NCBI GenBank assembly: GCA_963765205.1
Contig: CAVXVB010000005.1
Span: 512,001-576,000, forward strand
Origin: an uncultured Verrucomicrobiae bacterium
GTDB taxonomy: Bacteria; Verrucomicrobiota; Verrucomicrobiia; Opitutales; JABDGR01
Length of the DNA: 64,000 nt
Direction: 5' to 3'
Of this stretch, positions 1-64,000 are shown in pieces; within the stretch, counting starts at the first letter, position 1; the number at the start of each line of letters is the position of its first letter. Both the position numbers and the translations under genes were made by a program. The notes below the pieces were generated by a model. It saw nothing but the letters and a program-made list of their open reading frames with translations, was not told where the DNA came from and ran no database searches.

Positions 1-856
1 CTACACCCTCCTCTGCGCCCCCGACGGGGGCGTCGTGGACGACATCATCGTCTACCGCACTGGTCCCCAGAGCTACCTCCTCTGTCTCAACGCCGGCAAT
101 ACACCCACCGACCTCGCCTGGCTCAGCGAACACGCCAAGCGCTTCGATTGCGAGTTCCGTGACGCTTCCGCCGACTACGCCCAGCTCGCCCTGCAAGGCC
201 CGCGCGCGGTCGAGATTGCCACCCGTCTCGCCCCCTCTGCCGTTCGTCTGGCCGATGTGCCTCGCTTCAGTTTTGTGGAAATTGTCCTGTCTGGCGTCCC
301 CATGCTCGCCAGCCGCACCGGCTACACCGGCGAAGACGGTTTCGAGTTTTACCTCCAGCCTGGCCAGGCCGAAGCCTTTGCGGACGCCCTTCTTAAGGCT
401 GGCGCCGACCTCGGTCTCAAGCCTTGTGGTCTTGGCGCGCGCGACAGCCTGCGCCTCGAAGCCGGCCTGCCTCTGTATGGCCATGAAATCAGCCGTGAAA
501 TTTCGCCTCTTCAAGCCGGTTTGGCCTGGGCCGTCAAACTCGACAAACCGGGCGGCTTTATCGGGCGCGATGCCCTCGCCGCCGAAGCCGCCGCCGGCCC
601 CGCCCGCCGCGTGGTCTTTTTCACTCTCGACGACCGCCGCGTCGCCCGCGCCGACATGGTCGTTAGCGCCGCCGGTCAGCCCGTTGGCCGCGTCCTTTCC
701 GGCACGGTCTCACCCATCCTGAACCAACCCATCGGCAGCGCCCTCGTCGCCAGCGCCGCGCTGAAGTCCGGCGCCCCGCTCACCGTGGACGTGCGTGGCG
801 CGGCGCTTCCCCTGCGCGTGGCCAAACCGCCGCTGCATAAGGCCGGAAAATTATGA
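1..856 (+). CDS. gcvT: Glycine cleavage system aminomethyltransferase T (5'-truncated by window edge)
   Basis: Frame open from window start (YTLLCAPDGGVVDDIIVYR); motifs LALQGP, SRTGYTGEDGFE, GLGARDSLRLEAGLPLYGHE; followed by gcvH. Confidence 0.95.
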   Translation, partial: YTLLCAPDGGVVDDIIVYRTGPQSYLLCLNAGNTPTDLAWLSEHAKRFDCEFRDASADYAQLALQGPRAVEIATRLAPSAVRLADVPRFSFVEIVLSGVPMLASRTGYTGEDGFEFYLQPGQAEAFADALLKAGADLGLKPCGLGARDSLRLEAGLPLYGHEISREISPLQAGLAWAVKLDKPGGFIGRDALAAEAAAGPARRVVFFTLDDRRVARADMVVSAAGQPVGRVLSGTVSPILNQPIGSALVASAALKSGAPLTVDVRGAALPLRVAKPPLHKAGKL

Positions 857-1005
857 ATTATGATTTATGAGTTATGAAATCAAACCAGCCGCTGAAAATT
901 CCGGTGAAAAGTTTTTATTTTACCTTTCGCTTCGGGCGTTGTATTTTGGCTTATTCTTCATTCCGCCCTCTTCACTTCATAAATCTTAAATCATAATTCA
1001 TAATT
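851..1005. repeat. Inverted pair of heptamer tandem arrays (TTATGAN)n ... (NTCATAA)n
   Basis: ttatgaattatgatttatgagttatgaaat at 851-880 and ttcataaatcttaaatcataattcataatt at 976-1005. Confidence 0.75.
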
Positions 1006-1010
1006 CTTCC

Positions 1011-1391
1011 ATGTCTTCCGTCCCCGACGATTTCCACTACACCAAGGACCACGAATGGCTCCAGCCCGCGGGCGCGGGCGTCGCGCTCGTCGGCGTCACC
1101 GATTACGCGCAGCAAAGCCTCGGCGACATCGTTTATGTCGAGCTGCCCAAGCCCGGCGCGCGCTTGGCCGCCGGCGCCACCTTCGGCGTGGTCGAGTCCG
1201 TCAAAGCCGCCTCGGATTTATATATGCCTGTCGCGGCCGAGGTCCTGGAGGTTAATTCCGCGCTGGAGACCATGCCCGAACTCGTCAACCAAGTCCCCTA
1301 TGCCGGCGGCTGGATGCTCAAAGTGCGCCTCGCCGACCCCGCCGCCGCGACCCAGTTGCTCGACGCCGCCGCCTACCGGAAACTGATTTAG
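1011..1391 (+). CDS. gcvH: Glycine cleavage system H protein
   Basis: YTKDHEW, GVTDYAQQSLGDIVYVELP, lipoyl-lysine motif VESVKAASD, PYAGGWM. Confidence 0.97.
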   Translation: MSSVPDDFHYTKDHEWLQPAGAGVALVGVTDYAQQSLGDIVYVELPKPGARLAAGATFGVVESVKAASDLYMPVAAEVLEVNSALETMPELVNQVPYAGGWMLKVRLADPAAATQLLDAAAYRKLI

Positions 1392-2182
1392 TTTTGCCGC
1401 CCCAGTCCATGCGTCTGTAAAAATCCGCGCAGTCCCTCGGCAAACGCCGCGCGGTTTTCCAAATGCGCCAGATGCCCGGCCTTTGGCACCAGTAACAACT
1501 GCGCTCCGCTGATGCCCGCCAGCATTTTTTTGGCCAGCGCCGCGTATTTTTCGTCCTCGGCCCCCGCGCACACCAAAACTGGCAGGCGCAACTCGCCCAG
1601 CCGCTCCCACACCGGCGCGAGCGCGCCCTGGCCAAATTGCCGCAAACTTGCCGCCAAACCCGCCGCGCGCAAAAGCCGCCGCCGCTCCCGCATCGCTGCG
1701 CGCCACGCCTCCGGCAACCGCGCCTGGGTGGCAATCAACGACCGCCGCTGCCACTCTTCGAGAAACGCCGGCACGCCCTCCACCCTAATTTTGTCCGCCA
1801 GCAATTCATCCGCCGCGCGCCGCTGGGCGCGTTCGGCGGCCTCCTCGATGCCCGGTGAAACGCCGATCAACACCAACGCCGCGCAGCGGCCCGGCCGCGC
1901 CAGCGCATACCGCAGCGCCAGCCGGCCGCCCAGCGAATAGCCCAATAAAATTATCGGCGCGCCGTTTGTTGCAGTAATCAATTCATCCAAATAGCGCAGG
2001 CCCACTTCCAACCCGCAGTCATCCGTTGGCGCACCCGGCGCGGAAAGCTCCGGCGCGTGACCCGGCAGATCCGGTGTGAGCCACTTGAACTCCGGTAAAA
2101 CCTCAACCAGCGGCGCAAAATCACCGCTGCCGCCCGTAAAGCCGTGCAGGGCGAGGATAGTTGGGTGCGAGGAAAGGTTCAC
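1388..2182 (-). CDS. Alpha/beta hydrolase, MenH (SHCHC synthase)-like
   Basis: LHGFTG, DLPGH, GYSLGGRLAL nucleophile elbow, GAEDEKY, AGHLAHLE as in MenH; no other men genes adjacent. Confidence 0.75.
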   Translation of the reverse strand: MNLSSHPTILALHGFTGGSGDFAPLVEVLPEFKWLTPDLPGHAPELSAPGAPTDDCGLEVGLRYLDELITATNGAPIILLGYSLGGRLALRYALARPGRCAALVLIGVSPGIEEAAERAQRRAADELLADKIRVEGVPAFLEEWQRRSLIATQARLPEAWRAAMRERRRLLRAAGLAASLRQFGQGALAPVWERLGELRLPVLVCAGAEDEKYAALAKKMLAGISGAQLLLVPKAGHLAHLENRAAFAEGLRGFLQTHGLGRQN

Positions 2183-2266
2183 CGCAAAGGCGCCAAGGGC
2201 GCAAAGAAATCAAAGCTGGGTCAAAACAAAAAACTCCCTTTGCGCTCTTCGCGTCTTGGTGGTGAA
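2178..2266. repeat. Intergenic inverted repeat (CACCGCAAAGGCGC/CTTTGCG family)
   Basis: ttcaccgcaaaggcgccaagggcgcaaag (2178-2206) vs ctttgcgctcttcgcgtcttggtggtgaa (2238-2266); related half copies at 13530-13557 and 19910-19938. Confidence 0.75.
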
Positions 2267-2275
2267 AAAAATTAG

Positions 2276-2761
<486 letters not shown>

Positions 2762-2806
2762 GGGAAAGCAAAAGATGACGAATAAAAGGCCAAGGGTAAA
2801 GTCTCT

Positions 2807-3211
2807 TTAAAGTTGCCGGCGCAACAAAGGGTCGAAGCCGGCCTGCGCAAAATGCTCGTCGTAAGCCGGCGCCCGGGTAATGCCTTTCGCCCGCATCAAG
2901 TGGAATGAAATGCAATCCGTGAGCGACCAATCTTTGTCCATCCGGGTGAAGTGCAGTCGCAAGCCGGAGTCAAAAATATCTTGCGCCGCAGGAACGCATT
3001 CCCACCCCTTGGCTACGCGAACCTGGTTCACCAAAACACGCGCGCTGGCCCGGTTCCGGGCTTTCGAAAGAGTGTTCACGCACTCCAGCAGGACATACTC
3101 TGTCGTGATCACCGGTTCGTTGACGGCGGCCGACCAAGCCACCGCTCGCTCATGCAGTTGGTCGCGCGGTGTGAAAAGCGCGATAAAATAACCCGTGTCG
3201 GCAAAGATCAT
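2807..3211 (-). CDS. PIN-domain (VapC-like) toxin
   Basis: IFADTGYFIAL, TTEYVLLE, WSLTDCISF, YDEHFAQAGF acidic PIN motifs; start overlaps upstream stop. Confidence 0.9.
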   Translation of the reverse strand: MIFADTGYFIALFTPRDQLHERAVAWSAAVNEPVITTEYVLLECVNTLSKARNRASARVLVNQVRVAKGWECVPAAQDIFDSGLRLHFTRMDKDWSLTDCISFHLMRAKGITRAPAYDEHFAQAGFDPLLRRQL

Positions 3212-3468
3212 CGGTGCTTGGGCACCCCATAAAGGTAATGGTCGTGTTGCACCGCGGCATCTGCGGGCAAATCCGCCGGCGTGAGCGCGGCGGCGCGGGC
3301 CAGACGTTGCAGCGGGGAAATTTGCGAAAGGCTTTTTGCGGCGAACGGCTTACTTTTCAAGCCATTCAATCGCCGGCCAAAAGACCCCCGCAAACGCGCC
3401 GCCAGTGCCCGGGCTTGGCGCGGAGGCAGCTTGCGGATGGCGGCTTCGATCTCGGCCACAGTACTCAT
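3208..3468 (-). CDS. Putative antitoxin for the adjacent PIN toxin
   Basis: Likely start ATG 3468 (MSTVAEIEAAIRKLPP...), C-terminal LPADAAVQHDHYLYGVPK; translationally coupled to PIN gene. Confidence 0.75.
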   Translation of the reverse strand: MSTVAEIEAAIRKLPPRQARALAARLRGSFGRRLNGLKSKPFAAKSLSQISPLQRLARAAALTPADLPADAAVQHDHYLYGVPKHR

Positions 3469-3524
3469 GGCGAAAAAATGGGCAGGCCGGGCTGATTTGT
3501 CAAACACTCTGTGTCGGCGCCTCG

Positions 3525-3866
3525 CTAAAATATCCGCAGCTCCGCCACCGGGCGGCCGCCGACGAGGTGCTCCTGGATGATCCGTTCGAGGTTCGCTGGC
3601 GTGCAGGAGTGATACCACACGCCCTCGGGATACACCACCGCGATGGGCCCGCGCTCGCACACGCGCAGGCAATTCGCCTTGGTGCGCGCCACGCCGCCGC
3701 GCTCGGACAGGCCGAGTTCCTTCAGCCGCCGCTTCAGGAAATCCCACGAGGCCAGGCCCGCCTCCTTTGCGCAGCATTTTGGCTCCGTCTGGTCCGCGCA
3801 CAAAAAAATATGCCGGTGCACGGCGTCGAGGCCGTAACTCGCGGCGATTTCGTCCAGGGCAGGCAT
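3525..3866 (-). CDS. Thioredoxin-like (2Fe-2S) ferredoxin
   Basis: [37 protein letters not shown]; start taken at MPALD (3866). Confidence 0.88.
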
Positions 3867-3871
3867 GGGGA

Positions 3872-4018
3872 GAAGGATGAAGGATGAGGGATGAAGGAGA
3901 AGACAAAATTTCGAATGATGAAGGGAAAACCACAAAAGTGCTGGCCTGCAAAGTGTCTTAGGTGAAATGCAAACCTGGCCTTCGAAATATTCATCCTTCA
4001 TCCCTCATCCTTCATCCC
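3872..4018. repeat. Inverted pair of heptamer arrays (GGATGAA)n ... (TTCATCC)n
   Basis: gaaggatgaaggatgagggatgaagga 3872-3898 and ttcatccttcatccctcatccttcatccc 3990-4018. Confidence 0.75.
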
Positions 4019-4658
4019 TGCTTCTGCCCCGCGATTCCCTTTCCTGCTGCCGGAATTCCTCCACCGGCAGCCCCATGCCGGCAAATTTCAGATACAACAG
4101 CCGGCTGATCCACGCGTCCGTCGCGGCATAGGTGATTTGCGGCTGGGTCAGGTCCGGCCGCGCCCAGTTCGTCACTTGCGCGCCCTTCGACACCCGGTAG
4201 CCTAAAAACATCGCGCTCAAATTGCGCAGGCCCGTGTTGTTCACCTCCAACCGGCGCGACATGTCGCTGATCTCCACAAAATTCCGCGGCGTGAAGTCAC
4301 CCAGTTCCTGGAGTTTTTTGATGTCGTCGCGGATGGCCACGCCGGCCTTGCGGATGGCCGGGTCGGCCAGCAGCGCCAGCACCGGGTCCAGATGGTCCAG
4401 CAGATGCAACTGGAACAGATAGACCCGCTCCGCCCCCGCCATTTGCAGCAGCGCCACCGGGTGGTTGTCGCCCCGGCGGAAGGACGGGCGCGACTCGGTG
4501 TCAAAGCCCACCAGCGTTTCGTCGCGCAGGTAATCCACCGCCGCGTGGGCCGCCCGTGCGTGCGCCACCAGCGTGATCGGGCCTTCGTAGCGCGCCAAGG
4601 GCAGGGCGTTGACGTCCGCCTTGGCGATGGTGGTGGGAAACGTGGTCGGGCTGGGCAC
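4005..4658 (-). CDS. DEDDy 3'-5' exonuclease (RNase D/WRN-like domain)
   Basis: VGFDTESRP (ExoI), DDIKKL, TNW...QITYAATDAW (ExoIII); start uncertain, GTG 4658 assumed. Confidence 0.9.
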   Translation of the reverse strand: MPSPTTFPTTIAKADVNALPLARYEGPITLVAHARAAHAAVDYLRDETLVGFDTESRPSFRRGDNHPVALLQMAGAERVYLFQLHLLDHLDPVLALLADPAIRKAGVAIRDDIKKLQELGDFTPRNFVEISDMSRRLEVNNTGLRNLSAMFLGYRVSKGAQVTNWARPDLTQPQITYAATDAWISRLLYLKFAGMGLPVEEFRQQERESRGRSRDEG

Positions 4659-4779
4659 AGGATGCAGATTAAAACACCACTCTAGCGAAGTTGCCTTCGC
4701 GAGAAAAGCCCGAAGTGCGGCGGGCCAAAAATCCGCGGACGCCGCGGAGCGGCGTCCCCACCGAATTACCGCCAATTTT

Positions 4780-5871
4780 CTACAACTCAACTTCCAATCC
4801 ATCATACGCCAAAAACACTTCGGCGGGGAATTTGCCGGACTGCGGGTTCTTCCGGTTCATTTCCTGGTGATACAATTCCGCATACATCCGCGTGTTGAAC
4901 AGCGACTCCGACAACTCCGCGTCGCTGTGGTGCGGGTCGTGGTGGAACAGCGCCAGGCGCTTGACCCGCGCGCGCGCCGCCAGCTCGACGCCGATCACGC
5001 TGCTCGAGTGGCCCCAGTCGGCCTTGTCGAAAATCGCCTCCTCGAGCGAATACATCGCGTCAAACACCAACAGGTCGGCGTCCGCGTAAAAGTCCAGCAG
5101 CGGATAATTCGGCGAGGCCGTGTCCGCCTGTTTGTGTTCGCAATCCGTGGAATAAACAAAAACCTTGCCCGCGCGCTCCACGCGAATGCCGAAGGAAGTG
5201 CCGGGGTGGTTTTGCTCGCACAGCCGCACCCGCAGGCCGGCGATGTCATGGTTCTCACCCTGGCTGAGGTGCTGAAAGTGGATCTTCGCCTTGAGGTATT
5301 CGTAGGGCACCGGAAAATACGGCGTCGAAAATTGCGTGCGCACCGCCTCCTCGATTTTCTCATGCACCCCGTAGAAGGTCACCTGCGACCCGGGCGCATA
5401 CATCGGGTAAAAAAACGGCAGCCCCTGCACATGGTCCCAATGCAGGTGGGAAAGAAAGATGTGGAAATGCGCCCCGCCCGGAAACCCCGGCTGGGTCCCG
5501 CGCAATTGTTGCCGGCGGTAATCAAACGCAAAATCGCGCAAGCCCGTCCCCGCGTCCAAAAGCACGATATCCGCCGCGTTGGCCCCCACCTGCACGCACG
5601 CCGTGTTGCCGCCGCACGTCCCCCGCGTCGCAAACGGCAAATGCTGGTCCACCCAGGCCGCCAGCGCGATTTCGTCGGCGGGCAAGTCCCGGCCCCGCGC
5701 GACCGCCAACGCCTGCACCACCTTGTCGCGCACTTGCGCGGCAGTCAGCGGGGTGGGCAGCGAGCCACGGGTTCCCCAAAACTTTATCTTGATGGTGTCC
5801 AGAGCGGCGGCATTCTGCCCGCTCCCTTGCCCACTGGCGAGCGAAAAGACGGGCCGGCCGGGACAAACCAC
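4780..5871 (-). CDS. MBL-fold metallo-hydrolase
   Basis: FWGTRGS, GGNTAC, LDAGTG, SHLHWDHVQG, TDCEH, WGHSS, FHHDP; true start probably near 5800. Confidence 0.88.
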   Translation of the reverse strand: MVCPGRPVFSLASGQGSGQNAAALDTIKIKFWGTRGSLPTPLTAAQVRDKVVQALAVARGRDLPADEIALAAWVDQHLPFATRGTCGGNTACVQVGANAADIVLLDAGTGLRDFAFDYRRQQLRGTQPGFPGGAHFHIFLSHLHWDHVQGLPFFYPMYAPGSQVTFYGVHEKIEEAVRTQFSTPYFPVPYEYLKAKIHFQHLSQGENHDIAGLRVRLCEQNHPGTSFGIRVERAGKVFVYSTDCEHKQADTASPNYPLLDFYADADLLVFDAMYSLEEAIFDKADWGHSSSVIGVELAARARVKRLALFHHDPHHSDAELSESLFNTRMYAELYHQEMNRKNPQSGKFPAEVFLAYDGLEVEL

Positions 5872-5880
5872 CCCGCCCGT

Positions 5881-7602
5881 TCAGGGCTTGGCTGTAATTA
5901 CCGGGGCCAGAATCACGCGCAAACCGATGTTATCGGTCGCCGTGTCGGGCGGGACGCCGTCGTCCCGGGGCCGCGCGGCCGAGCGCGCGTCAGTGGCGTT
6001 GTCCCGCCAGCCCCCCCCGCGGAAGAACCGTTTGGCGTTCGGGTCGCCGGCCCCGGTCGCCGGCGCCGTGATGGCGCCGCCGGGCAGCCGCGATTTATAC
6101 GGATCGAGCACCCATTGGGCCACGTTGCCATTTACGTCGTAAAGATGGAACGGATTGGGCTTATACGAGCCGACCGGCTTGGTCCCGCTCACGCTATTTT
6201 GCGCAATCAACTCCGACCCCGACCCCGTCGGGTAGGTGCCGTTAAAATTGGCGTTCGTCGGGTCGGCATGATCGCCGAACCAGAAGGCCGTGGTGGTGCC
6301 GGCGCGCGCCAAATATTCCCATTCCGCCTCGGTCGGCAGCCGGAATTCATAGCCCGCCGGCAGCCGGTGGGCGGCGGCCTCCCGTTCCGTCAGCCGCCGC
6401 GTGAACTCCACCGCCTTGCTCCACGAGACGCGCTCGACCGGGAAATTGCCCTGCTGGGGATCGTTCTGGCCAAACGCCGACGGATTCTCGCCCATCACGG
6501 CTTGATACTGCATTTGCGTCACCGTGTATTTACCGGCCCAGAACCCGGCTGGAATCTGGACCTGGGTGGCCGGGCCTTCGCTGGCCCGGCGGGCAATTTC
6601 GCTCCCGGGGCTGCCCATGGTGAAATTGCCGGGCGGAATCCATTCGAGAACCAAATTCAGGTAGGGAACGTTATACTCCTGGCCGGCCGCCGGCGGCTGC
6701 ATCCGGCTCAAGGGCACCGCCAAATGCATCGCTTCATTGGGAGCGGGTTTGAACACGCGCTCGTAGTTCGAATAGTCCTGGGCCTCGACGCGCACCGTGT
6801 CCGCCTGGTTCGGCGGCAGTTCGTAAGAGCCATCCGGTTTTGCCGGCAGCGGGTGGTTGTTTAAAAACACGGCAACCGGCACGACCGGATCCGGCTGGAT
6901 GACCAGCCGCGCGGGCCGGGGCTGCAAATCGGCCGCGGCGGCGGCGGTTTTGCCCGCTTCGATGGTGACGTTCTTGTCCACCGGGAAATAATCCGGATGC
7001 GTAAAAGTAACTTGATAGGAACCTTCGAGCATGTCCGGCACCTGCTTCGTCGAAGCTGGGAAAGGATTCTGGTTGACGAGGATTTTCGCGTCGCGTTGTT
7101 CCAGCGCCGTGGGCGCGTGGCCCGCCAGTTTGAAGTCCAGGCTCAAGGCGCCCATGCGCGCCGTCAGGTCGCCCACGTCAATGTTGCCCGTAAAGCCGGG
7201 GCCGACCCGCAGCGTGCGTTCCACGGTTTGGTAGCCGGCCAATTCAAACGTGAGCTTCACCGTCGTATCCACCGGAATTTTGGTCGTCGTCAGCGGGGTC
7301 GTCCCCAGCACCTGCGAGCCGATGCGCACGGTGGCGCCGGGCTGTTTGGTGCTCAAGTAGATGGTGGCGGGCTGGGCGGTGAGGTTCAGGTCGAAATGGT
7401 AGGTCTTGGTCAATTCGATTTTTTGATCCGTCAACTGCGCGCTTGTGTAATCCTCCTTGTTGGCCGCAAACGTGTAGGTGCCGTCGCCGAGGTTTTGCGT
7501 GATGCGCAGCTTGCCCTTGTCATCGGCCACCCCCAACGGGATGGGCGGCCCCTTGGCCGGTTGCGCCGTGATGGTCGCGCCCGGCGCGGTCGAGAAATCC
7601 AC
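5881..7602 (-). CDS. PEGA-repeat + SUMF1/FGE-family domain protein (probably the C-terminal part of a frameshifted fusion with the upstream kinase-like ORF)
   Basis: PEGA-like repeats (GTTPL...AGYQ), FTMGS, FPVERVSW, RLPTEAEWEY, PNPFHLYDVNGNVAQW, RGGGW; frame stays open upstream (QRVHRFINLDPNWAIVDFST). Confidence 0.85.
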   Translation of the reverse strand: MDFSTAPGATITAQPAKGPPIPLGVADDKGKLRITQNLGDGTYTFAANKEDYTSAQLTDQKIELTKTYHFDLNLTAQPATIYLSTKQPGATVRIGSQVLGTTPLTTTKIPVDTTVKLTFELAGYQTVERTLRVGPGFTGNIDVGDLTARMGALSLDFKLAGHAPTALEQRDAKILVNQNPFPASTKQVPDMLEGSYQVTFTHPDYFPVDKNVTIEAGKTAAAAADLQPRPARLVIQPDPVVPVAVFLNNHPLPAKPDGSYELPPNQADTVRVEAQDYSNYERVFKPAPNEAMHLAVPLSRMQPPAAGQEYNVPYLNLVLEWIPPGNFTMGSPGSEIARRASEGPATQVQIPAGFWAGKYTVTQMQYQAVMGENPSAFGQNDPQQGNFPVERVSWSKAVEFTRRLTEREAAAHRLPAGYEFRLPTEAEWEYLARAGTTTAFWFGDHADPTNANFNGTYPTGSGSELIAQNSVSGTKPVGSYKPNPFHLYDVNGNVAQWVLDPYKSRLPGGAITAPATGAGDPNAKRFFRGGGWRDNATDARSAARPRDDGVPPDTATDNIGLRVILAPVITAKP

Positions 7603-7624
7603 AATCGCCCAATTCGGATCCAGA

Positions 7625-9031
7625 TTAATAAACCGGTGGACGCGTTGCGCTCTGCGTGCTGAAGTTGAAGTGCATCGGGCGGTATTGCGGCGGCGATTCC
7701 ACCGTGATGTTGTGTTCGCCGGGGGCGACTTCCAGGCGCAATTCCCCGTCGGCTATCGGCATTTTGTTGTTGTCAATCGTCACCATCGCGGTGCGCGGCG
7801 TCACCGTCAGCTCAAGGTTCAGGCCATGCGCCCCCTCCGGCACGCGCACCGCCGGCAGGTCCGTGGTCAGATCGTCGTCGCTGGTTTCCACCTGCACATA
7901 AACAAACGCCGCGATGGCGACGGCGATCAGCGCCGGCAGCCCGATGAAGAGCAGGCGTTGCACCAGCGTCAACTGCTTGCGCGCGAGGCGCGGCGCCTTG
8001 CCCGGTTTGTTGACCTTGACCAGTGGCGATTTGCTCCCGCCCGGCTTTTTGGGGGCGGGTTTGGGCGCGGGTGTTTCCGGCCCCAGCAAAAGTTCGAGCG
8101 GCTGCTTTTGGGCGGTCGGGGTCAGGTGCGCGATGTTGCGCAGGTCGGCCAGCGCGGCGTTCGCGGTCGCATAGCGTTCCTCCGGTTTGCGTTGCAGGCA
8201 GCGCAGCGTAAACGCGTCCCAGCCCGCCTCGATCCCCGGCTGCACTTGCGACGGTGGCTGGTACGGCGATGTCGGCTTGCGCCCCGTCAGCAGCCAGTGG
8301 GTGTTGACGCCGATGGCGTAAATGTCCGAGCGATATTCCAGGGCCTGCCGCAGGCGCGCCTCGGGCGACAAAATGTCCGTCGTCCCCAAAAACGAACGGT
8401 TCGGGTCCAGCTTCAACGGCGGAATCCCCGCCGACACCAGCATCTCGAACAACTCCTGCCCGAGAATCGCCAGAAAATGATAGCCATAAACCTTCACCCC
8501 GCCGAAACCCGAGCGCAAAATTTTCGTCGGGTTCAGGTTCAGGTGCATCGCCTTGTTTTCGTGCGCGTAGGCCAGCCCCGCCAGCACCTGTTCCAGAATC
8601 GGTGTCACCTGCGATGCCGGCAGGTTCACCGGCTCCTTGTTGTCCGACGCGCTCAGTTGCGAGCCGGTCAGCATCATCAAGTGGTCGGGAATGCTCAGCC
8701 CCTCGAACTCCTCGCCGATCAGGCAGTAATTGTTTTGAATGATGATCGGCTGCGTGAAATTCAGCAGGTTCGCGTGCTTGAGCTGGCACAGCTTCTTCGT
8801 TTGGACCACAAACCGGTCGGGAAATTCCTTATCTTGCGCCACCAGCGTCGGAAAGACGAACAACGTTTCCTTTTTGCCCGACTGCTGGTTTTGCGCCAGA
8901 TACAGGCTCCCCAGCATGTCATACGCCAGGCAGCGCAGGATGACATAATCGCCGAACGGCTTCCCGTCCTCGATGATCTCGTAGGCGCGGCCCGGCGGTG
9001 CCGACGGCTTCTTGGAGCTGAATTCGAACAT
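7625..9031 (-). CDS. Ser/Thr kinase-fold protein with transmembrane helix, catalytically degenerate
   Basis: Kinase fold spacing (LKHANLL, GLAYAH, LSPE, SDIYAIG, CLQRKPEERY) followed by TM LLFIGLPALIAVAIAAFVYV; start MFEFSS at 9031 assumed. Confidence 0.82.
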   Translation of the reverse strand: MFEFSSKKPSAPPGRAYEIIEDGKPFGDYVILRCLAYDMLGSLYLAQNQQSGKKETLFVFPTLVAQDKEFPDRFVVQTKKLCQLKHANLLNFTQPIIIQNNYCLIGEEFEGLSIPDHLMMLTGSQLSASDNKEPVNLPASQVTPILEQVLAGLAYAHENKAMHLNLNPTKILRSGFGGVKVYGYHFLAILGQELFEMLVSAGIPPLKLDPNRSFLGTTDILSPEARLRQALEYRSDIYAIGVNTHWLLTGRKPTSPYQPPSQVQPGIEAGWDAFTLRCLQRKPEERYATANAALADLRNIAHLTPTAQKQPLELLLGPETPAPKPAPKKPGGSKSPLVKVNKPGKAPRLARKQLTLVQRLLFIGLPALIAVAIAAFVYVQVETSDDDLTTDLPAVRVPEGAHGLNLELTVTPRTAMVTIDNNKMPIADGELRLEVAPGEHNITVESPPQYRPMHFNFSTQSATRPPVY

Positions 9032-9285
9032 GGGCGGTGAAAAGGCGACAATAAACCTCTCCGGCGCGGGAACGCCGGCTCCGCCCAGTATAGGAACCCC
9101 GGCCCCGCGCAGAAGCATAAAATGCACCAACCCACCGCCCCGGCCCGCAAGGGCCGGGGGGCTTTTGTTGGCGGGCCTGAGCTTGTTCTAACTTCTAATA
9201 AGTCCCAATCCTCAATAAGGAATTTACTGTCAATTTAACGAATTGTTGTGGGATTTTACGGTTTGGCGGTTCTATATAGGGTAAG

Positions 9286-11541
9286 ATGAATGACTTGCTG
9301 GCCGAGGACGCCGATCTGCTGCGGCATTATGCCGTCGGTTCCGAAGCGGCGTTTCGCGAATTGGTGCGGCGCCACCTCGGCATGGTCCATGCGACCGCGC
9401 GACGTATTCTGGCGACGGCGCCGCATTTGGCGGATGATGTGACCCAGGCCGTATTCACGGACTTGGCGAAACAGGCCCCCACTCTGCAAGCGGGTTTCGT
9501 GCTGGGCGGCTGGCTGCACCGGCACACTTGTTATCTCGCACGGAACGCCGCGCGCGCCGAACACCGCCGCCGCGCGCGGGAAAGGACCGCCATGGAAATC
9601 AATGCCCTCCACGAAAATTCCGGCCAGGACGCGCACTGGGCGCAACTGGCCCCGGTGCTCGACGCCGCGCTCAACCAGCTCGAAGCTGCCGACCGCGACG
9701 CCCTTGTGCTGCGCTATTTGGAGCAGCGCGATTTGCGCAGCGTTGGCCGCGCCCTTGGATCGAGCGAAGACGCCGCGCAAATGCGCGTGGCCCGCGCGTT
9801 GGAAAAGCTGCGCGTATTCCTGGTTCGCGCCGGAGTAACGGTCGCCTCGGCCTCCGCTTTGGGCACCACGCTTAACGCCAGCGCCTCGGCCCCGTTGCCA
9901 GCGGGCCTGGCCGCATCCGTTGCTACCAGCGCTTTGACTGGTGCGACGGTGGCGAGTGTCACCCCCTTCACCCTCGTCCCTGTAAAAACCTTGGTCGCGT
10001 CGAAACTCGCCCTGAGCGTTGCCGCAACTGCCGCCATTGCGGCCGTTCTTGCTTATTCGATTGGCTTGTCGCACCATTCGCCGCCTGTTGAAGGCAACGC
10101 CAAGCCGATGGCAAAACAAGCGCCAGCAAGGCCTTCAAGCACAGTCGTCAGGAATAATGATGGCACTTTAACTATTACAGATGGCATTTTAACAACGCCA
10201 TACGGCACTTTACATATTAAGCCAGGAGCATCTTTAGGCCTTGATGAATATAGATCGCTTATAACGCTTCAGTTGGGTCGACTTATAAAAACAGACCCGC
10301 AGAAAGCGTTGGAGGGTTTAGCTAAATGGCCGCCTGGTCCCGACACAGATAAAATGTATCGCCAAATTTTTACTCTCTGGTCCAATGACGGTAAATCTTC
10401 ACCACAAGCCGCCGCTACGGCCTACAACCTACCTATCGGCAAGGATCGGGATTTAGCGATACAAGCCGTTGTTGACAATTGGGCCAAATCTGATCCTGCC
10501 TCACTACTCAATTGGGCCAGCAGTCTCGCTACAGCCGACTCTGGGACACTGACGAACGCCTTTAGCGAGGTCGCCACCAAGGAGAACCAGCCTGCCTTGG
10601 CGGCCCAATATGTGGACGACATCACCGACGCCACTACGCGCGCGCAAGCAATAGTTACCATTGCGACAGCTTGGGGTATTACAGACCCCATGGGGACGTT
10701 GACATGGCTCGACAACACTGCCACGGGCGACGCCTATGACACCAGCGTCAATAACCTCATGAGCAACCTAGCCAAGCAAGACCCGGCCCAGGCCGCCGCG
10801 CTGGTGGGCAACATCACCGAGCCGGGCGTGCAAGCCGCCGCCATCATCAATACCGCTGGCGCTTGGGGAGCCACCGACCCCCAGGCGGCCTTGGCGTGGG
10901 TGAACAGCTTACCCGCCGCCGAGGCCGGCGCCCAAAACGTCGCCCTCAGTTCCACGGTCGCTAGTTGGGCCAAAAACGACCCCGCCGCCGCCCTGGCCTA
11001 TGTGCAAAATTCCCCCGATGCATCGATTTACCTAAGCGCGGCGCCTGTTATCGCTGGTTCGCTGTCGCAGTCCGATCCGCAGGCGGCGCTCAACTGGACG
11101 AATAGTCTGCCCGCGGGCGCTGACAAAGACCAGGCACTCAGCAACGTGCTCGACAACATGGCGGGAACCGATTTCAACTCGGCGTGGAATTATGCATCGA
11201 GCCTGCCCGTCGGCGATGGCCGCGACCTCGCCATGGCCGGCCTTATTGGCGTCGAAGCCAAAACGAACCTGTCCCAAGCCGTCACGATGGTGGGGCAGTT
11301 TCCCGCCGGCAGCGCGCAGAACAGCGCGACGGGCCAACTGGCCGACGTGTGGGCGGTGCAAAACCCGAATGCCTTTGTCCAATGGGTCACGGCGCTGCCG
11401 CCGGGAGGCCAGCAAGACGCGGCCCTCGCAGCGGCCATCACGGCCGCGAATTCCTCGAATAAATCCCAGGCTGCGCACGCGAGTCTCGTGCAAAGATTGA
11501 CCAAAATCCAAGCCGCCCTCAAAAGCCAATCGTCCAACTAA
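9286..11541 (+). CDS. ECF-type sigma-70 factor with TM helix and long C-terminal helical-repeat extension
   Basis: AFRELVRRH, ADDVTQAVF, GWL, LDAALNQL...DRDALVLRY, AQMRVARALEKLR; TM LALSVAATAAIAAVLAYSIGL; repeated DPxAALxW units. Confidence 0.88.
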   Translation: MNDLLAEDADLLRHYAVGSEAAFRELVRRHLGMVHATARRILATAPHLADDVTQAVFTDLAKQAPTLQAGFVLGGWLHRHTCYLARNAARAEHRRRARERTAMEINALHENSGQDAHWAQLAPVLDAALNQLEAADRDALVLRYLEQRDLRSVGRALGSSEDAAQMRVARALEKLRVFLVRAGVTVASASALGTTLNASASAPLPAGLAASVATSALTGATVASVTPFTLVPVKTLVASKLALSVAATAAIAAVLAYSIGLSHHSPPVEGNAKPMAKQAPARPSSTVVRNNDGTLTITDGILTTPYGTLHIKPGASLGLDEYRSLITLQLGRLIKTDPQKALEGLAKWPPGPDTDKMYRQIFTLWSNDGKSSPQAAATAYNLPIGKDRDLAIQAVVDNWAKSDPASLLNWASSLATADSGTLTNAFSEVATKENQPALAAQYVDDITDATTRAQAIVTIATAWGITDPMGTLTWLDNTATGDAYDTSVNNLMSNLAKQDPAQAAALVGNITEPGVQAAAIINTAGAWGATDPQAALAWVNSLPAAEAGAQNVALSSTVASWAKNDPAAALAYVQNSPDASIYLSAAPVIAGSLSQSDPQAALNWTNSLPAGADKDQALSNVLDNMAGTDFNSAWNYASSLPVGDGRDLAMAGLIGVEAKTNLSQAVTMVGQFPAGSAQNSATGQLADVWAVQNPNAFVQWVTALPPGGQQDAALAAAITAANSSNKSQAAHASLVQRLTKIQAALKSQSSN

Positions 11542-11578
11542 GGTTCCGGCGTGACCGGGGCCAAAAACCACCAAGGCC

Positions 11579-13441
11579 ATGAAAAACTCACTCCGCGCGA
11601 AAGTCCTTTACCCCGCCTTTCTGCTCATGGTCGTGGGCGTGGCATATTACGGTGGAAAATCCGCCTGGTTCCAGCCGAGAGAAATGCCCACCGCCCCAAT
11701 GCCTCCCAAGAAAATGCCTGCCACCCAGACGCCCGACGCAGCCCAACCCGCGCGTCCCGTCAAGGTCAAGACCCTTGAGGAATCCAAAGCGTTTTTTGCC
11801 GATTTGCTGGCGGGGAATTGGCCCGACCAATTCAAAAGCAAGAATGACAAGCAAAATTATATTCGTGGTTTCCTGCGCAGTGCGGAATTCGATCCGAAGG
11901 ATGTTCCCGATTTGATCGCCCTGCTCCATGACGCGCCGGACAACGCCGACCAGCAACTGATGATTTTTGAGTTGCTCGGTCGGATTGCGGGAAACATTCC
12001 GCCAGGACTGGGAGGCGCGAATCCTGCGCTGGCCTTGCAACTGCTCGACAATTTGTCGGACCCCGCCCAGTGGAAGCAAATGTTGGGCACCGCCCTGAAT
12101 CGCCTGGCTACGGATGATCCGCAAGCCGCCTGGAAAGAATTGACCAGCCTCCCGCCCGGCACCGCGCCAACCGATATCTACGCCGCCATTTTCTCGAACT
12201 TAGCGAAGCAAGACCCGGCGGGTGCGGCAGCGGATGCGGTCAACCTGCCACCCGGCCCGGACCGTGATAACGCCTTGCAAGGGGTGGGTAAAAGCTGGAT
12301 TTCCACCGATCCGCAAGCCGCCCTCAATTGGGCCTCCAGCCTGCCAGGAAGTGAGAGCTTGGTTAACGGCATGATCCAGAGTCTGGCGGCCAACAATCCT
12401 AAGCTCGCCGAATCCTATGTGAACGACATGACCGACCCCATCATGCGCAACGACACAATTACGACCATTGGCCGCAGGTTGCAAAATGGACCAAATGGCG
12501 ACCCGGCCGCCGCCTTGGCTTGGTTTAACCAGACAGCAACGGGTAGCGCCTACCAAACCGCAGTGGCCAACCTCTTTGAGGGCTTGTCCACGCCCAGCAT
12601 GCAAACTTTGACTAGCTCCGACGGTAACCCGGTTATCTCCCTTTCCACGAATATGAAGGATATTTCACTGGCCGTCTCCTTGGTGGCTAACGTCACCGAT
12701 CCGACCGCCCAACAGGCGGCCATTGCCAGCGTGGCGGGCGGCTGGGCCCAAAGCGACCCACGGGCCGCCTTAACCTGGGTGAACAGCTTGCCGGATTCTG
12801 AGGCCACCGCCCGCGCCGCCGCCATGAACACGATCGTGACCACCTGGTCGAATACCGATCCGGCCGCCGCGGTTGCCTTTGTGCAAAACTCCGCCGACCC
12901 ATCGGTTTTTCAATCTATCGCGCCGACCCTCGCGCAAACCTTGGCGGCAACTAATCCGCAGGCGGCGCTGGCCTTCGCGCAGAGCCTGTCGGCGGGCACG
13001 GCCCAAACCCAGGCGCTCAGCAATGTTTTGGTCGGCTTGGCTGGATCGAATTTTACGGCAGCCTGGACCGATGCAACCAACCTGCCGCAGGGCGATGCCC
13101 AGAACACCATCATGACCAATCTCGTTGCGACCGAAGCCAAAGCCAACCCGGCCCAAGCCGCCGCGTTGCTGAATAATATTCCCGACCCAACCGCTCAAAT
13201 CACCGCCACAAGCACGCTGGCCACCACCTGGATAAAACTCGATCCGCAAGCCTTTACGACCTGGCTCGACACGCTGCCCGCCGGCGACGTGCGCGACACG
13301 GCGATCGCGCAATTGGTCTCCTCAAAGCAGGCCACGAAGAATCCCGCGGGCGTGCTGGCCTGGGCGAACACGGTGGCGAATCCGCAAACGAAAGCGGCCC
13401 TCTTGCAACAACTCGCGCAAGCCCAAACTGCGGCCAAGTGA
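11579..13441 (+). CDS. Membrane-anchored helical-repeat protein (DPxAALxW repeats), paralog of the sigma-factor extension
   Basis: N-terminal hydrophobic anchor, repeats collinear with the C-terminal part of 9286..11541. Confidence 0.8.
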   Translation: MKNSLRAKVLYPAFLLMVVGVAYYGGKSAWFQPREMPTAPMPPKKMPATQTPDAAQPARPVKVKTLEESKAFFADLLAGNWPDQFKSKNDKQNYIRGFLRSAEFDPKDVPDLIALLHDAPDNADQQLMIFELLGRIAGNIPPGLGGANPALALQLLDNLSDPAQWKQMLGTALNRLATDDPQAAWKELTSLPPGTAPTDIYAAIFSNLAKQDPAGAAADAVNLPPGPDRDNALQGVGKSWISTDPQAALNWASSLPGSESLVNGMIQSLAANNPKLAESYVNDMTDPIMRNDTITTIGRRLQNGPNGDPAAALAWFNQTATGSAYQTAVANLFEGLSTPSMQTLTSSDGNPVISLSTNMKDISLAVSLVANVTDPTAQQAAIASVAGGWAQSDPRAALTWVNSLPDSEATARAAAMNTIVTTWSNTDPAAAVAFVQNSADPSVFQSIAPTLAQTLAATNPQAALAFAQSLSAGTAQTQALSNVLVGLAGSNFTAAWTDATNLPQGDAQNTIMTNLVATEAKANPAQAAALLNNIPDPTAQITATSTLATTWIKLDPQAFTTWLDTLPAGDVRDTAIAQLVSSKQATKNPAGVLAWANTVANPQTKAALLQQLAQAQTAAK

Positions 13442-13447
13442 AATTTA

Positions 13448-13521
13448 ACCACGGATGCCACGGATAGCACGGATGATAAAATCCTCGGAGAAAAATCCGT
13501 GCTATCCGTGAAATCCGTGGT
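13448..13521. repeat. Inverted 9-mer array repeat (CACGGAT family)
   Basis: accacggatgccacggatagcacggatg / atccgtgctatccgtgaaatccgtggt; similar elements at 56867-56999 and, degenerate, 28114-28235. Confidence 0.78.
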
Positions 13522-13585
13522 TCTCCGCTCTTTGCGCCCTCCGCGCCTTTGCGATGAAAATGTGTGTTTACCTCGCAGCCCGAAA

Positions 13586-13855
13586 CTAATTCGCCGCCGA
13601 CGCTTCCGCCGCTTCCGGGATCACATGCACGGTGCGGTGCGCGGCGTCCCATTTCACCAAGCCGTCCTTCAACGCATACAGCGTGAAGTTGCGCCCCTGG
13701 CCGACGTTGTCGCCCGGGTGCATCTTCGTCCCGTGCTGGCGCATGAGGATGTTGCCGGCGATGACGTATTCGCCGCCGTAGCGTTTGATGCCGAGGCGCT
13801 GCGCGTGGCTGTCGCGGCCGTTCTTGGATGTGCCCTGACCTTTTTTGTGTGCCAT
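13586..13855 (-). CDS. rpmA: 50S ribosomal protein L27
   Basis: [37 protein letters not shown]. Confidence 0.98.
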
Positions 13856-13903
13856 GACGGGAAGAAGTTAAGAATGGAAAATGGAAAAATGCAAGCAAGC
13901 CGC

Positions 13904-14218
13904 TTACGCCTTGATGCCTTCGATTTTGATGACCGACAATTCTTGGCGGTGGCCGCGGCGGCGTTCATAGCGCTTGCGGCGCTTTTTCTTGAACACATGC
14001 ACCTTGTCCCCGCGCTTGTTCTCCAAAATGCGCACCGAGACGGACGCCCCGGCCACCAGCGGCGTGCCAATGCGCGCGTCCGCGCCGTCGCCCACGAGGA
14101 GGACGTCATTGATCTCGACCAGGTCGCCGGCGGAGGTGTTCGGGAAACGGTTTACTTTCAGGATGTCGCCTTCCTGCACGATGAACTGGCGTCCCTGGGT
14201 CTTAATGGTGGCTTTCAT
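13904..14218 (-). CDS. rplU: 50S ribosomal protein L21
   Basis: Start [12 protein letters not shown] at 14218; [16 protein letters not shown]; upstream of rpmA. Confidence 0.98.
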
Positions 14219-14327
14219 GGAATGGAATACGGGCAAACGGTAAGCAAAACGCATCCGGCTGCCCGAGGCAAGCGTTTTTCCCGCCTTTTTTCGGATGTGG
14301 CATGGTTTGGTGGTTCCGTCCGGTTTT

Positions 14328-14353
14328 CGTAGCGCGGGCTGAAGCACCGCGCT
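14328..14353. repeat. REP-like palindrome, copy 1
   Basis: cgtagcgcgggctgaagcaccgcgct identical to 30525-30550. Confidence 0.75.
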
Positions 14354-14451
14354 GCGAAGGAAACAACTCCTCAAATTACGCCCTCTTTTCTTCACTCTTG
14401 CCCATTCCCCCAAAATGTGCAACCTTGACCCTCTTGGCAGGTTTTTAACGC

Positions 14452-16026
14452 ATGGTGCGGGGCTGGCCCCGGCTCCGCTCCATGCTCGCTATGGGAGACG
14501 CTTGGTCATTGTTGCTGCCGATTGGAACTGGGGCCGCGGTTACGCTGCTCATCGGTTGGGCCTTCCTGCGCGCCCGCAAACGCGACCTCCTCGAAAAGGC
14601 CGACAACATCCTCAACCTCGCCCGCAAGGAGGCCGAAATCCAGGCCCGCGACCTCCGCCTCCAGGCCGAGCAGGACATCGCCCACGCCCGCGCCCAATTC
14701 CAAGGTGAGCAACAGGCCGCCGCCTCCCAGCGCCAGGCCGCCGAAACCGAACTCGCCGAGACCCGCGCCCGCCTCGAAACCCGCGAGGACGAAATCTCCC
14801 GCCGCGAAGCCTTCTCCAACAGCCGCCGCGCCGAAATCGAAGCCCTCCGCGACCAGCTCGAACGCCAGAGCCAGTTCTACCGCGAACGCCTCCGCGGCGC
14901 CGCCACCCTCAACGAAGAGCAGCTCCGCGCCGCCCTCCGCGAGGAAGTCCGCACCGAGTCCGCCATTGAGCTGCGCGAGCTGCGCAACCAGCTGCGCAAC
15001 CGCGCCGAAACCGAGTTGCAGGACGAAGGTCGCCGCATCCTCATTGACTCCCTCCAGCGCCTCACCTCGACCGTCCCCGCCGAAATCGGCGCCACCCTCG
15101 TCCGCCTGCCCAACGAGGAAATGAAAGGCCGCATCATCGGCCGCGAAGGCCGCAACATCAAGGCCTTCGAGTCCGCCACCGGCGTCACCCTCATGATTGA
15201 CGAGACGCCCGACGCGGTCCTGGTTTCGAGCTTCGACCCCGTCCGCCGCGAAGTCGCCCGCCTCGCCCTCGAACGCCTCGTCGCCGACGGCCGCATCCAC
15301 CCCGCCAGCATCGAGGAATTCGTCCACAAAGCCGACGACGAAGTCCGCCACAACTTCGCCGTCCTCGGCGAAAAAGCCGTCGCCCGCCTCCACCTCACCT
15401 CCGCCGTCCACCCCGAACTCGTTTCCCTCCTCGGCAAACTTCATTTCCGCCTCTCGAACAATCAGAACACGCTCGACCACTCCGTCGAAGTCGCCTCGAT
15501 TTGCTCCTTCATCGCCGCCGAACTCGGCCTTGACCCCGAACCCGCCCGCCGCGCCGGCCTCTTTCACGATCTCGGCAAAGCCCTCAACGGCGACCACCCC
15601 GGCAGCCACGCCCTCGCCGCCGCCGACCTCCTCCGCTCCTACGGCGAAGACCCCCGCGTCATCAACGCCGTCGCCGCCCACCATCAGGAAATCCCCCCCG
15701 AAAGCGTTTACGCCCCCCTTCTCATCATCGCGGACTCCCTCTCCGCCGCCCGCCCCGGCGCGCGCTCGGAGTCCATCGCCGGCTACCTCCAGCGCGTCCG
15801 CTCCCTCGAAGACCTCGCCCGCGCCTTCCCCGGCGTCACGGAAGCCTACGCCATGCAAGCCGGCCGCGAAGTTCGCGTCATCGTCGCCCCCGAGCGCCTC
15901 ACCGACGACCAGGCCCGCCAGCTCGCCTTGGATCTGCGCCACCGCATCGAAAACGACCTCAATTACCAAGGCGCCATCAAAATCACCGTCATCCGCGAAA
16001 CGAGGTTCAGCGAAACGGCGAAGTAG
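14452..16026 (+). CDS. rny: Ribonuclease Y
   Basis: N-terminal TM, coiled coil, KH motif [15 protein letters not shown] motif [30 protein letters not shown]; start may be 14482 or 14491. Confidence 0.97.
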
Positions 16027-16232
16027 GCGGGTTGGCCTGGCCGCCCATCATAACCAGGGGCGCCCAGCGGCGACCCGGGATCTGTCAACCTCCCGGCCCC
16101 ATCTTGCGTGCGATTTTATAGGATGGCGCAAAAGAGGGTCGCCTGTGGAAAATGGGGCAGGGTACTGCCCGGTGATAATACCCTTGCCCGCTAACGGGAA
16201 TTGGCACAAGTTTTGCATTGAGCCATCAATCC

Positions 16233-18314
16233 ATGAGTTTAGGCGATGACACACGGCCCCACCCGGGTGATTCCCCAGCCGACTTGATTAAATTATTTGA
16301 GCGTTACTCCAGCATTGTGGAAAACGCCATCGAGGGCATTTTTCAATCCACTCCCGAAGGACACTACCTGCTGGTCAACCCCGCCCTGGCGCACATGTAT
16401 GGTTATGCGTCCCCGGAAGAGTTGATCAACAGCGTGCGCGACATTTCCAAAAGCGTTTACGTGGATGATGCGATGCGCTTGGAGTTCAAGCGGCTCATCG
16501 AGCGCGACGGGTTCGTTCACGGGCTGGAATACCAGGTGTATCGCAAGGACCGGAGCATCATTTGGATTTCGGAGCAGGCCCGGGTCGTGCGCGGCCCGGA
16601 CGGCCAGGTGGCCTACTACGAGGGCTTCATCCAGAACATCACCGCCCGCAAACTCATCGAACAGGAATTGCTCGCGGCCAAAGAGGCGGCCGTTGCCGCC
16701 AGCGTCGCCAAAAGCCAGTTTCTCGCGGTCATGAGCCATGAAATCCGCACCCCCATGAACGGCGTCATCGGCATGACCTCGATCCTGCTCGACACCCAGC
16801 TCACCCCCGAGCAGCGCGACTGCGTCGAGACCATCCGCCAAAGCGGCGACGCGCTGCTGTTGGTGATCAACGACATCCTTGATTTTTCCAAGATCGAATC
16901 CGGCCGCCTCACCCTCGAGCACGAGGAATTTTCCGTGGTCGAATGTGTCGAGGGCGCGCTTGACATTCTGGCCCCCAAAGCCGCCGAAAAACAGCTCGAT
17001 TTGCTTTATGAAATCGCCGCCGGCGTGCCGCCCCTGGCGCGGGGTGACGAGACCCGGCTGCGCCAGATCCTCGTCAACCTGCTCGGCAATGCGATCAAGT
17101 TCACCGCGCGCGGCGAAGTCGTGCTCACCGTCGGCGTGCAGCCGCTCGCGGAACCCGCGGCCGCGGGCGGGCCGGAACGCGTGCGCCTGCTTTTTTCCGT
17201 CCGCGACACCGGCATCGGCATTTCCGCCGGGGCAATGGCCCGGCTCTTCCAGTCCTTTTCCCAGGCCGACGCCTCCACCACCCGCCGCTACGGCGGCTCC
17301 GGCCTGGGCCTGGTCATCAGCAAACGACTCGCCGAGTTGATGCACGGCGAGATGTCCGTGGAGAGCAAGGTGGGCAGTGGCTCGACCTTCCGCTTCAGCG
17401 TGGTCGTCGAGAATGTGCCCGTCAAACCCCGGCAGTATCATGCGACCGGGTATCTCCCCCTGGCCGGCAAACGCCTGCTGATCGTGGACGACAACGAAAC
17501 CAACCGCCGCATTCTCCTGCGCCTGGCACAGGGCTGGAACATGCTCGCCCAGGCGGTGGACTCCGGGCCGGCGGCGCTGGTCTTGCTCGAGTCCGGCGCC
17601 CGCTTTGATTTTGCCATCCTCGACATGCAGATGCCCGACATGGACGGCCTCATGCTCGGCGCCGCCATCCGCCAGCATTTCAGCGCCGACACCCTGCCCA
17701 TGGTGCTGTTGTCCTCGCATGGCGAACGCGCCCACATTGCGGACAAATCGCTCTTCGCCGCGTCGCTGGTCAAGCCCGCGAAGCCGGCCCAGTTGATTGA
17801 CGCCCTCGCCAAATTATGCACCGCCCGGGCCGAAAAAGCCGCCGGACCCTCCTCCTCCGGCACGCCTCCCGGCTTCCTCCTCCACCACGAAAAAGTGCTC
17901 CTCGCCGACGACAACGCCATCAATCAAAAGGTCGCCGCCACCATGATCTCCAAGCTCGGATATCGGGCCGACCCCGCGGCCAACGGGCTGGAGGCGCTCA
18001 CCGCCGTCAAGCGCCAGCACTACGACATCATTTTCATGGACGTGCAAATGCCGGAGATGGACGGCCTCGAGGCCACCCGCCGCATCCGCTCCCTTGCCGC
18101 CGCCGCTGGCCGGCGCGGCCCCTGGATCATCGCCCTCACCGCGAATGCCATGCAGGACGACCGCGAACTCTGCCTGGCCGCCGGCATGGACGACTACGTC
18201 ACCAAGCCCTTCAAGCAGGCTGACATCTCCGCCGCCTTTGCCCGCGCCCGCGCCGCCGGGCTGGCCGTGGTGGCGAAGGTGGGCCGCGCCGCCACCGACG
18301 GCGCCAGCGCGTAA
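16233..18314 (+). CDS. PAS hybrid sensor histidine kinase with two receiver domains
   Basis: PAS/PAC, H-box MSHEIRTPMN, NLLGNAIKFT, DTGIG, GGSGLGL, two REC domains (DMQMP, DVQMP); no TM. Confidence 0.95.
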   Translation: MSLGDDTRPHPGDSPADLIKLFERYSSIVENAIEGIFQSTPEGHYLLVNPALAHMYGYASPEELINSVRDISKSVYVDDAMRLEFKRLIERDGFVHGLEYQVYRKDRSIIWISEQARVVRGPDGQVAYYEGFIQNITARKLIEQELLAAKEAAVAASVAKSQFLAVMSHEIRTPMNGVIGMTSILLDTQLTPEQRDCVETIRQSGDALLLVINDILDFSKIESGRLTLEHEEFSVVECVEGALDILAPKAAEKQLDLLYEIAAGVPPLARGDETRLRQILVNLLGNAIKFTARGEVVLTVGVQPLAEPAAAGGPERVRLLFSVRDTGIGISAGAMARLFQSFSQADASTTRRYGGSGLGLVISKRLAELMHGEMSVESKVGSGSTFRFSVVVENVPVKPRQYHATGYLPLAGKRLLIVDDNETNRRILLRLAQGWNMLAQAVDSGPAALVLLESGARFDFAILDMQMPDMDGLMLGAAIRQHFSADTLPMVLLSSHGERAHIADKSLFAASLVKPAKPAQLIDALAKLCTARAEKAAGPSSSGTPPGFLLHHEKVLLADDNAINQKVAATMISKLGYRADPAANGLEALTAVKRQHYDIIFMDVQMPEMDGLEATRRIRSLAAAAGRRGPWIIALTANAMQDDRELCLAAGMDDYVTKPFKQADISAAFARARAAGLAVVAKVGRAATDGASA

Positions 18315-18347
18315 TCCGCCCGCCGCGCCCGCCCCGGGCGTCGAAGC

Positions 18348-18440
18348 CTGCGCCACCGCATCGGAAACGACCTCAATTACCAGGGCGCCATCAAAATCAC
18401 CGTCAGCCGCGAAACCCGGTTCAGCGAAACGGCGAAGTAA
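18348..18440 (+). repeat. Degenerate direct repeat of the last 93 bp of rny
   Basis: 87/93 identity (counted by eye) to 15934-16026. Confidence 0.92.
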
Positions 18441-18654
18441 CAACCCTGGCACGAAGTACAGGGAATTGCCCTGAGCAAAGCGAGGGGGATTAAGTGATGC
18501 TTGCTTGGCTGTTTTGGGGTTGCCGGGGTCGGTGAGAGCGGGCTAAGTTCGTTTTTAAACCTCGCCGCAGCCGGTGCCGAACCAGGCGGGAAAGCGGGCG
18601 CTGTAATCCCATGGATGGATAACCACATTGGCACGTGGACTTTGAGGAACAAAG

Positions 18655-19056
18655 ATGACCCGAATAAATTCGAATCTGGATCCCAAAACCCTCAAGCGCA
18701 TGCACCTGATCGCCGAGTATCGCGAGATTACCATGGTGCCGGCGGCCTTGCGCCGCAGTCTGCGCACCCGGAAGAAAGAAGACATCCTTGCCGGCATTCC
18801 GGAAAAGTTTACGTTAAACCAAGGACACGTGGCTTTCTTTTATAATAAGCAACGGTTCCTGAAAAAAAGATTTGGGCGATTATGTAAAGAAATGGCCCGG
18901 CGTGGTTACAAATTTGATCTTACTCGCGGAAAGGCCTTTGACGGGTTTGACGACGACTTTAACGGCTTTTGGAATTCCACCCCCGCGGATGATGGCCTGG
19001 TGTTGGCCCGTATCAGCCTGCGGATATCCCAAAAGCCCCACCTGTATACAGACTAA
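18655..19056 (+). CDS. Pyrimidine-dimer DNA glycosylase (T4 endonuclease V/DenV-like)
   Basis: MTRIN N-terminus, HLIAEYRE, GHVAFFYNK, RG, C-terminal ARISLRISQKP match the T4 DenV pattern as I recall it; AT-richer than neighbours. Confidence 0.88.
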   Translation: MTRINSNLDPKTLKRMHLIAEYREITMVPAALRRSLRTRKKEDILAGIPEKFTLNQGHVAFFYNKQRFLKKRFGRLCKEMARRGYKFDLTRGKAFDGFDDDFNGFWNSTPADDGLVLARISLRISQKPHLYTD

Positions 19057-19941
19057 AAATGACGGAAACTTGCTTTTTGGAGTTCGGCGGCGGCCAGATG
19101 CGGCTCCCGCCGCTTGGCCGGGGCCGGGAGGTGGGGGGGGGCCCCCCATCTATTATTTCACTGCCTCCGGCGCCGCCGGCACCCACGCCACCGGCCGCTC
19201 ATTCCCCGGGAAATCCACCCACGTCTTCGTCGCCAGACTGTAAACACTCAAATACATTTTCTGCATCTGATCGTTATTCTGGAGTTTGTTGGCGTCATAC
19301 ATGGCGATGATTTATGCGTCTTCTGCGTTTTTTGCGGTAAAAAACGCCCCAGCCCTCCCAACCTATCCAACCCATCCCACGCATCAAACGCAGCCAACGG
19401 AGTCCTTCCCATTTTTTGGTTTCGTGCTAAACTGCGGGGACAAGCGGGGAGCCGGGAGCACGGAGCCAGCCCTCTCTCAGTTCCTTTGTTCCCCCGTTCC
19501 ACGATGCCTCAGTGCCCATGCCGTCTAATCCCCACACCCCGCCTCTCGAAACCTTGGTGCAGTGGGGCCCTGCCCCTCGAAGCCTCGGCGAAGTGGGGCC
19601 TCAGTGCCTCAGCCCCTCTGTGCCCATGTTCTTTCGTCCCTCCGTCCCTTTGTCCCTAAACTCGTCAACCTCCCGTCCAAAGATGTCCAACCCAGTCCAA
19701 GTAAATCCAACCAAATCCAACCAAATCCAACCAGTAATTACAGGGGGGCCTCCCCATTACCGAGTGAAACGCCATGCAGACCGCAAACTCCAATCTGCCA
19801 CCATTCTCCGAACTCCACACTTCACATTGCACACTTCACCCCCCCCACACACACCGCCAAATTAAACCCCGGGCAAAACATGAACTTTACTTTCCTGGCT
19901 TCACCCCTCCTTTGCGCCCTTCGCGCCTTTGCGGTGAATGC

Positions 19942-21393
19942 TCACTCCGCCCGCGCCACCACCAGCCCGCCGGTTTCCCAACCGCCGCCCAGCGCCTTGT
20001 AAAGCGCGATCAAATTCTGCGTCACTGCCTGGTCGCTTTGCACCAAATCATCCTGGCTCTGATACAACGAGCGTTCCGCATCGAGCACGTTGATAAAATT
20101 CGTCAACCCATTTGCATAAAGTTGATTCGACAAATTCAGCGCGTCCTGGCTGGTGCTGACGGCCTGAGCGAGCGAACGATGCCGCACTTGTTCCTTGGCA
20201 TAGGCCACCAGCGCGTTCTCCACGTCCTCGAATGATGTGAGTACCGTCTGCTCGTAAGCCGCCAGCGCCTGCTCCTGCCGCGCGTTTTGCACCTGGATGT
20301 TCGCGCGGATGCGCCCCGCGTCAAAAATCCGCCACTGCACCGTCGGCCCCAGCGACCAGAACTTGCTGCCCGGCGTAAACCAGTCGCCCGTGCCGACGCT
20401 CTCGAAGCCCGCGTCGCCCGTCAGCGAAAACTTCGGGAACAAATCCGCCGTCGCCACGCCGATGCGCGCGGTCGCCGCGACGAGATTCACCTCGGCTTGG
20501 CGCACATCCGGGCGGCGCAGCAACAATTCCGATGGCAAGCCCACTGGCACTTCCGGCGGTGTGGTGGGGATGGGAGCAGTCGCGCTCAATTCGTTCAACA
20601 GCGCGCCCGGTTGCTGGCCCAACAACACGCCCAGCCGGTGAATCGCGGTCTCAATCCCCGTTTCCAAAGTTGGCACCTGGGCCTGCGTCTGCGCGAGCAC
20701 CGTCGCGGCCTGCTGCGTGTCGAGGTCGTTGCCCAAGCCTTGCTTGAAACGGTCTTGCGTGAGCGCCAGCGCGTCCTGCTGCGCTTTGATGTTCTGTTGC
20801 GCAATCGCCAGCCGTTGTTGGAAGCCCCGCACCTCGACATAATTGCGCGCCACTTCCGCCACCAGCGTCACCTGCACGTCTTGCCGGCTATACTCGGCGG
20901 CGGTGACTTCCGCATTCGCCGCCTCGACCGCGCGCCGCGTGCCACCGAACACATCAATCTCCCACGACGCATCGAACCCCGCCTGGTAAACATTGTTCAC
21001 AAACGGAACACTCGCCGGCAATTGCAGCGCGCCGAGCACCGGCTGGTTCCGGCTTTGCGCCTGCCTCACTGCGGAACCGGTGGCATCCACGGTCGGCCCC
21101 AAATCCGCCGCGGTGATTCCCGCCTGCGCTCGCGCCTCGCGCACGCGCGCCTCGGCGATTTTCAAGTCAAGGTTCGCCGCGACGGCCCGGCTCACCAGCG
21201 CGTCGAGTTCGGGATCGTGGAAATTATTCCACCAAGTGGCGAGGGCGACTCCGTTATTCGACTCGCCGCCCGCCAGCGCCTCGCCCCATTGCGCGGGCGC
21301 GGTGCTCGCGGGCGTGTGGTAATCAGGGCCGACAGTGCAGCCGGTGAGCAGAATGGCCAGGATGGCTGGCGCGAGAATGATGGGTGTTTTCAT
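19942..21393 (-). CDS. Efflux outer-membrane factor lipoprotein (NodT/OprM family)
   Basis: Lipobox LTGC, WEIDVFG, LLRRPDV, LYKALGGGW. Confidence 0.95.
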   Translation of the reverse strand: MKTPIILAPAILAILLTGCTVGPDYHTPASTAPAQWGEALAGGESNNGVALATWWNNFHDPELDALVSRAVAANLDLKIAEARVREARAQAGITAADLGPTVDATGSAVRQAQSRNQPVLGALQLPASVPFVNNVYQAGFDASWEIDVFGGTRRAVEAANAEVTAAEYSRQDVQVTLVAEVARNYVEVRGFQQRLAIAQQNIKAQQDALALTQDRFKQGLGNDLDTQQAATVLAQTQAQVPTLETGIETAIHRLGVLLGQQPGALLNELSATAPIPTTPPEVPVGLPSELLLRRPDVRQAEVNLVAATARIGVATADLFPKFSLTGDAGFESVGTGDWFTPGSKFWSLGPTVQWRIFDAGRIRANIQVQNARQEQALAAYEQTVLTSFEDVENALVAYAKEQVRHRSLAQAVSTSQDALNLSNQLYANGLTNFINVLDAERSLYQSQDDLVQSDQAVTQNLIALYKALGGGWETGGLVVARAE

Positions 21394-21417
21394 GGATGTT
21401 CCTCCGGTAAAAAGTTT

Positions 21418-22977
21418 TTAGTGGGCGGCGACGGGGCCTTTGGCCCGCACGCGCTGGAACAAAATGACGGCGGGCACGCTCACCAGGCACAGCAACGCGA
21501 GCCAGCGGAAGGCGTCCACGTAGGCCATCGTGGTCGCCTGCCGGACGATGTCCTGATAAATCAGGCCGAGGGCGGCGGACGGCCCCTGGCCCCAGCCGGC
21601 ATTCGGCTGCGCCAGCGCGGAATTGATTTGCTGCAACTTCGCTTGCAAGGCCGGGTCGTAGGGCGTCGCGTGCGCCACGAGCATGACTTGGTGAAACTGG
21701 GCCTGGCGGGTGACCAACGTGGTCGCGATCGAAATGCCCACGCTCGCGCCGATGTTGCGCATTAAGTTGTAGATCCCCGCCGCGTTGCCGATTTGCGCGT
21801 CGCGCAACATGCCCATCGCCGTGGTGGTCAGCGGGACGAACACCAGCGCCATGCCCACGCCCTGCAGGAAATTGGGCCAGATGATGTTGGCGGTGGCCAG
21901 GTCGAGGCTGAGGTGGCTGAGCCAGAAAATGGCCGCAGCGTTGATGATAAAGCCCGTGCCGATCAGCTTCCGGCTGTCCACACGGCTGGTGAGGTAGCCG
22001 GCGACAAAGGTCAGCAGCAGCACGCCCAGGCCGCGCGAACTTTGGGCGAGGCCGCTTTCCTGGGCTGTGTAGCCCATGAGGTTCTGCAAAAATTCCGGCT
22101 GCAGGGTGAGCGGCACGTAAACCACCATGCCGACCATCGTGATGAGCAGCGTGCCCACGGCGAAATTGCGGTTCTTGAACACGCGCAGGTCCACAATCGG
22201 CTGCTTTTCGCGCAGCTCCCACACCACGAACACCGCCAGCGAGACGGCGGCGATGAGCGCAAACCAGCGGATCCACGGCGTGCCGAACCAGTCGTCCTCC
22301 TGGCCTTTGTCCAAAATGAGTTGCAGCGCGGCCAGCCCGATGGCCATCAAGCCGAAGCCGATGGCGTCAATGCGGCCTGGCTTGGAATCGCGGATATGGG
22401 CCGGGTCGTGGATGAAGCGCTTCATCATCAGGACGGCGAAGACGCCGACGGGAATGTTGATGTAGAAAATCCAGCGCCAGGAGTAATTGTCGGTGATCCA
22501 GCCGCCGAGGATCGGGCCGACGATGGGCGCGACAATCACGCCCACCGTGTAGGCGGCCATCGCCATGCCGCGTTTGGCCGGGGGAAAACTCTCCAGCATG
22601 ATGGACTGCGCCAGCGGTTGCAGCGCCCCGCCGCCGGCCCCTTGCAACACGCGTGCGGTAATCAGCAGCCCCAGCGTCGGCGCGATGCCGCACAGGAACG
22701 ACGCGCTGGTGAAGATGATGACACAGGTGATCAAGAACCGCTTGCGGCCAAAATACCGCGAAAACCAGCCGCTGGCCGGCAGCACGATGGCGTTCGAGAC
22801 CAGGTAACTCGTCACCACCCACGTCGCCTCGTCCACGCTGGCGGACAGGTTGCCCGCGATGTGCGGCAGCGCAACATTCGCAATCGCGGTGTCGAGCACC
22901 TCCATGAACGTCGCCAGCATCACCGAAATAACGATGAGCCAGGGGTTCACGAGCGGCGTGGTTTTCTCGGCGTTCAT
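21418..22977 (-). CDS. DHA2-family MFS efflux permease (EmrB-like)
   Basis: ATFMEVLDTAIANVALPHI, WVVTSYL, GPILGGWITDNYSWRWIFYINIP. Confidence 0.95.
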   Translation of the reverse strand: MNAEKTTPLVNPWLIVISVMLATFMEVLDTAIANVALPHIAGNLSASVDEATWVVTSYLVSNAIVLPASGWFSRYFGRKRFLITCVIIFTSASFLCGIAPTLGLLITARVLQGAGGGALQPLAQSIMLESFPPAKRGMAMAAYTVGVIVAPIVGPILGGWITDNYSWRWIFYINIPVGVFAVLMMKRFIHDPAHIRDSKPGRIDAIGFGLMAIGLAALQLILDKGQEDDWFGTPWIRWFALIAAVSLAVFVVWELREKQPIVDLRVFKNRNFAVGTLLITMVGMVVYVPLTLQPEFLQNLMGYTAQESGLAQSSRGLGVLLLTFVAGYLTSRVDSRKLIGTGFIINAAAIFWLSHLSLDLATANIIWPNFLQGVGMALVFVPLTTTAMGMLRDAQIGNAAGIYNLMRNIGASVGISIATTLVTRQAQFHQVMLVAHATPYDPALQAKLQQINSALAQPNAGWGQGPSAALGLIYQDIVRQATTMAYVDAFRWLALLCLVSVPAVILFQRVRAKGPVAAH

Positions 22978-23010
22978 GGCCCAAGAAGTTTCGATGGTTG
23001 GCGGAACTGT

Positions 23011-24165
23011 TTAACGAACGGTGACGGAGGGCGTGACGGACATGCCCGGGCCGAGTAGGTGCGCGGGATCCAGCGGGTCATCAAACACGATCTTCACCGG
23101 CACGCGCTGGACAACCTTGACGTAGTTGCCCGTCGCGTTTTCCGGCGGCAACAGGCTGAAGTGCGCGCCCGAACCGGCTTGAATGCTATCCACATGACCA
23201 TGGAATTTGTGGTCCGGGTAGGCGTCCACCGAGATTTCCACCGGCTCGCCCGGACGCATGTTGGCCAACTGGGTTTCCTTGAAATTGGCTACCACCCAAA
23301 TTTGTTGCGGCACCAGAGCGAGCAACGGCTGGCCCGGTTGCACGTAGTTGCCCATCTCCACCGAACGATGCGTCACAATGCCATCCTGCGGCGCGGTCAC
23401 CTTGGTGTAGGACAAATCCAGCGCCGCCTGGTTGACCGTGGCTTCGGCGAGTTGCACATTGGCCTCGGCGGTTTTGATGTCTGTCTGGCTCAGGCTCACT
23501 TGGGCGGTGGCGGCGAGGGCGCGGTTCTTGGCGACGGCCACCTGGGCGGCGGTCGCGCTGGCCTGGTCTTGCGCCAAATCAATCTGGCTGCGGGCCACCG
23601 CGCGGCTTTCCACCGCTTGGTAGCGTTGCAAGTCGGCCTGCGCGCGGGTCGCATCGGCGGCGGCGGCGGTCACCCCGGCCTGTTCCTGTTCCGCCTTGGC
23701 CTGGTCCACGGCAAACTGGGCCTTCGCCTGGTCGAGCCGACTTTGCGCGGCGGCCAGTTCGGCTTGCGCTTGCGCCAGCTTCACTTCGTAGCTGCGCGGA
23801 TCAATTTCCAGCAAAACGTCGCCTTGTTTGACGGCTTGGTTGTCGTGGAGGGACAGACTCACGACCTGTCCCGCGACCTGCGGGGCCATCGAGATCACAT
23901 CCCCGTCAATGAAGGCGTCGTCCGTGGATTCATAGGGGGCGATCTCGGCGACATAGTAAACGCTGGCCGCGACGCCGGCCAGGAGCACGCCGCTCGCCAG
24001 CAATACGCGCCGGAGCCATTTGCGCGGGGTCTGCGGGGTCGGCGCGGGCGTCGCCACGGCGACGCGGGGCAGGCGGTCGGCCACAGTCGGCCCTCCGTTG
24101 AGCAAAGCGGTCAGGTCGGAGCGCCCGTTATTCGAGGCAAGGGGACTGGTTTCGGTGGTGGTCAT
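23011..24165 (-). CDS. HlyD/EmrA-family membrane fusion protein
   Basis: ESTDDAFI, ANFKETQL, FSLLPPENATGNYVKVVQRVPVKI; start MTTTETS at 24165. Confidence 0.94.
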   Translation of the reverse strand: MTTTETSPLASNNGRSDLTALLNGGPTVADRLPRVAVATPAPTPQTPRKWLRRVLLASGVLLAGVAASVYYVAEIAPYESTDDAFIDGDVISMAPQVAGQVVSLSLHDNQAVKQGDVLLEIDPRSYEVKLAQAQAELAAAQSRLDQAKAQFAVDQAKAEQEQAGVTAAAADATRAQADLQRYQAVESRAVARSQIDLAQDQASATAAQVAVAKNRALAATAQVSLSQTDIKTAEANVQLAEATVNQAALDLSYTKVTAPQDGIVTHRSVEMGNYVQPGQPLLALVPQQIWVVANFKETQLANMRPGEPVEISVDAYPDHKFHGHVDSIQAGSGAHFSLLPPENATGNYVKVVQRVPVKIVFDDPLDPAHLLGPGMSVTPSVTVR

Positions 24166-24288
24166 GGCGGTGGGAGGGAAGAGGGTGATGGTGGTGTGGG
24201 AACTTTTGTTGAGGCCAGTATACTCCGAAAAAGAAGGGCTGGATAATATCATGTTGGTTGTGCTACGATGCCCGAAAGGTATCACCCC

Positions 24289-25194
24289 ATGGAACTGCGC
24301 CACCTGCGTTATTTCGTCGCTGTCGCGGAGGAACTGAACGTCCGCCGCGCGGCGGAGCGCCTGCACGTTTCGCAGCCGCCCCTCAGCCGCCAGATTCACG
24401 ACCTCGAGGACGAGATCGGCGCCAAGCTGTTCCTGCGCGGCAAACGCGGCATGCAACTGACCGAGGCGGGAAAATTCCTATTGGAGGAAGCCCGGCAAAT
24501 CCTCGGCCAGAGCGAGCGGGCCATCCGCCTCACCAACGCCGCTAGCCGGGGCGAGGCCGGCCGCCTGTCCCTGGCCTATTCGGCGGCCATCTTCGACCCG
24601 GCCTTCTCCCGCGCGGTCCGCCTGTTCCGCCAGCGGTTTCCCCTCGTGGAGGTGGCAATGCGGGAACTTTCCTTCTCCTTGCAATTGCAGGCGTTGCTGG
24701 ACCGGCAAATTGACATTGGCTACGTCGTATTTGGCGCCATGCAAACGGAAACGGATCTCGCGTTCGAGTGCATTCGCCAGGTCGCCACCTGCATCGCGTT
24801 GCCGCGCGACCACCCGCTGGCGAAGCGCAAGCAGCTCAAGCTCCAGGACTTGGCCAGGGAGCCGTTTATTTTTCCGCGCCAAAGCATGTCCACCTTTCGC
24901 GCGTGGCTCCTTGAACTCTGCCGCGCCGCCGGTTTTACCCCCCAAATCGTCCAGGAAGGGGACAACGCCATGGGCATCCTCGGGCTGGTCGCCTCCGGGG
25001 GCGGGGTGGCCTTTGCCCCGGACACGGGCCGGATCTTTCAGGCCATGGGCGTCGAGTTTCGCGCCTTGCCGCCCGCCACGCCGAAGTTTGACCTGCACTG
25101 CGTCTGGCGGCGGGACAATACTTCGCCCTTGGTGCCGGCCTTCCTGAACATTCTGCGTGAGTGCGCCCGCCCCGACGACAAACGCTCTCGCTAA
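24289..25194 (+). CDS. LysR-family transcriptional regulator, divergent from efflux operon
   Basis: MELRHLRYFVAVAEE...AAERLHVSQPPLSRQI...LTEAG. Confidence 0.96.
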   Translation: MELRHLRYFVAVAEELNVRRAAERLHVSQPPLSRQIHDLEDEIGAKLFLRGKRGMQLTEAGKFLLEEARQILGQSERAIRLTNAASRGEAGRLSLAYSAAIFDPAFSRAVRLFRQRFPLVEVAMRELSFSLQLQALLDRQIDIGYVVFGAMQTETDLAFECIRQVATCIALPRDHPLAKRKQLKLQDLAREPFIFPRQSMSTFRAWLLELCRAAGFTPQIVQEGDNAMGILGLVASGGGVAFAPDTGRIFQAMGVEFRALPPATPKFDLHCVWRRDNTSPLVPAFLNILRECARPDDKRSR

Positions 25195-25212
25195 ATCCCG
25201 TGTAATCCGTAG

Positions 25213-26130
25213 TCAAATTGGACCGCCGCCATCCGGTAAATTCGCGTCCTTGTTCCCGCTGAACTTTTCCGAAACCCAATCCGCGACGCGGTTCAGCCGC
25301 AGCGCAAAAATGGCATAGACGAACGCCAGCCCGGCCCAGCAACCGTAGCCGAGATATTGGTAATTGCGCCGGATGTCGGCCCCGGTCCAGCCGAAATTGT
25401 CCATGAGCTGGTCCATGTCGCCGTTCGCGTCGTCCTCGCCGTTGATCATCGAGCCAAAGGGAATGTCATCCGTGCCGTGGTAAACCTTGTTCCAATAAAG
25501 GACAATGTGCAGGAAGGCGCTCGCCGCGATCAGGAAGAAAACGTAGCGGCAGAAACCCCATTTGAATTTCTCCGGCAACTGCACGTAGAACGAGGCCATA
25601 AGCAGCGCGCTCAGGTAGAACTCGCCGCCGACGCCGCCAAACGCGCTCCACCAAAACTCCTGCTCGTGCTCCGGCATCCGCCAGGTCATGTAGTATTGCA
25701 GGCTGGCCAATGCGACCGCCGCGACCATCGGCCAGGGTTTGCGCTCCTGCCAGCCCGCCACGAAGAGAATCCCAAACAATAGCAACACGCCGAAATAGAC
25801 GAAGGGCGAATAATCCGGCTCAACGGGCGTCCAGCCAAACGGCAGCGGCGTCGCGCGCCGGCCGGTCAGCCACGCCGCCGTCGCGTGCCCGAATTCGTGC
25901 ATCCACACGTGGAAGCCCTGCGCAAAGAACACCAGCGGACTTTCGTTGATGACCCACGCCAACCCCAGCAGCAGCGGCGGCACGAAGGTGTTGACGCGCC
26001 AGTCGCCAAACGCCAGCAGCGGATGCGTCTGCGTGTCCGCCTTGTCCAATTCCGCCAGCAGGATGGAATATTTGTCTTTCAAATGGAAAGGGCCAAATTG
26101 TGGACAGGGCACGCCGGTTGGCCAACCCAA
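25213..26130 (-). CDS. Polytopic membrane protein with HExxH motif (M50-like metallopeptidase candidate)
   Basis: Several hydrophobic segments, WMHEFGHA, distal NGDM; start uncertain. Confidence 0.6.
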   Translation of the reverse strand: MGWPTGVPCPQFGPFHLKDKYSILLAELDKADTQTHPLLAFGDWRVNTFVPPLLLGLAWVINESPLVFFAQGFHVWMHEFGHATAAWLTGRRATPLPFGWTPVEPDYSPFVYFGVLLLFGILFVAGWQERKPWPMVAAVALASLQYYMTWRMPEHEQEFWWSAFGGVGGEFYLSALLMASFYVQLPEKFKWGFCRYVFFLIAASAFLHIVLYWNKVYHGTDDIPFGSMINGEDDANGDMDQLMDNFGWTGADIRRNYQYLGYGCWAGLAFVYAIFALRLNRVADWVSEKFSGNKDANLPDGGGPI

Positions 26131-26145
26131 AAAACAAAACTTCCC

Positions 26146-26535
26146 TCACCCGCCGGCGAACACCGGGCGAAAACCCGCTTCCGTCAAAATGCGCGCGACC
26201 TCCGTTCGTTTGTCGCCTTGAATCTCGATGCGCCCCTCCTTCACCGTTCCGCCCGTTCCGCAGGCCCGCTGCATCGCCTTCGCGAGTTGTTCCTTTTCCG
26301 GCTGTCCGATGCCGACCCAGCCCGTCACCACCGTCACTGTTTTGCCGCCGCGTCCCGCCTTCTCCCGGATGATGTCCACCCGCCCGCGGCTCTTCCGGGC
26401 CGGTTTTGCCTCCGGTGCTCGTGGTGTTGGCGAATTAACGCGGGCAGTCGCCAGCTCTTCGCCCGACAGTCCGGCAAACGGATTTTGCCCAATGCTCTCT
26501 CCTCCATCGGTGCGAATGCGGCCACGTTCGTTCAT
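26146..26535 (-). CDS. yciH: SUI1/YciH translation-initiation-factor family protein
   Basis: GRGGKTVTVV, ACGTGGTVKEGRIEIQGDKR. Confidence 0.88.
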   Translation of the reverse strand: MNERGRIRTDGGESIGQNPFAGLSGEELATARVNSPTPRAPEAKPARKSRGRVDIIREKAGRGGKTVTVVTGWVGIGQPEKEQLAKAMQRACGTGGTVKEGRIEIQGDKRTEVARILTEAGFRPVFAGG

Positions 26536-26564
26536 CGGTAATCAAAAATCGGCGCTGTTTTATG

Positions 26565-28013
26565 CTACACCTTGTCCGGCACGACGAAGGGTTTGCGGTA
26601 TTCAGTGGTAAGGAGAGCGTTCGCGTCGTCGCTGTTCGTGAATTTTTCCGTCTTCGGGTCGAATTCCAGCGCCGCACCGAGGGTCGCGGACGTTTTGTCC
26701 AAATCCACGCCATTCAAGCTGAGGTGCGCCGCCATCCGCTCGAAGGCCTCGCTCATCGTCGCATTGCCCTTGATTTGCTCGCGGATGACGCCGCCCGGCT
26801 GGGCCTTGCCGACGCGATAGGAAATGTTGGCCAAATGGCAGAGCGAACTGGAAAGGAACCCCTCCGTGATGGGCGCGTGCAGGTCGCTCACTTTGCGGCT
26901 GCGCACGGCGGCGATGAAGTTTGCCTCATGGTTCGACCCCCCGGAAAAATCCTTCAGCACCTTGCCGTCTTTGTCGGTGGCCTGCGCGCTGGTGTAAGTC
27001 GCCGGCACGATGACCCGCCCGCCTTCACATTCCACAATCACCCCGACGCTCTGGTTGTAAACTTTGTCCATCAGGGTGCTGCCCAGCCGCACCGGCAGCC
27101 CATGCACTTCAAAAATGAGCGGCGCGTTTTTATAGTCATGGACGACGGCCAGCGTATTTGGCGTTTCCCCGTCGTCCACATAACTCAGCCGCCCGCCGAT
27201 GCTGAGCACGCGCGGCGAGAGCGCCAGCTCGCCGAGGAACCAGCGCGCGATGTCCATCTGATGCACGCCCTGGTTGCCGATGTCGCCGTTGCCGTAGGGC
27301 CATTGCCAGTGCCAGTCGTAATGCAGCTTCGTGCGGCGCAGCGGCGCCTGCGGCGCGGGGCCGAGCCACAAATCGTAGTTCACCGTTGGCGGCACCGGCT
27401 GCGGCCCGGTCGTCAGGCCGATGCTGGCGCGCCGCTTGTAGCACAGGCCGCGCGCGGAAAGGATTTTTCCAATATTGCCCGCGCGCACCCACGCCACCGC
27501 CTCGATGATGCTGTCACTCGAGCGGGCTTGCGAGCCGACCTGGATGATGCGCTGGTATTTGTCGGCGGCCTCGATGATTTTGCGCCCCTCCCAAATGTTG
27601 TGGCACACGGGCTTTTCCAGATACACGTCCTTGCCCGCCTGGCACGCCCAAATCGCCTGGAGCGCGTGCTGGTGGTTCGGCGTGACGATGAAGACGGCGT
27701 CAATGTTGCCCTTGGCCAGCATATCCCGGTAATCGGCGTAGGTGTTGATCGTGAGGCCCTGCGCGCGCAGCGTTTTCGCCATGCCGTCGAGCACCGCCGA
27801 ATCCACGTCGCACAGCGCCGTAATGCGCGCGCCGGCCACGCTGGCCAGCTCCTTGGTGATGATGTCCTTGCCGCGGTTGTTAAAGCCGACGATGCCCAGG
27901 CGCACGTCGCTGTTCGCGCCTGCCACCTGCGCCCACGAGCGCGGCCGCAGGGTCGCGGCGGCCGTCGCGACGCCGGTGGTCTTCAAAAATGCTCGCCTGG
28001 AAATCCGGGGCAT
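26565..28013 (-). CDS. Tat-exported Gfo/Idh/MocA oxidoreductase
   Basis: Tat signal SRRAFLK, TPNHQH, GKDVYLEKP, YDLWLGPAP, NQGVHQMD. Confidence 0.93.
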   Translation of the reverse strand: MPRISRRAFLKTTGVATAAATLRPRSWAQVAGANSDVRLGIVGFNNRGKDIITKELASVAGARITALCDVDSAVLDGMAKTLRAQGLTINTYADYRDMLAKGNIDAVFIVTPNHQHALQAIWACQAGKDVYLEKPVCHNIWEGRKIIEAADKYQRIIQVGSQARSSDSIIEAVAWVRAGNIGKILSARGLCYKRRASIGLTTGPQPVPPTVNYDLWLGPAPQAPLRRTKLHYDWHWQWPYGNGDIGNQGVHQMDIARWFLGELALSPRVLSIGGRLSYVDDGETPNTLAVVHDYKNAPLIFEVHGLPVRLGSTLMDKVYNQSVGVIVECEGGRVIVPATYTSAQATDKDGKVLKDFSGGSNHEANFIAAVRSRKVSDLHAPITEGFLSSSLCHLANISYRVGKAQPGGVIREQIKGNATMSEAFERMAAHLSLNGVDLDKTSATLGAALEFDPKTEKFTNSDDANALLTTEYRKPFVVPDKV

Positions 28014-28274
28014 GGGGTGGGGGGCGGAAAGAGATGGAGTGGAGGCACGCCATCCTAGCCCCGGCCGCCGTATGGCAAGCCGACAGTCAGCGAAGAAAAC
28101 CTACCCCCCGGAAACCATGGATGGCCTGGATAACACGGAACCACGAAATCAAATAATAATATCAACTAAAAATTTTTATCAAATCTCTGGCCGCCTCCCA
28201 TTCATCCCATCCCTCCCATTTGTCCCATCCGTGGTAAAAAATTTCCCGAAAAAACACCAAAATTTCGCAAAAAG

Positions 28275-28427
28275 TTTTTCACAAGTTATTCACCGCGGGG
28301 TTATTCGCAGCCGTGAATAAGTGGTTCATTGGTTTATTCACTTATTTTCATGCACTAAGCCCCTGTTGGCGGCGAACTTGCGAAGTTGTTCACATGGGTG
28401 AAATTTTTATTACGCCAATGCTTCACA
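28275..28427. promoter_or_regulatory. Cluster of DnaA-box-like 9-mers (candidate oriC or DnaA-binding locus)
   Basis: TTTTTCACA 28275, TTATTCACC 28286, TTATTCGCA 28301, reverse TTATTCACG 28312-28320, TTATTCACT 28334, TTGTTCACA 28386, TGCTTCACA 28419; AT-rich tract at ~28145-28185. Confidence 0.6.
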
Positions 28428-28463
28428 AGTTACTGGATGGGGAAGTTTTTTTGCGCCAACCCC

Positions 28464-28492
28464 TTGCGAAAATTTGCCCCCTATGCGATAGT
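28464..28492 (+). promoter_or_regulatory. Putative sigma70 promoter of the large ncRNA
   Basis: TTGCGA (28464-69), 17-bp spacer, extended -10 TGnGATAGT (28484-92). Confidence 0.55.
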
Positions 28493-28497
28493 GCGCA

Positions 28498-29370
28498 CGG
28501 TTCTTTGAGAGAACGGAAGGTTTGCGCAGGGGTTGCCTCGCAAGAGGTGGCCCACCGGCGGGGCCTTCTGGGATAATCCCGGGTAACCGGGGAAAGGTCG
28601 GGGTTAGTTGGTAGTCCCGGCCCCTCGCGGTCAGTCCCCATCTTCGGATGACGGACGCCCGAGGCATGTTTCACCCCTCCCGCCTTGGCGAGTCGCATCG
28701 CCGGGGTTCCTATTGCGACAAAAGGGAGGCGGCGGCCAGGTGCGCAAACGAATGCGCCACCAAGCCGAATGAGGACTGTGGCTGGTTCGTAGCCGCAGTC
28801 AACACAGGGTGACCCCAAGGATTGGGTCAAATTTGACTACCCTGCATACCAATCTGCCGGACACGGAGTCACGAGGGCACCTCGTGGGAAGGCTTTTCCC
28901 GGATGGGAAGAGTACGTAAAGCTCCGGGCCAGGCGGGAGGCGCGACGGTTCCAGAAGCGGGAGCCGCCCGGCCTGCATCACAGCCGTGGGCGCGCAAATA
29001 ACGCGTCGGCGGCCTGCACCATCAAATGTCCATTGAGGGATAAGAGGCAAGACCCGTACCCTTCAGGCCAACGCTCCGGGGGCAGTTCCCGGGGGCCGAC
29101 CTGAAGGACAGCGGTGACGAGGCTGTGTCGCAGCAGTCTCACCACCATGTGCGGCGCACTTCCCCGGCAGGGGATGGGCGAACCGTGCTGAAAGGCCTCA
29201 CCCAACAATCGCCGGGAGCAATCCGGGCGGCGGTCCTGCCAAGAGACCGATAATTCCGCGTTGCCGCGGGAACTGGCGTCGAGGAGCCGGCCGCCCACCT
29301 GCGAAGGTGCGAGCGCCCAAGGACCGGCGAATGGGAAAGAGCGTGTGGCGAGCGCCCACCCCCGTTTTTA
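28498..29370 (+). ncRNA. Large (~870-900 nt) highly structured non-coding RNA candidate
   Basis: No credible ORF; many stems with GCAA, GUAA, GCGA and cUUCGg loops, long-range helices, flanked by promoter, boxA-like site and terminator. Ends approximate. Confidence 0.75.
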
Positions 29371-29410
29371 GGCCCCGGAAGTTGCAAAACCTCCGGGGTC
29401 TTTTAATTTT
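29370..29410 (+). terminator. Rho-independent terminator
   Basis: ggccccggaagttgcaaaacctccggggtc followed by ttttaatttt. Confidence 0.8.
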
Positions 29411-29461
29411 GGCTGTTTCATTCGCTTGCCCGCCGCGCGGTTTTGCGCTTTTCCTTCTTCC

Positions 29462-30499
29462 ATGTCCGTTGACGCAACTAAGACCGCCCCCAGCGATGCT
29501 CCCCCCGCCCGCAAGGTCATCCTCACCTGCGCGCAGCCGACGGGGGCGCTGCATTTGGGCAATTACCTGGGGGCCGTCCAGAACTGGCGGCGAATGCAGG
29601 ATGACTACGAGTGCTACTTCGGCGTCGTAGATATGCACGCCATCACCCTGCCGTATGAGCCGGCCAAACTGCGGGCCTCCACGCTGGAACTGGTCGCGTG
29701 GTATATCGCCTGCGGACTCGATCCGGCCAAGGCGCATTTCTTTATCCAATCCCATGTCATCGGCCATGCCGAACTGGCCTGGGTGCTCGGTTGTTTGTGT
29801 CCGCTGGGCCAACTCGAGCGCATGACGCAGTTCAAGGACAAGTCCGCCAAGCAGGAGAGCATCGGCGCCGGACTGCTCTATTACCCGGTGCTGATGGCGG
29901 CGGACATCCTGCTCTATAATGCCGACGCCGTGCCCGTGGGCGAGGATCAGAAACAGCACCTCGAACTCGCGCGCGACCTCGCCGAAAAATTCAACCGCAC
30001 CTATTCTCCGACCTTCAAGGTGCCCGAGCCGTTTATCGCCAAGACCGGCGCACGCATCGCCTCGCTCGCGAACCCGGAGAAAAAAATGTCCAAGTCCGAC
30101 GAAGACCCCTCCGGCACGCTTTACCTGAACGACCCGCCCGCGGTGTTGCGCAAAAAAATCATGTCGGCCGTCACCGACTCCGGCGGCGAAGTTGTGGCGC
30201 GCGACGACAAGCCCGGCGTGACGAATTTGCTGCACATCCTCAGTGCCGTCACCGGCCGTGCGCTGTCGGAACTCGAAGCTGAATTTGCGGGCCAAGGCTA
30301 TGGTGCGTTTAAAGGCGCGGTCGCCGTTGCCGTCATCGCCACGCTCGAGCCCGTGCAGAAAAAATACGCCGAGTTGATGGCGAGCAAGGATCACTTGCTC
30401 GAAGTCATCAAAACCGGTGGCGACGTTGCGCAGAAGACGGCCTACAAAACCCTCGCCAAAGTTTACCGCAAAGTCGGCTTCCTCGAACGCGCGCGATAA
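29462..30499 (+). CDS. trpS: Tryptophan--tRNA ligase
   Basis: QPTGALHLGNYLGA, YPVLMAADILLY, VPVGEDQKQHLE, KMSKS. Confidence 0.98.
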   Translation: MSVDATKTAPSDAPPARKVILTCAQPTGALHLGNYLGAVQNWRRMQDDYECYFGVVDMHAITLPYEPAKLRASTLELVAWYIACGLDPAKAHFFIQSHVIGHAELAWVLGCLCPLGQLERMTQFKDKSAKQESIGAGLLYYPVLMAADILLYNADAVPVGEDQKQHLELARDLAEKFNRTYSPTFKVPEPFIAKTGARIASLANPEKKMSKSDEDPSGTLYLNDPPAVLRKKIMSAVTDSGGEVVARDDKPGVTNLLHILSAVTGRALSELEAEFAGQGYGAFKGAVAVAVIATLEPVQKKYAELMASKDHLLEVIKTGGDVAQKTAYKTLAKVYRKVGFLERAR

Positions 30500-30524
30500 G
30501 CGCTTTGTTGAAACCGACTTGCTC

Positions 30525-30553
30525 CGTAGCGCGGGCTGAAGCACCGCGCTACG
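30525..30553. repeat. REP-like palindrome, copy 2 (GTAG...CTAC)
   Basis: cgtagcgcgggctgaagcaccgcgctacg. Confidence 0.75.
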
Positions 30554-30663
30554 AAACTGGCCTTGGCCGCAAAGTGCGGATTCCCCTCAAAAAATCCGCG
30601 AAATGAGCCTTGACAAGTCAACTCTGTAATGCAAAGCTAACGACCAGCCACCCATCCTCCGCC

Positions 30664-31251
30664 ATGGCCTTACCCCTGCTGCTTGCGCCGTCCGTTCCCG
30701 CTTGGGAGATGCTCACCCGCGTCGCCGCGCCCGCCGCAGCGATGTCCGGTGCGTTTCCGGGGTCGGCCGAGGGTTGGATGATACCCGCCGCGCTTTTATT
30801 GCCTTTGACGCCCTTGTTTGGGCCGGCTGACTCGACCGGCGCGGAAAACTACCTCGCCGGCCTGCAGGCCGAGCATTTGCTGGGTTCGTGCGTTTTACCG
30901 GCGGGCAACCGGCGGCGCGGGCCGTTGGCCTGGCTGGGGGTCGCCCTGCGCGACCAGGGGCGCAAGCTCTTTGCCGACCTGCGCGGCGGTTGCTGGATTC
31001 CCGGGTTTCCGGCGATTGGGCGGGGCCGGGAACTGTTGCGCGCGGCGGGGATCGCCGATGGCGCAGGTTTGGCCGCAGCCTTGCTCGAACTGGGCCTGCC
31101 CGGCACGGTTGGCCCCGAGTTATATTTCAACATCCACGATGCCCAGCCCGGCCAGGAGTGCGCGCGGGTTTATGTCCTCGACGCCTCGGCCCGGCGCCTG
31201 CACGGCTTTGCCCTGCCGCCATCCGCGCTTGCGCCATGGGGGGCGAAATGA
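30664..31251 (+). CDS. Hypothetical protein
   Basis: ORF downstream of TTGACA (30610), first of a co-oriented gene run; no motif recognised. Confidence 0.5.
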   Translation: MALPLLLAPSVPAWEMLTRVAAPAAAMSGAFPGSAEGWMIPAALLLPLTPLFGPADSTGAENYLAGLQAEHLLGSCVLPAGNRRRGPLAWLGVALRDQGRKLFADLRGGCWIPGFPAIGRGRELLRAAGIADGAGLAAALLELGLPGTVGPELYFNIHDAQPGQECARVYVLDASARRLHGFALPPSALAPWGAK

Positions 31252-31254
31252 TAG

Positions 31255-31935
31255 TTGGGAAGTGATAATTCAATCGCCGTGAAAACCTCGCTCCATGAAG
31301 CCTTGCGCCAAGTCCGCGACCTCCAGCAGGCGATTTTGGAGAAACAGCGATTCAAAGGCTACTCCGGCCGCGCCCGCGCCATGGGCGGTTGCGTCGCGCT
31401 GGCGGCAGGGATGATATTCGGCTCGGCATTCATGCCGGACACGCCACAGGCGCATTTGATGGGCTGGGGGATTGTTTTTGCGCTGGCGTTGGTGCTCAAC
31501 TATTGGGCGCTAATTTACTGGTTCTTGCACGACCCCGAAGTCGGGCGCGACACGCGCCGGTTGCGGCCCGCGCTGGAAATCGTCCCCTTGCTGGTGGTGG
31601 GCGGCGTGTTGACGGCGGCGCTGGCGCTGCACGATGAATTCAACCTCTTGTTCGGCATGTGGATGGCGATGTATGGGTTGATGAATTTCACGGCGCGGGC
31701 GGTGCTGCCGCGCGGGCTGTCCTGGGTCGGGCTTTATTATCTCTTGTGTGGCGTGCTCTGCCTGCTCGGCCTGCCGACTCTGTCGTTCACACGCGACGCC
31801 TGGGTGATGGGCATGGTGTTTTTCATCGGCGAATTTTTTGGCGGCCTCGTGCTGCACTATGACGAAAAGCCGCTGCCCGCGCTGCGCACGTTTTTTGGAT
31901 TTCCCGCCCCCGCCGGCACCGAAGAGGTCGAGTGA
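31255..31935 (+). CDS. Multi-pass membrane protein
   Basis: About six hydrophobic segments, FKGYSG motif; precedes a winged-helix regulator; start may be GTG 31279. Confidence 0.75.
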   Translation: MGSDNSIAVKTSLHEALRQVRDLQQAILEKQRFKGYSGRARAMGGCVALAAGMIFGSAFMPDTPQAHLMGWGIVFALALVLNYWALIYWFLHDPEVGRDTRRLRPALEIVPLLVVGGVLTAALALHDEFNLLFGMWMAMYGLMNFTARAVLPRGLSWVGLYYLLCGVLCLLGLPTLSFTRDAWVMGMVFFIGEFFGGLVLHYDEKPLPALRTFFGFPAPAGTEEVE

Positions 31936-31990
31936 TTGCCCGCCAAAAACCAGCGACTAAAAACAAAAAACTAAATAACTTCCAAAGTTC

Positions 31991-32359
31991 ATGTCCGACA
32001 ACCCCTTTGCCGCGCTTTCCCGCGTGATGCATGAGCCCAACCGGCTCGCGCTGGTCTCGGCTTTGGCCGCGGCGGTGGACGGCTTGTCCTTCGGCGAACT
32101 CAAGGAAGCCTGCGATTTGACGGACGGCAATCTCAACCGACACCTCAAAGCCCTCGAGGACGACGGCATCATCGCCCAGCGCAAGGAGACTGTCCGCGGC
32201 GGCCGCCCGCACACGACCGTCACGCTCACCCCGGCTGGGCGTCGGCGCTTTGTGAAGTATCTCGAAACACTCGAAGAAGTCCTCGCGCAAGCAGCGGCGG
32301 CGGTGGGCACACCCGCACCGGGCCTCACGCTGCCAATGGCCCGCCCGAGTCGAGCATGA
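31991..32359 (+). CDS. Winged-helix transcriptional regulator (ArsR/MarR-like)
   Basis: HEPNRL, SFGELKEACDLTDGNLNRHLKALE, LTPAGR. Confidence 0.88.
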   Translation: MSDNPFAALSRVMHEPNRLALVSALAAAVDGLSFGELKEACDLTDGNLNRHLKALEDDGIIAQRKETVRGGRPHTTVTLTPAGRRRFVKYLETLEEVLAQAAAAVGTPAPGLTLPMARPSRA

Positions 32360-32384
32360 ATTTAACCGCCCCTGCGTTTACCCC

Positions 32385-33131
32385 ATGGACCCCATTGATG
32401 ACATTTTAATTCCCCCCGCGTCACGCAAGCCGGACACCCGGCGCTTGCGCGCGCGACACATTTTACGCATCCTGGCGTTTATCATTGTCGTGGCGGCGCT
32501 GCTCTACGCAGGCAAGCTGTTGAAGTTTAATGCCAACGACACGCTGGCGCACCGGCGGGCCGACCTGCTCGGCGTGGCGCCGCTGTTTTTCTTTGGCGTG
32601 GTTTTGTGGTGGTATGCCGGGCGCAAGGTGGAGGAACTGGATCAACCCTTGTTTCGGGGGACCGCCGAAGACCCGGCTGACGTGCGGCTGGGTGTTCGCA
32701 GCCAATTTTTGGCGGGCCTCAGTGTTATTGCCGTGTTCACGGGTTTGTGTTCGGTGCTATTTGGCGGAATCCTCGCGTGGCGGCCCGAAGCCCTCAAGCC
32801 CGTGCTCCCGGCCTTGACGCAAAACCCTTTGCTGGGGCGGCCCTTTCTGGCCATCGGCGCGCTGTTGATCATCCTGGGGATGGGGGCGCTGGCCCTGGCG
32901 CGCAATGGATTTTGGGTGGTGTTGAGTCTGCTGGCGGGTTTTATCGGCATGCTGGCGGTGGCACTCGGCGCGGCGCTGGCGTGGCATCGTGATGTCTTGT
33001 TGCCGGCCTTTCCATTTTTGCTGCACCTGCAGCTCGCCCCGCGCCCGATTTTGGGCATCGGCATACTGTTGGAGGTTCTGGCCCTCATTGCGCTAGGGCT
33101 GGCGCTGCGGCGCAAAACCCCGCGCACCTGA
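32385..33131 (+). CDS. Hypothetical multi-pass membrane protein
   Basis: About six hydrophobic segments, host-like codon usage. Confidence 0.7.
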   Translation: MDPIDDILIPPASRKPDTRRLRARHILRILAFIIVVAALLYAGKLLKFNANDTLAHRRADLLGVAPLFFFGVVLWWYAGRKVEELDQPLFRGTAEDPADVRLGVRSQFLAGLSVIAVFTGLCSVLFGGILAWRPEALKPVLPALTQNPLLGRPFLAIGALLIILGMGALALARNGFWVVLSLLAGFIGMLAVALGAALAWHRDVLLPAFPFLLHLQLAPRPILGIGILLEVLALIALGLALRRKTPRT

Positions 33132-33149
33132 CCGGCCGGCGCGGCGGTT

Positions 33150-33866
33150 CTATTTCGCGGTTCCGTTGCCGGCCGTGGTCGGCGCTTCGGGCAGCTTCAG
33201 CTTGTCGAGCTTGGGGGCGATGATGATCCGGCAATAGCCGGCATCGGAATTGTTGTTGAAATATTCCTGGTGGTAATCCTCGGCCTTGTAAAAGGGGCCG
33301 GCCTTCGTGATTTCGGTGACAATCGGGTCCTTGAAGTTCTTTTGCGCGGCGGCCTTGGATCTCTCGGCAGCGGCCTTCTGGGCGTCGTTGAAATAAAATA
33401 TCACGGAACGATAGGAGGTGCCGGTGTCGGCGCCTTGGCGGTTGAGGGTCGTCGGGTCGTGCATGTGCCAAAACCACTCAAGCAGTTGCGCATAGGAAAT
33501 GACTTTGGGGTCGAACTTCACCTGCGTCACCTCGGCGTGGCCGGTCGTCTCTGTGCAGACTTGGTCATAGGTCGGGTTGGCGACGGTGCCGCCCATATAG
33601 CCGCAGGTGGCCTCCCAGACGCCGTCGAGGCGTTCGAAGACGGCCTGCGAGCACCAAAAGCAACCCGTGCCGAAAACCGCCGTTTCAAGGTCGGCGGGCG
33701 GCGGCCCCTTTTTCTGCGGCGCGGGCATGGGCGGCGTGCTGGTGGACGAAGTGGCGGCGGGCATGGCGGTCGAGGGATTATAGATGTAAACGAAAGCAAA
33801 CATGCCGGCGACCACGAGGGCAGCCAGCCAACCCAGCAGGGAGCGAAATCCAGGAATGAGTGCCAT
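33150..33866 (-). CDS. msrA: Peptide methionine sulfoxide reductase A with N-terminal membrane anchor
   Basis: GCFWC, GYMGG, NPTY, TGHAE, HDPTTLNRQGAD, AEDYHQEY. Confidence 0.95.
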   Translation of the reverse strand: MALIPGFRSLLGWLAALVVAGMFAFVYIYNPSTAMPAATSSTSTPPMPAPQKKGPPPADLETAVFGTGCFWCSQAVFERLDGVWEATCGYMGGTVANPTYDQVCTETTGHAEVTQVKFDPKVISYAQLLEWFWHMHDPTTLNRQGADTGTSYRSVIFYFNDAQKAAAERSKAAAQKNFKDPIVTEITKAGPFYKAEDYHQEYFNNNSDAGYCRIIIAPKLDKLKLPEAPTTAGNGTAK

Positions 33867-33973
33867 AATGTTTGCCAGAACAGCCTAAATCACCTAAGGT
33901 TCCCCGCGCAATGCTCAAAAGCCAAGGAAATTGATGACGGCGTGCGCCGCCGGATGGGCTTGCAACCAACCAC

Positions 33974-35986
33974 GTGGAACAGTCCTTTCAGGAAAATGAA
34001 GACTGGCTGCGCTCCGCCATGGAGCACTCCTCCATCGGCATGGCCCTGGTTGCTCCGGACGGGCGCTGGCTCAAGGTCAACCGCGCCCTTTGCCGCATCG
34101 TGGGCTACCACGAGGTGGAACTGCTCGCCACGGATTTTCAGTCCATCACCCATCCGGACGACCTGGCGGCGGACTTGGCGCTGGTGCGGCGACTCTTGGG
34201 CGGGGAAATCGCCAGTTATGACCTGGAAAAACGCTATTTTCGCAAGGACGGCCACCTCGTTTGGATTCACCTCACTGTCTCGCTGGTGCGCGACCGGCAG
34301 GGCGAACCACTCCACTTTATTTCGCAGATTCAGGACATCACCGAACGCAAACTCAACGAGGAGAAAATCCGCCAAAGTGAAGCCATGATGGCCGCCGCCG
34401 AGCACCTCGCGCATTTCGGCAGTTGGGAGCTGGACCTCGCGAACCCGGAGCTAAATGGCAACCCGCTGCGTTGGTCAGACGAATGTCACCGCATCTTTGG
34501 CTTCGAACCGGGTCGCGTGACGGTGACCAACGAATTGTTCTTCAGTCGCGTGCCCCGCGACGACCACGAAGCCATCCAGCAGGCCGTGGCCCGGGCCATT
34601 GCGGAGCGCGGGGTTTATTCGGTTGAGCATCGCGTGTTGCTGCCCGGCGGCGAAGTGCGCCACGTTCACGAACAGGCCCAAGTGGTGGTGGACGAGGCCA
34701 CCGGCCAGCCGCGGAAAATGATTGGCACTGTGCATGACATTACGGAACGCCGCCAGGCCATGGCGGCCATGGTCAAGGCCAAAGAGGAGGCCGAAGCCGC
34801 CGCCCGCACAAAATCCGAATTTCTGGCCATGATCAGCCATGAGATCCGCACGCCGCTCAACCCTATCCTCGGCGCGGCGCAATTGCTCCTCGACCAGCAA
34901 AGCTCCCCGGAACAACGCGAGCTGTTGCAGATCATCCAGAACGCCGGCGAGCATTTGCTTACGCTATTGAGCGATATTCTCGATTTGGCCAAACTGGAAT
35001 CCGGCGGCGCCAGCCTGTCAGTCTCCCCGTGCCTGGTGGGCGAATTGGTGCAAGGCGTGCTGGACATCAAGAGCGAGGACGCCCGCCGCAAGGGCCTCGC
35101 GCTGGCCATGCAACTGGATTCGCACCTGGCCTTCTGCTATTTGCTGGACGAGCCGCGCCTGCGCCAAATTCTCCTCAATTTCATCGGCAACGCCGTCAAA
35201 TTCACCAACGAAGGCGGTATCACGGTGCGCGTCGAGCGCTTCGAGACCGGCCACCAGCGCGACTTGTTGCGCTTCAGCGTGCGCGACACCGGCATCGGCC
35301 TGAGCACTGAACACTCCGCCCGCATCTTCGAGCCATTTTACCAGGTGGACAGTTCTGCCACCCGCCGCTACGAAGGCGCGGGCCTGGGCCTCTCCATTTG
35401 CCGCCGCCTGGTGGAAATGATGGGGGGCGAGATTGGCGTGGAAAGCCGCCTCGGTGAGGGCGCGACTTTCTGGTTTAGCGCGTGGCTGGAACGCCGGCGC
35501 TCCCTGGTCGGCAGCGGCACGCCTTGGCCAATGCCGCTGGCCAGCGCGCGCCGCCGCAGTATTTTGCTCGCCGATGCCAACGAACAAGCCCGCCTCATCC
35601 TCACTACGATGCTCGAACATGCCGGCTGCGAAATTGCGTCGGCGGAAACGGGCGCGGGCGCGCTGGCATTGTTCCGGCCCGGGGTGTTTGATTTGGTGTT
35701 GTTGGACCTGCGGCTGCCCGACCTCGACGGCTGTGCAACCGCCACCCTCATCCGTGAGTGCGAACGCGCCGCTGGCGGGCCGCTGGCGCCCATTATCATT
35801 CAAGCGGAGGTAGCGGATTGCCCGGACCTGAGCACTCTGGAAAAAGCCAGACTGGACGATGTGCTGGTCAAACCCGTTCGCCAGGTGAATTTACTCAATC
35901 TGTTGAATCGCCACGCGCCTTTGCCCGCGGCCGCCCACAAGCCTAAACGGGAAGCGCCGCCCGCTGGCGTTTCCGGTCCAGGCTGA
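33974..35986 (+). CDS. Dual-PAS hybrid sensor histidine kinase
   Basis: Two PAS/PAC units (THPDD, QIQDITERK; HDITERR), SHEIRTPLN, GNAVKFT, DTGIG, GAGLGL, REC domain. Confidence 0.94.
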   Translation: MEQSFQENEDWLRSAMEHSSIGMALVAPDGRWLKVNRALCRIVGYHEVELLATDFQSITHPDDLAADLALVRRLLGGEIASYDLEKRYFRKDGHLVWIHLTVSLVRDRQGEPLHFISQIQDITERKLNEEKIRQSEAMMAAAEHLAHFGSWELDLANPELNGNPLRWSDECHRIFGFEPGRVTVTNELFFSRVPRDDHEAIQQAVARAIAERGVYSVEHRVLLPGGEVRHVHEQAQVVVDEATGQPRKMIGTVHDITERRQAMAAMVKAKEEAEAAARTKSEFLAMISHEIRTPLNPILGAAQLLLDQQSSPEQRELLQIIQNAGEHLLTLLSDILDLAKLESGGASLSVSPCLVGELVQGVLDIKSEDARRKGLALAMQLDSHLAFCYLLDEPRLRQILLNFIGNAVKFTNEGGITVRVERFETGHQRDLLRFSVRDTGIGLSTEHSARIFEPFYQVDSSATRRYEGAGLGLSICRRLVEMMGGEIGVESRLGEGATFWFSAWLERRRSLVGSGTPWPMPLASARRRSILLADANEQARLILTTMLEHAGCEIASAETGAGALALFRPGVFDLVLLDLRLPDLDGCATATLIRECERAAGGPLAPIIIQAEVADCPDLSTLEKARLDDVLVKPVRQVNLLNLLNRHAPLPAAAHKPKREAPPAGVSGPG

Positions 35987-36008
35987 AGCCGCATCCGGCA
36001 GTTTACCC

Positions 36009-36332
36009 ATGACCCCACCCCCGCTCGACCTCCAGCTCATTGGCCGCGAAGTCGCCCTGCGCTGGCCCGATGGCGCGGAGGATTTTCTGCCGGCGGAGTT
36101 TTTGCGCGCCCGCTCGCCCAGCGCCGAAAACATCGGCGAACGCGACATCTTTGGCCAGCAATACGGCGGCGATGGCCCCAAGAACTTTGCCAACGTCGAA
36201 GTGCAAAGCTGGCAGCCGGTCGGCAATTACGGCGCCGCCTTCACTTTCAGCGACGGCCACAAAACCGGCATCTACACCTGGAAATACCTCCGCGCCCTCG
36301 GCGAGGAATGGCGCGGCGGGAGCAAGGCCTGA
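36009..36332 (+). CDS. DUF971 / GBBH N-terminal-like small protein
   Basis: WPDG, LRARSPSAE, VGNY, FSDGHKTGIYTWKYL. Confidence 0.88.
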   Translation: MTPPPLDLQLIGREVALRWPDGAEDFLPAEFLRARSPSAENIGERDIFGQQYGGDGPKNFANVEVQSWQPVGNYGAAFTFSDGHKTGIYTWKYLRALGEEWRGGSKA

Positions 36333-36350
36333 GGTGCCGGATTGCTCATT

Positions 36351-36602
36351 TTATTTCCGATGCCGACCATCGGTGAAATGTGCGCCCACGGCGATGATCA
36401 GCACGCCCGCCAGTAAAACTCCGCCGCAGGCCAGCAGCTTCATCTGCGCGCCCATTTTATCCGTGGTCAGGACCCCATACATCGCGCCCGCGGTGGCCGC
36501 CAGGGCGAGGATGCAGAGCACCCGTGAAAGCGTGGTGAACGGTGGCTTGGGTGGGGGCGCATCGCCCGGGTTGGGCGCGTTGGGTGGGGGAGGTGGCATC
36601 AT
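36351..36602 (-). CDS. Small two-TM membrane protein
   Basis: Pro-rich N-terminus and two hydrophobic helices. Confidence 0.6.
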   Translation of the reverse strand: MMPPPPPNAPNPGDAPPPKPPFTTLSRVLCILALAATAGAMYGVLTTDKMGAQMKLLACGGVLLAGVLIIAVGAHFTDGRHRK

Positions 36603-36679
36603 GGAAAGGTTAGGCAGGCATTCAGTAAATGAGGAGATTTTTTTCCGGATTTTTTGCTAATGCGTGCGCTCCTTTTCAT

Positions 36680-37464
36680 TTAACGGTATGGGTAAGCGTA
36701 ATGGTAAGGATAATAGTAATGGTTATTCAGCAGAATATCCAAGGCCACCACGCCGGTGATGATGATCGCGCCGCCGACGACCTCCGCGGTGCCCCCGAGG
36801 ACTCTTTCCGCCCGGCCGCCGAAGGTGTCGCGGTAGGGCGGGGGAAACAGCGTGCGGCTGGCGACCGAGGCTTCGAGCGGCCCGTCTGCGGTGAGCCAAA
36901 TAAAATGTTCGTTGGGCATGGCGAAGCCGGATGGCCCCATTGGGGGGCGTTGGCGGGGCTGCCGTTGCCTGGGCTGGCCGCCGGAGCCGGAAAGGCGGGA
37001 GCATTGAACGAGGGAGGCAGCGCCTGCGTCACCATGCCGGCGGGCAGTGGTGGCTGCGACAGGGGCGGCAGCCAGGTTCCGGGCAGGGTGAAGGGGTCCA
37101 ACTCGACCCAAAACACTTCGTCCCCCAGCGTATTGCGGACATAGGTTCGGTGCATCACGACGCTTTCGGAAAAAGTTTCGCCATAGCCGGGGTGCGCCTT
37201 GATTTCGGCCAGCGCGGCGGACACATTGTGCCCGAGCACGTTTTGATCCACCAGATACAGGCGTTGTCCGGGCGGCTGCGGTTTTTGCTGGTTATACACG
37301 AGCGCGAGCTGGCCCACGACCGATTGGCTGATTTCCGTTAATTGCAAGGTGGCGTAGGGACGCGCCGCCGCGGGCGCGGAAGCGCAGCCCGCCGCGCAAC
37401 TGGCCGCGCCGAGGGCCAGCAGGCGGAGGAGAGTGTTTTTGCGCGGAGAGCCGGAATTTTTCAT
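36680..37464 (-). CDS. Putative lipoprotein, split by a frameshift near 36942-36947
   Basis: Lipobox AAGC; one extra base in the G6 run joins ...ANAP to PMGPSGFAMPNEHFIWLT...YYYPYHYAYPYR. Confidence 0.6.
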
Positions 37465-37625
37465 GGGTTGCGCTTTCGATCATTCTTCATTCGTCTTGAA
37501 AGAAAAGCAGGAACCGGGTAGTGGTACAGTTAGCCCGCTGGCCGTGTTAGCTGCTGCTTAATAAGCAGAAAAGGCGCTTCGCAATTTGCGTTAGTTGCCA
37601 ATGGGTTTTGGCGGCGTCCGGTAAA

Positions 37626-38274
37626 TCATTGCGGAATAATCCGTCCGTTGGAATCGAATTCGAGGCGTGTGCCTTTGTCGTAGGTGTGGCCCTCTCGAAC
37701 CAGTTTCTCGCCAAGGATGCAGGCTTTGAGCCGGCCGTTCTCATACAATTGAATTGAGGCGAAGACGGTAGCCTGGCAGGGAATGTCTTGGATGACGGTG
37801 TCCTGGCGCAGAAAAAACTCTTTCAAAGCTCCGTCGGCGTAGAACGAGGTTTGGACACCTTCGGCTCCGCCGCCAAGCCAACCGCCGCCGCGGCACAAGT
37901 GGCCCTGAACTTCAGTGTCGTGTGGGAACGAGCACACCGTAACCACGCCGTCCTTGTTTTGTTCCACCCAGGTGTCTTGGGGAATTTTGAACCGCCCGGC
38001 GTCGATTTCCTGGAATGCGGTGAAACCGACTGGCACGCCGTTGGCTTGGAGGTGGGCCCCATCCCTGCTTGCAGGGGCGACCGCCGATCAGCGTGTCCCG
38101 CTTCAACTGGCCGATGACGAGACCGTTGTCCTCAATTCTCACCTTGCTAAAGGCTGCTCCCATTATGGTCACATCATGTTGCCAGGAGTAGTAGCTGCAG
38201 CACGCGAAGAGGAATGCCAGCATGAGAGTCAAAAGCACGCCGGCGCGAAACACTCTATTTGTTTTCATGTTCAT
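37626..38274 (-). CDS. Exported hypothetical protein, split by a frameshift near 38055
   Basis: Signal-like N-terminus to ...PCKQGW; removing one base continues as AHLQANGVPVGF... with FYADGALK / LYENGRLK repeats. Confidence 0.6.
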
Positions 38275-38699
38275 AAATGTACCATAACCCCAAGGGCCAA
38301 TAATGGGCAAAAAACGGCAAAAGGGTTGATTCATGCCCATGCTCCCATCATTTTTTGGACCAACTTGGACAAGCTTTACATAAGTCATTGAAAATGAATG
38401 TCATAAACAAAAAGGCCCGCCGCTGCTTTAAAAATCGTGACATTAAATGCCTATTTATTTCGACATAAAATGCTGATTAATGAACATTAAATGTTCATCG
38501 TCTATTGAGCAATCCCTCTTGAATAAAGTGGCCCTTGAGGCTGAATGAGCCTTGCGAAAAAGTTTTTTCAGAAAGTGCTTGTGGAGTTGCTGAAGAAGCG
38601 TATTGTTATCGGTTTTCCCCAGTTGCAACCCCGCTTGCGGGGTTCGTGGCAGGGGGAAGGAAAGTGTTCTTTGGGGCGAAAGATTTCCGCGATAATCAC

Positions 38700-38728
38700 T
38701 TGACACGCGCGGGGTTTTACGGCCTAAT
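38700..38728 (+). promoter_or_regulatory. Putative rRNA operon promoter
   Basis: TTGACA, 17 bp, CCTAAT about 270 bp upstream of 16S; boxA-like GTTCTTTGAAA at 38813. Confidence 0.65.
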
Positions 38729-38995
38729 CAAACTCTTGCCCCCTTCAAAAGGGGCTGCACCGCATGGTCTGGCTGAGGCCGGGACTCCATGAAAACGGCG
38801 CCGAATTTCAGCGTTCTTTGAAATTTTATTTGTGCGATTGAGCGGATTCTCGTTCAATTGATTTAAATAGCCCAGTGAACATGCGATGGCGAAGGGCATG
38901 TTCACTTGTAAAAGTAAACGTGACTAGAACTATCGCAGTGTTCACTAGGTTCTGTTAGTCCTGAATCACCAGATTTAGGACTTTCCGAAGAATTA

Positions 38996-40553
<1,558 letters not shown>

Positions 40554-40917
40554 TAAGGAGAAGTCCCGTTTCCTTGGGGAACGTTGAACCTCACTGGTTC
40601 AACCAAGCCCCGATGAACTGTAGGGACATACGGTCGAATTCCCCACGCTGCCGGCTCACGCCGGCAAGGTGGGGAACAACGAGATAATCTCTCAATCGCA
40701 CAAATTAAATTTCGGGAACGCACCCCCGCCGCGCGCGCAAGCGCCGCGCCGGGACTCGTTCTTTGAAAGTCTATTCCGAGTACGACCAGCGGCCTGGTCG
40801 GCGAATTAGGATTTAAGATTTATGATTTAGGAAGGTGGACGGTATTGGTGGGCGGTGTCATCCGCGCCGGCGCTGGCCACTTCTTAATTCTTAAATCATC
40901 CTTTTTAATTCCTTATC

Positions 40918-40993
40918 GGGGCCGTAGCTCAGCTGGAAGAGCATCTGCTTTGCAAGCAGGAGGTCGTCGGTTCGAGTCCGATCGGCTCCACCA
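40918..40993 (+). tRNA. tRNA-Ala(TGC)
   Basis: GGGGCCG...TTGCAA...GGTTCGAGTCC...CTCCACCA, 76 nt cloverleaf. Confidence 0.97.
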
Positions 40994-41096
40994 CTGGAGA
41001 TTTATGAATTATGGTTTACGAAGGAGGATTTGGCGAGGGCGGGGCTTCCGCCCTGGTTTCATAAATCATAAATCCACTTTCATCAATCACCCACCC

Positions 41097-41173
41097 GGGC
41101 TCATAGCTCAGCTGGTTAGAGCACGCGCTTGATAAGCGCGGGGTCGGTGGTTCAAGTCCACCTGGGCCCACCA
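41097..41173 (+). tRNA. tRNA-Ile(GAT)
   Basis: GGGCTCA...TTGATAA...GGTTCAAGTCC...GCCCACCA, 77 nt. Confidence 0.97.
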
Positions 41174-41308
41174 TTTTTTGGATCAACTCTCGGAATACAC
41201 TTTTTAGACGAAAACACTTTTCGTTCTTTGACAGTTTAATGCATTGTGGGAAAGTCATTGAGTAATCTAGTAGATCAAACCTGACAATACGATTTAATAC
41301 GGCGTTGG

Positions 41309-44236
<2,928 letters not shown>

Positions 44237-44505
44237 CTACGCCAATTCTGTATGCTTTACATACAAACCAGAACGGCGTGGTTGGAATCATGTAACAGTG
44301 ATGTATAATCAACGTTCGTTTACTGTCAGGTCAGCTGCTGGGCCAATCGAAGGCCTTCCCCAATGCATTAAACGTCATCTTTCCATAATCAGCCGCTGCC
44401 CCCCGGACCCGTTGCAACAACGGGCCGGCCCATCGCAACGCGTTGACCGGCGCCCACGAGCGTCCAACTGATCGCCGACCATCCACCCGGCCGCGGCGGA
44501 ACACC

Positions 44506-44621
44506 CTCTGGTGATCATAGGTGAGGGGAAACACACGTTCCCATCCCGAACACGCTCGTTAAGCCCTCAACCGCCGATGGTAGTGCCACGCATGTGGCGC
44601 GAGAGTAGGTTGTTGCCAGTA
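44506..44621 (+). rRNA. rrf: 5S ribosomal RNA
   Basis: CTGGTGATCATAG...CCCATCCCGAACAC...GATGGTAGT...GAGAGTAGGTTGTTGCCAG. Confidence 0.96.
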
Positions 44622-44625
44622 TCAT

Positions 44626-44660
44626 GGCCCCGGCCGTCCGCAAGGACGCCGGGGCCTTTT
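44626..44660 (+). terminator. rRNA operon terminator
   Basis: ggccccggccgtccgcaaggacgccggggcc followed by tttt. Confidence 0.8.
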
Positions 44661-44745
44661 GCTGCTTAGATCAAGCCTGGCGCCTTCTACAGAAAACGAA
44701 TTGCTAATTTACTACTAATTTTAAATAAATTAGTAATTGGCGACC

Positions 44746-45060
44746 ATGAACACCAAATTCCCCACCCGCCGCCTTCCCAATGTCCACCCCGGCGAAGTGT
44801 TGTTGGACGACTTCCTCAAGCCCCTCGGCCTGTCGCAGTATCGCCTGGCTGGCGACCTCGGCATCCCCGAAAGCCGCGTGAGCGAAATCGTGCGCGGCGC
44901 GCGCGGCGTCACCGCCGACACCGCCCTGCGCCTGGCCCGCTATTTCGGCACCAGCCACGAACTCTGGCTCAACCTCCAGGACCGCTACGACGTGGAGGAA
45001 ACCCAGCGCGCCAAGCACCACGAAATTGAAAAAATCCGCCCCTACGCCGCCGTCGCCTGA
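44746..45060 (+). CDS. higA: HigA-family antitoxin (no adjacent HigB)
   Basis: HPGEVLLDDFLKPLGLSQYRLA, RGVTADTALRLARYFGTS, WLNLQ. Confidence 0.9.
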   Translation: MNTKFPTRRLPNVHPGEVLLDDFLKPLGLSQYRLAGDLGIPESRVSEIVRGARGVTADTALRLARYFGTSHELWLNLQDRYDVEETQRAKHHEIEKIRPYAAVA

Positions 45061-45167
45061 ATTCATCCGTGCTACCTGCGGTCAATGGAGAAAATTGGCT
45101 TACACTGCTGATTGAGCGGCCACAAATTCAATTTGCCAAATCCCAAGCCATGTGGCATTGTCCCTGC

Positions 45168-45389
45168 ATGAGCACCGTGCAGGAAATCAAGTCAGCCATT
45201 GCCAAACTTTCCCTTGAGGAGCAGGCGGCCATCACCGCCGAACTCTGCGGCTGGACGGACGACGATTGGGACCGCCAGATGAAGGCCGATGCGACGGCGG
45301 GGAAGTTCGAAGCATTGAACGGTGAAGCAGATTCCGCCCAAGCCGCCGGCCGGACAGGCCCATTGTCCAACATTTTGCGCGAGCCGTGA
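45168..45389 (+). CDS. Small putative antitoxin
   Basis: MSTVQEIKSAIAKLS...DDWDRQMKADATAGK; stop overlaps start of RelE/ParE-like ORF. Confidence 0.75.
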   Translation: MSTVQEIKSAIAKLSLEEQAAITAELCGWTDDDWDRQMKADATAGKFEALNGEADSAQAAGRTGPLSNILREP

Positions 45390-45748
45390 ATATTCCCAGC
45401 AGCGGCACGCCGGAATTTTGGCAAATCTATCACAGATTGCCCGCCAAGGCGAAAGAGTTGGCGCGGAAGAACTACTTACTCTGGTCTGCCAATGCCTTTC
45501 ACCCGTCCTTGCGTTTTAAGCCCATCGGCCAGTCAAACTGGTCTGCTCGTGTTGGTGACCATTCCTTCACCAATGCCGGGTGGGAGGAGATTGAGCAGCG
45601 GTGCCGCGAGCTAAAATGCGGACGCAGCCAGTATTTTCAGATGCTCGTCGAGGCGAACTTGATGGGTCGGCCGGAAATCCATGCCCACAAAGCTGATGGA
45701 AAATGGCATTTTTACCCGGAGAAGACCATCAAGACCCCGAAAAAGTAG
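45386..45748 (+). pseudogene. RelE/ParE-like toxin N-terminal fragment fused to unrelated sequence
   Basis: TPEFWQIYHRLP...HPSLRFKPIG..WSARVGDH, then the expected YRA strand is absent. Confidence 0.6.
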
Positions 45749-45769
45749 GCGTGGAAGGGACTTTTGCCT

Positions 45770-46460
45770 CAGCGTCTGATGCGGCCTGAAGGGTCGCGGG
45801 AGCCAAGCCCAGGGTTGCGCCGCGCAACCCTGGGTAAACATGGAACCCCGGTCATTGCGGTCTGTAAGACCGCAGGAGCCGCCAACTCAATCCCACACAT
45901 GCCGCTCATCAAACTCGACGCCATAACGGCGCAAAAACGCCCGAAATTCGTCTTGGAAGGTCACCTTCTTATGATGAACTCGCTGATTGCGAATGTATTC
46001 ACAAACTTCCTCGACGGCGGATTGGCTGACGGAAAACGCCCCATACCCATTTTGCCAATGAAATTTGGCATACGCTTTGTTTTGGGTTTTGAGCCACGGG
46101 GAGGAGCCGCGTTTTATTTGGGAGACAATATCGCTCAGAGTATGGGTGCGTGAAAGCGTAAATAGCAAATGCGCGTGGTCGGGTTCGGAGTTGATTTCCA
46201 CCGCGGGTGAATCCAAGTCACGCAGGATTCCGCCGAGATAGCCATGGAGGGCCGCGCGGGTGTCGTCGGTCAGCACCGGTTCGCGGTTTTTGATCGAGAA
46301 AATTAGGTGGATGTAGATTTTGGCGAGGGATTGGGACATGGTAAAGCCTCCTGCGCCCTGACAGGGCGCTTTAGATTACGGGATATATTATGACCCAGGG
46401 TTTCTCCCGCAAGGCGGGATCAACCCTGGGCTTGGCTCCTTCGCTCTTTCAGAGCGAAGA
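45770..46460. mobile_element. Y1 (IS200/RAYT-like) element with inverted REP-like flanks
   Basis: Perfect 19-bp inverted repeat ggagccaagcccagggttg (45799-45817) / caaccctgggcttggctcc (46421-46439) plus small hairpins on each side. Confidence 0.78.
45887..46339 (-). CDS. IS200/IS605-family HUH tyrosine transposase (RAYT-like)
   Basis: HLIFSIKNR, EPDHAHLL (HUH), WQNGYGAFSVS, YIRNQRVHH. Confidence 0.93.
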   Translation of the reverse strand: MSQSLAKIYIHLIFSIKNREPVLTDDTRAALHGYLGGILRDLDSPAVEINSEPDHAHLLFTLSRTHTLSDIVSQIKRGSSPWLKTQNKAYAKFHWQNGYGAFSVSQSAVEEVCEYIRNQRVHHKKVTFQDEFRAFLRRYGVEFDERHVWD

Positions 46461-46478
46461 CAAGAATTGTAGGTTGCT

Positions 46479-49274
46479 CTACTTCTTCTTCGCCGTCGTC
46501 GCCTTTGCCTCGGCAATCGCCGCTTGCGCCGCCGCCAGCCGGGCCGTGGGCACGCGGAAGGGCGAGCAGCTCACATACGTCAGTCCGATTTGGTGGCAGA
46601 ATTTCACGGAGTCCGGGTCGCCGCCGTGTTCGCCGCAGATGCCGAGCTTGATCTTTGGGTTCGTCGCCTGGCCGCCTTTGACCGCGATTTTCATCAGCTC
46701 GCCGACGCCCGTTTGGTCAATGCTGGCGAAGGGGTTCTTCTTCACGATTTCGAGTTCCTGATACTTGGGCAGGAACGAACCGGAGTCGTCGCGGCTCATA
46801 CCGAGGGTGGTCTGCGTGAGGTCGTTGGTGCCGAAGGAGAAGAACTGCGCGGTCTGCGCGATTTCACCGGCGGTCAGCGCCCCGCGCGGCACTTCGATCA
46901 TCGTGCCGACGAGGTATTCGAATTTGGTCTTCTTTTCCTTCGCCACTTCGGCGGCCACGCGGTGGACGATTTCGACCTGCAAATCCAACTCCTTCTTGAA
47001 GCCCACCAGCGGAATCATGATTTCCGGGCGCACCTTGATGCCTTTTTTCTGCACCTGCGCCGCGGCCTCAAAAATCGCGCGGCACTGCATCTCCGAAATT
47101 TCCGGATACGTGACGCCCAGGCGGCAACCGCGAAAGCCCAGCATCGGGTTGAACTCGTGCAACTCCGCCACGCGGCGCGAGACGAGCTCCGGCTTGACGC
47201 CGATTTTCTCCGCCGATTCGCGGATGGTGACATCGTCGTGCGGCAGGAATTCGTGCAGCGGCGGGTCGAGCAGGCGGATTGTCGCGGGCAGGCCCTTGAG
47301 CGCCGTGAAAATGCCCGCGAAGTCGTCCCGCTGGTAGGGAAGGAGTTTGTTGAGCGCGGCTTTGCGCTGCTCATACGATTCGGCCACGATCATTTCACGC
47401 ACGGAGTAGATGCGGTTGCCTTCAAAGAACATGTGCTCGGTGCGGCACAGCCCGATGCCGGATGCGCCGAAGGAGATGGCGTTGCGCGTCTGCTCCGGGC
47501 TGTCGGCGTTCGTGCGCACTTGCAGGCGCGTCGCCTTCCCGCACCAATCCATGAGCTGCGCGAAGTTTTTATACGTCGAACCCTTGCGCGCGGCGGCGTC
47601 ACCGTGCAAGAGGCCCTGGATGATGTCCGACGGCGCAGTCTTGACCTGGCCGGCGTAAACCGCCCCCGACGTGCCATCAATCGAGAGGTATTCGCCCTCC
47701 TTGAACGTGTTTGGCCCGACCGTGAGCGTGACGGCGTTGTAATCAATGTGCAGCGCGCTTGCGCCGCACACGCAGACCTTGCCCATCTGGCGCGCCACCA
47801 GCGCCGCGTGCGAGCTGACGCCCCCGCGCGCGGTCAGGATGCCCTCGGCGGCGATCATGCCGCGCAAGTCTTCCGGCGAAGTCTCGGCGCGCACCAGCAG
47901 CACCTTTTCGCCCTTGGCCGCCGCCGCGACGGCGCGCTCGGCGTTGAAATAGATTTTCCCCGACGCCGCGCCCGGCCCGGCGGGCAGGCCCGTGGCGATG
48001 ACGGGCGCGTTCTTCAGCGCCTCGCGGTCGAACACCGGCGCGAGCACCTGGTCCAACTGGTCGGCGGGCACGCGCATGACGGCGGTCTGCCAGTCAATCA
48101 GCTTCTCCTTCACCATTTCGCACGCGATGCGCACGGCCGCGACGCCGGTGCGCTTGCCGTTGCGCGTCTGCAGCATGAAGACTTTGCGGTCCTGGATGGT
48201 GAACTCGAAGTCTTGCATGTCGTGGAAATGCTTTTCCAACGCGCCGCGGATGCGTTCCAGTTCCGCGTAGGCGCTCGGCATGACCTGCTTCAGCTCATGC
48301 ACCGGCTGCGGCGTGCGCACGCCGGCGACGACATCCTCGCCCTGCGCGTTCATCAGGAATTCGCCGTAGAAAACTTTTTCGCCCGAGGCCGGGTCGCGCG
48401 TGAAGGCCACGCCGGAGCCGGACTCGTTGCCCGTGTTGCCAAACACCATCGCCTGCACGTTGACCGCCGTGCCCCATTCGGTCGGGATGCCATATTTGCG
48501 GCGATAGACGATGGCGCGGTCGTTCATCCACGAGCCGAACACGGCGCCAATCGCGCCTTCAAGCTGCTGCCACGGGTCGGCGGGGAAGTCATGGCCCGTG
48601 CGCTCCTTGACCAGGCGCTTGAAGCGCACGACCAGCTCCTTGAGATCGAGCGTCGAAAGGCGGGTGTCCTCGATTTCGGCGTTCTTGTAGCGCTCCTGCT
48701 TGAGGTCGCCGATGACGATTTCAAAAGGCTCGTGGTCCTCGCCCGCGCGTTTCTGCACGCCGAGCACTACATCGCCATACATCTGAATGAAGCGGCGGTA
48801 GCAGTCCCACGCTAGGCGCGGGTTGTTGGTCGCGCGCTCGACGGCGAGCACGGTCTGGTCATTGAGGCCCAGGTTGAGAATGGTGTCCATCATGCCCGGC
48901 ATCGAGTCCCGCGCGCCTGAGCGCACGGCGACCAGCAGCGGCAGTTGCGCGGCGTCGCCAAACTTGACGCCCATGATTTGCTCGACGCCCGCCATCGCGG
49001 CGGCGATCTGGGCCTTGAGCGCGGCCGGGTAGGTGCGCTTGTTGGCGTAGTAGTAATTGCAGACCTCCGTCGTGATGGTGAACCCCGGGGGCACCGGCAG
49101 GCCGATGCGGGCCATCTCGCCGAGGTTGGCGCCCTTGCCGCCCAGCAAGGCGCGCATCGAGCCGTTGCCATCGGCGCGCCCATTGCCCCAGGCATAGACG
49201 TATTTCGGGCCTTTGGACTTCGAGCCGGAGGCGGGTTTCTTGAGCAATTTAGCGGAGGATTTCTTGGCGGACAT
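46479..49274 (-). CDS. ppdK: Pyruvate, phosphate dikinase
   Basis: [63 protein letters not shown]; start MSAKK assumed. Confidence 0.98.
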
Positions 49275-49404
49275 CGGAGGAATAAGGGAGGGCAACGATT
49301 AACCCCCGTCAACGAAACGGGGGAACGTTTACGAATAGCGAACCAGGCGGGGGTGTCAATCGCGGAGTGGGGGAGAGGCGTTCCTACCGCAAGTCAATCA
49401 ACCT

Positions 49405-51357
49405 TCACTGCCCCGTCGGCACCATCGCATTCTGCGCGCTGCCGTTGATTATCCCCAGCAACTGGTTGGCGTAGTCGCGCACTTCCTGGGCGGGGTCTTT
49501 TTGCGCGGCGGTGGTGATGACCGCCACCACGTTCGGGTTCGTCGCGGCGAACGCGGCGAGTTGCGTCAAGGCTTGTTGACGGGCGGCGGCGGAATTGCCG
49601 CTCGCCACGACGGCCGACAGGTCGGAAATCGCCGCCGGCCCTTTTTCCGCCGCCAGCGTTTTGACCGCCACGGCCTGCACATCGGGCGAGGGGTCGTTCT
49701 TGATGGCGTTGATCACCAGCGCCTGCGCCTCGTCGGTTGTGACCCGCGCGAGGCTGCCGATGGCATTCTGGCGGACGAGCGCGTTGTCGCTTTGCGCCGC
49801 TTGGGTGACGGCGGCGGGCACCTGGCTGGGGCCGAGGTTGCCCACGGCGTCGAGCGCGGCGATGTAATCATTGAGCGACAGGCCGGGCGTGTTGAGCACG
49901 CCCAGCACATAATCGCTGATTTGCTCGAAACGCGCCGGGTCGCTGTCGCGCACTTTGTCGCCCACCGCGCCGAGCACCAGCAGCGCTGTGTTGGCCAAAT
50001 CGCCGCCTTGGGAGAATAGGCCCTCCAACAACGCATCCGCCTCCGGCATGGGCGCGCCGGTTTGCACATAGGAGAACAGCGCCATTTCGCGGAACGACGC
50101 CGGCAAGTCTTCCGAGCTGGCCACGGCGAACAGGTCGGCCTGTGCGGCGGGCGTGCCGGCCGCGCCAAGGATGCCGAGCAGCGCCGACGCCAGCGGGCTG
50201 CCGTCGGCCTCGCTGCGCAATTCGTCGAGCAATGAATCCGCCAGGCCCGGCGTGGCCTTGAGTTGGTGGATGAGTTTTTCCGCCACGCGGATTTCATCCT
50301 GTTTGTTCATCGCCCCCGCTTGCACAAGGTCGCGCAAATCGCGCAGATTAGTGGCGAAATCGCCGTTATCCTCCGCAGCCGCGGCATCCTCATCGGCGTT
50401 GAATTCGCCCGCCCACGTCGTGGTGACATATTTATTCAGATCAATTTCCGCCAGCGTGCGGGCCGCGACCGGGGTGGGGGACTTCTCCAGCACGAACGAA
50501 AAACCACCACTCGACTCCGTGTGGCTGAGGGCTTGGATGCCGTCAAACGTGATTTTCTCCGCGCCCACAATCTCGCGCGGGTAGCCGTCGAAATGGATTT
50601 GCACCGAAGATGCGACTTTGTACGCGGACGCGAGCGCGACCGGGCCGGAACTCAGGCGCAGGTAGCGCGTCTTCCGTTTCACGAGGTCCCCCGGCAGTGT
50701 CGGGCCGGACAGCAGGTATTGCGCGACAAATTCGCCCGTGGCGTCCTCCTCGACGCGCGTCCAGCGGGTGGCGTGGCCACTTTGGGGCAGGACGACCTGC
50801 CAGCGCGCCAGCGTGTCGCGCCAGCTATTGCGCGCGTCCGCCGACAGCGCGAGCGGGACCTTCAATTGCGCAATGCGCCCGGATTTTTCCATGAACACCA
50901 GCACCTCCGCGCCCGCGAGATCGGCGGGTGTTTTGTCATTCGCGCCTTCGCCACTGTCCGCCGTCAGCCGAACCTTGTCCCAAACAAATCCGACAATCCA
51001 GCCTGCGCCGGTGGCGGAGTAAACGGTGAGCCGCAACTGCCCGGTTTCGGCCAGCTTCAAGTCCGGCGCCGCGCCAGGCGTTTTGGCCGAACCCAGACGC
51101 AGCGCGCCCTCCGCGGTGAAATCATAAACCAATTGCTCGCCGACCTGAAACTCGTAGCCCGTAGCGTTCGCGTGAGCCGCCACCGGCGAACTTTGGCCGG
51201 CGCCGCCGGGCGCATTTGCCGCCGGTGTCGCCGATTGATCCCCCACCCACCAAACCACCCCCGCCACGGCCAGCAAGAGCAGAACTACCCCAAGCTTAGT
51301 TTTTAAGCCGGTGCTTCCGAGTCGGTTCTTAAGTCGGGTTGGTGGCGGGTCGTCCAC
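49405..51357 (-). CDS. Membrane-anchored protein with vitellogenin/MTP N-terminal-like beta domain and helical/HEAT-like domain
   Basis: TM anchor; LVYDF, RNSWRDTLARWQ, EEDATGEFVAQY, KRKTRY, LGAAGTPAAQ, ALLVLG, ALDAVGNLG, VRQNAIGSL. Confidence 0.65.
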   Translation of the reverse strand: MDDPPPTRLKNRLGSTGLKTKLGVVLLLLAVAGVVWWVGDQSATPAANAPGGAGQSSPVAAHANATGYEFQVGEQLVYDFTAEGALRLGSAKTPGAAPDLKLAETGQLRLTVYSATGAGWIVGFVWDKVRLTADSGEGANDKTPADLAGAEVLVFMEKSGRIAQLKVPLALSADARNSWRDTLARWQVVLPQSGHATRWTRVEEDATGEFVAQYLLSGPTLPGDLVKRKTRYLRLSSGPVALASAYKVASSVQIHFDGYPREIVGAEKITFDGIQALSHTESSGGFSFVLEKSPTPVAARTLAEIDLNKYVTTTWAGEFNADEDAAAAEDNGDFATNLRDLRDLVQAGAMNKQDEIRVAEKLIHQLKATPGLADSLLDELRSEADGSPLASALLGILGAAGTPAAQADLFAVASSEDLPASFREMALFSYVQTGAPMPEADALLEGLFSQGGDLANTALLVLGAVGDKVRDSDPARFEQISDYVLGVLNTPGLSLNDYIAALDAVGNLGPSQVPAAVTQAAQSDNALVRQNAIGSLARVTTDEAQALVINAIKNDPSPDVQAVAVKTLAAEKGPAAISDLSAVVASGNSAAARQQALTQLAAFAATNPNVVAVITTAAQKDPAQEVRDYANQLLGIINGSAQNAMVPTGQ

Positions 51358-51384
51358 GAAAGGCCTTTCAATACTCCATGGATT

Positions 51385-52257
51385 TCAACCGCTGGAGCTA
51401 AGGCCGTCAATCACCCAACACTGCGTCAATGCTGAAGCGGTGGAATTTACAGGCTCAGGAGAGTGTAGACGCGGGCCGGGAGCACAAAGCTCGCCAGCGT
51501 ATCCGAGCCGGACAGTGCGCTGGCGGCGGTGGCCGCGTTCAACTGGACCAAGAGAAGAAGGTTGGCCGAAATCAAGTGAAAGCGTGAACGTGCCGCTCAT
51601 CGTCTTGACATTGTCGGTGGCGGCATTGGCGGCCAGGGTGGCATTGCCGATGGCCAGATTTGAGGTCAAGGTGACTTTATCACCGTATTTCGAGGCGACC
51701 GTGGCGCTGGCCGTGCCGCCGACATCACTGTTCACGTTGCCGGAAAGGACCACGTTGTCGTTCGTGGCGGTCATCGCCGCCGTCATGTCAATGGCCCCGC
51801 TGCCGGAGAGGGTGCCGGTGACGGCCACGGGTATCGCCCCGGCGCTCGACGGCACGGAAATCGTTGAACTCGTGCTCACAAACGTCTGCGTCGTGGACTT
51901 GTCCCAGGTGACCGCGGCCGCCGTGGTCTGGGAATAGACAATATACGAGCCAACGACGAGGGAAACGTTGTTCGAGGGGACGCCTTTGGTGAGTCCGCTG
52001 GTAAAGGAAAAGGTTTCCAAGGGCTTGGACACCCCCAGCAACTCCACGCTGCTGGACGCAGTGCCGGTGAGGCTGGCGCTCGTTGTGCTGTTAGTGGCAG
52101 AAAGGCTGTAGTTCGCGGTCGAACTGAGGTTGCTATTGCCTTCGCTGGTGCCATAAGTCACGCCGAGCGAGCCGGCGAGGGCGGAAGAGGCAGCGGCACC
52201 GAGCAAAAGGCCGGCACACAGCAGTTGCGACTTGAGACTGAGAAGGGAGGATTTCAT
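51385..52257 (-). CDS. Secreted Ser/Thr/Gly-rich beta-strand protein (3' end possibly frameshifted; alternative stop 51447)
   Basis: Signal peptide MKSSLL...SALA, alternating hydrophobic strands; a second frame from ~51575 reads ...TLASFVLPARVYTLLSL. Confidence 0.72.
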   Translation of the reverse strand: MKSSLLSLKSQLLCAGLLLGAAASSALAGSLGVTYGTSEGNSNLSSTANYSLSATNSTTSASLTGTASSSVELLGVSKPLETFSFTSGLTKGVPSNNVSLVVGSYIVYSQTTAAAVTWDKSTTQTFVSTSSTISVPSSAGAIPVAVTGTLSGSGAIDMTAAMTATNDNVVLSGNVNSDVGGTASATVASKYGDKVTLTSNLAIGNATLAANAATDNVKTMSGTFTLSLDFGQPSSLGPVERGHRRQRTVRLGYAGELCAPGPRLHSPEPVNSTASALTQCWVIDGLSSSG

Positions 52258-52461
52258 GGTAGGTAAAATATGAATTGAAGACCCTATTATCGTCATTCCG
52301 GGGTAATGTTCAAGAAGATAAGGGTAAAAACCTTGTGAAATTGAGCCACCCTGGCGCTATCCTGCTAACGACAGGGTGGATATGGGGGGAATTCTCGAAT
52401 CCCCCTCCGGGGGGATGAATTTTCAGGTTTCCTTTTGGTGAATTTTCTGTTGCATTAAGAG

Positions 52462-55400
52462 ATGGCTAAAAAGTCGCTGATTCGCTGGGCCTTGATTATC
52501 TTCTGGTTGGTCGGGCTACTCTTGATCGCCGGGGTCGGGTTGGCGTTCAATTCAGGGGTGCAGACCAACGTGGCGCGTCATTTCCTGCTCAAAACCGACC
52601 CATCCGCCAAGCTCGACAGGGTTTCCTTCGGCCTGAGCCAGGGCGAAGTCCACGGGCTGGAAATGACGGTCGCCGGCTATCCCCTCAAGGTCGGTTCCGT
52701 GACGGTGCAGTATTCCCTCGGCAATCTGTTGTTCGGACATACCAAGACCATCGAGAGTGCGACCGTCAAGGACACGGTGTTCGACCTAAGCCAGCCACCG
52801 AAAAAAACGTCCACCGCGCCCCCCACGCCCGCCACTCCTGCGGCAGCCGGAAAAAGCGTGCCCCCCTCGGTGTTGATTATGAAGGCCGAGCTGGCCGGCT
52901 CCGCGCTCCTGCCGGGTCAACGCTCCGTGCAAGTGGCGTTCTCGATCCAAAACCTCGGCTCGGGCAGCGCCGGCCACGCCAACGGCTCGGTGATTTTCCA
53001 GGACCAATCACCCGGCGCGAAAGTAACGGGGATGCTCGCCGACGCGCAAATCAGCCTCTCCCTCGACGACGCGTTGATGCCCCCAAACGTGGATCTGCTC
53101 GCCACCCTCACCGCTAATCTGCCAGGGCAAACCCAACCCTCGAAAATCCAGGCCCACCTTTCGGCCAAGCCCGTCAGTGCCGCCAGCGGCGAATTCACGC
53201 TGTTCCTCGCGCCGCCGGAAGCGGGCGCCATGCCGCTTCTCACGGTCAATGGCGACTACGGCACGGCCGGCTCGGCCACGGGCAATTTCAGCGCCAACCT
53301 CTCGCGCGCCCAAATCGAGCCATTTGCCCTGGGCTTCAAATTGCCCGACTTTTCCCTCCAAGGTCAGGGGCAGTTCGCCGGTGACGCCGCCGCCCGCACC
53401 GGCAGTCTCAAGGCCGCGCTCACGGGCAATGCCAGGCAGTTGGAAAATGTCGCGCCCCAACTCGCCGGCCTCGGCTCCGTGCAGATCGCCGCGAGCGTGG
53501 ATGCGGATGTCGCGCCGGGAAATTCGTCCACCCACGCCCTGGCCATTGCGGGAAAAACCCTGTCGGTCACTCTTGCACCCCAAGAGGGAGCGCCGGCGGT
53601 CGCCCTCGAGTTGCTCAAGCCGGTCACGGTCGAGTATGGCGACAAAGGCCTCCAGATGCCGCCTGGCGCGGGCGCGGATTTGGCGCGAGTGACCTTGGCC
53701 CAAGTGCCGGCGGCGTGGCTCGCGGCGTTCCTACCCAAGGAATTTTCCGCGACTGGCCAGGGCTTCAACGGCCAGCTCACCCTCAGCGCGCGCGACGATG
53801 GCGCGCTTGTTGCCAACACTACCCAGCCACTGAACGTCGCGGGCCTCGACGTGCAGCAGAATGGCACCCCGCTGCTGGCCAATGGCTCCCTCGCGCTGGA
53901 TTTCACGGCGCAATACCTGGCCCCGGCGGTTTCCGCGCAGGTGCGGAATTTTTCCTTCCAGGCCCACGCCATCTCCGCGCCCGGCGCCACGCTGGCAACG
54001 GCGTCGCTTGCCGGCACCGCCGTGCAGGCGCAATTTGCGGGCAACGTGTCGGTCACACCCGGCGCGGCCGTGCCGGAAATCGCCGCCACCGGGAATTTCA
54101 CAGTGTCCGTGGATGTGGACAACCTCGACCGCCAGGCGCTCGGCCAGAATCTGCCCCTCCTGACGCCCGCCGGTTTACTCACCCTCAGCAGCACCTTTGA
54201 CGTGGCGACCGCGACCTCCGCCACGGACCCGAAAAGCGCCGTCCTCGTCATCAATTCTTTTCAAACCACGCTCACGAAGGGCATGGGCACCGTGACGCAG
54301 ACTTACGCCTCCATCAACGCGCTGCAAAAAATAACCCTCCCGCTGGCCAAGGACGCCGCGCTTCCTGCCATGAGCGGCAATCTCGCCACGATTGAGTTCA
54401 ACGGTTTTCCTCTCACCGTCGCGCAAATGTTTTTGCCTGCTGGCACCAAATTTTCCGGCAACCCGCTCACTGGGAAAATTCTGCTGGCTGGAGAGGGTGG
54501 CACGGACGCCGGCCTCGTCCTGCATACGCTGGCGCCGCTGACCATCGAGAAGGCCCGCTATTCGCAGAACCTTGACGACAAACTGGCCAATGTCACGCTC
54601 GCCTTCACTCCCGAAGGCTCCTGGCAGGCGGGCACTATCACGGGTAATCTCCACGCACAAGCCACTTCCGCCGCAGGCGTGCTGGTGGACGCGATGATCA
54701 ACGCCTCGCAAAGCCAGGACGCGCTGACGGTGGCCCTCACCATGAACGGCCAGTTGGCCGCACTGGCCGCGCAGCCGCTGGGCGCCGAGTGGCGCGACTA
54801 TTTGCCGAGCACCCAGCCCGCCTATGCGGTCAGCGTCAATCTCACGCGCACGGCAAGCGCGTTGACCCTCGCCTCGGCCGAAGCGCACGTCGCGCCCGCC
54901 ACCGGCGCACCGCTCGCCGATGTGAAACTGGATCAGCCACTCACCTTGCAAAATAATCCTTCCGCGAAACCCGATGCCACGGGCATGGCCAAATATCTCT
55001 GGCCGAGCCTCAAGGGCGACGTGCTGACGATGCAACTCAACAGCCTGCCCGCAGGCGTGCTCGCCCTCGCGCTGCCGGGCTACCGCCTCCAGGGCCGCGA
55101 AATTTCCGGTGACCTCGCCGTGCGCGGCGCAGGCGATGGCAATTATACCCTCGCGACCAACGCGCCCCTTGCCGCCTCGGGTCTGACGGTCACGCAGGTG
55201 GTCGACAAAAACACGACGGTCCCCCTGGTCAATGATTTGACCTTCACTCTCAAGCCCGCCGCCACCTTCAACCAGGATGGCTTGTCCACCGGCGGCGTGG
55301 ACGACTTGAAACTCACCTCCGCCAATGCCACCCTCGCGCAAGGCAATTTCTCCCTCACCCATATCAACGGGCAGGCCTGGCCTCGCGACGCCAAAATTTC

Positions 55401-56847
55401 CCTGCAAGCCGATTTCGCGCAACTGCTCAAGCAACCCGTGCTGGCGAAATACAATAACCTCACCGCCGGCCAGTTGCAAATTGACGCCGCGCTCGACGCC
55501 GCCGGCGCGGTGAAATTCAACGGCGCCGTCTCCAATTGGACCATCCGCGACTCGCCCACCCAATCCACCAACCTGACCTTTGCCAACGCCACCGCCAAAT
55601 TCGACCAGGCCACTAACGCCGTGCAGTTGACCCTCCCCGTCAAAGGCGACAGCAAGCAAGGCCCGACGGATTGCACGCTGATCTTCACCCTCGACCCTTC
55701 CCCCGACCCCAAAGTCTTCAGTCACAAATTCAACCTGAACCTGACCGGCAACAACCTCGTCATTGACGATTTAATGGCCGTCAAAAATGGCCTGTTTCCT
55801 CCGCTGCCTGCTTCGGCTACGCCTGTGCCGGCTCCCGCGCCCGTGGCAAAAGGCCCGGCTCCGGCCCTTGCGCCGAAAGGCCCGGCCCCCGCGCCTGTCA
55901 CCGTTCCACCCACCGTGGCCGCGGACACGATTCCCCTTTGGGGCGACTGGCAGGGCGCGGCGAAAATCCAGCTCAAGGGCATTCGTTTCACGTCCTTCTC
56001 GATTACAAATTTCCAGGCCACTGCCCAAGTTTCACCCACCAAGGCGGAGATTCCTGGCGTGACCGGCATTTTTCAAGGCGCGCCCCTCTTGCTCAAAGCC
56101 GCGCTCGGTTTCAATCCTGCGCAAAAAAACACGCCCTACAGTTTGCAGACGGATTTGAGCTTCAAGAATTACGACGTGGGCGCGTATTTCAAAGCGCGCG
56201 ATCCCAACGCCACCCCGCCGGTCGAGGGCAATTTTTCCATCTCCGGCAATGCCTCCGGCGCGGGCGCGAACGTGGACGACTTGCTCGCCAAGCTGCAATT
56301 CGACCTGTCCCTGACCAGCAGCGGCGGCACCTTCCACCTGCTCGACCTCGTGGCGAACAAGATTGGCGTGTCCTCCGGCGCGCTCAAGACCGTCACCACC
56401 GTCGCGGGCAGCGTGCTCAGCCTTCTCGGCAAAAAAGACCCGACCGGCCTGACCTCCAGCGTCGGCTCGATTGGCACGCTCCTGATGAACCTCGACGCCA
56501 TTCAATACAACAAGCTGGTCGTTGAGGCCAAGCGGGCCGCGGATTTGAACATCAACTTCAGCCAGTTCGACGTGCAAAATTCGCAGGTTGAATTGACCGG
56601 CACCGGGAAGGTCACCTACACCAAAGGCCTCGCCATCCCCGACCAGCCGCTCCTGGCGAATCTCTCGCTCAATGGCAAGGCCGACATGGCCTCGATGCTG
56701 CAAAAAATCAACCTCGCGCATGGCAACGCGGCCTCCGGCTACACCCAAGGCCCGCAGTTCCAGGTCGCCGGCACCCTCCAGCACCCGGATTACAAATTCT
56801 TTTATAACATGCTCATCCAAGCCGCCACAGCGACCGGATTTAAGTGA
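52462..56847 (+). CDS. AsmA-like large periplasmic beta-rich protein
   Basis: Single N-terminal TM, ~1400 aa of beta-strand repeats, C-terminal LTGTGKV...FQVAGTLQHPD pattern. Confidence 0.75.
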   Translation: MAKKSLIRWALIIFWLVGLLLIAGVGLAFNSGVQTNVARHFLLKTDPSAKLDRVSFGLSQGEVHGLEMTVAGYPLKVGSVTVQYSLGNLLFGHTKTIESATVKDTVFDLSQPPKKTSTAPPTPATPAAAGKSVPPSVLIMKAELAGSALLPGQRSVQVAFSIQNLGSGSAGHANGSVIFQDQSPGAKVTGMLADAQISLSLDDALMPPNVDLLATLTANLPGQTQPSKIQAHLSAKPVSAASGEFTLFLAPPEAGAMPLLTVNGDYGTAGSATGNFSANLSRAQIEPFALGFKLPDFSLQGQGQFAGDAAARTGSLKAALTGNARQLENVAPQLAGLGSVQIAASVDADVAPGNSSTHALAIAGKTLSVTLAPQEGAPAVALELLKPVTVEYGDKGLQMPPGAGADLARVTLAQVPAAWLAAFLPKEFSATGQGFNGQLTLSARDDGALVANTTQPLNVAGLDVQQNGTPLLANGSLALDFTAQYLAPAVSAQVRNFSFQAHAISAPGATLATASLAGTAVQAQFAGNVSVTPGAAVPEIAATGNFTVSVDVDNLDRQALGQNLPLLTPAGLLTLSSTFDVATATSATDPKSAVLVINSFQTTLTKGMGTVTQTYASINALQKITLPLAKDAALPAMSGNLATIEFNGFPLTVAQMFLPAGTKFSGNPLTGKILLAGEGGTDAGLVLHTLAPLTIEKARYSQNLDDKLANVTLAFTPEGSWQAGTITGNLHAQATSAAGVLVDAMINASQSQDALTVALTMNGQLAALAAQPLGAEWRDYLPSTQPAYAVSVNLTRTASALTLASAEAHVAPATGAPLADVKLDQPLTLQNNPSAKPDATGMAKYLWPSLKGDVLTMQLNSLPAGVLALALPGYRLQGREISGDLAVRGAGDGNYTLATNAPLAASGLTVTQVVDKNTTVPLVNDLTFTLKPAATFNQDGLSTGGVDDLKLTSANATLAQGNFSLTHINGQAWPRDAKISLQADFAQLLKQPVLAKYNNLTAGQLQIDAALDAAGAVKFNGAVSNWTIRDSPTQSTNLTFANATAKFDQATNAVQLTLPVKGDSKQGPTDCTLIFTLDPSPDPKVFSHKFNLNLTGNNLVIDDLMAVKNGLFPPLPASATPVPAPAPVAKGPAPALAPKGPAPAPVTVPPTVAADTIPLWGDWQGAAKIQLKGIRFTSFSITNFQATAQVSPTKAEIPGVTGIFQGAPLLLKAALGFNPAQKNTPYSLQTDLSFKNYDVGAYFKARDPNATPPVEGNFSISGNASGAGANVDDLLAKLQFDLSLTSSGGTFHLLDLVANKIGVSSGALKTVTTVAGSVLSLLGKKDPTGLTSSVGSIGTLLMNLDAIQYNKLVVEAKRAADLNINFSQFDVQNSQVELTGTGKVTYTKGLAIPDQPLLANLSLNGKADMASMLQKINLAHGNAASGYTQGPQFQVAGTLQHPDYKFFYNMLIQAATATGFK

Positions 56848-57019
56848 GGGGGGAGCGTCCAATTCAACCACGGATTACATGGATAGCACGGATGTAATCA
56901 CTTGAGTGATTATTGCTGCAAAAACCCATTCGCCCATCGGATTGGTGGTCAAAATTTCCCCTCCTCATGCTTATCTGTGCCATCCGTGTCATCCGTGGTC
57001 TCAACTTCGGGATTTAGTT

Positions 57020-57268
57020 TCATTTGCCAATTTCCGCCAGCGTGCCGAATTGGGTTTGGCCCGCCCGGTGTTTGTGGATGGCCCGCATCGCCGCCGGGTT
57101 GGCCAGGATTTCCAGCGTCTCCACGATGGCGCCCATCCGCTCGTGGCCGATGACGCAGGCCACGGGCGTCTCATGCCGGGTCACGGTCACGACCCGGCCC
57201 CCTTCCGCCGCCTTTACTATTGCGGAAAAATTGTTTTGTCCCTCGGAAACACTCACATTGGATTTCAT
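57020..57268 (-). CDS. Phd/YefM-family antitoxin (no adjacent toxin)
   Basis: VSVSEGQNNFSAIVKAAEGGRVVTVTRH, ETLEILANP. Confidence 0.85.
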   Translation of the reverse strand: MKSNVSVSEGQNNFSAIVKAAEGGRVVTVTRHETPVACVIGHERMGAIVETLEILANPAAMRAIHKHRAGQTQFGTLAEIGK

Positions 57269-57530
57269 GAAAATAACAATAGATATATTCCGGCCGTTGG
57301 CAAGCCCCCGCCACTGCGGGGCCGGAAGCCGCTTGCATCCAACCCACCAAACCCATCCAACCCAACGCTGGCGTGGTTTCTCATTATCTATTATACTATG
57401 CGGCATGAACCTACACCACCGCCCGCTGACCCATCGCACCCACATTTATTTTCATTCCCCTCTACCCAAACGGAGTAAATCCGACTAATTCAACCCCAAA
57501 TCCATTTCAAGGGTCAAAAACGTACCCCCC

Positions 57531-57561
<31 letters not shown>

Positions 57562-57712
57562 ACTGCGTCCCCGAACCCCAAAAAAAGATTGTGGTTCAGT
57601 ATGGCCCCCGGCCAGGTGCCATACGACCTCCCAACCTTGCTCCGAGATATTTCATCCCCCGCATCAATGACAATCCAACAATCCAGCAATCGAACCATCC
57701 AGCCATAACCCT

Positions 57713-59629
57713 TCAATACGCCCGTTTCTTTTTGTCCTCGAAGAAATTGATATACGAGCGGTTGAGGACGGCGAGGCCGCCGGCGGTCGGATAATGGCCG
57801 GTGAAATACCAGTCGCCGTCGTTCGTCGGCACGGCCAGGCGCAGGTCTTCGATGGTTTGAAAGAGGATTTGCACCTCGCCCGTCCACCCATTCGCGGGCG
57901 GGCGGACCAGTTCGGAGATTTTCGCGGAGATTTGCTCGGCCGTGAACAGGTCGTAGAGCCGGCGCACATGGTTGCGCAGCGAGCCCGCGGGCAGGCCGGC
58001 CTGGCGCACGCAATCCTGGTAGATTTCGCGCAAGAGTTCCTCAAGGCCGCGCTCCTTGCACAGCGCGATGGCCGCCTGAAAGGCGATGAACTTGCCGAGT
58101 TCCGACATGTCAATGCCGTAGCAATCCGGGTAGCGGATTTGCGGCGCGGTCGAGGCGATGACGATTTTCTTCGGCTTCGTGCGCGCCAGAATGCGCAGAA
58201 TGGACTGCTTCAGCGTGGTGCCGCGCACAATCGAATCGTCTATGCACACCAAGTTGTCCGTCGGCTGCACGATGCCGTAGGTGATGTCGTAGATGTGCGA
58301 GGCGAGCTGGATGCGGCTGTCCTCCTGCGAGATGAAGGTGCGCAGCTTGATGTCTTTGTGCGCGATTTTTTCGCCGCGCGGCCAGTTGTCGAGGATGAGC
58401 TGGTCCAGCAGCGCGGGCGTGAGGCGGTCGTCCTTCTGCGCGGCGAGGATGGCATCCTTGACTTCGATGCGGCGGCGCAGGCGCAGTTCGTCGAGCAGGC
58501 CGTAGTAGGCGATCTCGGCGGTGTTGGGGATGAACGAGAAAATCGTGTTGTGCAGGTCGTGGCCGATGGCGCGCAGGATCGAGTCGGACAGGCGCGCGCC
58601 GAGGGCCTTGCGCTCGCGGTAGATGTCCGCGTCGTTGCCGCGCGAGAAGTAGATGCGCTCGAACGAACAGCCATGGCGGTGCTTGGCCGGCTCCGCAAAA
58701 GGCGCGTGGATCACCTTGCCGTTGCTTTTCACCACCAGCGCGTGGCCGGGCGAAACCTCGCGCACGGCCTCATACTCGGCGCCGAAAATCGTCTGGAGCG
58801 CGACGCGTTCGCTGGCGACGGCGACGATTTCGTCCGTCTGCAAATAGTAGCCCGGCCGGATGCCGTGCGGGTCGCGCATGACGAAAGAGTCGCCGTTGCC
58901 GATGAGGCCGGCGATGGTGTAGCCACCGTCCCAGTCCTTGGCCGCAGTGCGGAGAATTTCGACGGGGTCGAGTTGCGCAGAGATGCGGTCGGGGATTTCT
59001 GCGCCCGGCACGCCCTGGTCGCGCAGCTCGCGGAAAATGCGGGTGTGCTCCTCGTCGAGCGAGTAGCCGATTTCCTCGAGGACGGTCTGCGTGTCGGTGT
59101 CGAAGATGGGGTGGACGCCGCGGTCAATGAGCTGCTGGTTGAGTTCGTCGGTGTTGGTGAGGTTGAAATTGCCGCAGATCATCAGGTTGCGGGTCTTCCA
59201 ACTGCTCTTGCGGAAATAGGGGTGGCAGGCGCCCTTGTCATAACTGCCCGAGGTGCCGTAGCGCAGGTGGCCGAGCAGCACCTCGCCGCCGAACTCGAAC
59301 TGGTCCTTCACGGTGAGCGGGAATTCCGGGAAGACGCTCCCCTTGCGCACCAGGTCGTTGTATTCCTTGAGCTGCTTCGAAAAAATGTACGTCAGCGCAT
59401 TGGCCCGCGTGTCGCGCTCGCGGAACATGAAGGCCCGGCCCGCCGGCATGTCGAGCTTCACGCAGCCGATGCCCGCGCCGTCCTGCCCGCGGTTGTGCTG
59501 CTTCTCCATCAGCAGGAAAAGCTGGTTGAAGCCGTAGAGCGGCGTCTTGTATTTCTCCGCGTAATAGCTGAGCGGCTTCAGCAGGCGGATGAGCGCCACA
59601 CCGCAATGATGCTGAATTGGGTCGCTCAT
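57713..59629 (-). CDS. purF: Amidophosphoribosyltransferase
   Basis: MSDPIQHHCG, KQHNRGQDGAG, GHLRYGT, CSFERIYFSR, IDDSIVRGTT, PDCYGIDM. Confidence 0.96.
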   Translation of the reverse strand: MSDPIQHHCGVALIRLLKPLSYYAEKYKTPLYGFNQLFLLMEKQHNRGQDGAGIGCVKLDMPAGRAFMFRERDTRANALTYIFSKQLKEYNDLVRKGSVFPEFPLTVKDQFEFGGEVLLGHLRYGTSGSYDKGACHPYFRKSSWKTRNLMICGNFNLTNTDELNQQLIDRGVHPIFDTDTQTVLEEIGYSLDEEHTRIFRELRDQGVPGAEIPDRISAQLDPVEILRTAAKDWDGGYTIAGLIGNGDSFVMRDPHGIRPGYYLQTDEIVAVASERVALQTIFGAEYEAVREVSPGHALVVKSNGKVIHAPFAEPAKHRHGCSFERIYFSRGNDADIYRERKALGARLSDSILRAIGHDLHNTIFSFIPNTAEIAYYGLLDELRLRRRIEVKDAILAAQKDDRLTPALLDQLILDNWPRGEKIAHKDIKLRTFISQEDSRIQLASHIYDITYGIVQPTDNLVCIDDSIVRGTTLKQSILRILARTKPKKIVIASTAPQIRYPDCYGIDMSELGKFIAFQAAIALCKERGLEELLREIYQDCVRQAGLPAGSLRNHVRRLYDLFTAEQISAKISELVRPPANGWTGEVQILFQTIEDLRLAVPTNDGDWYFTGHYPTAGGLAVLNRSYINFFEDKKKRAY

Positions 59630-59636
59630 GGGAGGG

Positions 59637-61977
59637 TCAGGCCATCGCCTTCGGAATCGCTTCCGTCCACGTTTCGCGGAGCTTGCCGACGGGCCAGGTG
59701 ATGGTGAGGGTGCCATCACCCACCGGCGCGGCGGCGACAACTTTGAGAATCGCCTCGCCATGGCCTTCGCCGAGCAGCACCACCGGCACGCCCGCCGTTT
59801 CGGCGGCCTTGGGCAGCGCGCGGGCGTATTCGGGCTTCACGGCGAGAATGATGCGGCCCTGGCTTTCGCCGAACAGCAGCGCGTCGAGCCGATACTTGCG
59901 CCCGGCGGGCCGTCGCGGCGGCCGCGGCGGGGCGCAGATCCAAATCCGCGCCAAAAGTTTTGTGCGCCGCGAACAGCATCTCGCTGAGGGCGACGAGCAG
60001 GCCGCCTTCCGAAAGATCGTGCGCGGCCACCACGCGGCCGGTGCGGATTTGCGCGCGCACAAAGTTCTGCAATTTCTTTTCCGCCTCAAAATCCACCGCC
60101 GGCGCATCGCCGGTCTTGAAACCGTGGCGTACGCCGAGGTAATACGAGCCGCCCAATTCATGCGGCCAGCCGCCGAGCAGGAAGAGCGCTTCGTCGCCGG
60201 TCTTGAGCCGCGGAGTGGTAACGTGCTCAAGGCGGTCCACCACGCCGGCGATGGCGACGGTCGGCGTCGGGTCAATCGCGCCAGCGGGGCTTTCATTATA
60301 CAGGGAGACATTGCCGCCGACCACGGGCACATCGAACGCACGGCACGCCTCGGCCAGGCCAGCGACCGCTTCGCGCATCATGTAAAAATTCTCTGGTTTG
60401 TAGGGATTGCCAAAATTCAGGTTGTTGGTCATCCCGAGCGGATGCGCACCCGAGCAAGCCAGGTTGCGCAGGCATTCGACGACCGCGATCTGCCCGCCGC
60501 GCTGCGGGTTCAAGTAACAATAGCGGTTGTTGCAGTCGTTCGCGATGGCGAGCAGGCGCTCGCGCCCGCCGAGGCGCACGCGCACCACAGCAGCGTCCGC
60601 GCCAGGCAGCAGTACCGCGCCGGCCTGCACCATGTGGTCGTATTGCCGCCAGACCCAGCGCTTTTCCGCGAGGGTGGGATGTCCAAGCAGTTGCGGCAGC
60701 GCCTCGCGCGCGCCCGCCAAGTCGAGGTCGGCAAGGCCCGCCGCCTCGGGCGTCCAGGCGCGCGTCGCGGCGAGGTAGGCCGGCTCCTGTGCTTTGCGGT
60801 CGTAGAGCGGCGCTTCGTCGGTCAGCGCCTTCGCGGGGATTTGCACGACGGGCACGCCGTAATGGGTGACGAGCATGTCGCCCCCTTCGGTCACTTCGCC
60901 GATGCGCGCGGCGTGCAGATCCCATTTTTTGAAAATCGTCTCCAGCTCCGCCTCGCGCCCCTTTTGCACGATGACCAACATGCGCTCCTGGCTTTCCGAG
61001 AGCAGGATTTCGTAGGAATTCATGCCCGTCTCGCGCTGGGGGACTTTGTCCAGCTCGATGCGGATGCCGCAACCGCCGCGCGCGGCCGTTTCGCATGTCG
61101 AGCACGTCAGCCCCGCCGCGCCCATGTCCTGGATGCCGACGACGAGGCCGGGCACGGCCATCATTTCGAGGCAGGCCTCGAGCAAAAGTTTTTCCATGAA
61201 CGGGTCGCCCTTTTGGACGGCGGGGCGGTCGGCCGCGCTTTCGGCCGAAAGCTCGCGCGAGGCAAAGCTGGCGCCGCCGAGGCCGTCGCGCCCCGTGGCT
61301 GCGCCGACGTAATAGACCGGGTTGCCCGGGCCGCGCGCAGTGCCGCGCTTGATCTGGTCGTGCCGCAGCACGCCGAGGCAAAGGGCATTGACAAGCGGTT
61401 TGCCCTCGTAGCACGCGTCAAAATAAATATCACCGCCGACATTCGGGATGCCGATGCAGTTGCCGTAATGCGCGATGCCCGACACCACGCCGCGGAACAG
61501 GCGCTGGGCGGATTTCGACGACAATTCGCCGAAACGCAGCGAATTCGTCAGCAGCACGGGCCGCGCGCCCATGGTGAAAATGTCGCGGATGATGCCGCCG
61601 ACGCCGGTGGCCGCGCCCTCGAACGGCTCGACGGCGCTCGGGTGGTTGTGCGATTCGATCTTGAAACAGATCGCCCAGCCGTCGCCGAGGTCAATCACGC
61701 CCGCGTTTTCCTCACCGGCTTTGACGAGCACTTGGCCGGGCGCGTTCGGGTCAGCTTTCGCGGTGGGAAAATTCCGAAGGAGCTTGCGCGAATTTTTATA
61801 AGAACAATGTTCCGACCACGTCACGGAAAACACACCCAGCTCGGTCAACGCCGGCTCCCGGCCCAAAATGGTTTTGATGCGCTCGTATTCCTCCGGCAGC
61901 AGGTTGTGCTTGCGCACCAGCTCCGGCGTGATGGCCGCATCGAGCACCGGGTCGGGATTGGGCGGAAGCGAGGACAT
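59637..61977 (-). CDS. purL: FGAM synthase subunit PurL (frameshift near 59909)
   Basis: [45 protein letters not shown]-terminal LFGESQGR lies in the next frame. Confidence 0.96.
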
Positions 61978-62089
61978 GAAAAGAGCGGAATTGGGAATGA
62001 GGAATGAAAAAGAAAAACGGAAATCTCTTTGAGTTTAGGTCAGGCGCAATCAGGTTAAATGTTCAGCATTCAGCATTCAGAATTCAGAA

Positions 62090-62833
62090 TTATGTCTCCA
62101 TCGGGATGGACAGCCCCACTTCCTCGACCACCGGCCGGCTGGCCAGGAAGGCCCGCAATATCGCCACACCGTCCACGCTGGGGTGGAAGCCCTCGACCGC
62201 GCGCTCCGGGTGCGGCATCATGCCGAAGACGTTGCCGAAGCGGTTGCGGATGCCCGCGATGTTCGAGACCGAGCCATTCGGATTGCCCGCCGCGTTGACC
62301 GCGCCCGTCTGGTCGGCGTAACGGAACAGGATTTGTTTGTGCGTGACGAGGTCGTCGAGGCCCGCCTCGTCAATGCGGTAGTTACCCTCGCCGTGCGCGA
62401 TGGGCACGCGCAACCGCGCGCCCAGCCGGCTGCGGTTGAACTGCTCAGTGGACTCCTCGACGTGGATGGTCTGCGTCACGCAGCGGAACTGGAGGCAGTC
62501 GTTGCGCACCAGCGCGCCGGGCAGCAGCCCCGCCTCGCAGAGGATTTGAAAACCATTGCAGATGCCGAAGACCAGCCCGCCGTTGGCCGCGTAGTCCTTG
62601 ACGGCCGCCATCACCGGCGAAAAGCGCGCGATGGCCCCGCAGCGCAGGTAGTCCCCATACGAAAATCCCCCCGGCAGCACCACGGCCTCGGCCTCCCCCA
62701 GGCTGGTTTCCTTGTGCCAGACGAACCGCGCGGGCACGTTGAGCACGGTGTCGAGCGCGTAGAGCGCATCGTAGTCGCAATTGGACCCGGGAAATTGAAT
62801 AATGGCGACGGACATGAGCGGCGGAACGGTCAT
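62090..62833 (-). CDS. purQ: FGAM synthase glutaminase subunit PurQ
   Basis: FPGSNCD, PGGFSYGDYLR, GICNGFQIL, AHGEG, NPNGS, MMPHPER; start 62833 or 62815. Confidence 0.97.
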   Translation of the reverse strand: MTVPPLMSVAIIQFPGSNCDYDALYALDTVLNVPARFVWHKETSLGEAEAVVLPGGFSYGDYLRCGAIARFSPVMAAVKDYAANGGLVFGICNGFQILCEAGLLPGALVRNDCLQFRCVTQTIHVEESTEQFNRSRLGARLRVPIAHGEGNYRIDEAGLDDLVTHKQILFRYADQTGAVNAAGNPNGSVSNIAGIRNRFGNVFGMMPHPERAVEGFHPSVDGVAILRAFLASRPVVEEVGLSIPMET

Positions 62834-63038
62834 TTATAGGGAGTTACAGCGGCGTGTCGAGCAGAAGAAATGCGGGGTGCGGGGAAAAGGGCGAAGGGGC
62901 AGAGGGGCAGAGGCCCTGAGACACTGAGGCACTGGGAAAGGGTACTGAGGCGACGGAGGGGGGGCTGCAAATTTACGGTTCTTTAGTTTGCCCTCCCGCA
63001 AATTACGCCTAATCATGCCACCCAGCCCATTCCACTCC

Positions 63039-63428
63039 ATGGATGATGATACACCCACAACCCAGCCCAAAGCCATCCGCCGGCTACAACGCCCGTTCGT
63101 GCTCGCGGGCCGCCTGTTCTTGCTCGGCCTGGCCTGGGGTCTCGCCATCAACGCCTCTTATCCGGGCACGCTGACTTTTCAGTTGTTGAGGATGTTTCCG
63201 CTCGGTCTGATATTCTACTTTGACCGGAATGCCGAGGCTTCCTCCACGCACCGGGTGGGTGCGACCCCCATTATCATTGCCATCTGGCTGGTTTACGCTG
63301 CGTTGACCTTGTATACACTGGTGACAAAGAAACTTTGGCGGTTCCTCATCGTGTTCGGCCTGCTCGTGGGACTGCTGTTGATGAATGTCGCCGGGTGCCA
63401 GGCCTTGCAACGCCTGGCGGATCCATAA
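63039..63428 (+). CDS. Small hypothetical membrane protein
   Basis: Three to four hydrophobic segments. Confidence 0.6.
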   Translation: MDDDTPTTQPKAIRRLQRPFVLAGRLFLLGLAWGLAINASYPGTLTFQLLRMFPLGLIFYFDRNAEASSTHRVGATPIIIAIWLVYAALTLYTLVTKKLWRFLIVFGLLVGLLLMNVAGCQALQRLADP

Positions 63429-63489
63429 GGCACAAAGGTGCCGGAAGCGGCTCGACAAGCGTGCGGCCCTTATCTACCATAAGAGAGCC

Positions 63490-63941
63490 TGGGGTATATT
63501 GGCCTCTGCCGATTAGCGGGGACTATGATACCGACCATGCGTTTGATAATTACATCAGAGCATTTGAGTTTTTGGGCTATAAAAAATGCACTTCCTCCGC
63601 GCAAGAAAAAGGGTTTGAAAAGGTGGCGGTTTATAAAGACACTTTAGGGCGCTTTACTCATGTCGCCCGTCAGCTTAATTCCGGTTCATGGACGAGTAAA
63701 TTAGGGCAATGCGAAGACATTGAACACGCAACACTGGATGGAGTTGAGGGCGAAAAAAATCAACCCATTCACCGGCGAAATAGTTGGATACGGATTTGCA
63801 TCATATTTTCTAAAAAGGCCACTTTCCTCATGCCCACAACCCAACCAGCCAAAGAAATCGCTCTCGTTCCTGCGAAGGATTTTGGAAGCAATCTCAAAAA
63901 GATTCTCCAAACCACCAAGCAGCAATCCGACGAGCAGTTAG
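63490..63941 (+). pseudogene. AT-rich 5'-truncated, frameshifted gene remnant
   Basis: YWP...LGYKKC...GFEKVAVY...THVARQ...WTSKLG..EDIEH reads as a real protein; no credible start; A7 run at 63753-63759 shifts the frame. Confidence 0.55.
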
Positions 63942-63994
63942 CCGCGTTTCAGGCTTCCAACAAGGCCAAGCGCGACGCGAAGAAGCAGCGGTAA
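63830..63994 (+). CDS. Small basic hypothetical protein
   Basis: ATG 63830, 54 aa MPTTQPAKE...KRDAKKQR. Confidence 0.4.
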   Translation: MPTTQPAKEIALVPAKDFGSNLKKILQTTKQQSDEQLAAFQASNKAKRDAKKQR

Positions 63995-64000
63995 TCCTGA

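What the first reader, a model, noticed from the sequence alone, without database searches (positions are those of the whole stretch)
28498..29410. About 900-nt, densely folded candidate RNA gene between a Gfo oxidoreductase and trpS
Seen: no protein-like ORF, yet almost continuous pairing potential on the + strand. Examples: gggttgcctc-GCAA-gaggtggccc (28530-28553); tcccgg-GTAA-ccgggg (28577-28592); catc-TTCG-gatg (28639-28650); gactgtggct/agccgcagtc (28774-28800); cagggt/accctg (28805-28844); cacgagg/cctcgtg and cttttccc/gggaagag enclosed by cggag/ctccg (28864-28926); ccttcagg/cctgaagg (29060-29107); gga-GCAA-tcc (~29216-29224); cacct-GCGA-aggtg (29296-29309). A perfect 9-bp long-range helix gtttgcgca (28520)/tgcgcaaac (28741) closes a ~210-nt multibranch domain. 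Many mismatches are G-U on this strand, and the unit is bounded by a promoter and an intrinsic terminator. Knowledge: GNRA/UUCG loops and multistem junctions typify large functional RNAs; I find no tmRNA, RNase P or canonical group II domain V signature. Inference: a stand-alone large ncRNA of unknown function. From memory the MISL motif (roughly 800 nt) was reported in Verrucomicrobia, so this may be a MISL member or a new class.
Basis: partly seen in the sequence, partly recalled or inferred. Interest (0 to 1): 0.92.

Follow-up and report, generated by a model that had tools for sequence, protein, structure and literature searches.

The report
Known MISL RNA gene, rRNA-style leader
The gene-free stretch encodes MISL RNA, a large folded RNA of Verrucomicrobia that is already catalogued but has no known job; its start carries the same short signal as this bacterium's ribosomal RNA and tmRNA genes, and binding-site-like sequences for the replication initiator DnaA sit in front of its promoter.

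Summary
Window 28571-29356 (+) is a full-length match to Rfam MISL (RF03079): 348.3 bits against a gathering score of 274.6, model 1-751/751. So the RNA call is right and the 'new class' option falls. The scan had already found MISL on other DNA (41 notes, at least 33 genomes).

Its 9-bp closing helix is not conserved (54-66% paired).

The transcription unit is longer than the Rfam model, about 28499-29410:
- A conserved promoter.
- A 15-nt motif, GTTCTTTGAGAGAAC, whose first 11 bases fit the boxA word of this genome's own rRNA operon and tmRNA leader.
- A covarying stem, P0.
- The Rfam core.
- An intrinsic terminator.

Part of the motif (28506-28510) appears to pair with 28669-28673. The one variable pair is canonical in 87 of 99 distinct sequences. 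A phylogeny-aware test is underpowered.

DnaA-box-like sites cluster upstream in 36 of 36 loci. They are not at a GC-skew switch in a complete relative.

Contigs of four metatranscriptomes cover only the RNA.

Function is unknown. My best reading is a DnaA-controlled, Nus-antiterminated, abundant trans-acting RNA.

The parts
28275..28394 (.). Cluster of six DnaA-box-like sites, each one mismatch from TTATNCACA: 28275+, 28286+, 28301+, 28312-, 28334+, 28386+. It lies 70-190 nt upstream of the -35.
   Evidence: 6 of the window's 25 matches lie in these 120 nt; it is the densest such cluster in the 4.02-Mb assembly (6 sites; the next best has 4); the cluster is conserved upstream of MISL in 36 of 36 loci, with 126 sites against 12.0 +/- 3.1 in dinucleotide shuffles; the region upstream of dnaA has the same TTTTNCACA-N2-TTATTCAC pair at 11-nt phasing.
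28464..28492 (+). Sigma-70-type promoter-like site: -35 TTGCGA (28464-28469), 17-nt spacer, -10 GATAGT (28487-28492). The predicted start is about 28499-28500.
   Evidence: It scores 8 of 12 and falls below the scan threshold. A -35/-10 pair of at least 8 of 12, with the -10 ending 6-9 nt before the motif, is found in 28 of 36 loci. The start site is inferred, not mapped.
28500..28514 (+). Conserved 5' motif GTTCTTTGAGAGAAC. Its first 11 nt fit the local boxA word GYTCTTTGANA. It can also form a small hairpin (GUUC/GAAC).
   Evidence: G, T, T, C, T, T, G, A, A are invariant in 21 of 21 aligned loci; found with at most 2 mismatches in 35 of 36 loci; the same word occurs in the rrn leader and spacers of this genome and of three relatives; the same word lies upstream of tmRNA; the hairpin is 97.6% paired but shows no change on both sides.
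28506..28510 (+). 5' strand (UGAGA) of a proposed long-range, pseudoknot-like helix.
   Evidence: (RNAalifold): 98.1% of cells paired; the variable pair 28509/28670 is canonical in 34 of 34 and then 87 of 99 distinct sequences, with six pair types.
28669..28673 (+). 3' strand (UUUCA, inside GGCAUGUUUCACC) of the same helix. This stretch is drawn single-stranded in the Rfam consensus.
   Evidence: One search shows the consensus line unpaired here.
28515..28569 (+). P0: a variable stem-loop domain of the 5' extension, with a GCAA-capped hairpin at 28530-28553. It lies outside the Rfam model.
   Evidence: fold; the base of the stem (28515-28518 with 28566-28569) is 88% paired, with changes on both sides in 3 of 4 pairs.
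28571..29356 (+). MISL RNA core as modelled by Rfam RF03079.
   Evidence: 348.3 bits, gathering score 274.6, model 1-751 of 751, single copy in the genome.
29370..29410 (+). Intrinsic terminator: hairpin 29370-29401 followed by UUUAAUUUU.
   Evidence: -23.1 kcal/mol, z = -3.25; a hairpin plus T-run follows the model end in 33 of the 34 relatives with enough flank.

Best explanation
This is the genome's single gene for MISL RNA (Rfam RF03079), a stand-alone structured RNA of about 0.85-0.9 kb.

Shown:
- Family membership.
- Structure-consistent conservation.
- RNA-only coverage in metatranscriptomes.
- A conserved 5' extension of about 72 nt and a terminator.

Inferred mechanism of expression:
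- A sigma-70-type promoter sits behind a conserved cluster of DnaA-box-like sites, so DnaA would control or tune transcription.
- The transcript starts with a boxA-type word. This is the same word that heads the rRNA leader and spacers and the tmRNA leader in this order.
- That word would recruit NusB/NusE and make RNA polymerase resistant to Rho on this long untranslated RNA.
- Because boxA stays tethered to the polymerase, the 5' end would be held close. It could then be handed over to pair with UNUCA about 160 nt downstream, closing the first domain.
- Transcription ends at the intrinsic terminator. The ends may then be trimmed.

Inferred role: an abundant, stable, trans-acting RNA, either a ribonucleoprotein scaffold or a catalytic RNA. 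The role itself is not known. No protein partner is suggested by gene neighbourhood.
For: - Membership.
- Relatives: 17 of 41, 9 of 151 and 39 of 151 genomes match in three samples (relatives, phylum, order). 14, 9 and 29 of these score over the cut-off.
- Taxa: named hosts are Opitutaceae, Lacunisphaera, Opitutus, Horticoccus, Oleiharenicola, Cephaloticoccus and Limisphaera.
- Expression: 24 RNA runs from 19 studies hold the sequence. Contigs of 4 laid runs cover 28515-29358 only, with zero depth on both flanks in all 4, and some pieces carry 0 differences.
- boxA word in rRNA: GTTCTTTGA[A/C]A occurs three times in the window's rrn operon. G[T/C]TCTTTGA[A/C]A occurs in the rrn operons of 3 relatives.
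- boxA word in tmRNA: a perfect GTTCTTTGAGA lies 83 nt before tmRNA here, and a 0-1 mismatch copy lies before tmRNA in 4 of 4 relatives. RNase P (4 mismatches) and 6S (3 mismatches) lack it.
- Genome-wide, the 11-mer occurs only 10 times: 3 in rrn, 1 at MISL, 1 at tmRNA.
- Literature: boxA consensus GYTCTTTAANA, with C4 and T6 critical, and a survey that did not consider non-coding RNAs (PMC5725501, passages). B. subtilis rrn boxA AUGAUCUUUGAAA binds NusB (PMC13753749, passages).
- DnaA boxes.
- Long-range helix.
- Gene neighbours are not conserved.
Against: - No binding of NusB/NusE or DnaA has been shown.
- The start site is predicted only.
- No RNA contig laid covers 28499-28514. One contig of a near relative joins an Illumina adapter directly to 28515. 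The motif could therefore be absent from the abundant form, or that could be a fragmentation artefact.
- Position 5 of the motif varies (T, C or A) in MISL. It is T in every rrn and tmRNA copy seen.
- The six loci of family f22 have no good sigma-70 promoter next to the motif, scoring 4-7 of 12.
- Part of the motif's conservation is explained by RNA pairing rather than by protein binding.
- The variable pair is non-canonical in 12 of 99 distinct sequences: U.C 9, A.C 2, A.A 1.
- The phylogeny-aware test has only 3 well-supported independent contrasts. All 3 agree, but p = 0.25.
- None of the six DnaA-like sites in this window is a perfect TTATNCACA.
Confidence: 0.6

Rival explanations
1. The 5' motif is purely an RNA-structure element, a small hairpin whose loop pairs with the core. 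Its likeness to boxA is coincidence or shared ancestry without Nus factor binding.
For: - The loop-to-core pairing covaries: 34 of 34, then 87 of 99 distinct sequences.
- GUUC/GAAC can pair, with 97.6% of cells paired.
- The AGAAC half is conserved in MISL but not in the rrn or tmRNA copies.
- Position 5 departs from the rrn word.
Against: - The hairpin stem shows no change on both sides, while neighbouring helices covary freely. G28500 stays invariant even where its supposed partner changes.
- The same 9-11 nt word stands in the rrn leader, the rrn spacers and the tmRNA leaders, none of which has the MISL core to pair with.
Confidence: 0.25
2. The DnaA-box cluster is primarily a chromosomal DnaA element: an origin, or a titration or reactivation site of the datA/DARS kind. 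MISL merely lies beside it, or its transcription modulates it.
For: - It is the densest DnaA-box-like cluster in the assembly.
- There is a shallow local minimum of cumulative GC skew near it on contig C5.
- In two complete relatives MISL lies 155 kb and 281 kb from dnaA.
Against: - In the complete genome G098, 400 kb holding both dnaA and MISL has uniformly negative skew with no switch.
- The own-genome skew is noisy, with several minima on other contigs.
- dnaA is on another contig.
- The boxes keep a fixed distance and orientation to the MISL promoter in 36 of 36 loci while the flanking genes change. That fits a promoter element better.
Confidence: 0.1
3. It is a cis-acting leader, for example a T-box-like control region, of the downstream tryptophanyl-tRNA synthetase gene.
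For: It has the same strand as the synthetase gene and lies about 70 nt upstream of it. Aminoacyl-tRNA synthetase genes flank MISL in two other loci, L012 and L016.
Against: - A strong terminator separates the two.
- RNA contigs stop before the gene.
- The W/Y synthetase neighbour occurs in only 1 of the 23 loci examined.
- No T-box or other leader family matches.
Confidence: 0.01
4. It is a new RNA class that only resembles MISL.
For: The score (348 bits) is in the lower half of the family range seen here, 119-535 bits. A 5' extension lies outside the model.
Against: The match is full-length and above the curated cut-off. The same extension is present in the best-scoring members.
Confidence: 0.01

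Closest known systems
MISL RNA (Rfam RF03079, typed 'Gene; sRNA')
   Same: Full-length match over the curated cut-off, the same helices, the same phylum, and a stand-alone gene with its own promoter and terminator.
   Different: Nothing at the level of the core. The Rfam model starts at GGAUAAU (28571). It omits about 72 nt of conserved 5' sequence (motif plus P0) and the pairing of that motif with a stretch the consensus draws as unpaired. From recall, not checked here: the family stems from the 2017 survey of 224 candidate RNAs. Its main text does not mention MISL and its supplement could not be read.
boxA of rRNA operon leaders and spacers (NusB-NusE site of the rRNA antitermination complex)
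   Same: An 11 of 11 fit to this genome's own rrn word GYTCTTTGANA. C4 and T6 are kept. The word is on the sense strand, close behind a promoter, and heads a long untranslated RNA (PMC5725501 and PMC13753749, passages).
   Different: It lies at about +1 rather than tens of nt into a leader. No boxB or boxC partner is conserved. It is followed by AGAAC and partly base-paired with the RNA it heads. Binding is untested.
DnaA-box-controlled promoters and DnaA-box clusters (dnaA's own promoter; intergenic DnaA-box clusters; from recall)
   Same: Several phased sites close to TTATNCACA, and the same pair arrangement as upstream of this genome's dnaA.
   Different: They precede a non-coding RNA gene. 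All six sites here have one mismatch. Binding and its direction of effect are untested.
Other large ornate bacterial RNAs of unknown or recently glimpsed function (OLE, GOLLD, ROOL, raiA)
   Same: Size, dense conserved structure, and no coding role. GOLLD, ROOL and OLE were solved as RNA-only assemblies (10.1101/2024.12.08.627333, abstract as listed). raiA is abundant and its function is unknown (PMC12968392, abstract as listed).
   Different: No sequence or model match to any of them. MISL is chromosomal, mostly single-copy and confined to Verrucomicrobiota in the samples searched.

Membership tests
MISL RNA (RF03079) | Covariance-model score at or above the curated gathering score | tested here: met
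   348.3 bits against 274.6, E 1.5e-103.
MISL RNA (RF03079) | Match spans the whole model | tested here: met
   Model positions 1-751 of 751, not truncated.
MISL RNA (RF03079) | Consensus helices are formed by this sequence | tested here: met
   The cmscan alignment shows most helices formed. Non-standard pairs are concentrated in the weakly aligned middle part, window about 28905-28980.
MISL RNA (RF03079) | Occurs in Verrucomicrobiota as a stand-alone gene | tested here: met
   Named records with the conserved 5' core word are Opitutales/Opitutaceae and other Verrucomicrobiota. Flanking genes vary. The 14 control genomes give 0 matches.
boxA (NusB-NusE binding word) | Sequence fits the organism's own rRNA boxA | tested here: met
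   GTTCTTTGAGA against the rrn copies GTTCTTTGAAA and GTTCTTTGACA of the same window. It also fits the rrn copies of three relatives.
boxA (NusB-NusE binding word) | Lies in the transcribed leader, sense strand | tested here: inconclusive
   The promoter position predicts a start at about 28499. The laid RNA contigs begin at 28515 or later on this sequence, although relatives' contigs carry upstream extensions.
boxA (NusB-NusE binding word) | Bound by NusB/NusE and confers resistance to termination | not testable with these tools
   Needs binding and read-through assays.
DnaA box cluster | Several sites close to TTATNCACA, more than chance | tested here: met
   6 sites in 120 nt here. Across 36 loci, 126 sites against 12.0 +/- 3.1 in shuffles.
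DnaA box cluster | Same site type upstream of dnaA in the same genome | tested here: met
   TTTTCCACA and TTATTCACA lie 11 nt apart upstream of dnaA.
DnaA box cluster | Bound by DnaA | not testable with these tools
   Needs footprinting or ChIP.
Chromosomal origin (oriC) | Coincides with a GC-skew switch | tested here: not met
   No switch in the 400 kb around MISL and dnaA in the complete genome G098. The own-genome signal is shallow and noisy.

The most novel reading that the evidence does not exclude
MISL is the RNA output of a DnaA-sensing promoter. It is made rRNA-style under Nus-factor control, together with rRNA and tmRNA, so its level reports the cell's readiness to start replication and to grow. 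It would act back on replication, ribosome making or translation rescue. The boxA word would double as one strand of a long-range helix, so the antitermination complex would also act as the folding chaperone of this RNA.
Probability: 0.15. Interest if true: 0.8.

Novelty: new member of a known kind. Interest (0 to 1): 0.35.

Why it matters
In itself this is an ordinary member of a catalogued family, so the flagged novelty is gone. What remains of interest belongs to the whole family.

MISL is one of the few large, intricately folded bacterial RNAs with no known function. Three features give handles for experiments:
- A DnaA-box promoter region.
- A boxA-type start shared with rRNA and tmRNA.
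- A leader-to-core pairing that the Rfam model leaves out.

None of these is in print in the library searched. 'MISL RNA' appears in 3 held papers (1 distinct work listed), a structure-probing data set. 'MISL' with 'Verrucomicrobia' gave 0 papers. 'MISL' with GOLLD or ROOL gave none that holds MISL. Earlier agents of this scan did note the DnaA boxes and the rRNA-style leader on other genomes.

Tried and rejected
- Origin of replication at MISL: rejected for G098 by GC skew. It stays unresolved but unlikely in the own genome.
- Conserved protein partner by neighbourhood: none. I scanned 57 flanking frames of 23 loci. Only family f1 keeps the oxidoreductase.
- Other boxA-like 11-mers in intergenic-looking DNA (G000 C2:175240 and C5:329748): no Rfam match and no clear downstream gene.
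- Weinberg 2017: the main text has no mention of MISL and the supplement could not be read. The family's original description was therefore not seen.
- Consensus promoter/terminator scan: it missed both real signals.
- Phylogeny-aware test of the covarying pair: underpowered.
- Parts of the stretch without RNA-contig cover (28200-28481 and 29375-29600 in all four runs; 28482-28514 on this exact sequence): I use these only as a hint that the runs hold RNA rather than DNA.
- Contig ends at 29358 in two studies, and one adapter junction at 28515: weak hints of processed ends only.

Full report
**What is there**

Infernal against all 4227 Rfam families finds one match in the flagged interval. It is MISL (RF03079) at 28571-29356 on the + strand, with 348.3 bits against a gathering score of 274.6 and E 1.5e-103. 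The match covers model positions 1-751 of 751. A permissive rescan of 28300-29500 adds only a chance 18.9-bit NsiR1 match on the terminator.

The gene is single-copy in the 4.02-Mb assembly. The + strand folds at -445.3 kcal/mol, with z = -6.06 against 20 shuffles. The - strand gives z = -3.55.

The flanks are a TAT-signal GFO/IDH/MocA oxidoreductase (26565-28013, -) and a class I W/Y tRNA synthetase (29426-30499, +).

Eight of the listed hairpins coincide with helices of the Rfam consensus. The ninth (28530-28553) lies in a 5' extension and folds as described.

The terminator is real: stem 29370-29401, then UUUAAUUUU, at -23.1 kcal/mol. The simple scan missed it.

The 9-bp helix 28520/28741 is present here. 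In 21 aligned relatives its two halves pair in only 53.8% and 65.9% of cells. It also overlaps the local hairpin of the consensus. The outer part of that hairpin is 85% paired, with changes on both sides in 6 of 7 pairs.

**Distribution**

| Sample | Genomes with a match | Over the cut-off |
|---|---|---|
| Relatives | 17 of 41 | 14 |
| Even sample of the phylum | 9 of 151 | 9 |
| Sample of the order | 39 of 151 | 29 |

- In the phylum sample, 8 of the 9 matching genomes are in the window's order.
- In the order sample, some genomes hold two copies, and one holds an extra copy of the 3' half only.
- An exact scan of named genomes with the conserved 5' word returned at least 119 stretches. They come from Opitutaceae, Opitutales, Lacunisphaera, Opitutus, Horticoccus, Oleiharenicola, Cephaloticoccus, Limisphaera and unclassified Verrucomicrobiota.
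- The 14 control genomes never match.
- Flanking genes are not conserved beyond the window's own family. I scanned 57 frames from 23 loci.

**The transcription unit is longer than the Rfam model**

Between 39 and 158 nt upstream of the model start, 35 of 36 loci carry GTTC[T/C/A]TTGA-N-AGAAC with at most two mismatches. In an alignment of 21 loci, nine of its letters are invariant.

A -35/-10 pair scoring at least 8 of 12 ends 6-9 nt before the motif in 28 of 36 loci. This predicts a start at about the motif's first G, window 28499-28500. The six loci of family f22 lack such a promoter.

Between the motif and the model start lies a variable stem, P0. Its base (28515-28518 with 28566-28569) is 88% paired, with changes on both sides in 3 of 4 pairs.

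Downstream, 33 of the 34 loci with enough flank have a hairpin plus T-run within about 25 nt of the model end. The exception is L017, a weak 119.6-bit hit.

**The motif is the local boxA word**

- The window's own rRNA operon carries GTTCTTTGAAA in the leader (38813).
- It carries GTTCTTTGAAA in the 16S-tRNA spacer (40758).
- It carries GTTCTTTGACA in the tRNA-23S spacer (41224).
- Three relatives have G[T/C]TCTTTGA[A/C]A 120-138 nt before 16S and again in the spacer.

The published gamma-proteobacterial consensus is GYTCTTTAANA, with positions 4 and 6 critical. That survey states it did not consider non-coding RNAs (PMC5725501, passages). The B. subtilis rrn word AUGAUCUUUGAAA binds NusB (PMC13753749, passages). 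NusB-NusE reads 8 nt (PMC3177189, abstract and passages).

In the whole genome GTTCTTTGA occurs 29 times, against about 13 expected from composition. The 11-mer occurs 10 times: three in rrn, one at MISL and one 83 nt upstream of tmRNA. tmRNA genes of 4 of 4 relatives with a match also have the word, with 0-1 mismatch, 40-117 nt upstream. RNase P RNA and 6S RNA do not: their best matches have 4 and 3 mismatches.

The word therefore heads three kinds of long or stable untranslated RNA in this order. I take this as the best support for a Nus-factor signal. No binding is shown.

**The motif also pairs with the core**

RNAalifold on the 21-locus alignment pairs UGANA (window 28506-28510) with UNUCA (28669-28673). 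The latter lies inside GGCAUGUUUCACC, which the Rfam consensus leaves unpaired. 98.1% of cells pair.

Four of the five pairs hardly vary. The fifth (28509 with 28670) does vary:

| Set | Canonical | Pair types | Non-pairs |
|---|---|---|---|
| Scorable loci from the genome search | 34 of 34 | A-U 13, U-A 7, G.U 6, C-G 5, U.G 2, G-C 1 | none |
| Union with named genomes (Opitutaceae-heavy), distinct sequences | 87 of 99 | U-A 49, A-U 19, U.G 7, C-G 6, G.U 5, G-C 1 | U.C 9, A.C 2, A.A 1 |

Shuffling partners in the larger set gives 49.6 +/- 4.0 canonical pairs.

On a tree of 33 core sequences, the contrasts in which the 5' base switches between purine and pyrimidine number 3 on well-supported branches and 6 on all branches. 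The 3 well-supported contrasts all go the way pairing predicts, but that number cannot reach significance (p = 0.25).

The small hairpin GUUC/GAAC is 97.6% paired but never changes on both sides. Its first G stays fixed even where its partner changes.

So the long-range helix is well supported but not proven. Structure alone does not explain why GTTC..TTG is invariant.

**DnaA-box-like sites**

Six of the window's 25 matches to TTATNCACA (at most one mismatch) lie in 28275-28394. This is the densest such cluster in the assembly.

In the 390 nt from -450 to -60 of the model start:
- 36 of 36 loci have at least one site, and 34 of 36 have at least two.
- The total is 126 sites, against 12.0 +/- 3.1 in dinucleotide shuffles (largest 20 of 200).
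- 108 of the 126 are on the RNA strand.

The region upstream of this genome's dnaA has the same two-site arrangement.

dnaA lies on another contig. In complete relatives it is 155, 281 and 563 kb from MISL.

The own contig shows a shallow skew minimum near MISL, but other contigs show several minima. In the complete genome G098, 400 kb containing both dnaA and MISL has uniformly negative skew.

I therefore read the boxes as a promoter-linked DnaA element, not as the origin.

**Expression**

Twenty-four RNA runs from 19 studies (wetland, soil, root, litter) hold part of the stretch. I laid contigs of four runs from four studies. They cover 28515-29358 and nothing on either flank, and several pieces match without a difference. 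This argues for RNA rather than contaminating DNA.

Contigs cannot give levels or true ends. Two studies' contigs stop at 29358, one of them followed by adapter sequence. One contig of a near relative has adapter sequence directly before 28515. These are weak hints of trimmed ends, the latter just after the motif.

**Earlier notes of this scan**

The notes report MISL on at least 33 other genomes, with the rRNA-style leader and the DnaA boxes. I re-tested both on my own loci and they hold. No note mentions the leader-to-core pairing or the tmRNA leader word.

**Verdict**

This is a regular member of a known family. The function remains unknown. I give the proposed mode of expression (DnaA-tuned promoter, boxA-led antitermination and folding aid, intrinsic termination) about even odds as a whole. 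Family membership is near certain.

Noticed in passing
G000 C9:790160 (- strand), 83 nt upstream of tmRNA (C9:789735-790077); relatives L182-L185: tmRNA genes of this order carry the rRNA boxA word in their leaders. GTTCTTTGAGA is perfect here, and 4 of 4 relatives have a copy with 0-1 mismatch at -40 to -117. RNase P RNA and 6S RNA do not carry it.
   Followed up: partly
window 38813-38823, 40758-40768, 41224-41234: Three boxA copies in the rRNA operon: leader, 16S-tRNA spacer and tRNA-23S spacer. The leader copy is followed by a conserved TTTGTGCGATT, also seen in three relatives, which is a possible boxC-like element.
   Followed up: partly
G259:C2:1594012-1594372: A large genome holds, besides a full-length MISL, a second match to model positions 389-750 only. 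It lies inside a long contig, so a free-standing 3' half may exist.
   Followed up: no
G274 and G242: Two full-length MISL copies per genome on different contigs. In G274 they have identical scores.
   Followed up: no
G000 C8:111037-111332 and C8:84163-84222: The next densest DnaA-box-like clusters of the assembly, with 4 sites each. The first includes a perfect TTATCCACA and lies at the cumulative GC-skew minimum of contig C8, so it is a candidate for the real origin.
   Followed up: partly
L002, L018-L022 (family f22), 60-70 nt upstream of the motif: These loci lack a sigma-70-like promoter next to the motif. They share instead a conserved GTGAAGAAGTTGT.AAGAACAAA...CTTC block further upstream, which overlaps DnaA-box-like sites.
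   Followed up: no
G000 C2:175240 (-) and C5:329748 (+): Two further perfect 11-mer boxA-like words in AT-rich, intergenic-looking DNA. There is no Rfam match within 4 kb and no obvious downstream gene.
   Followed up: partly
window 26146-26535 (-): A SUI1/translation initiation factor 1-like ORF lies next to the oxidoreductase.
   Followed up: no
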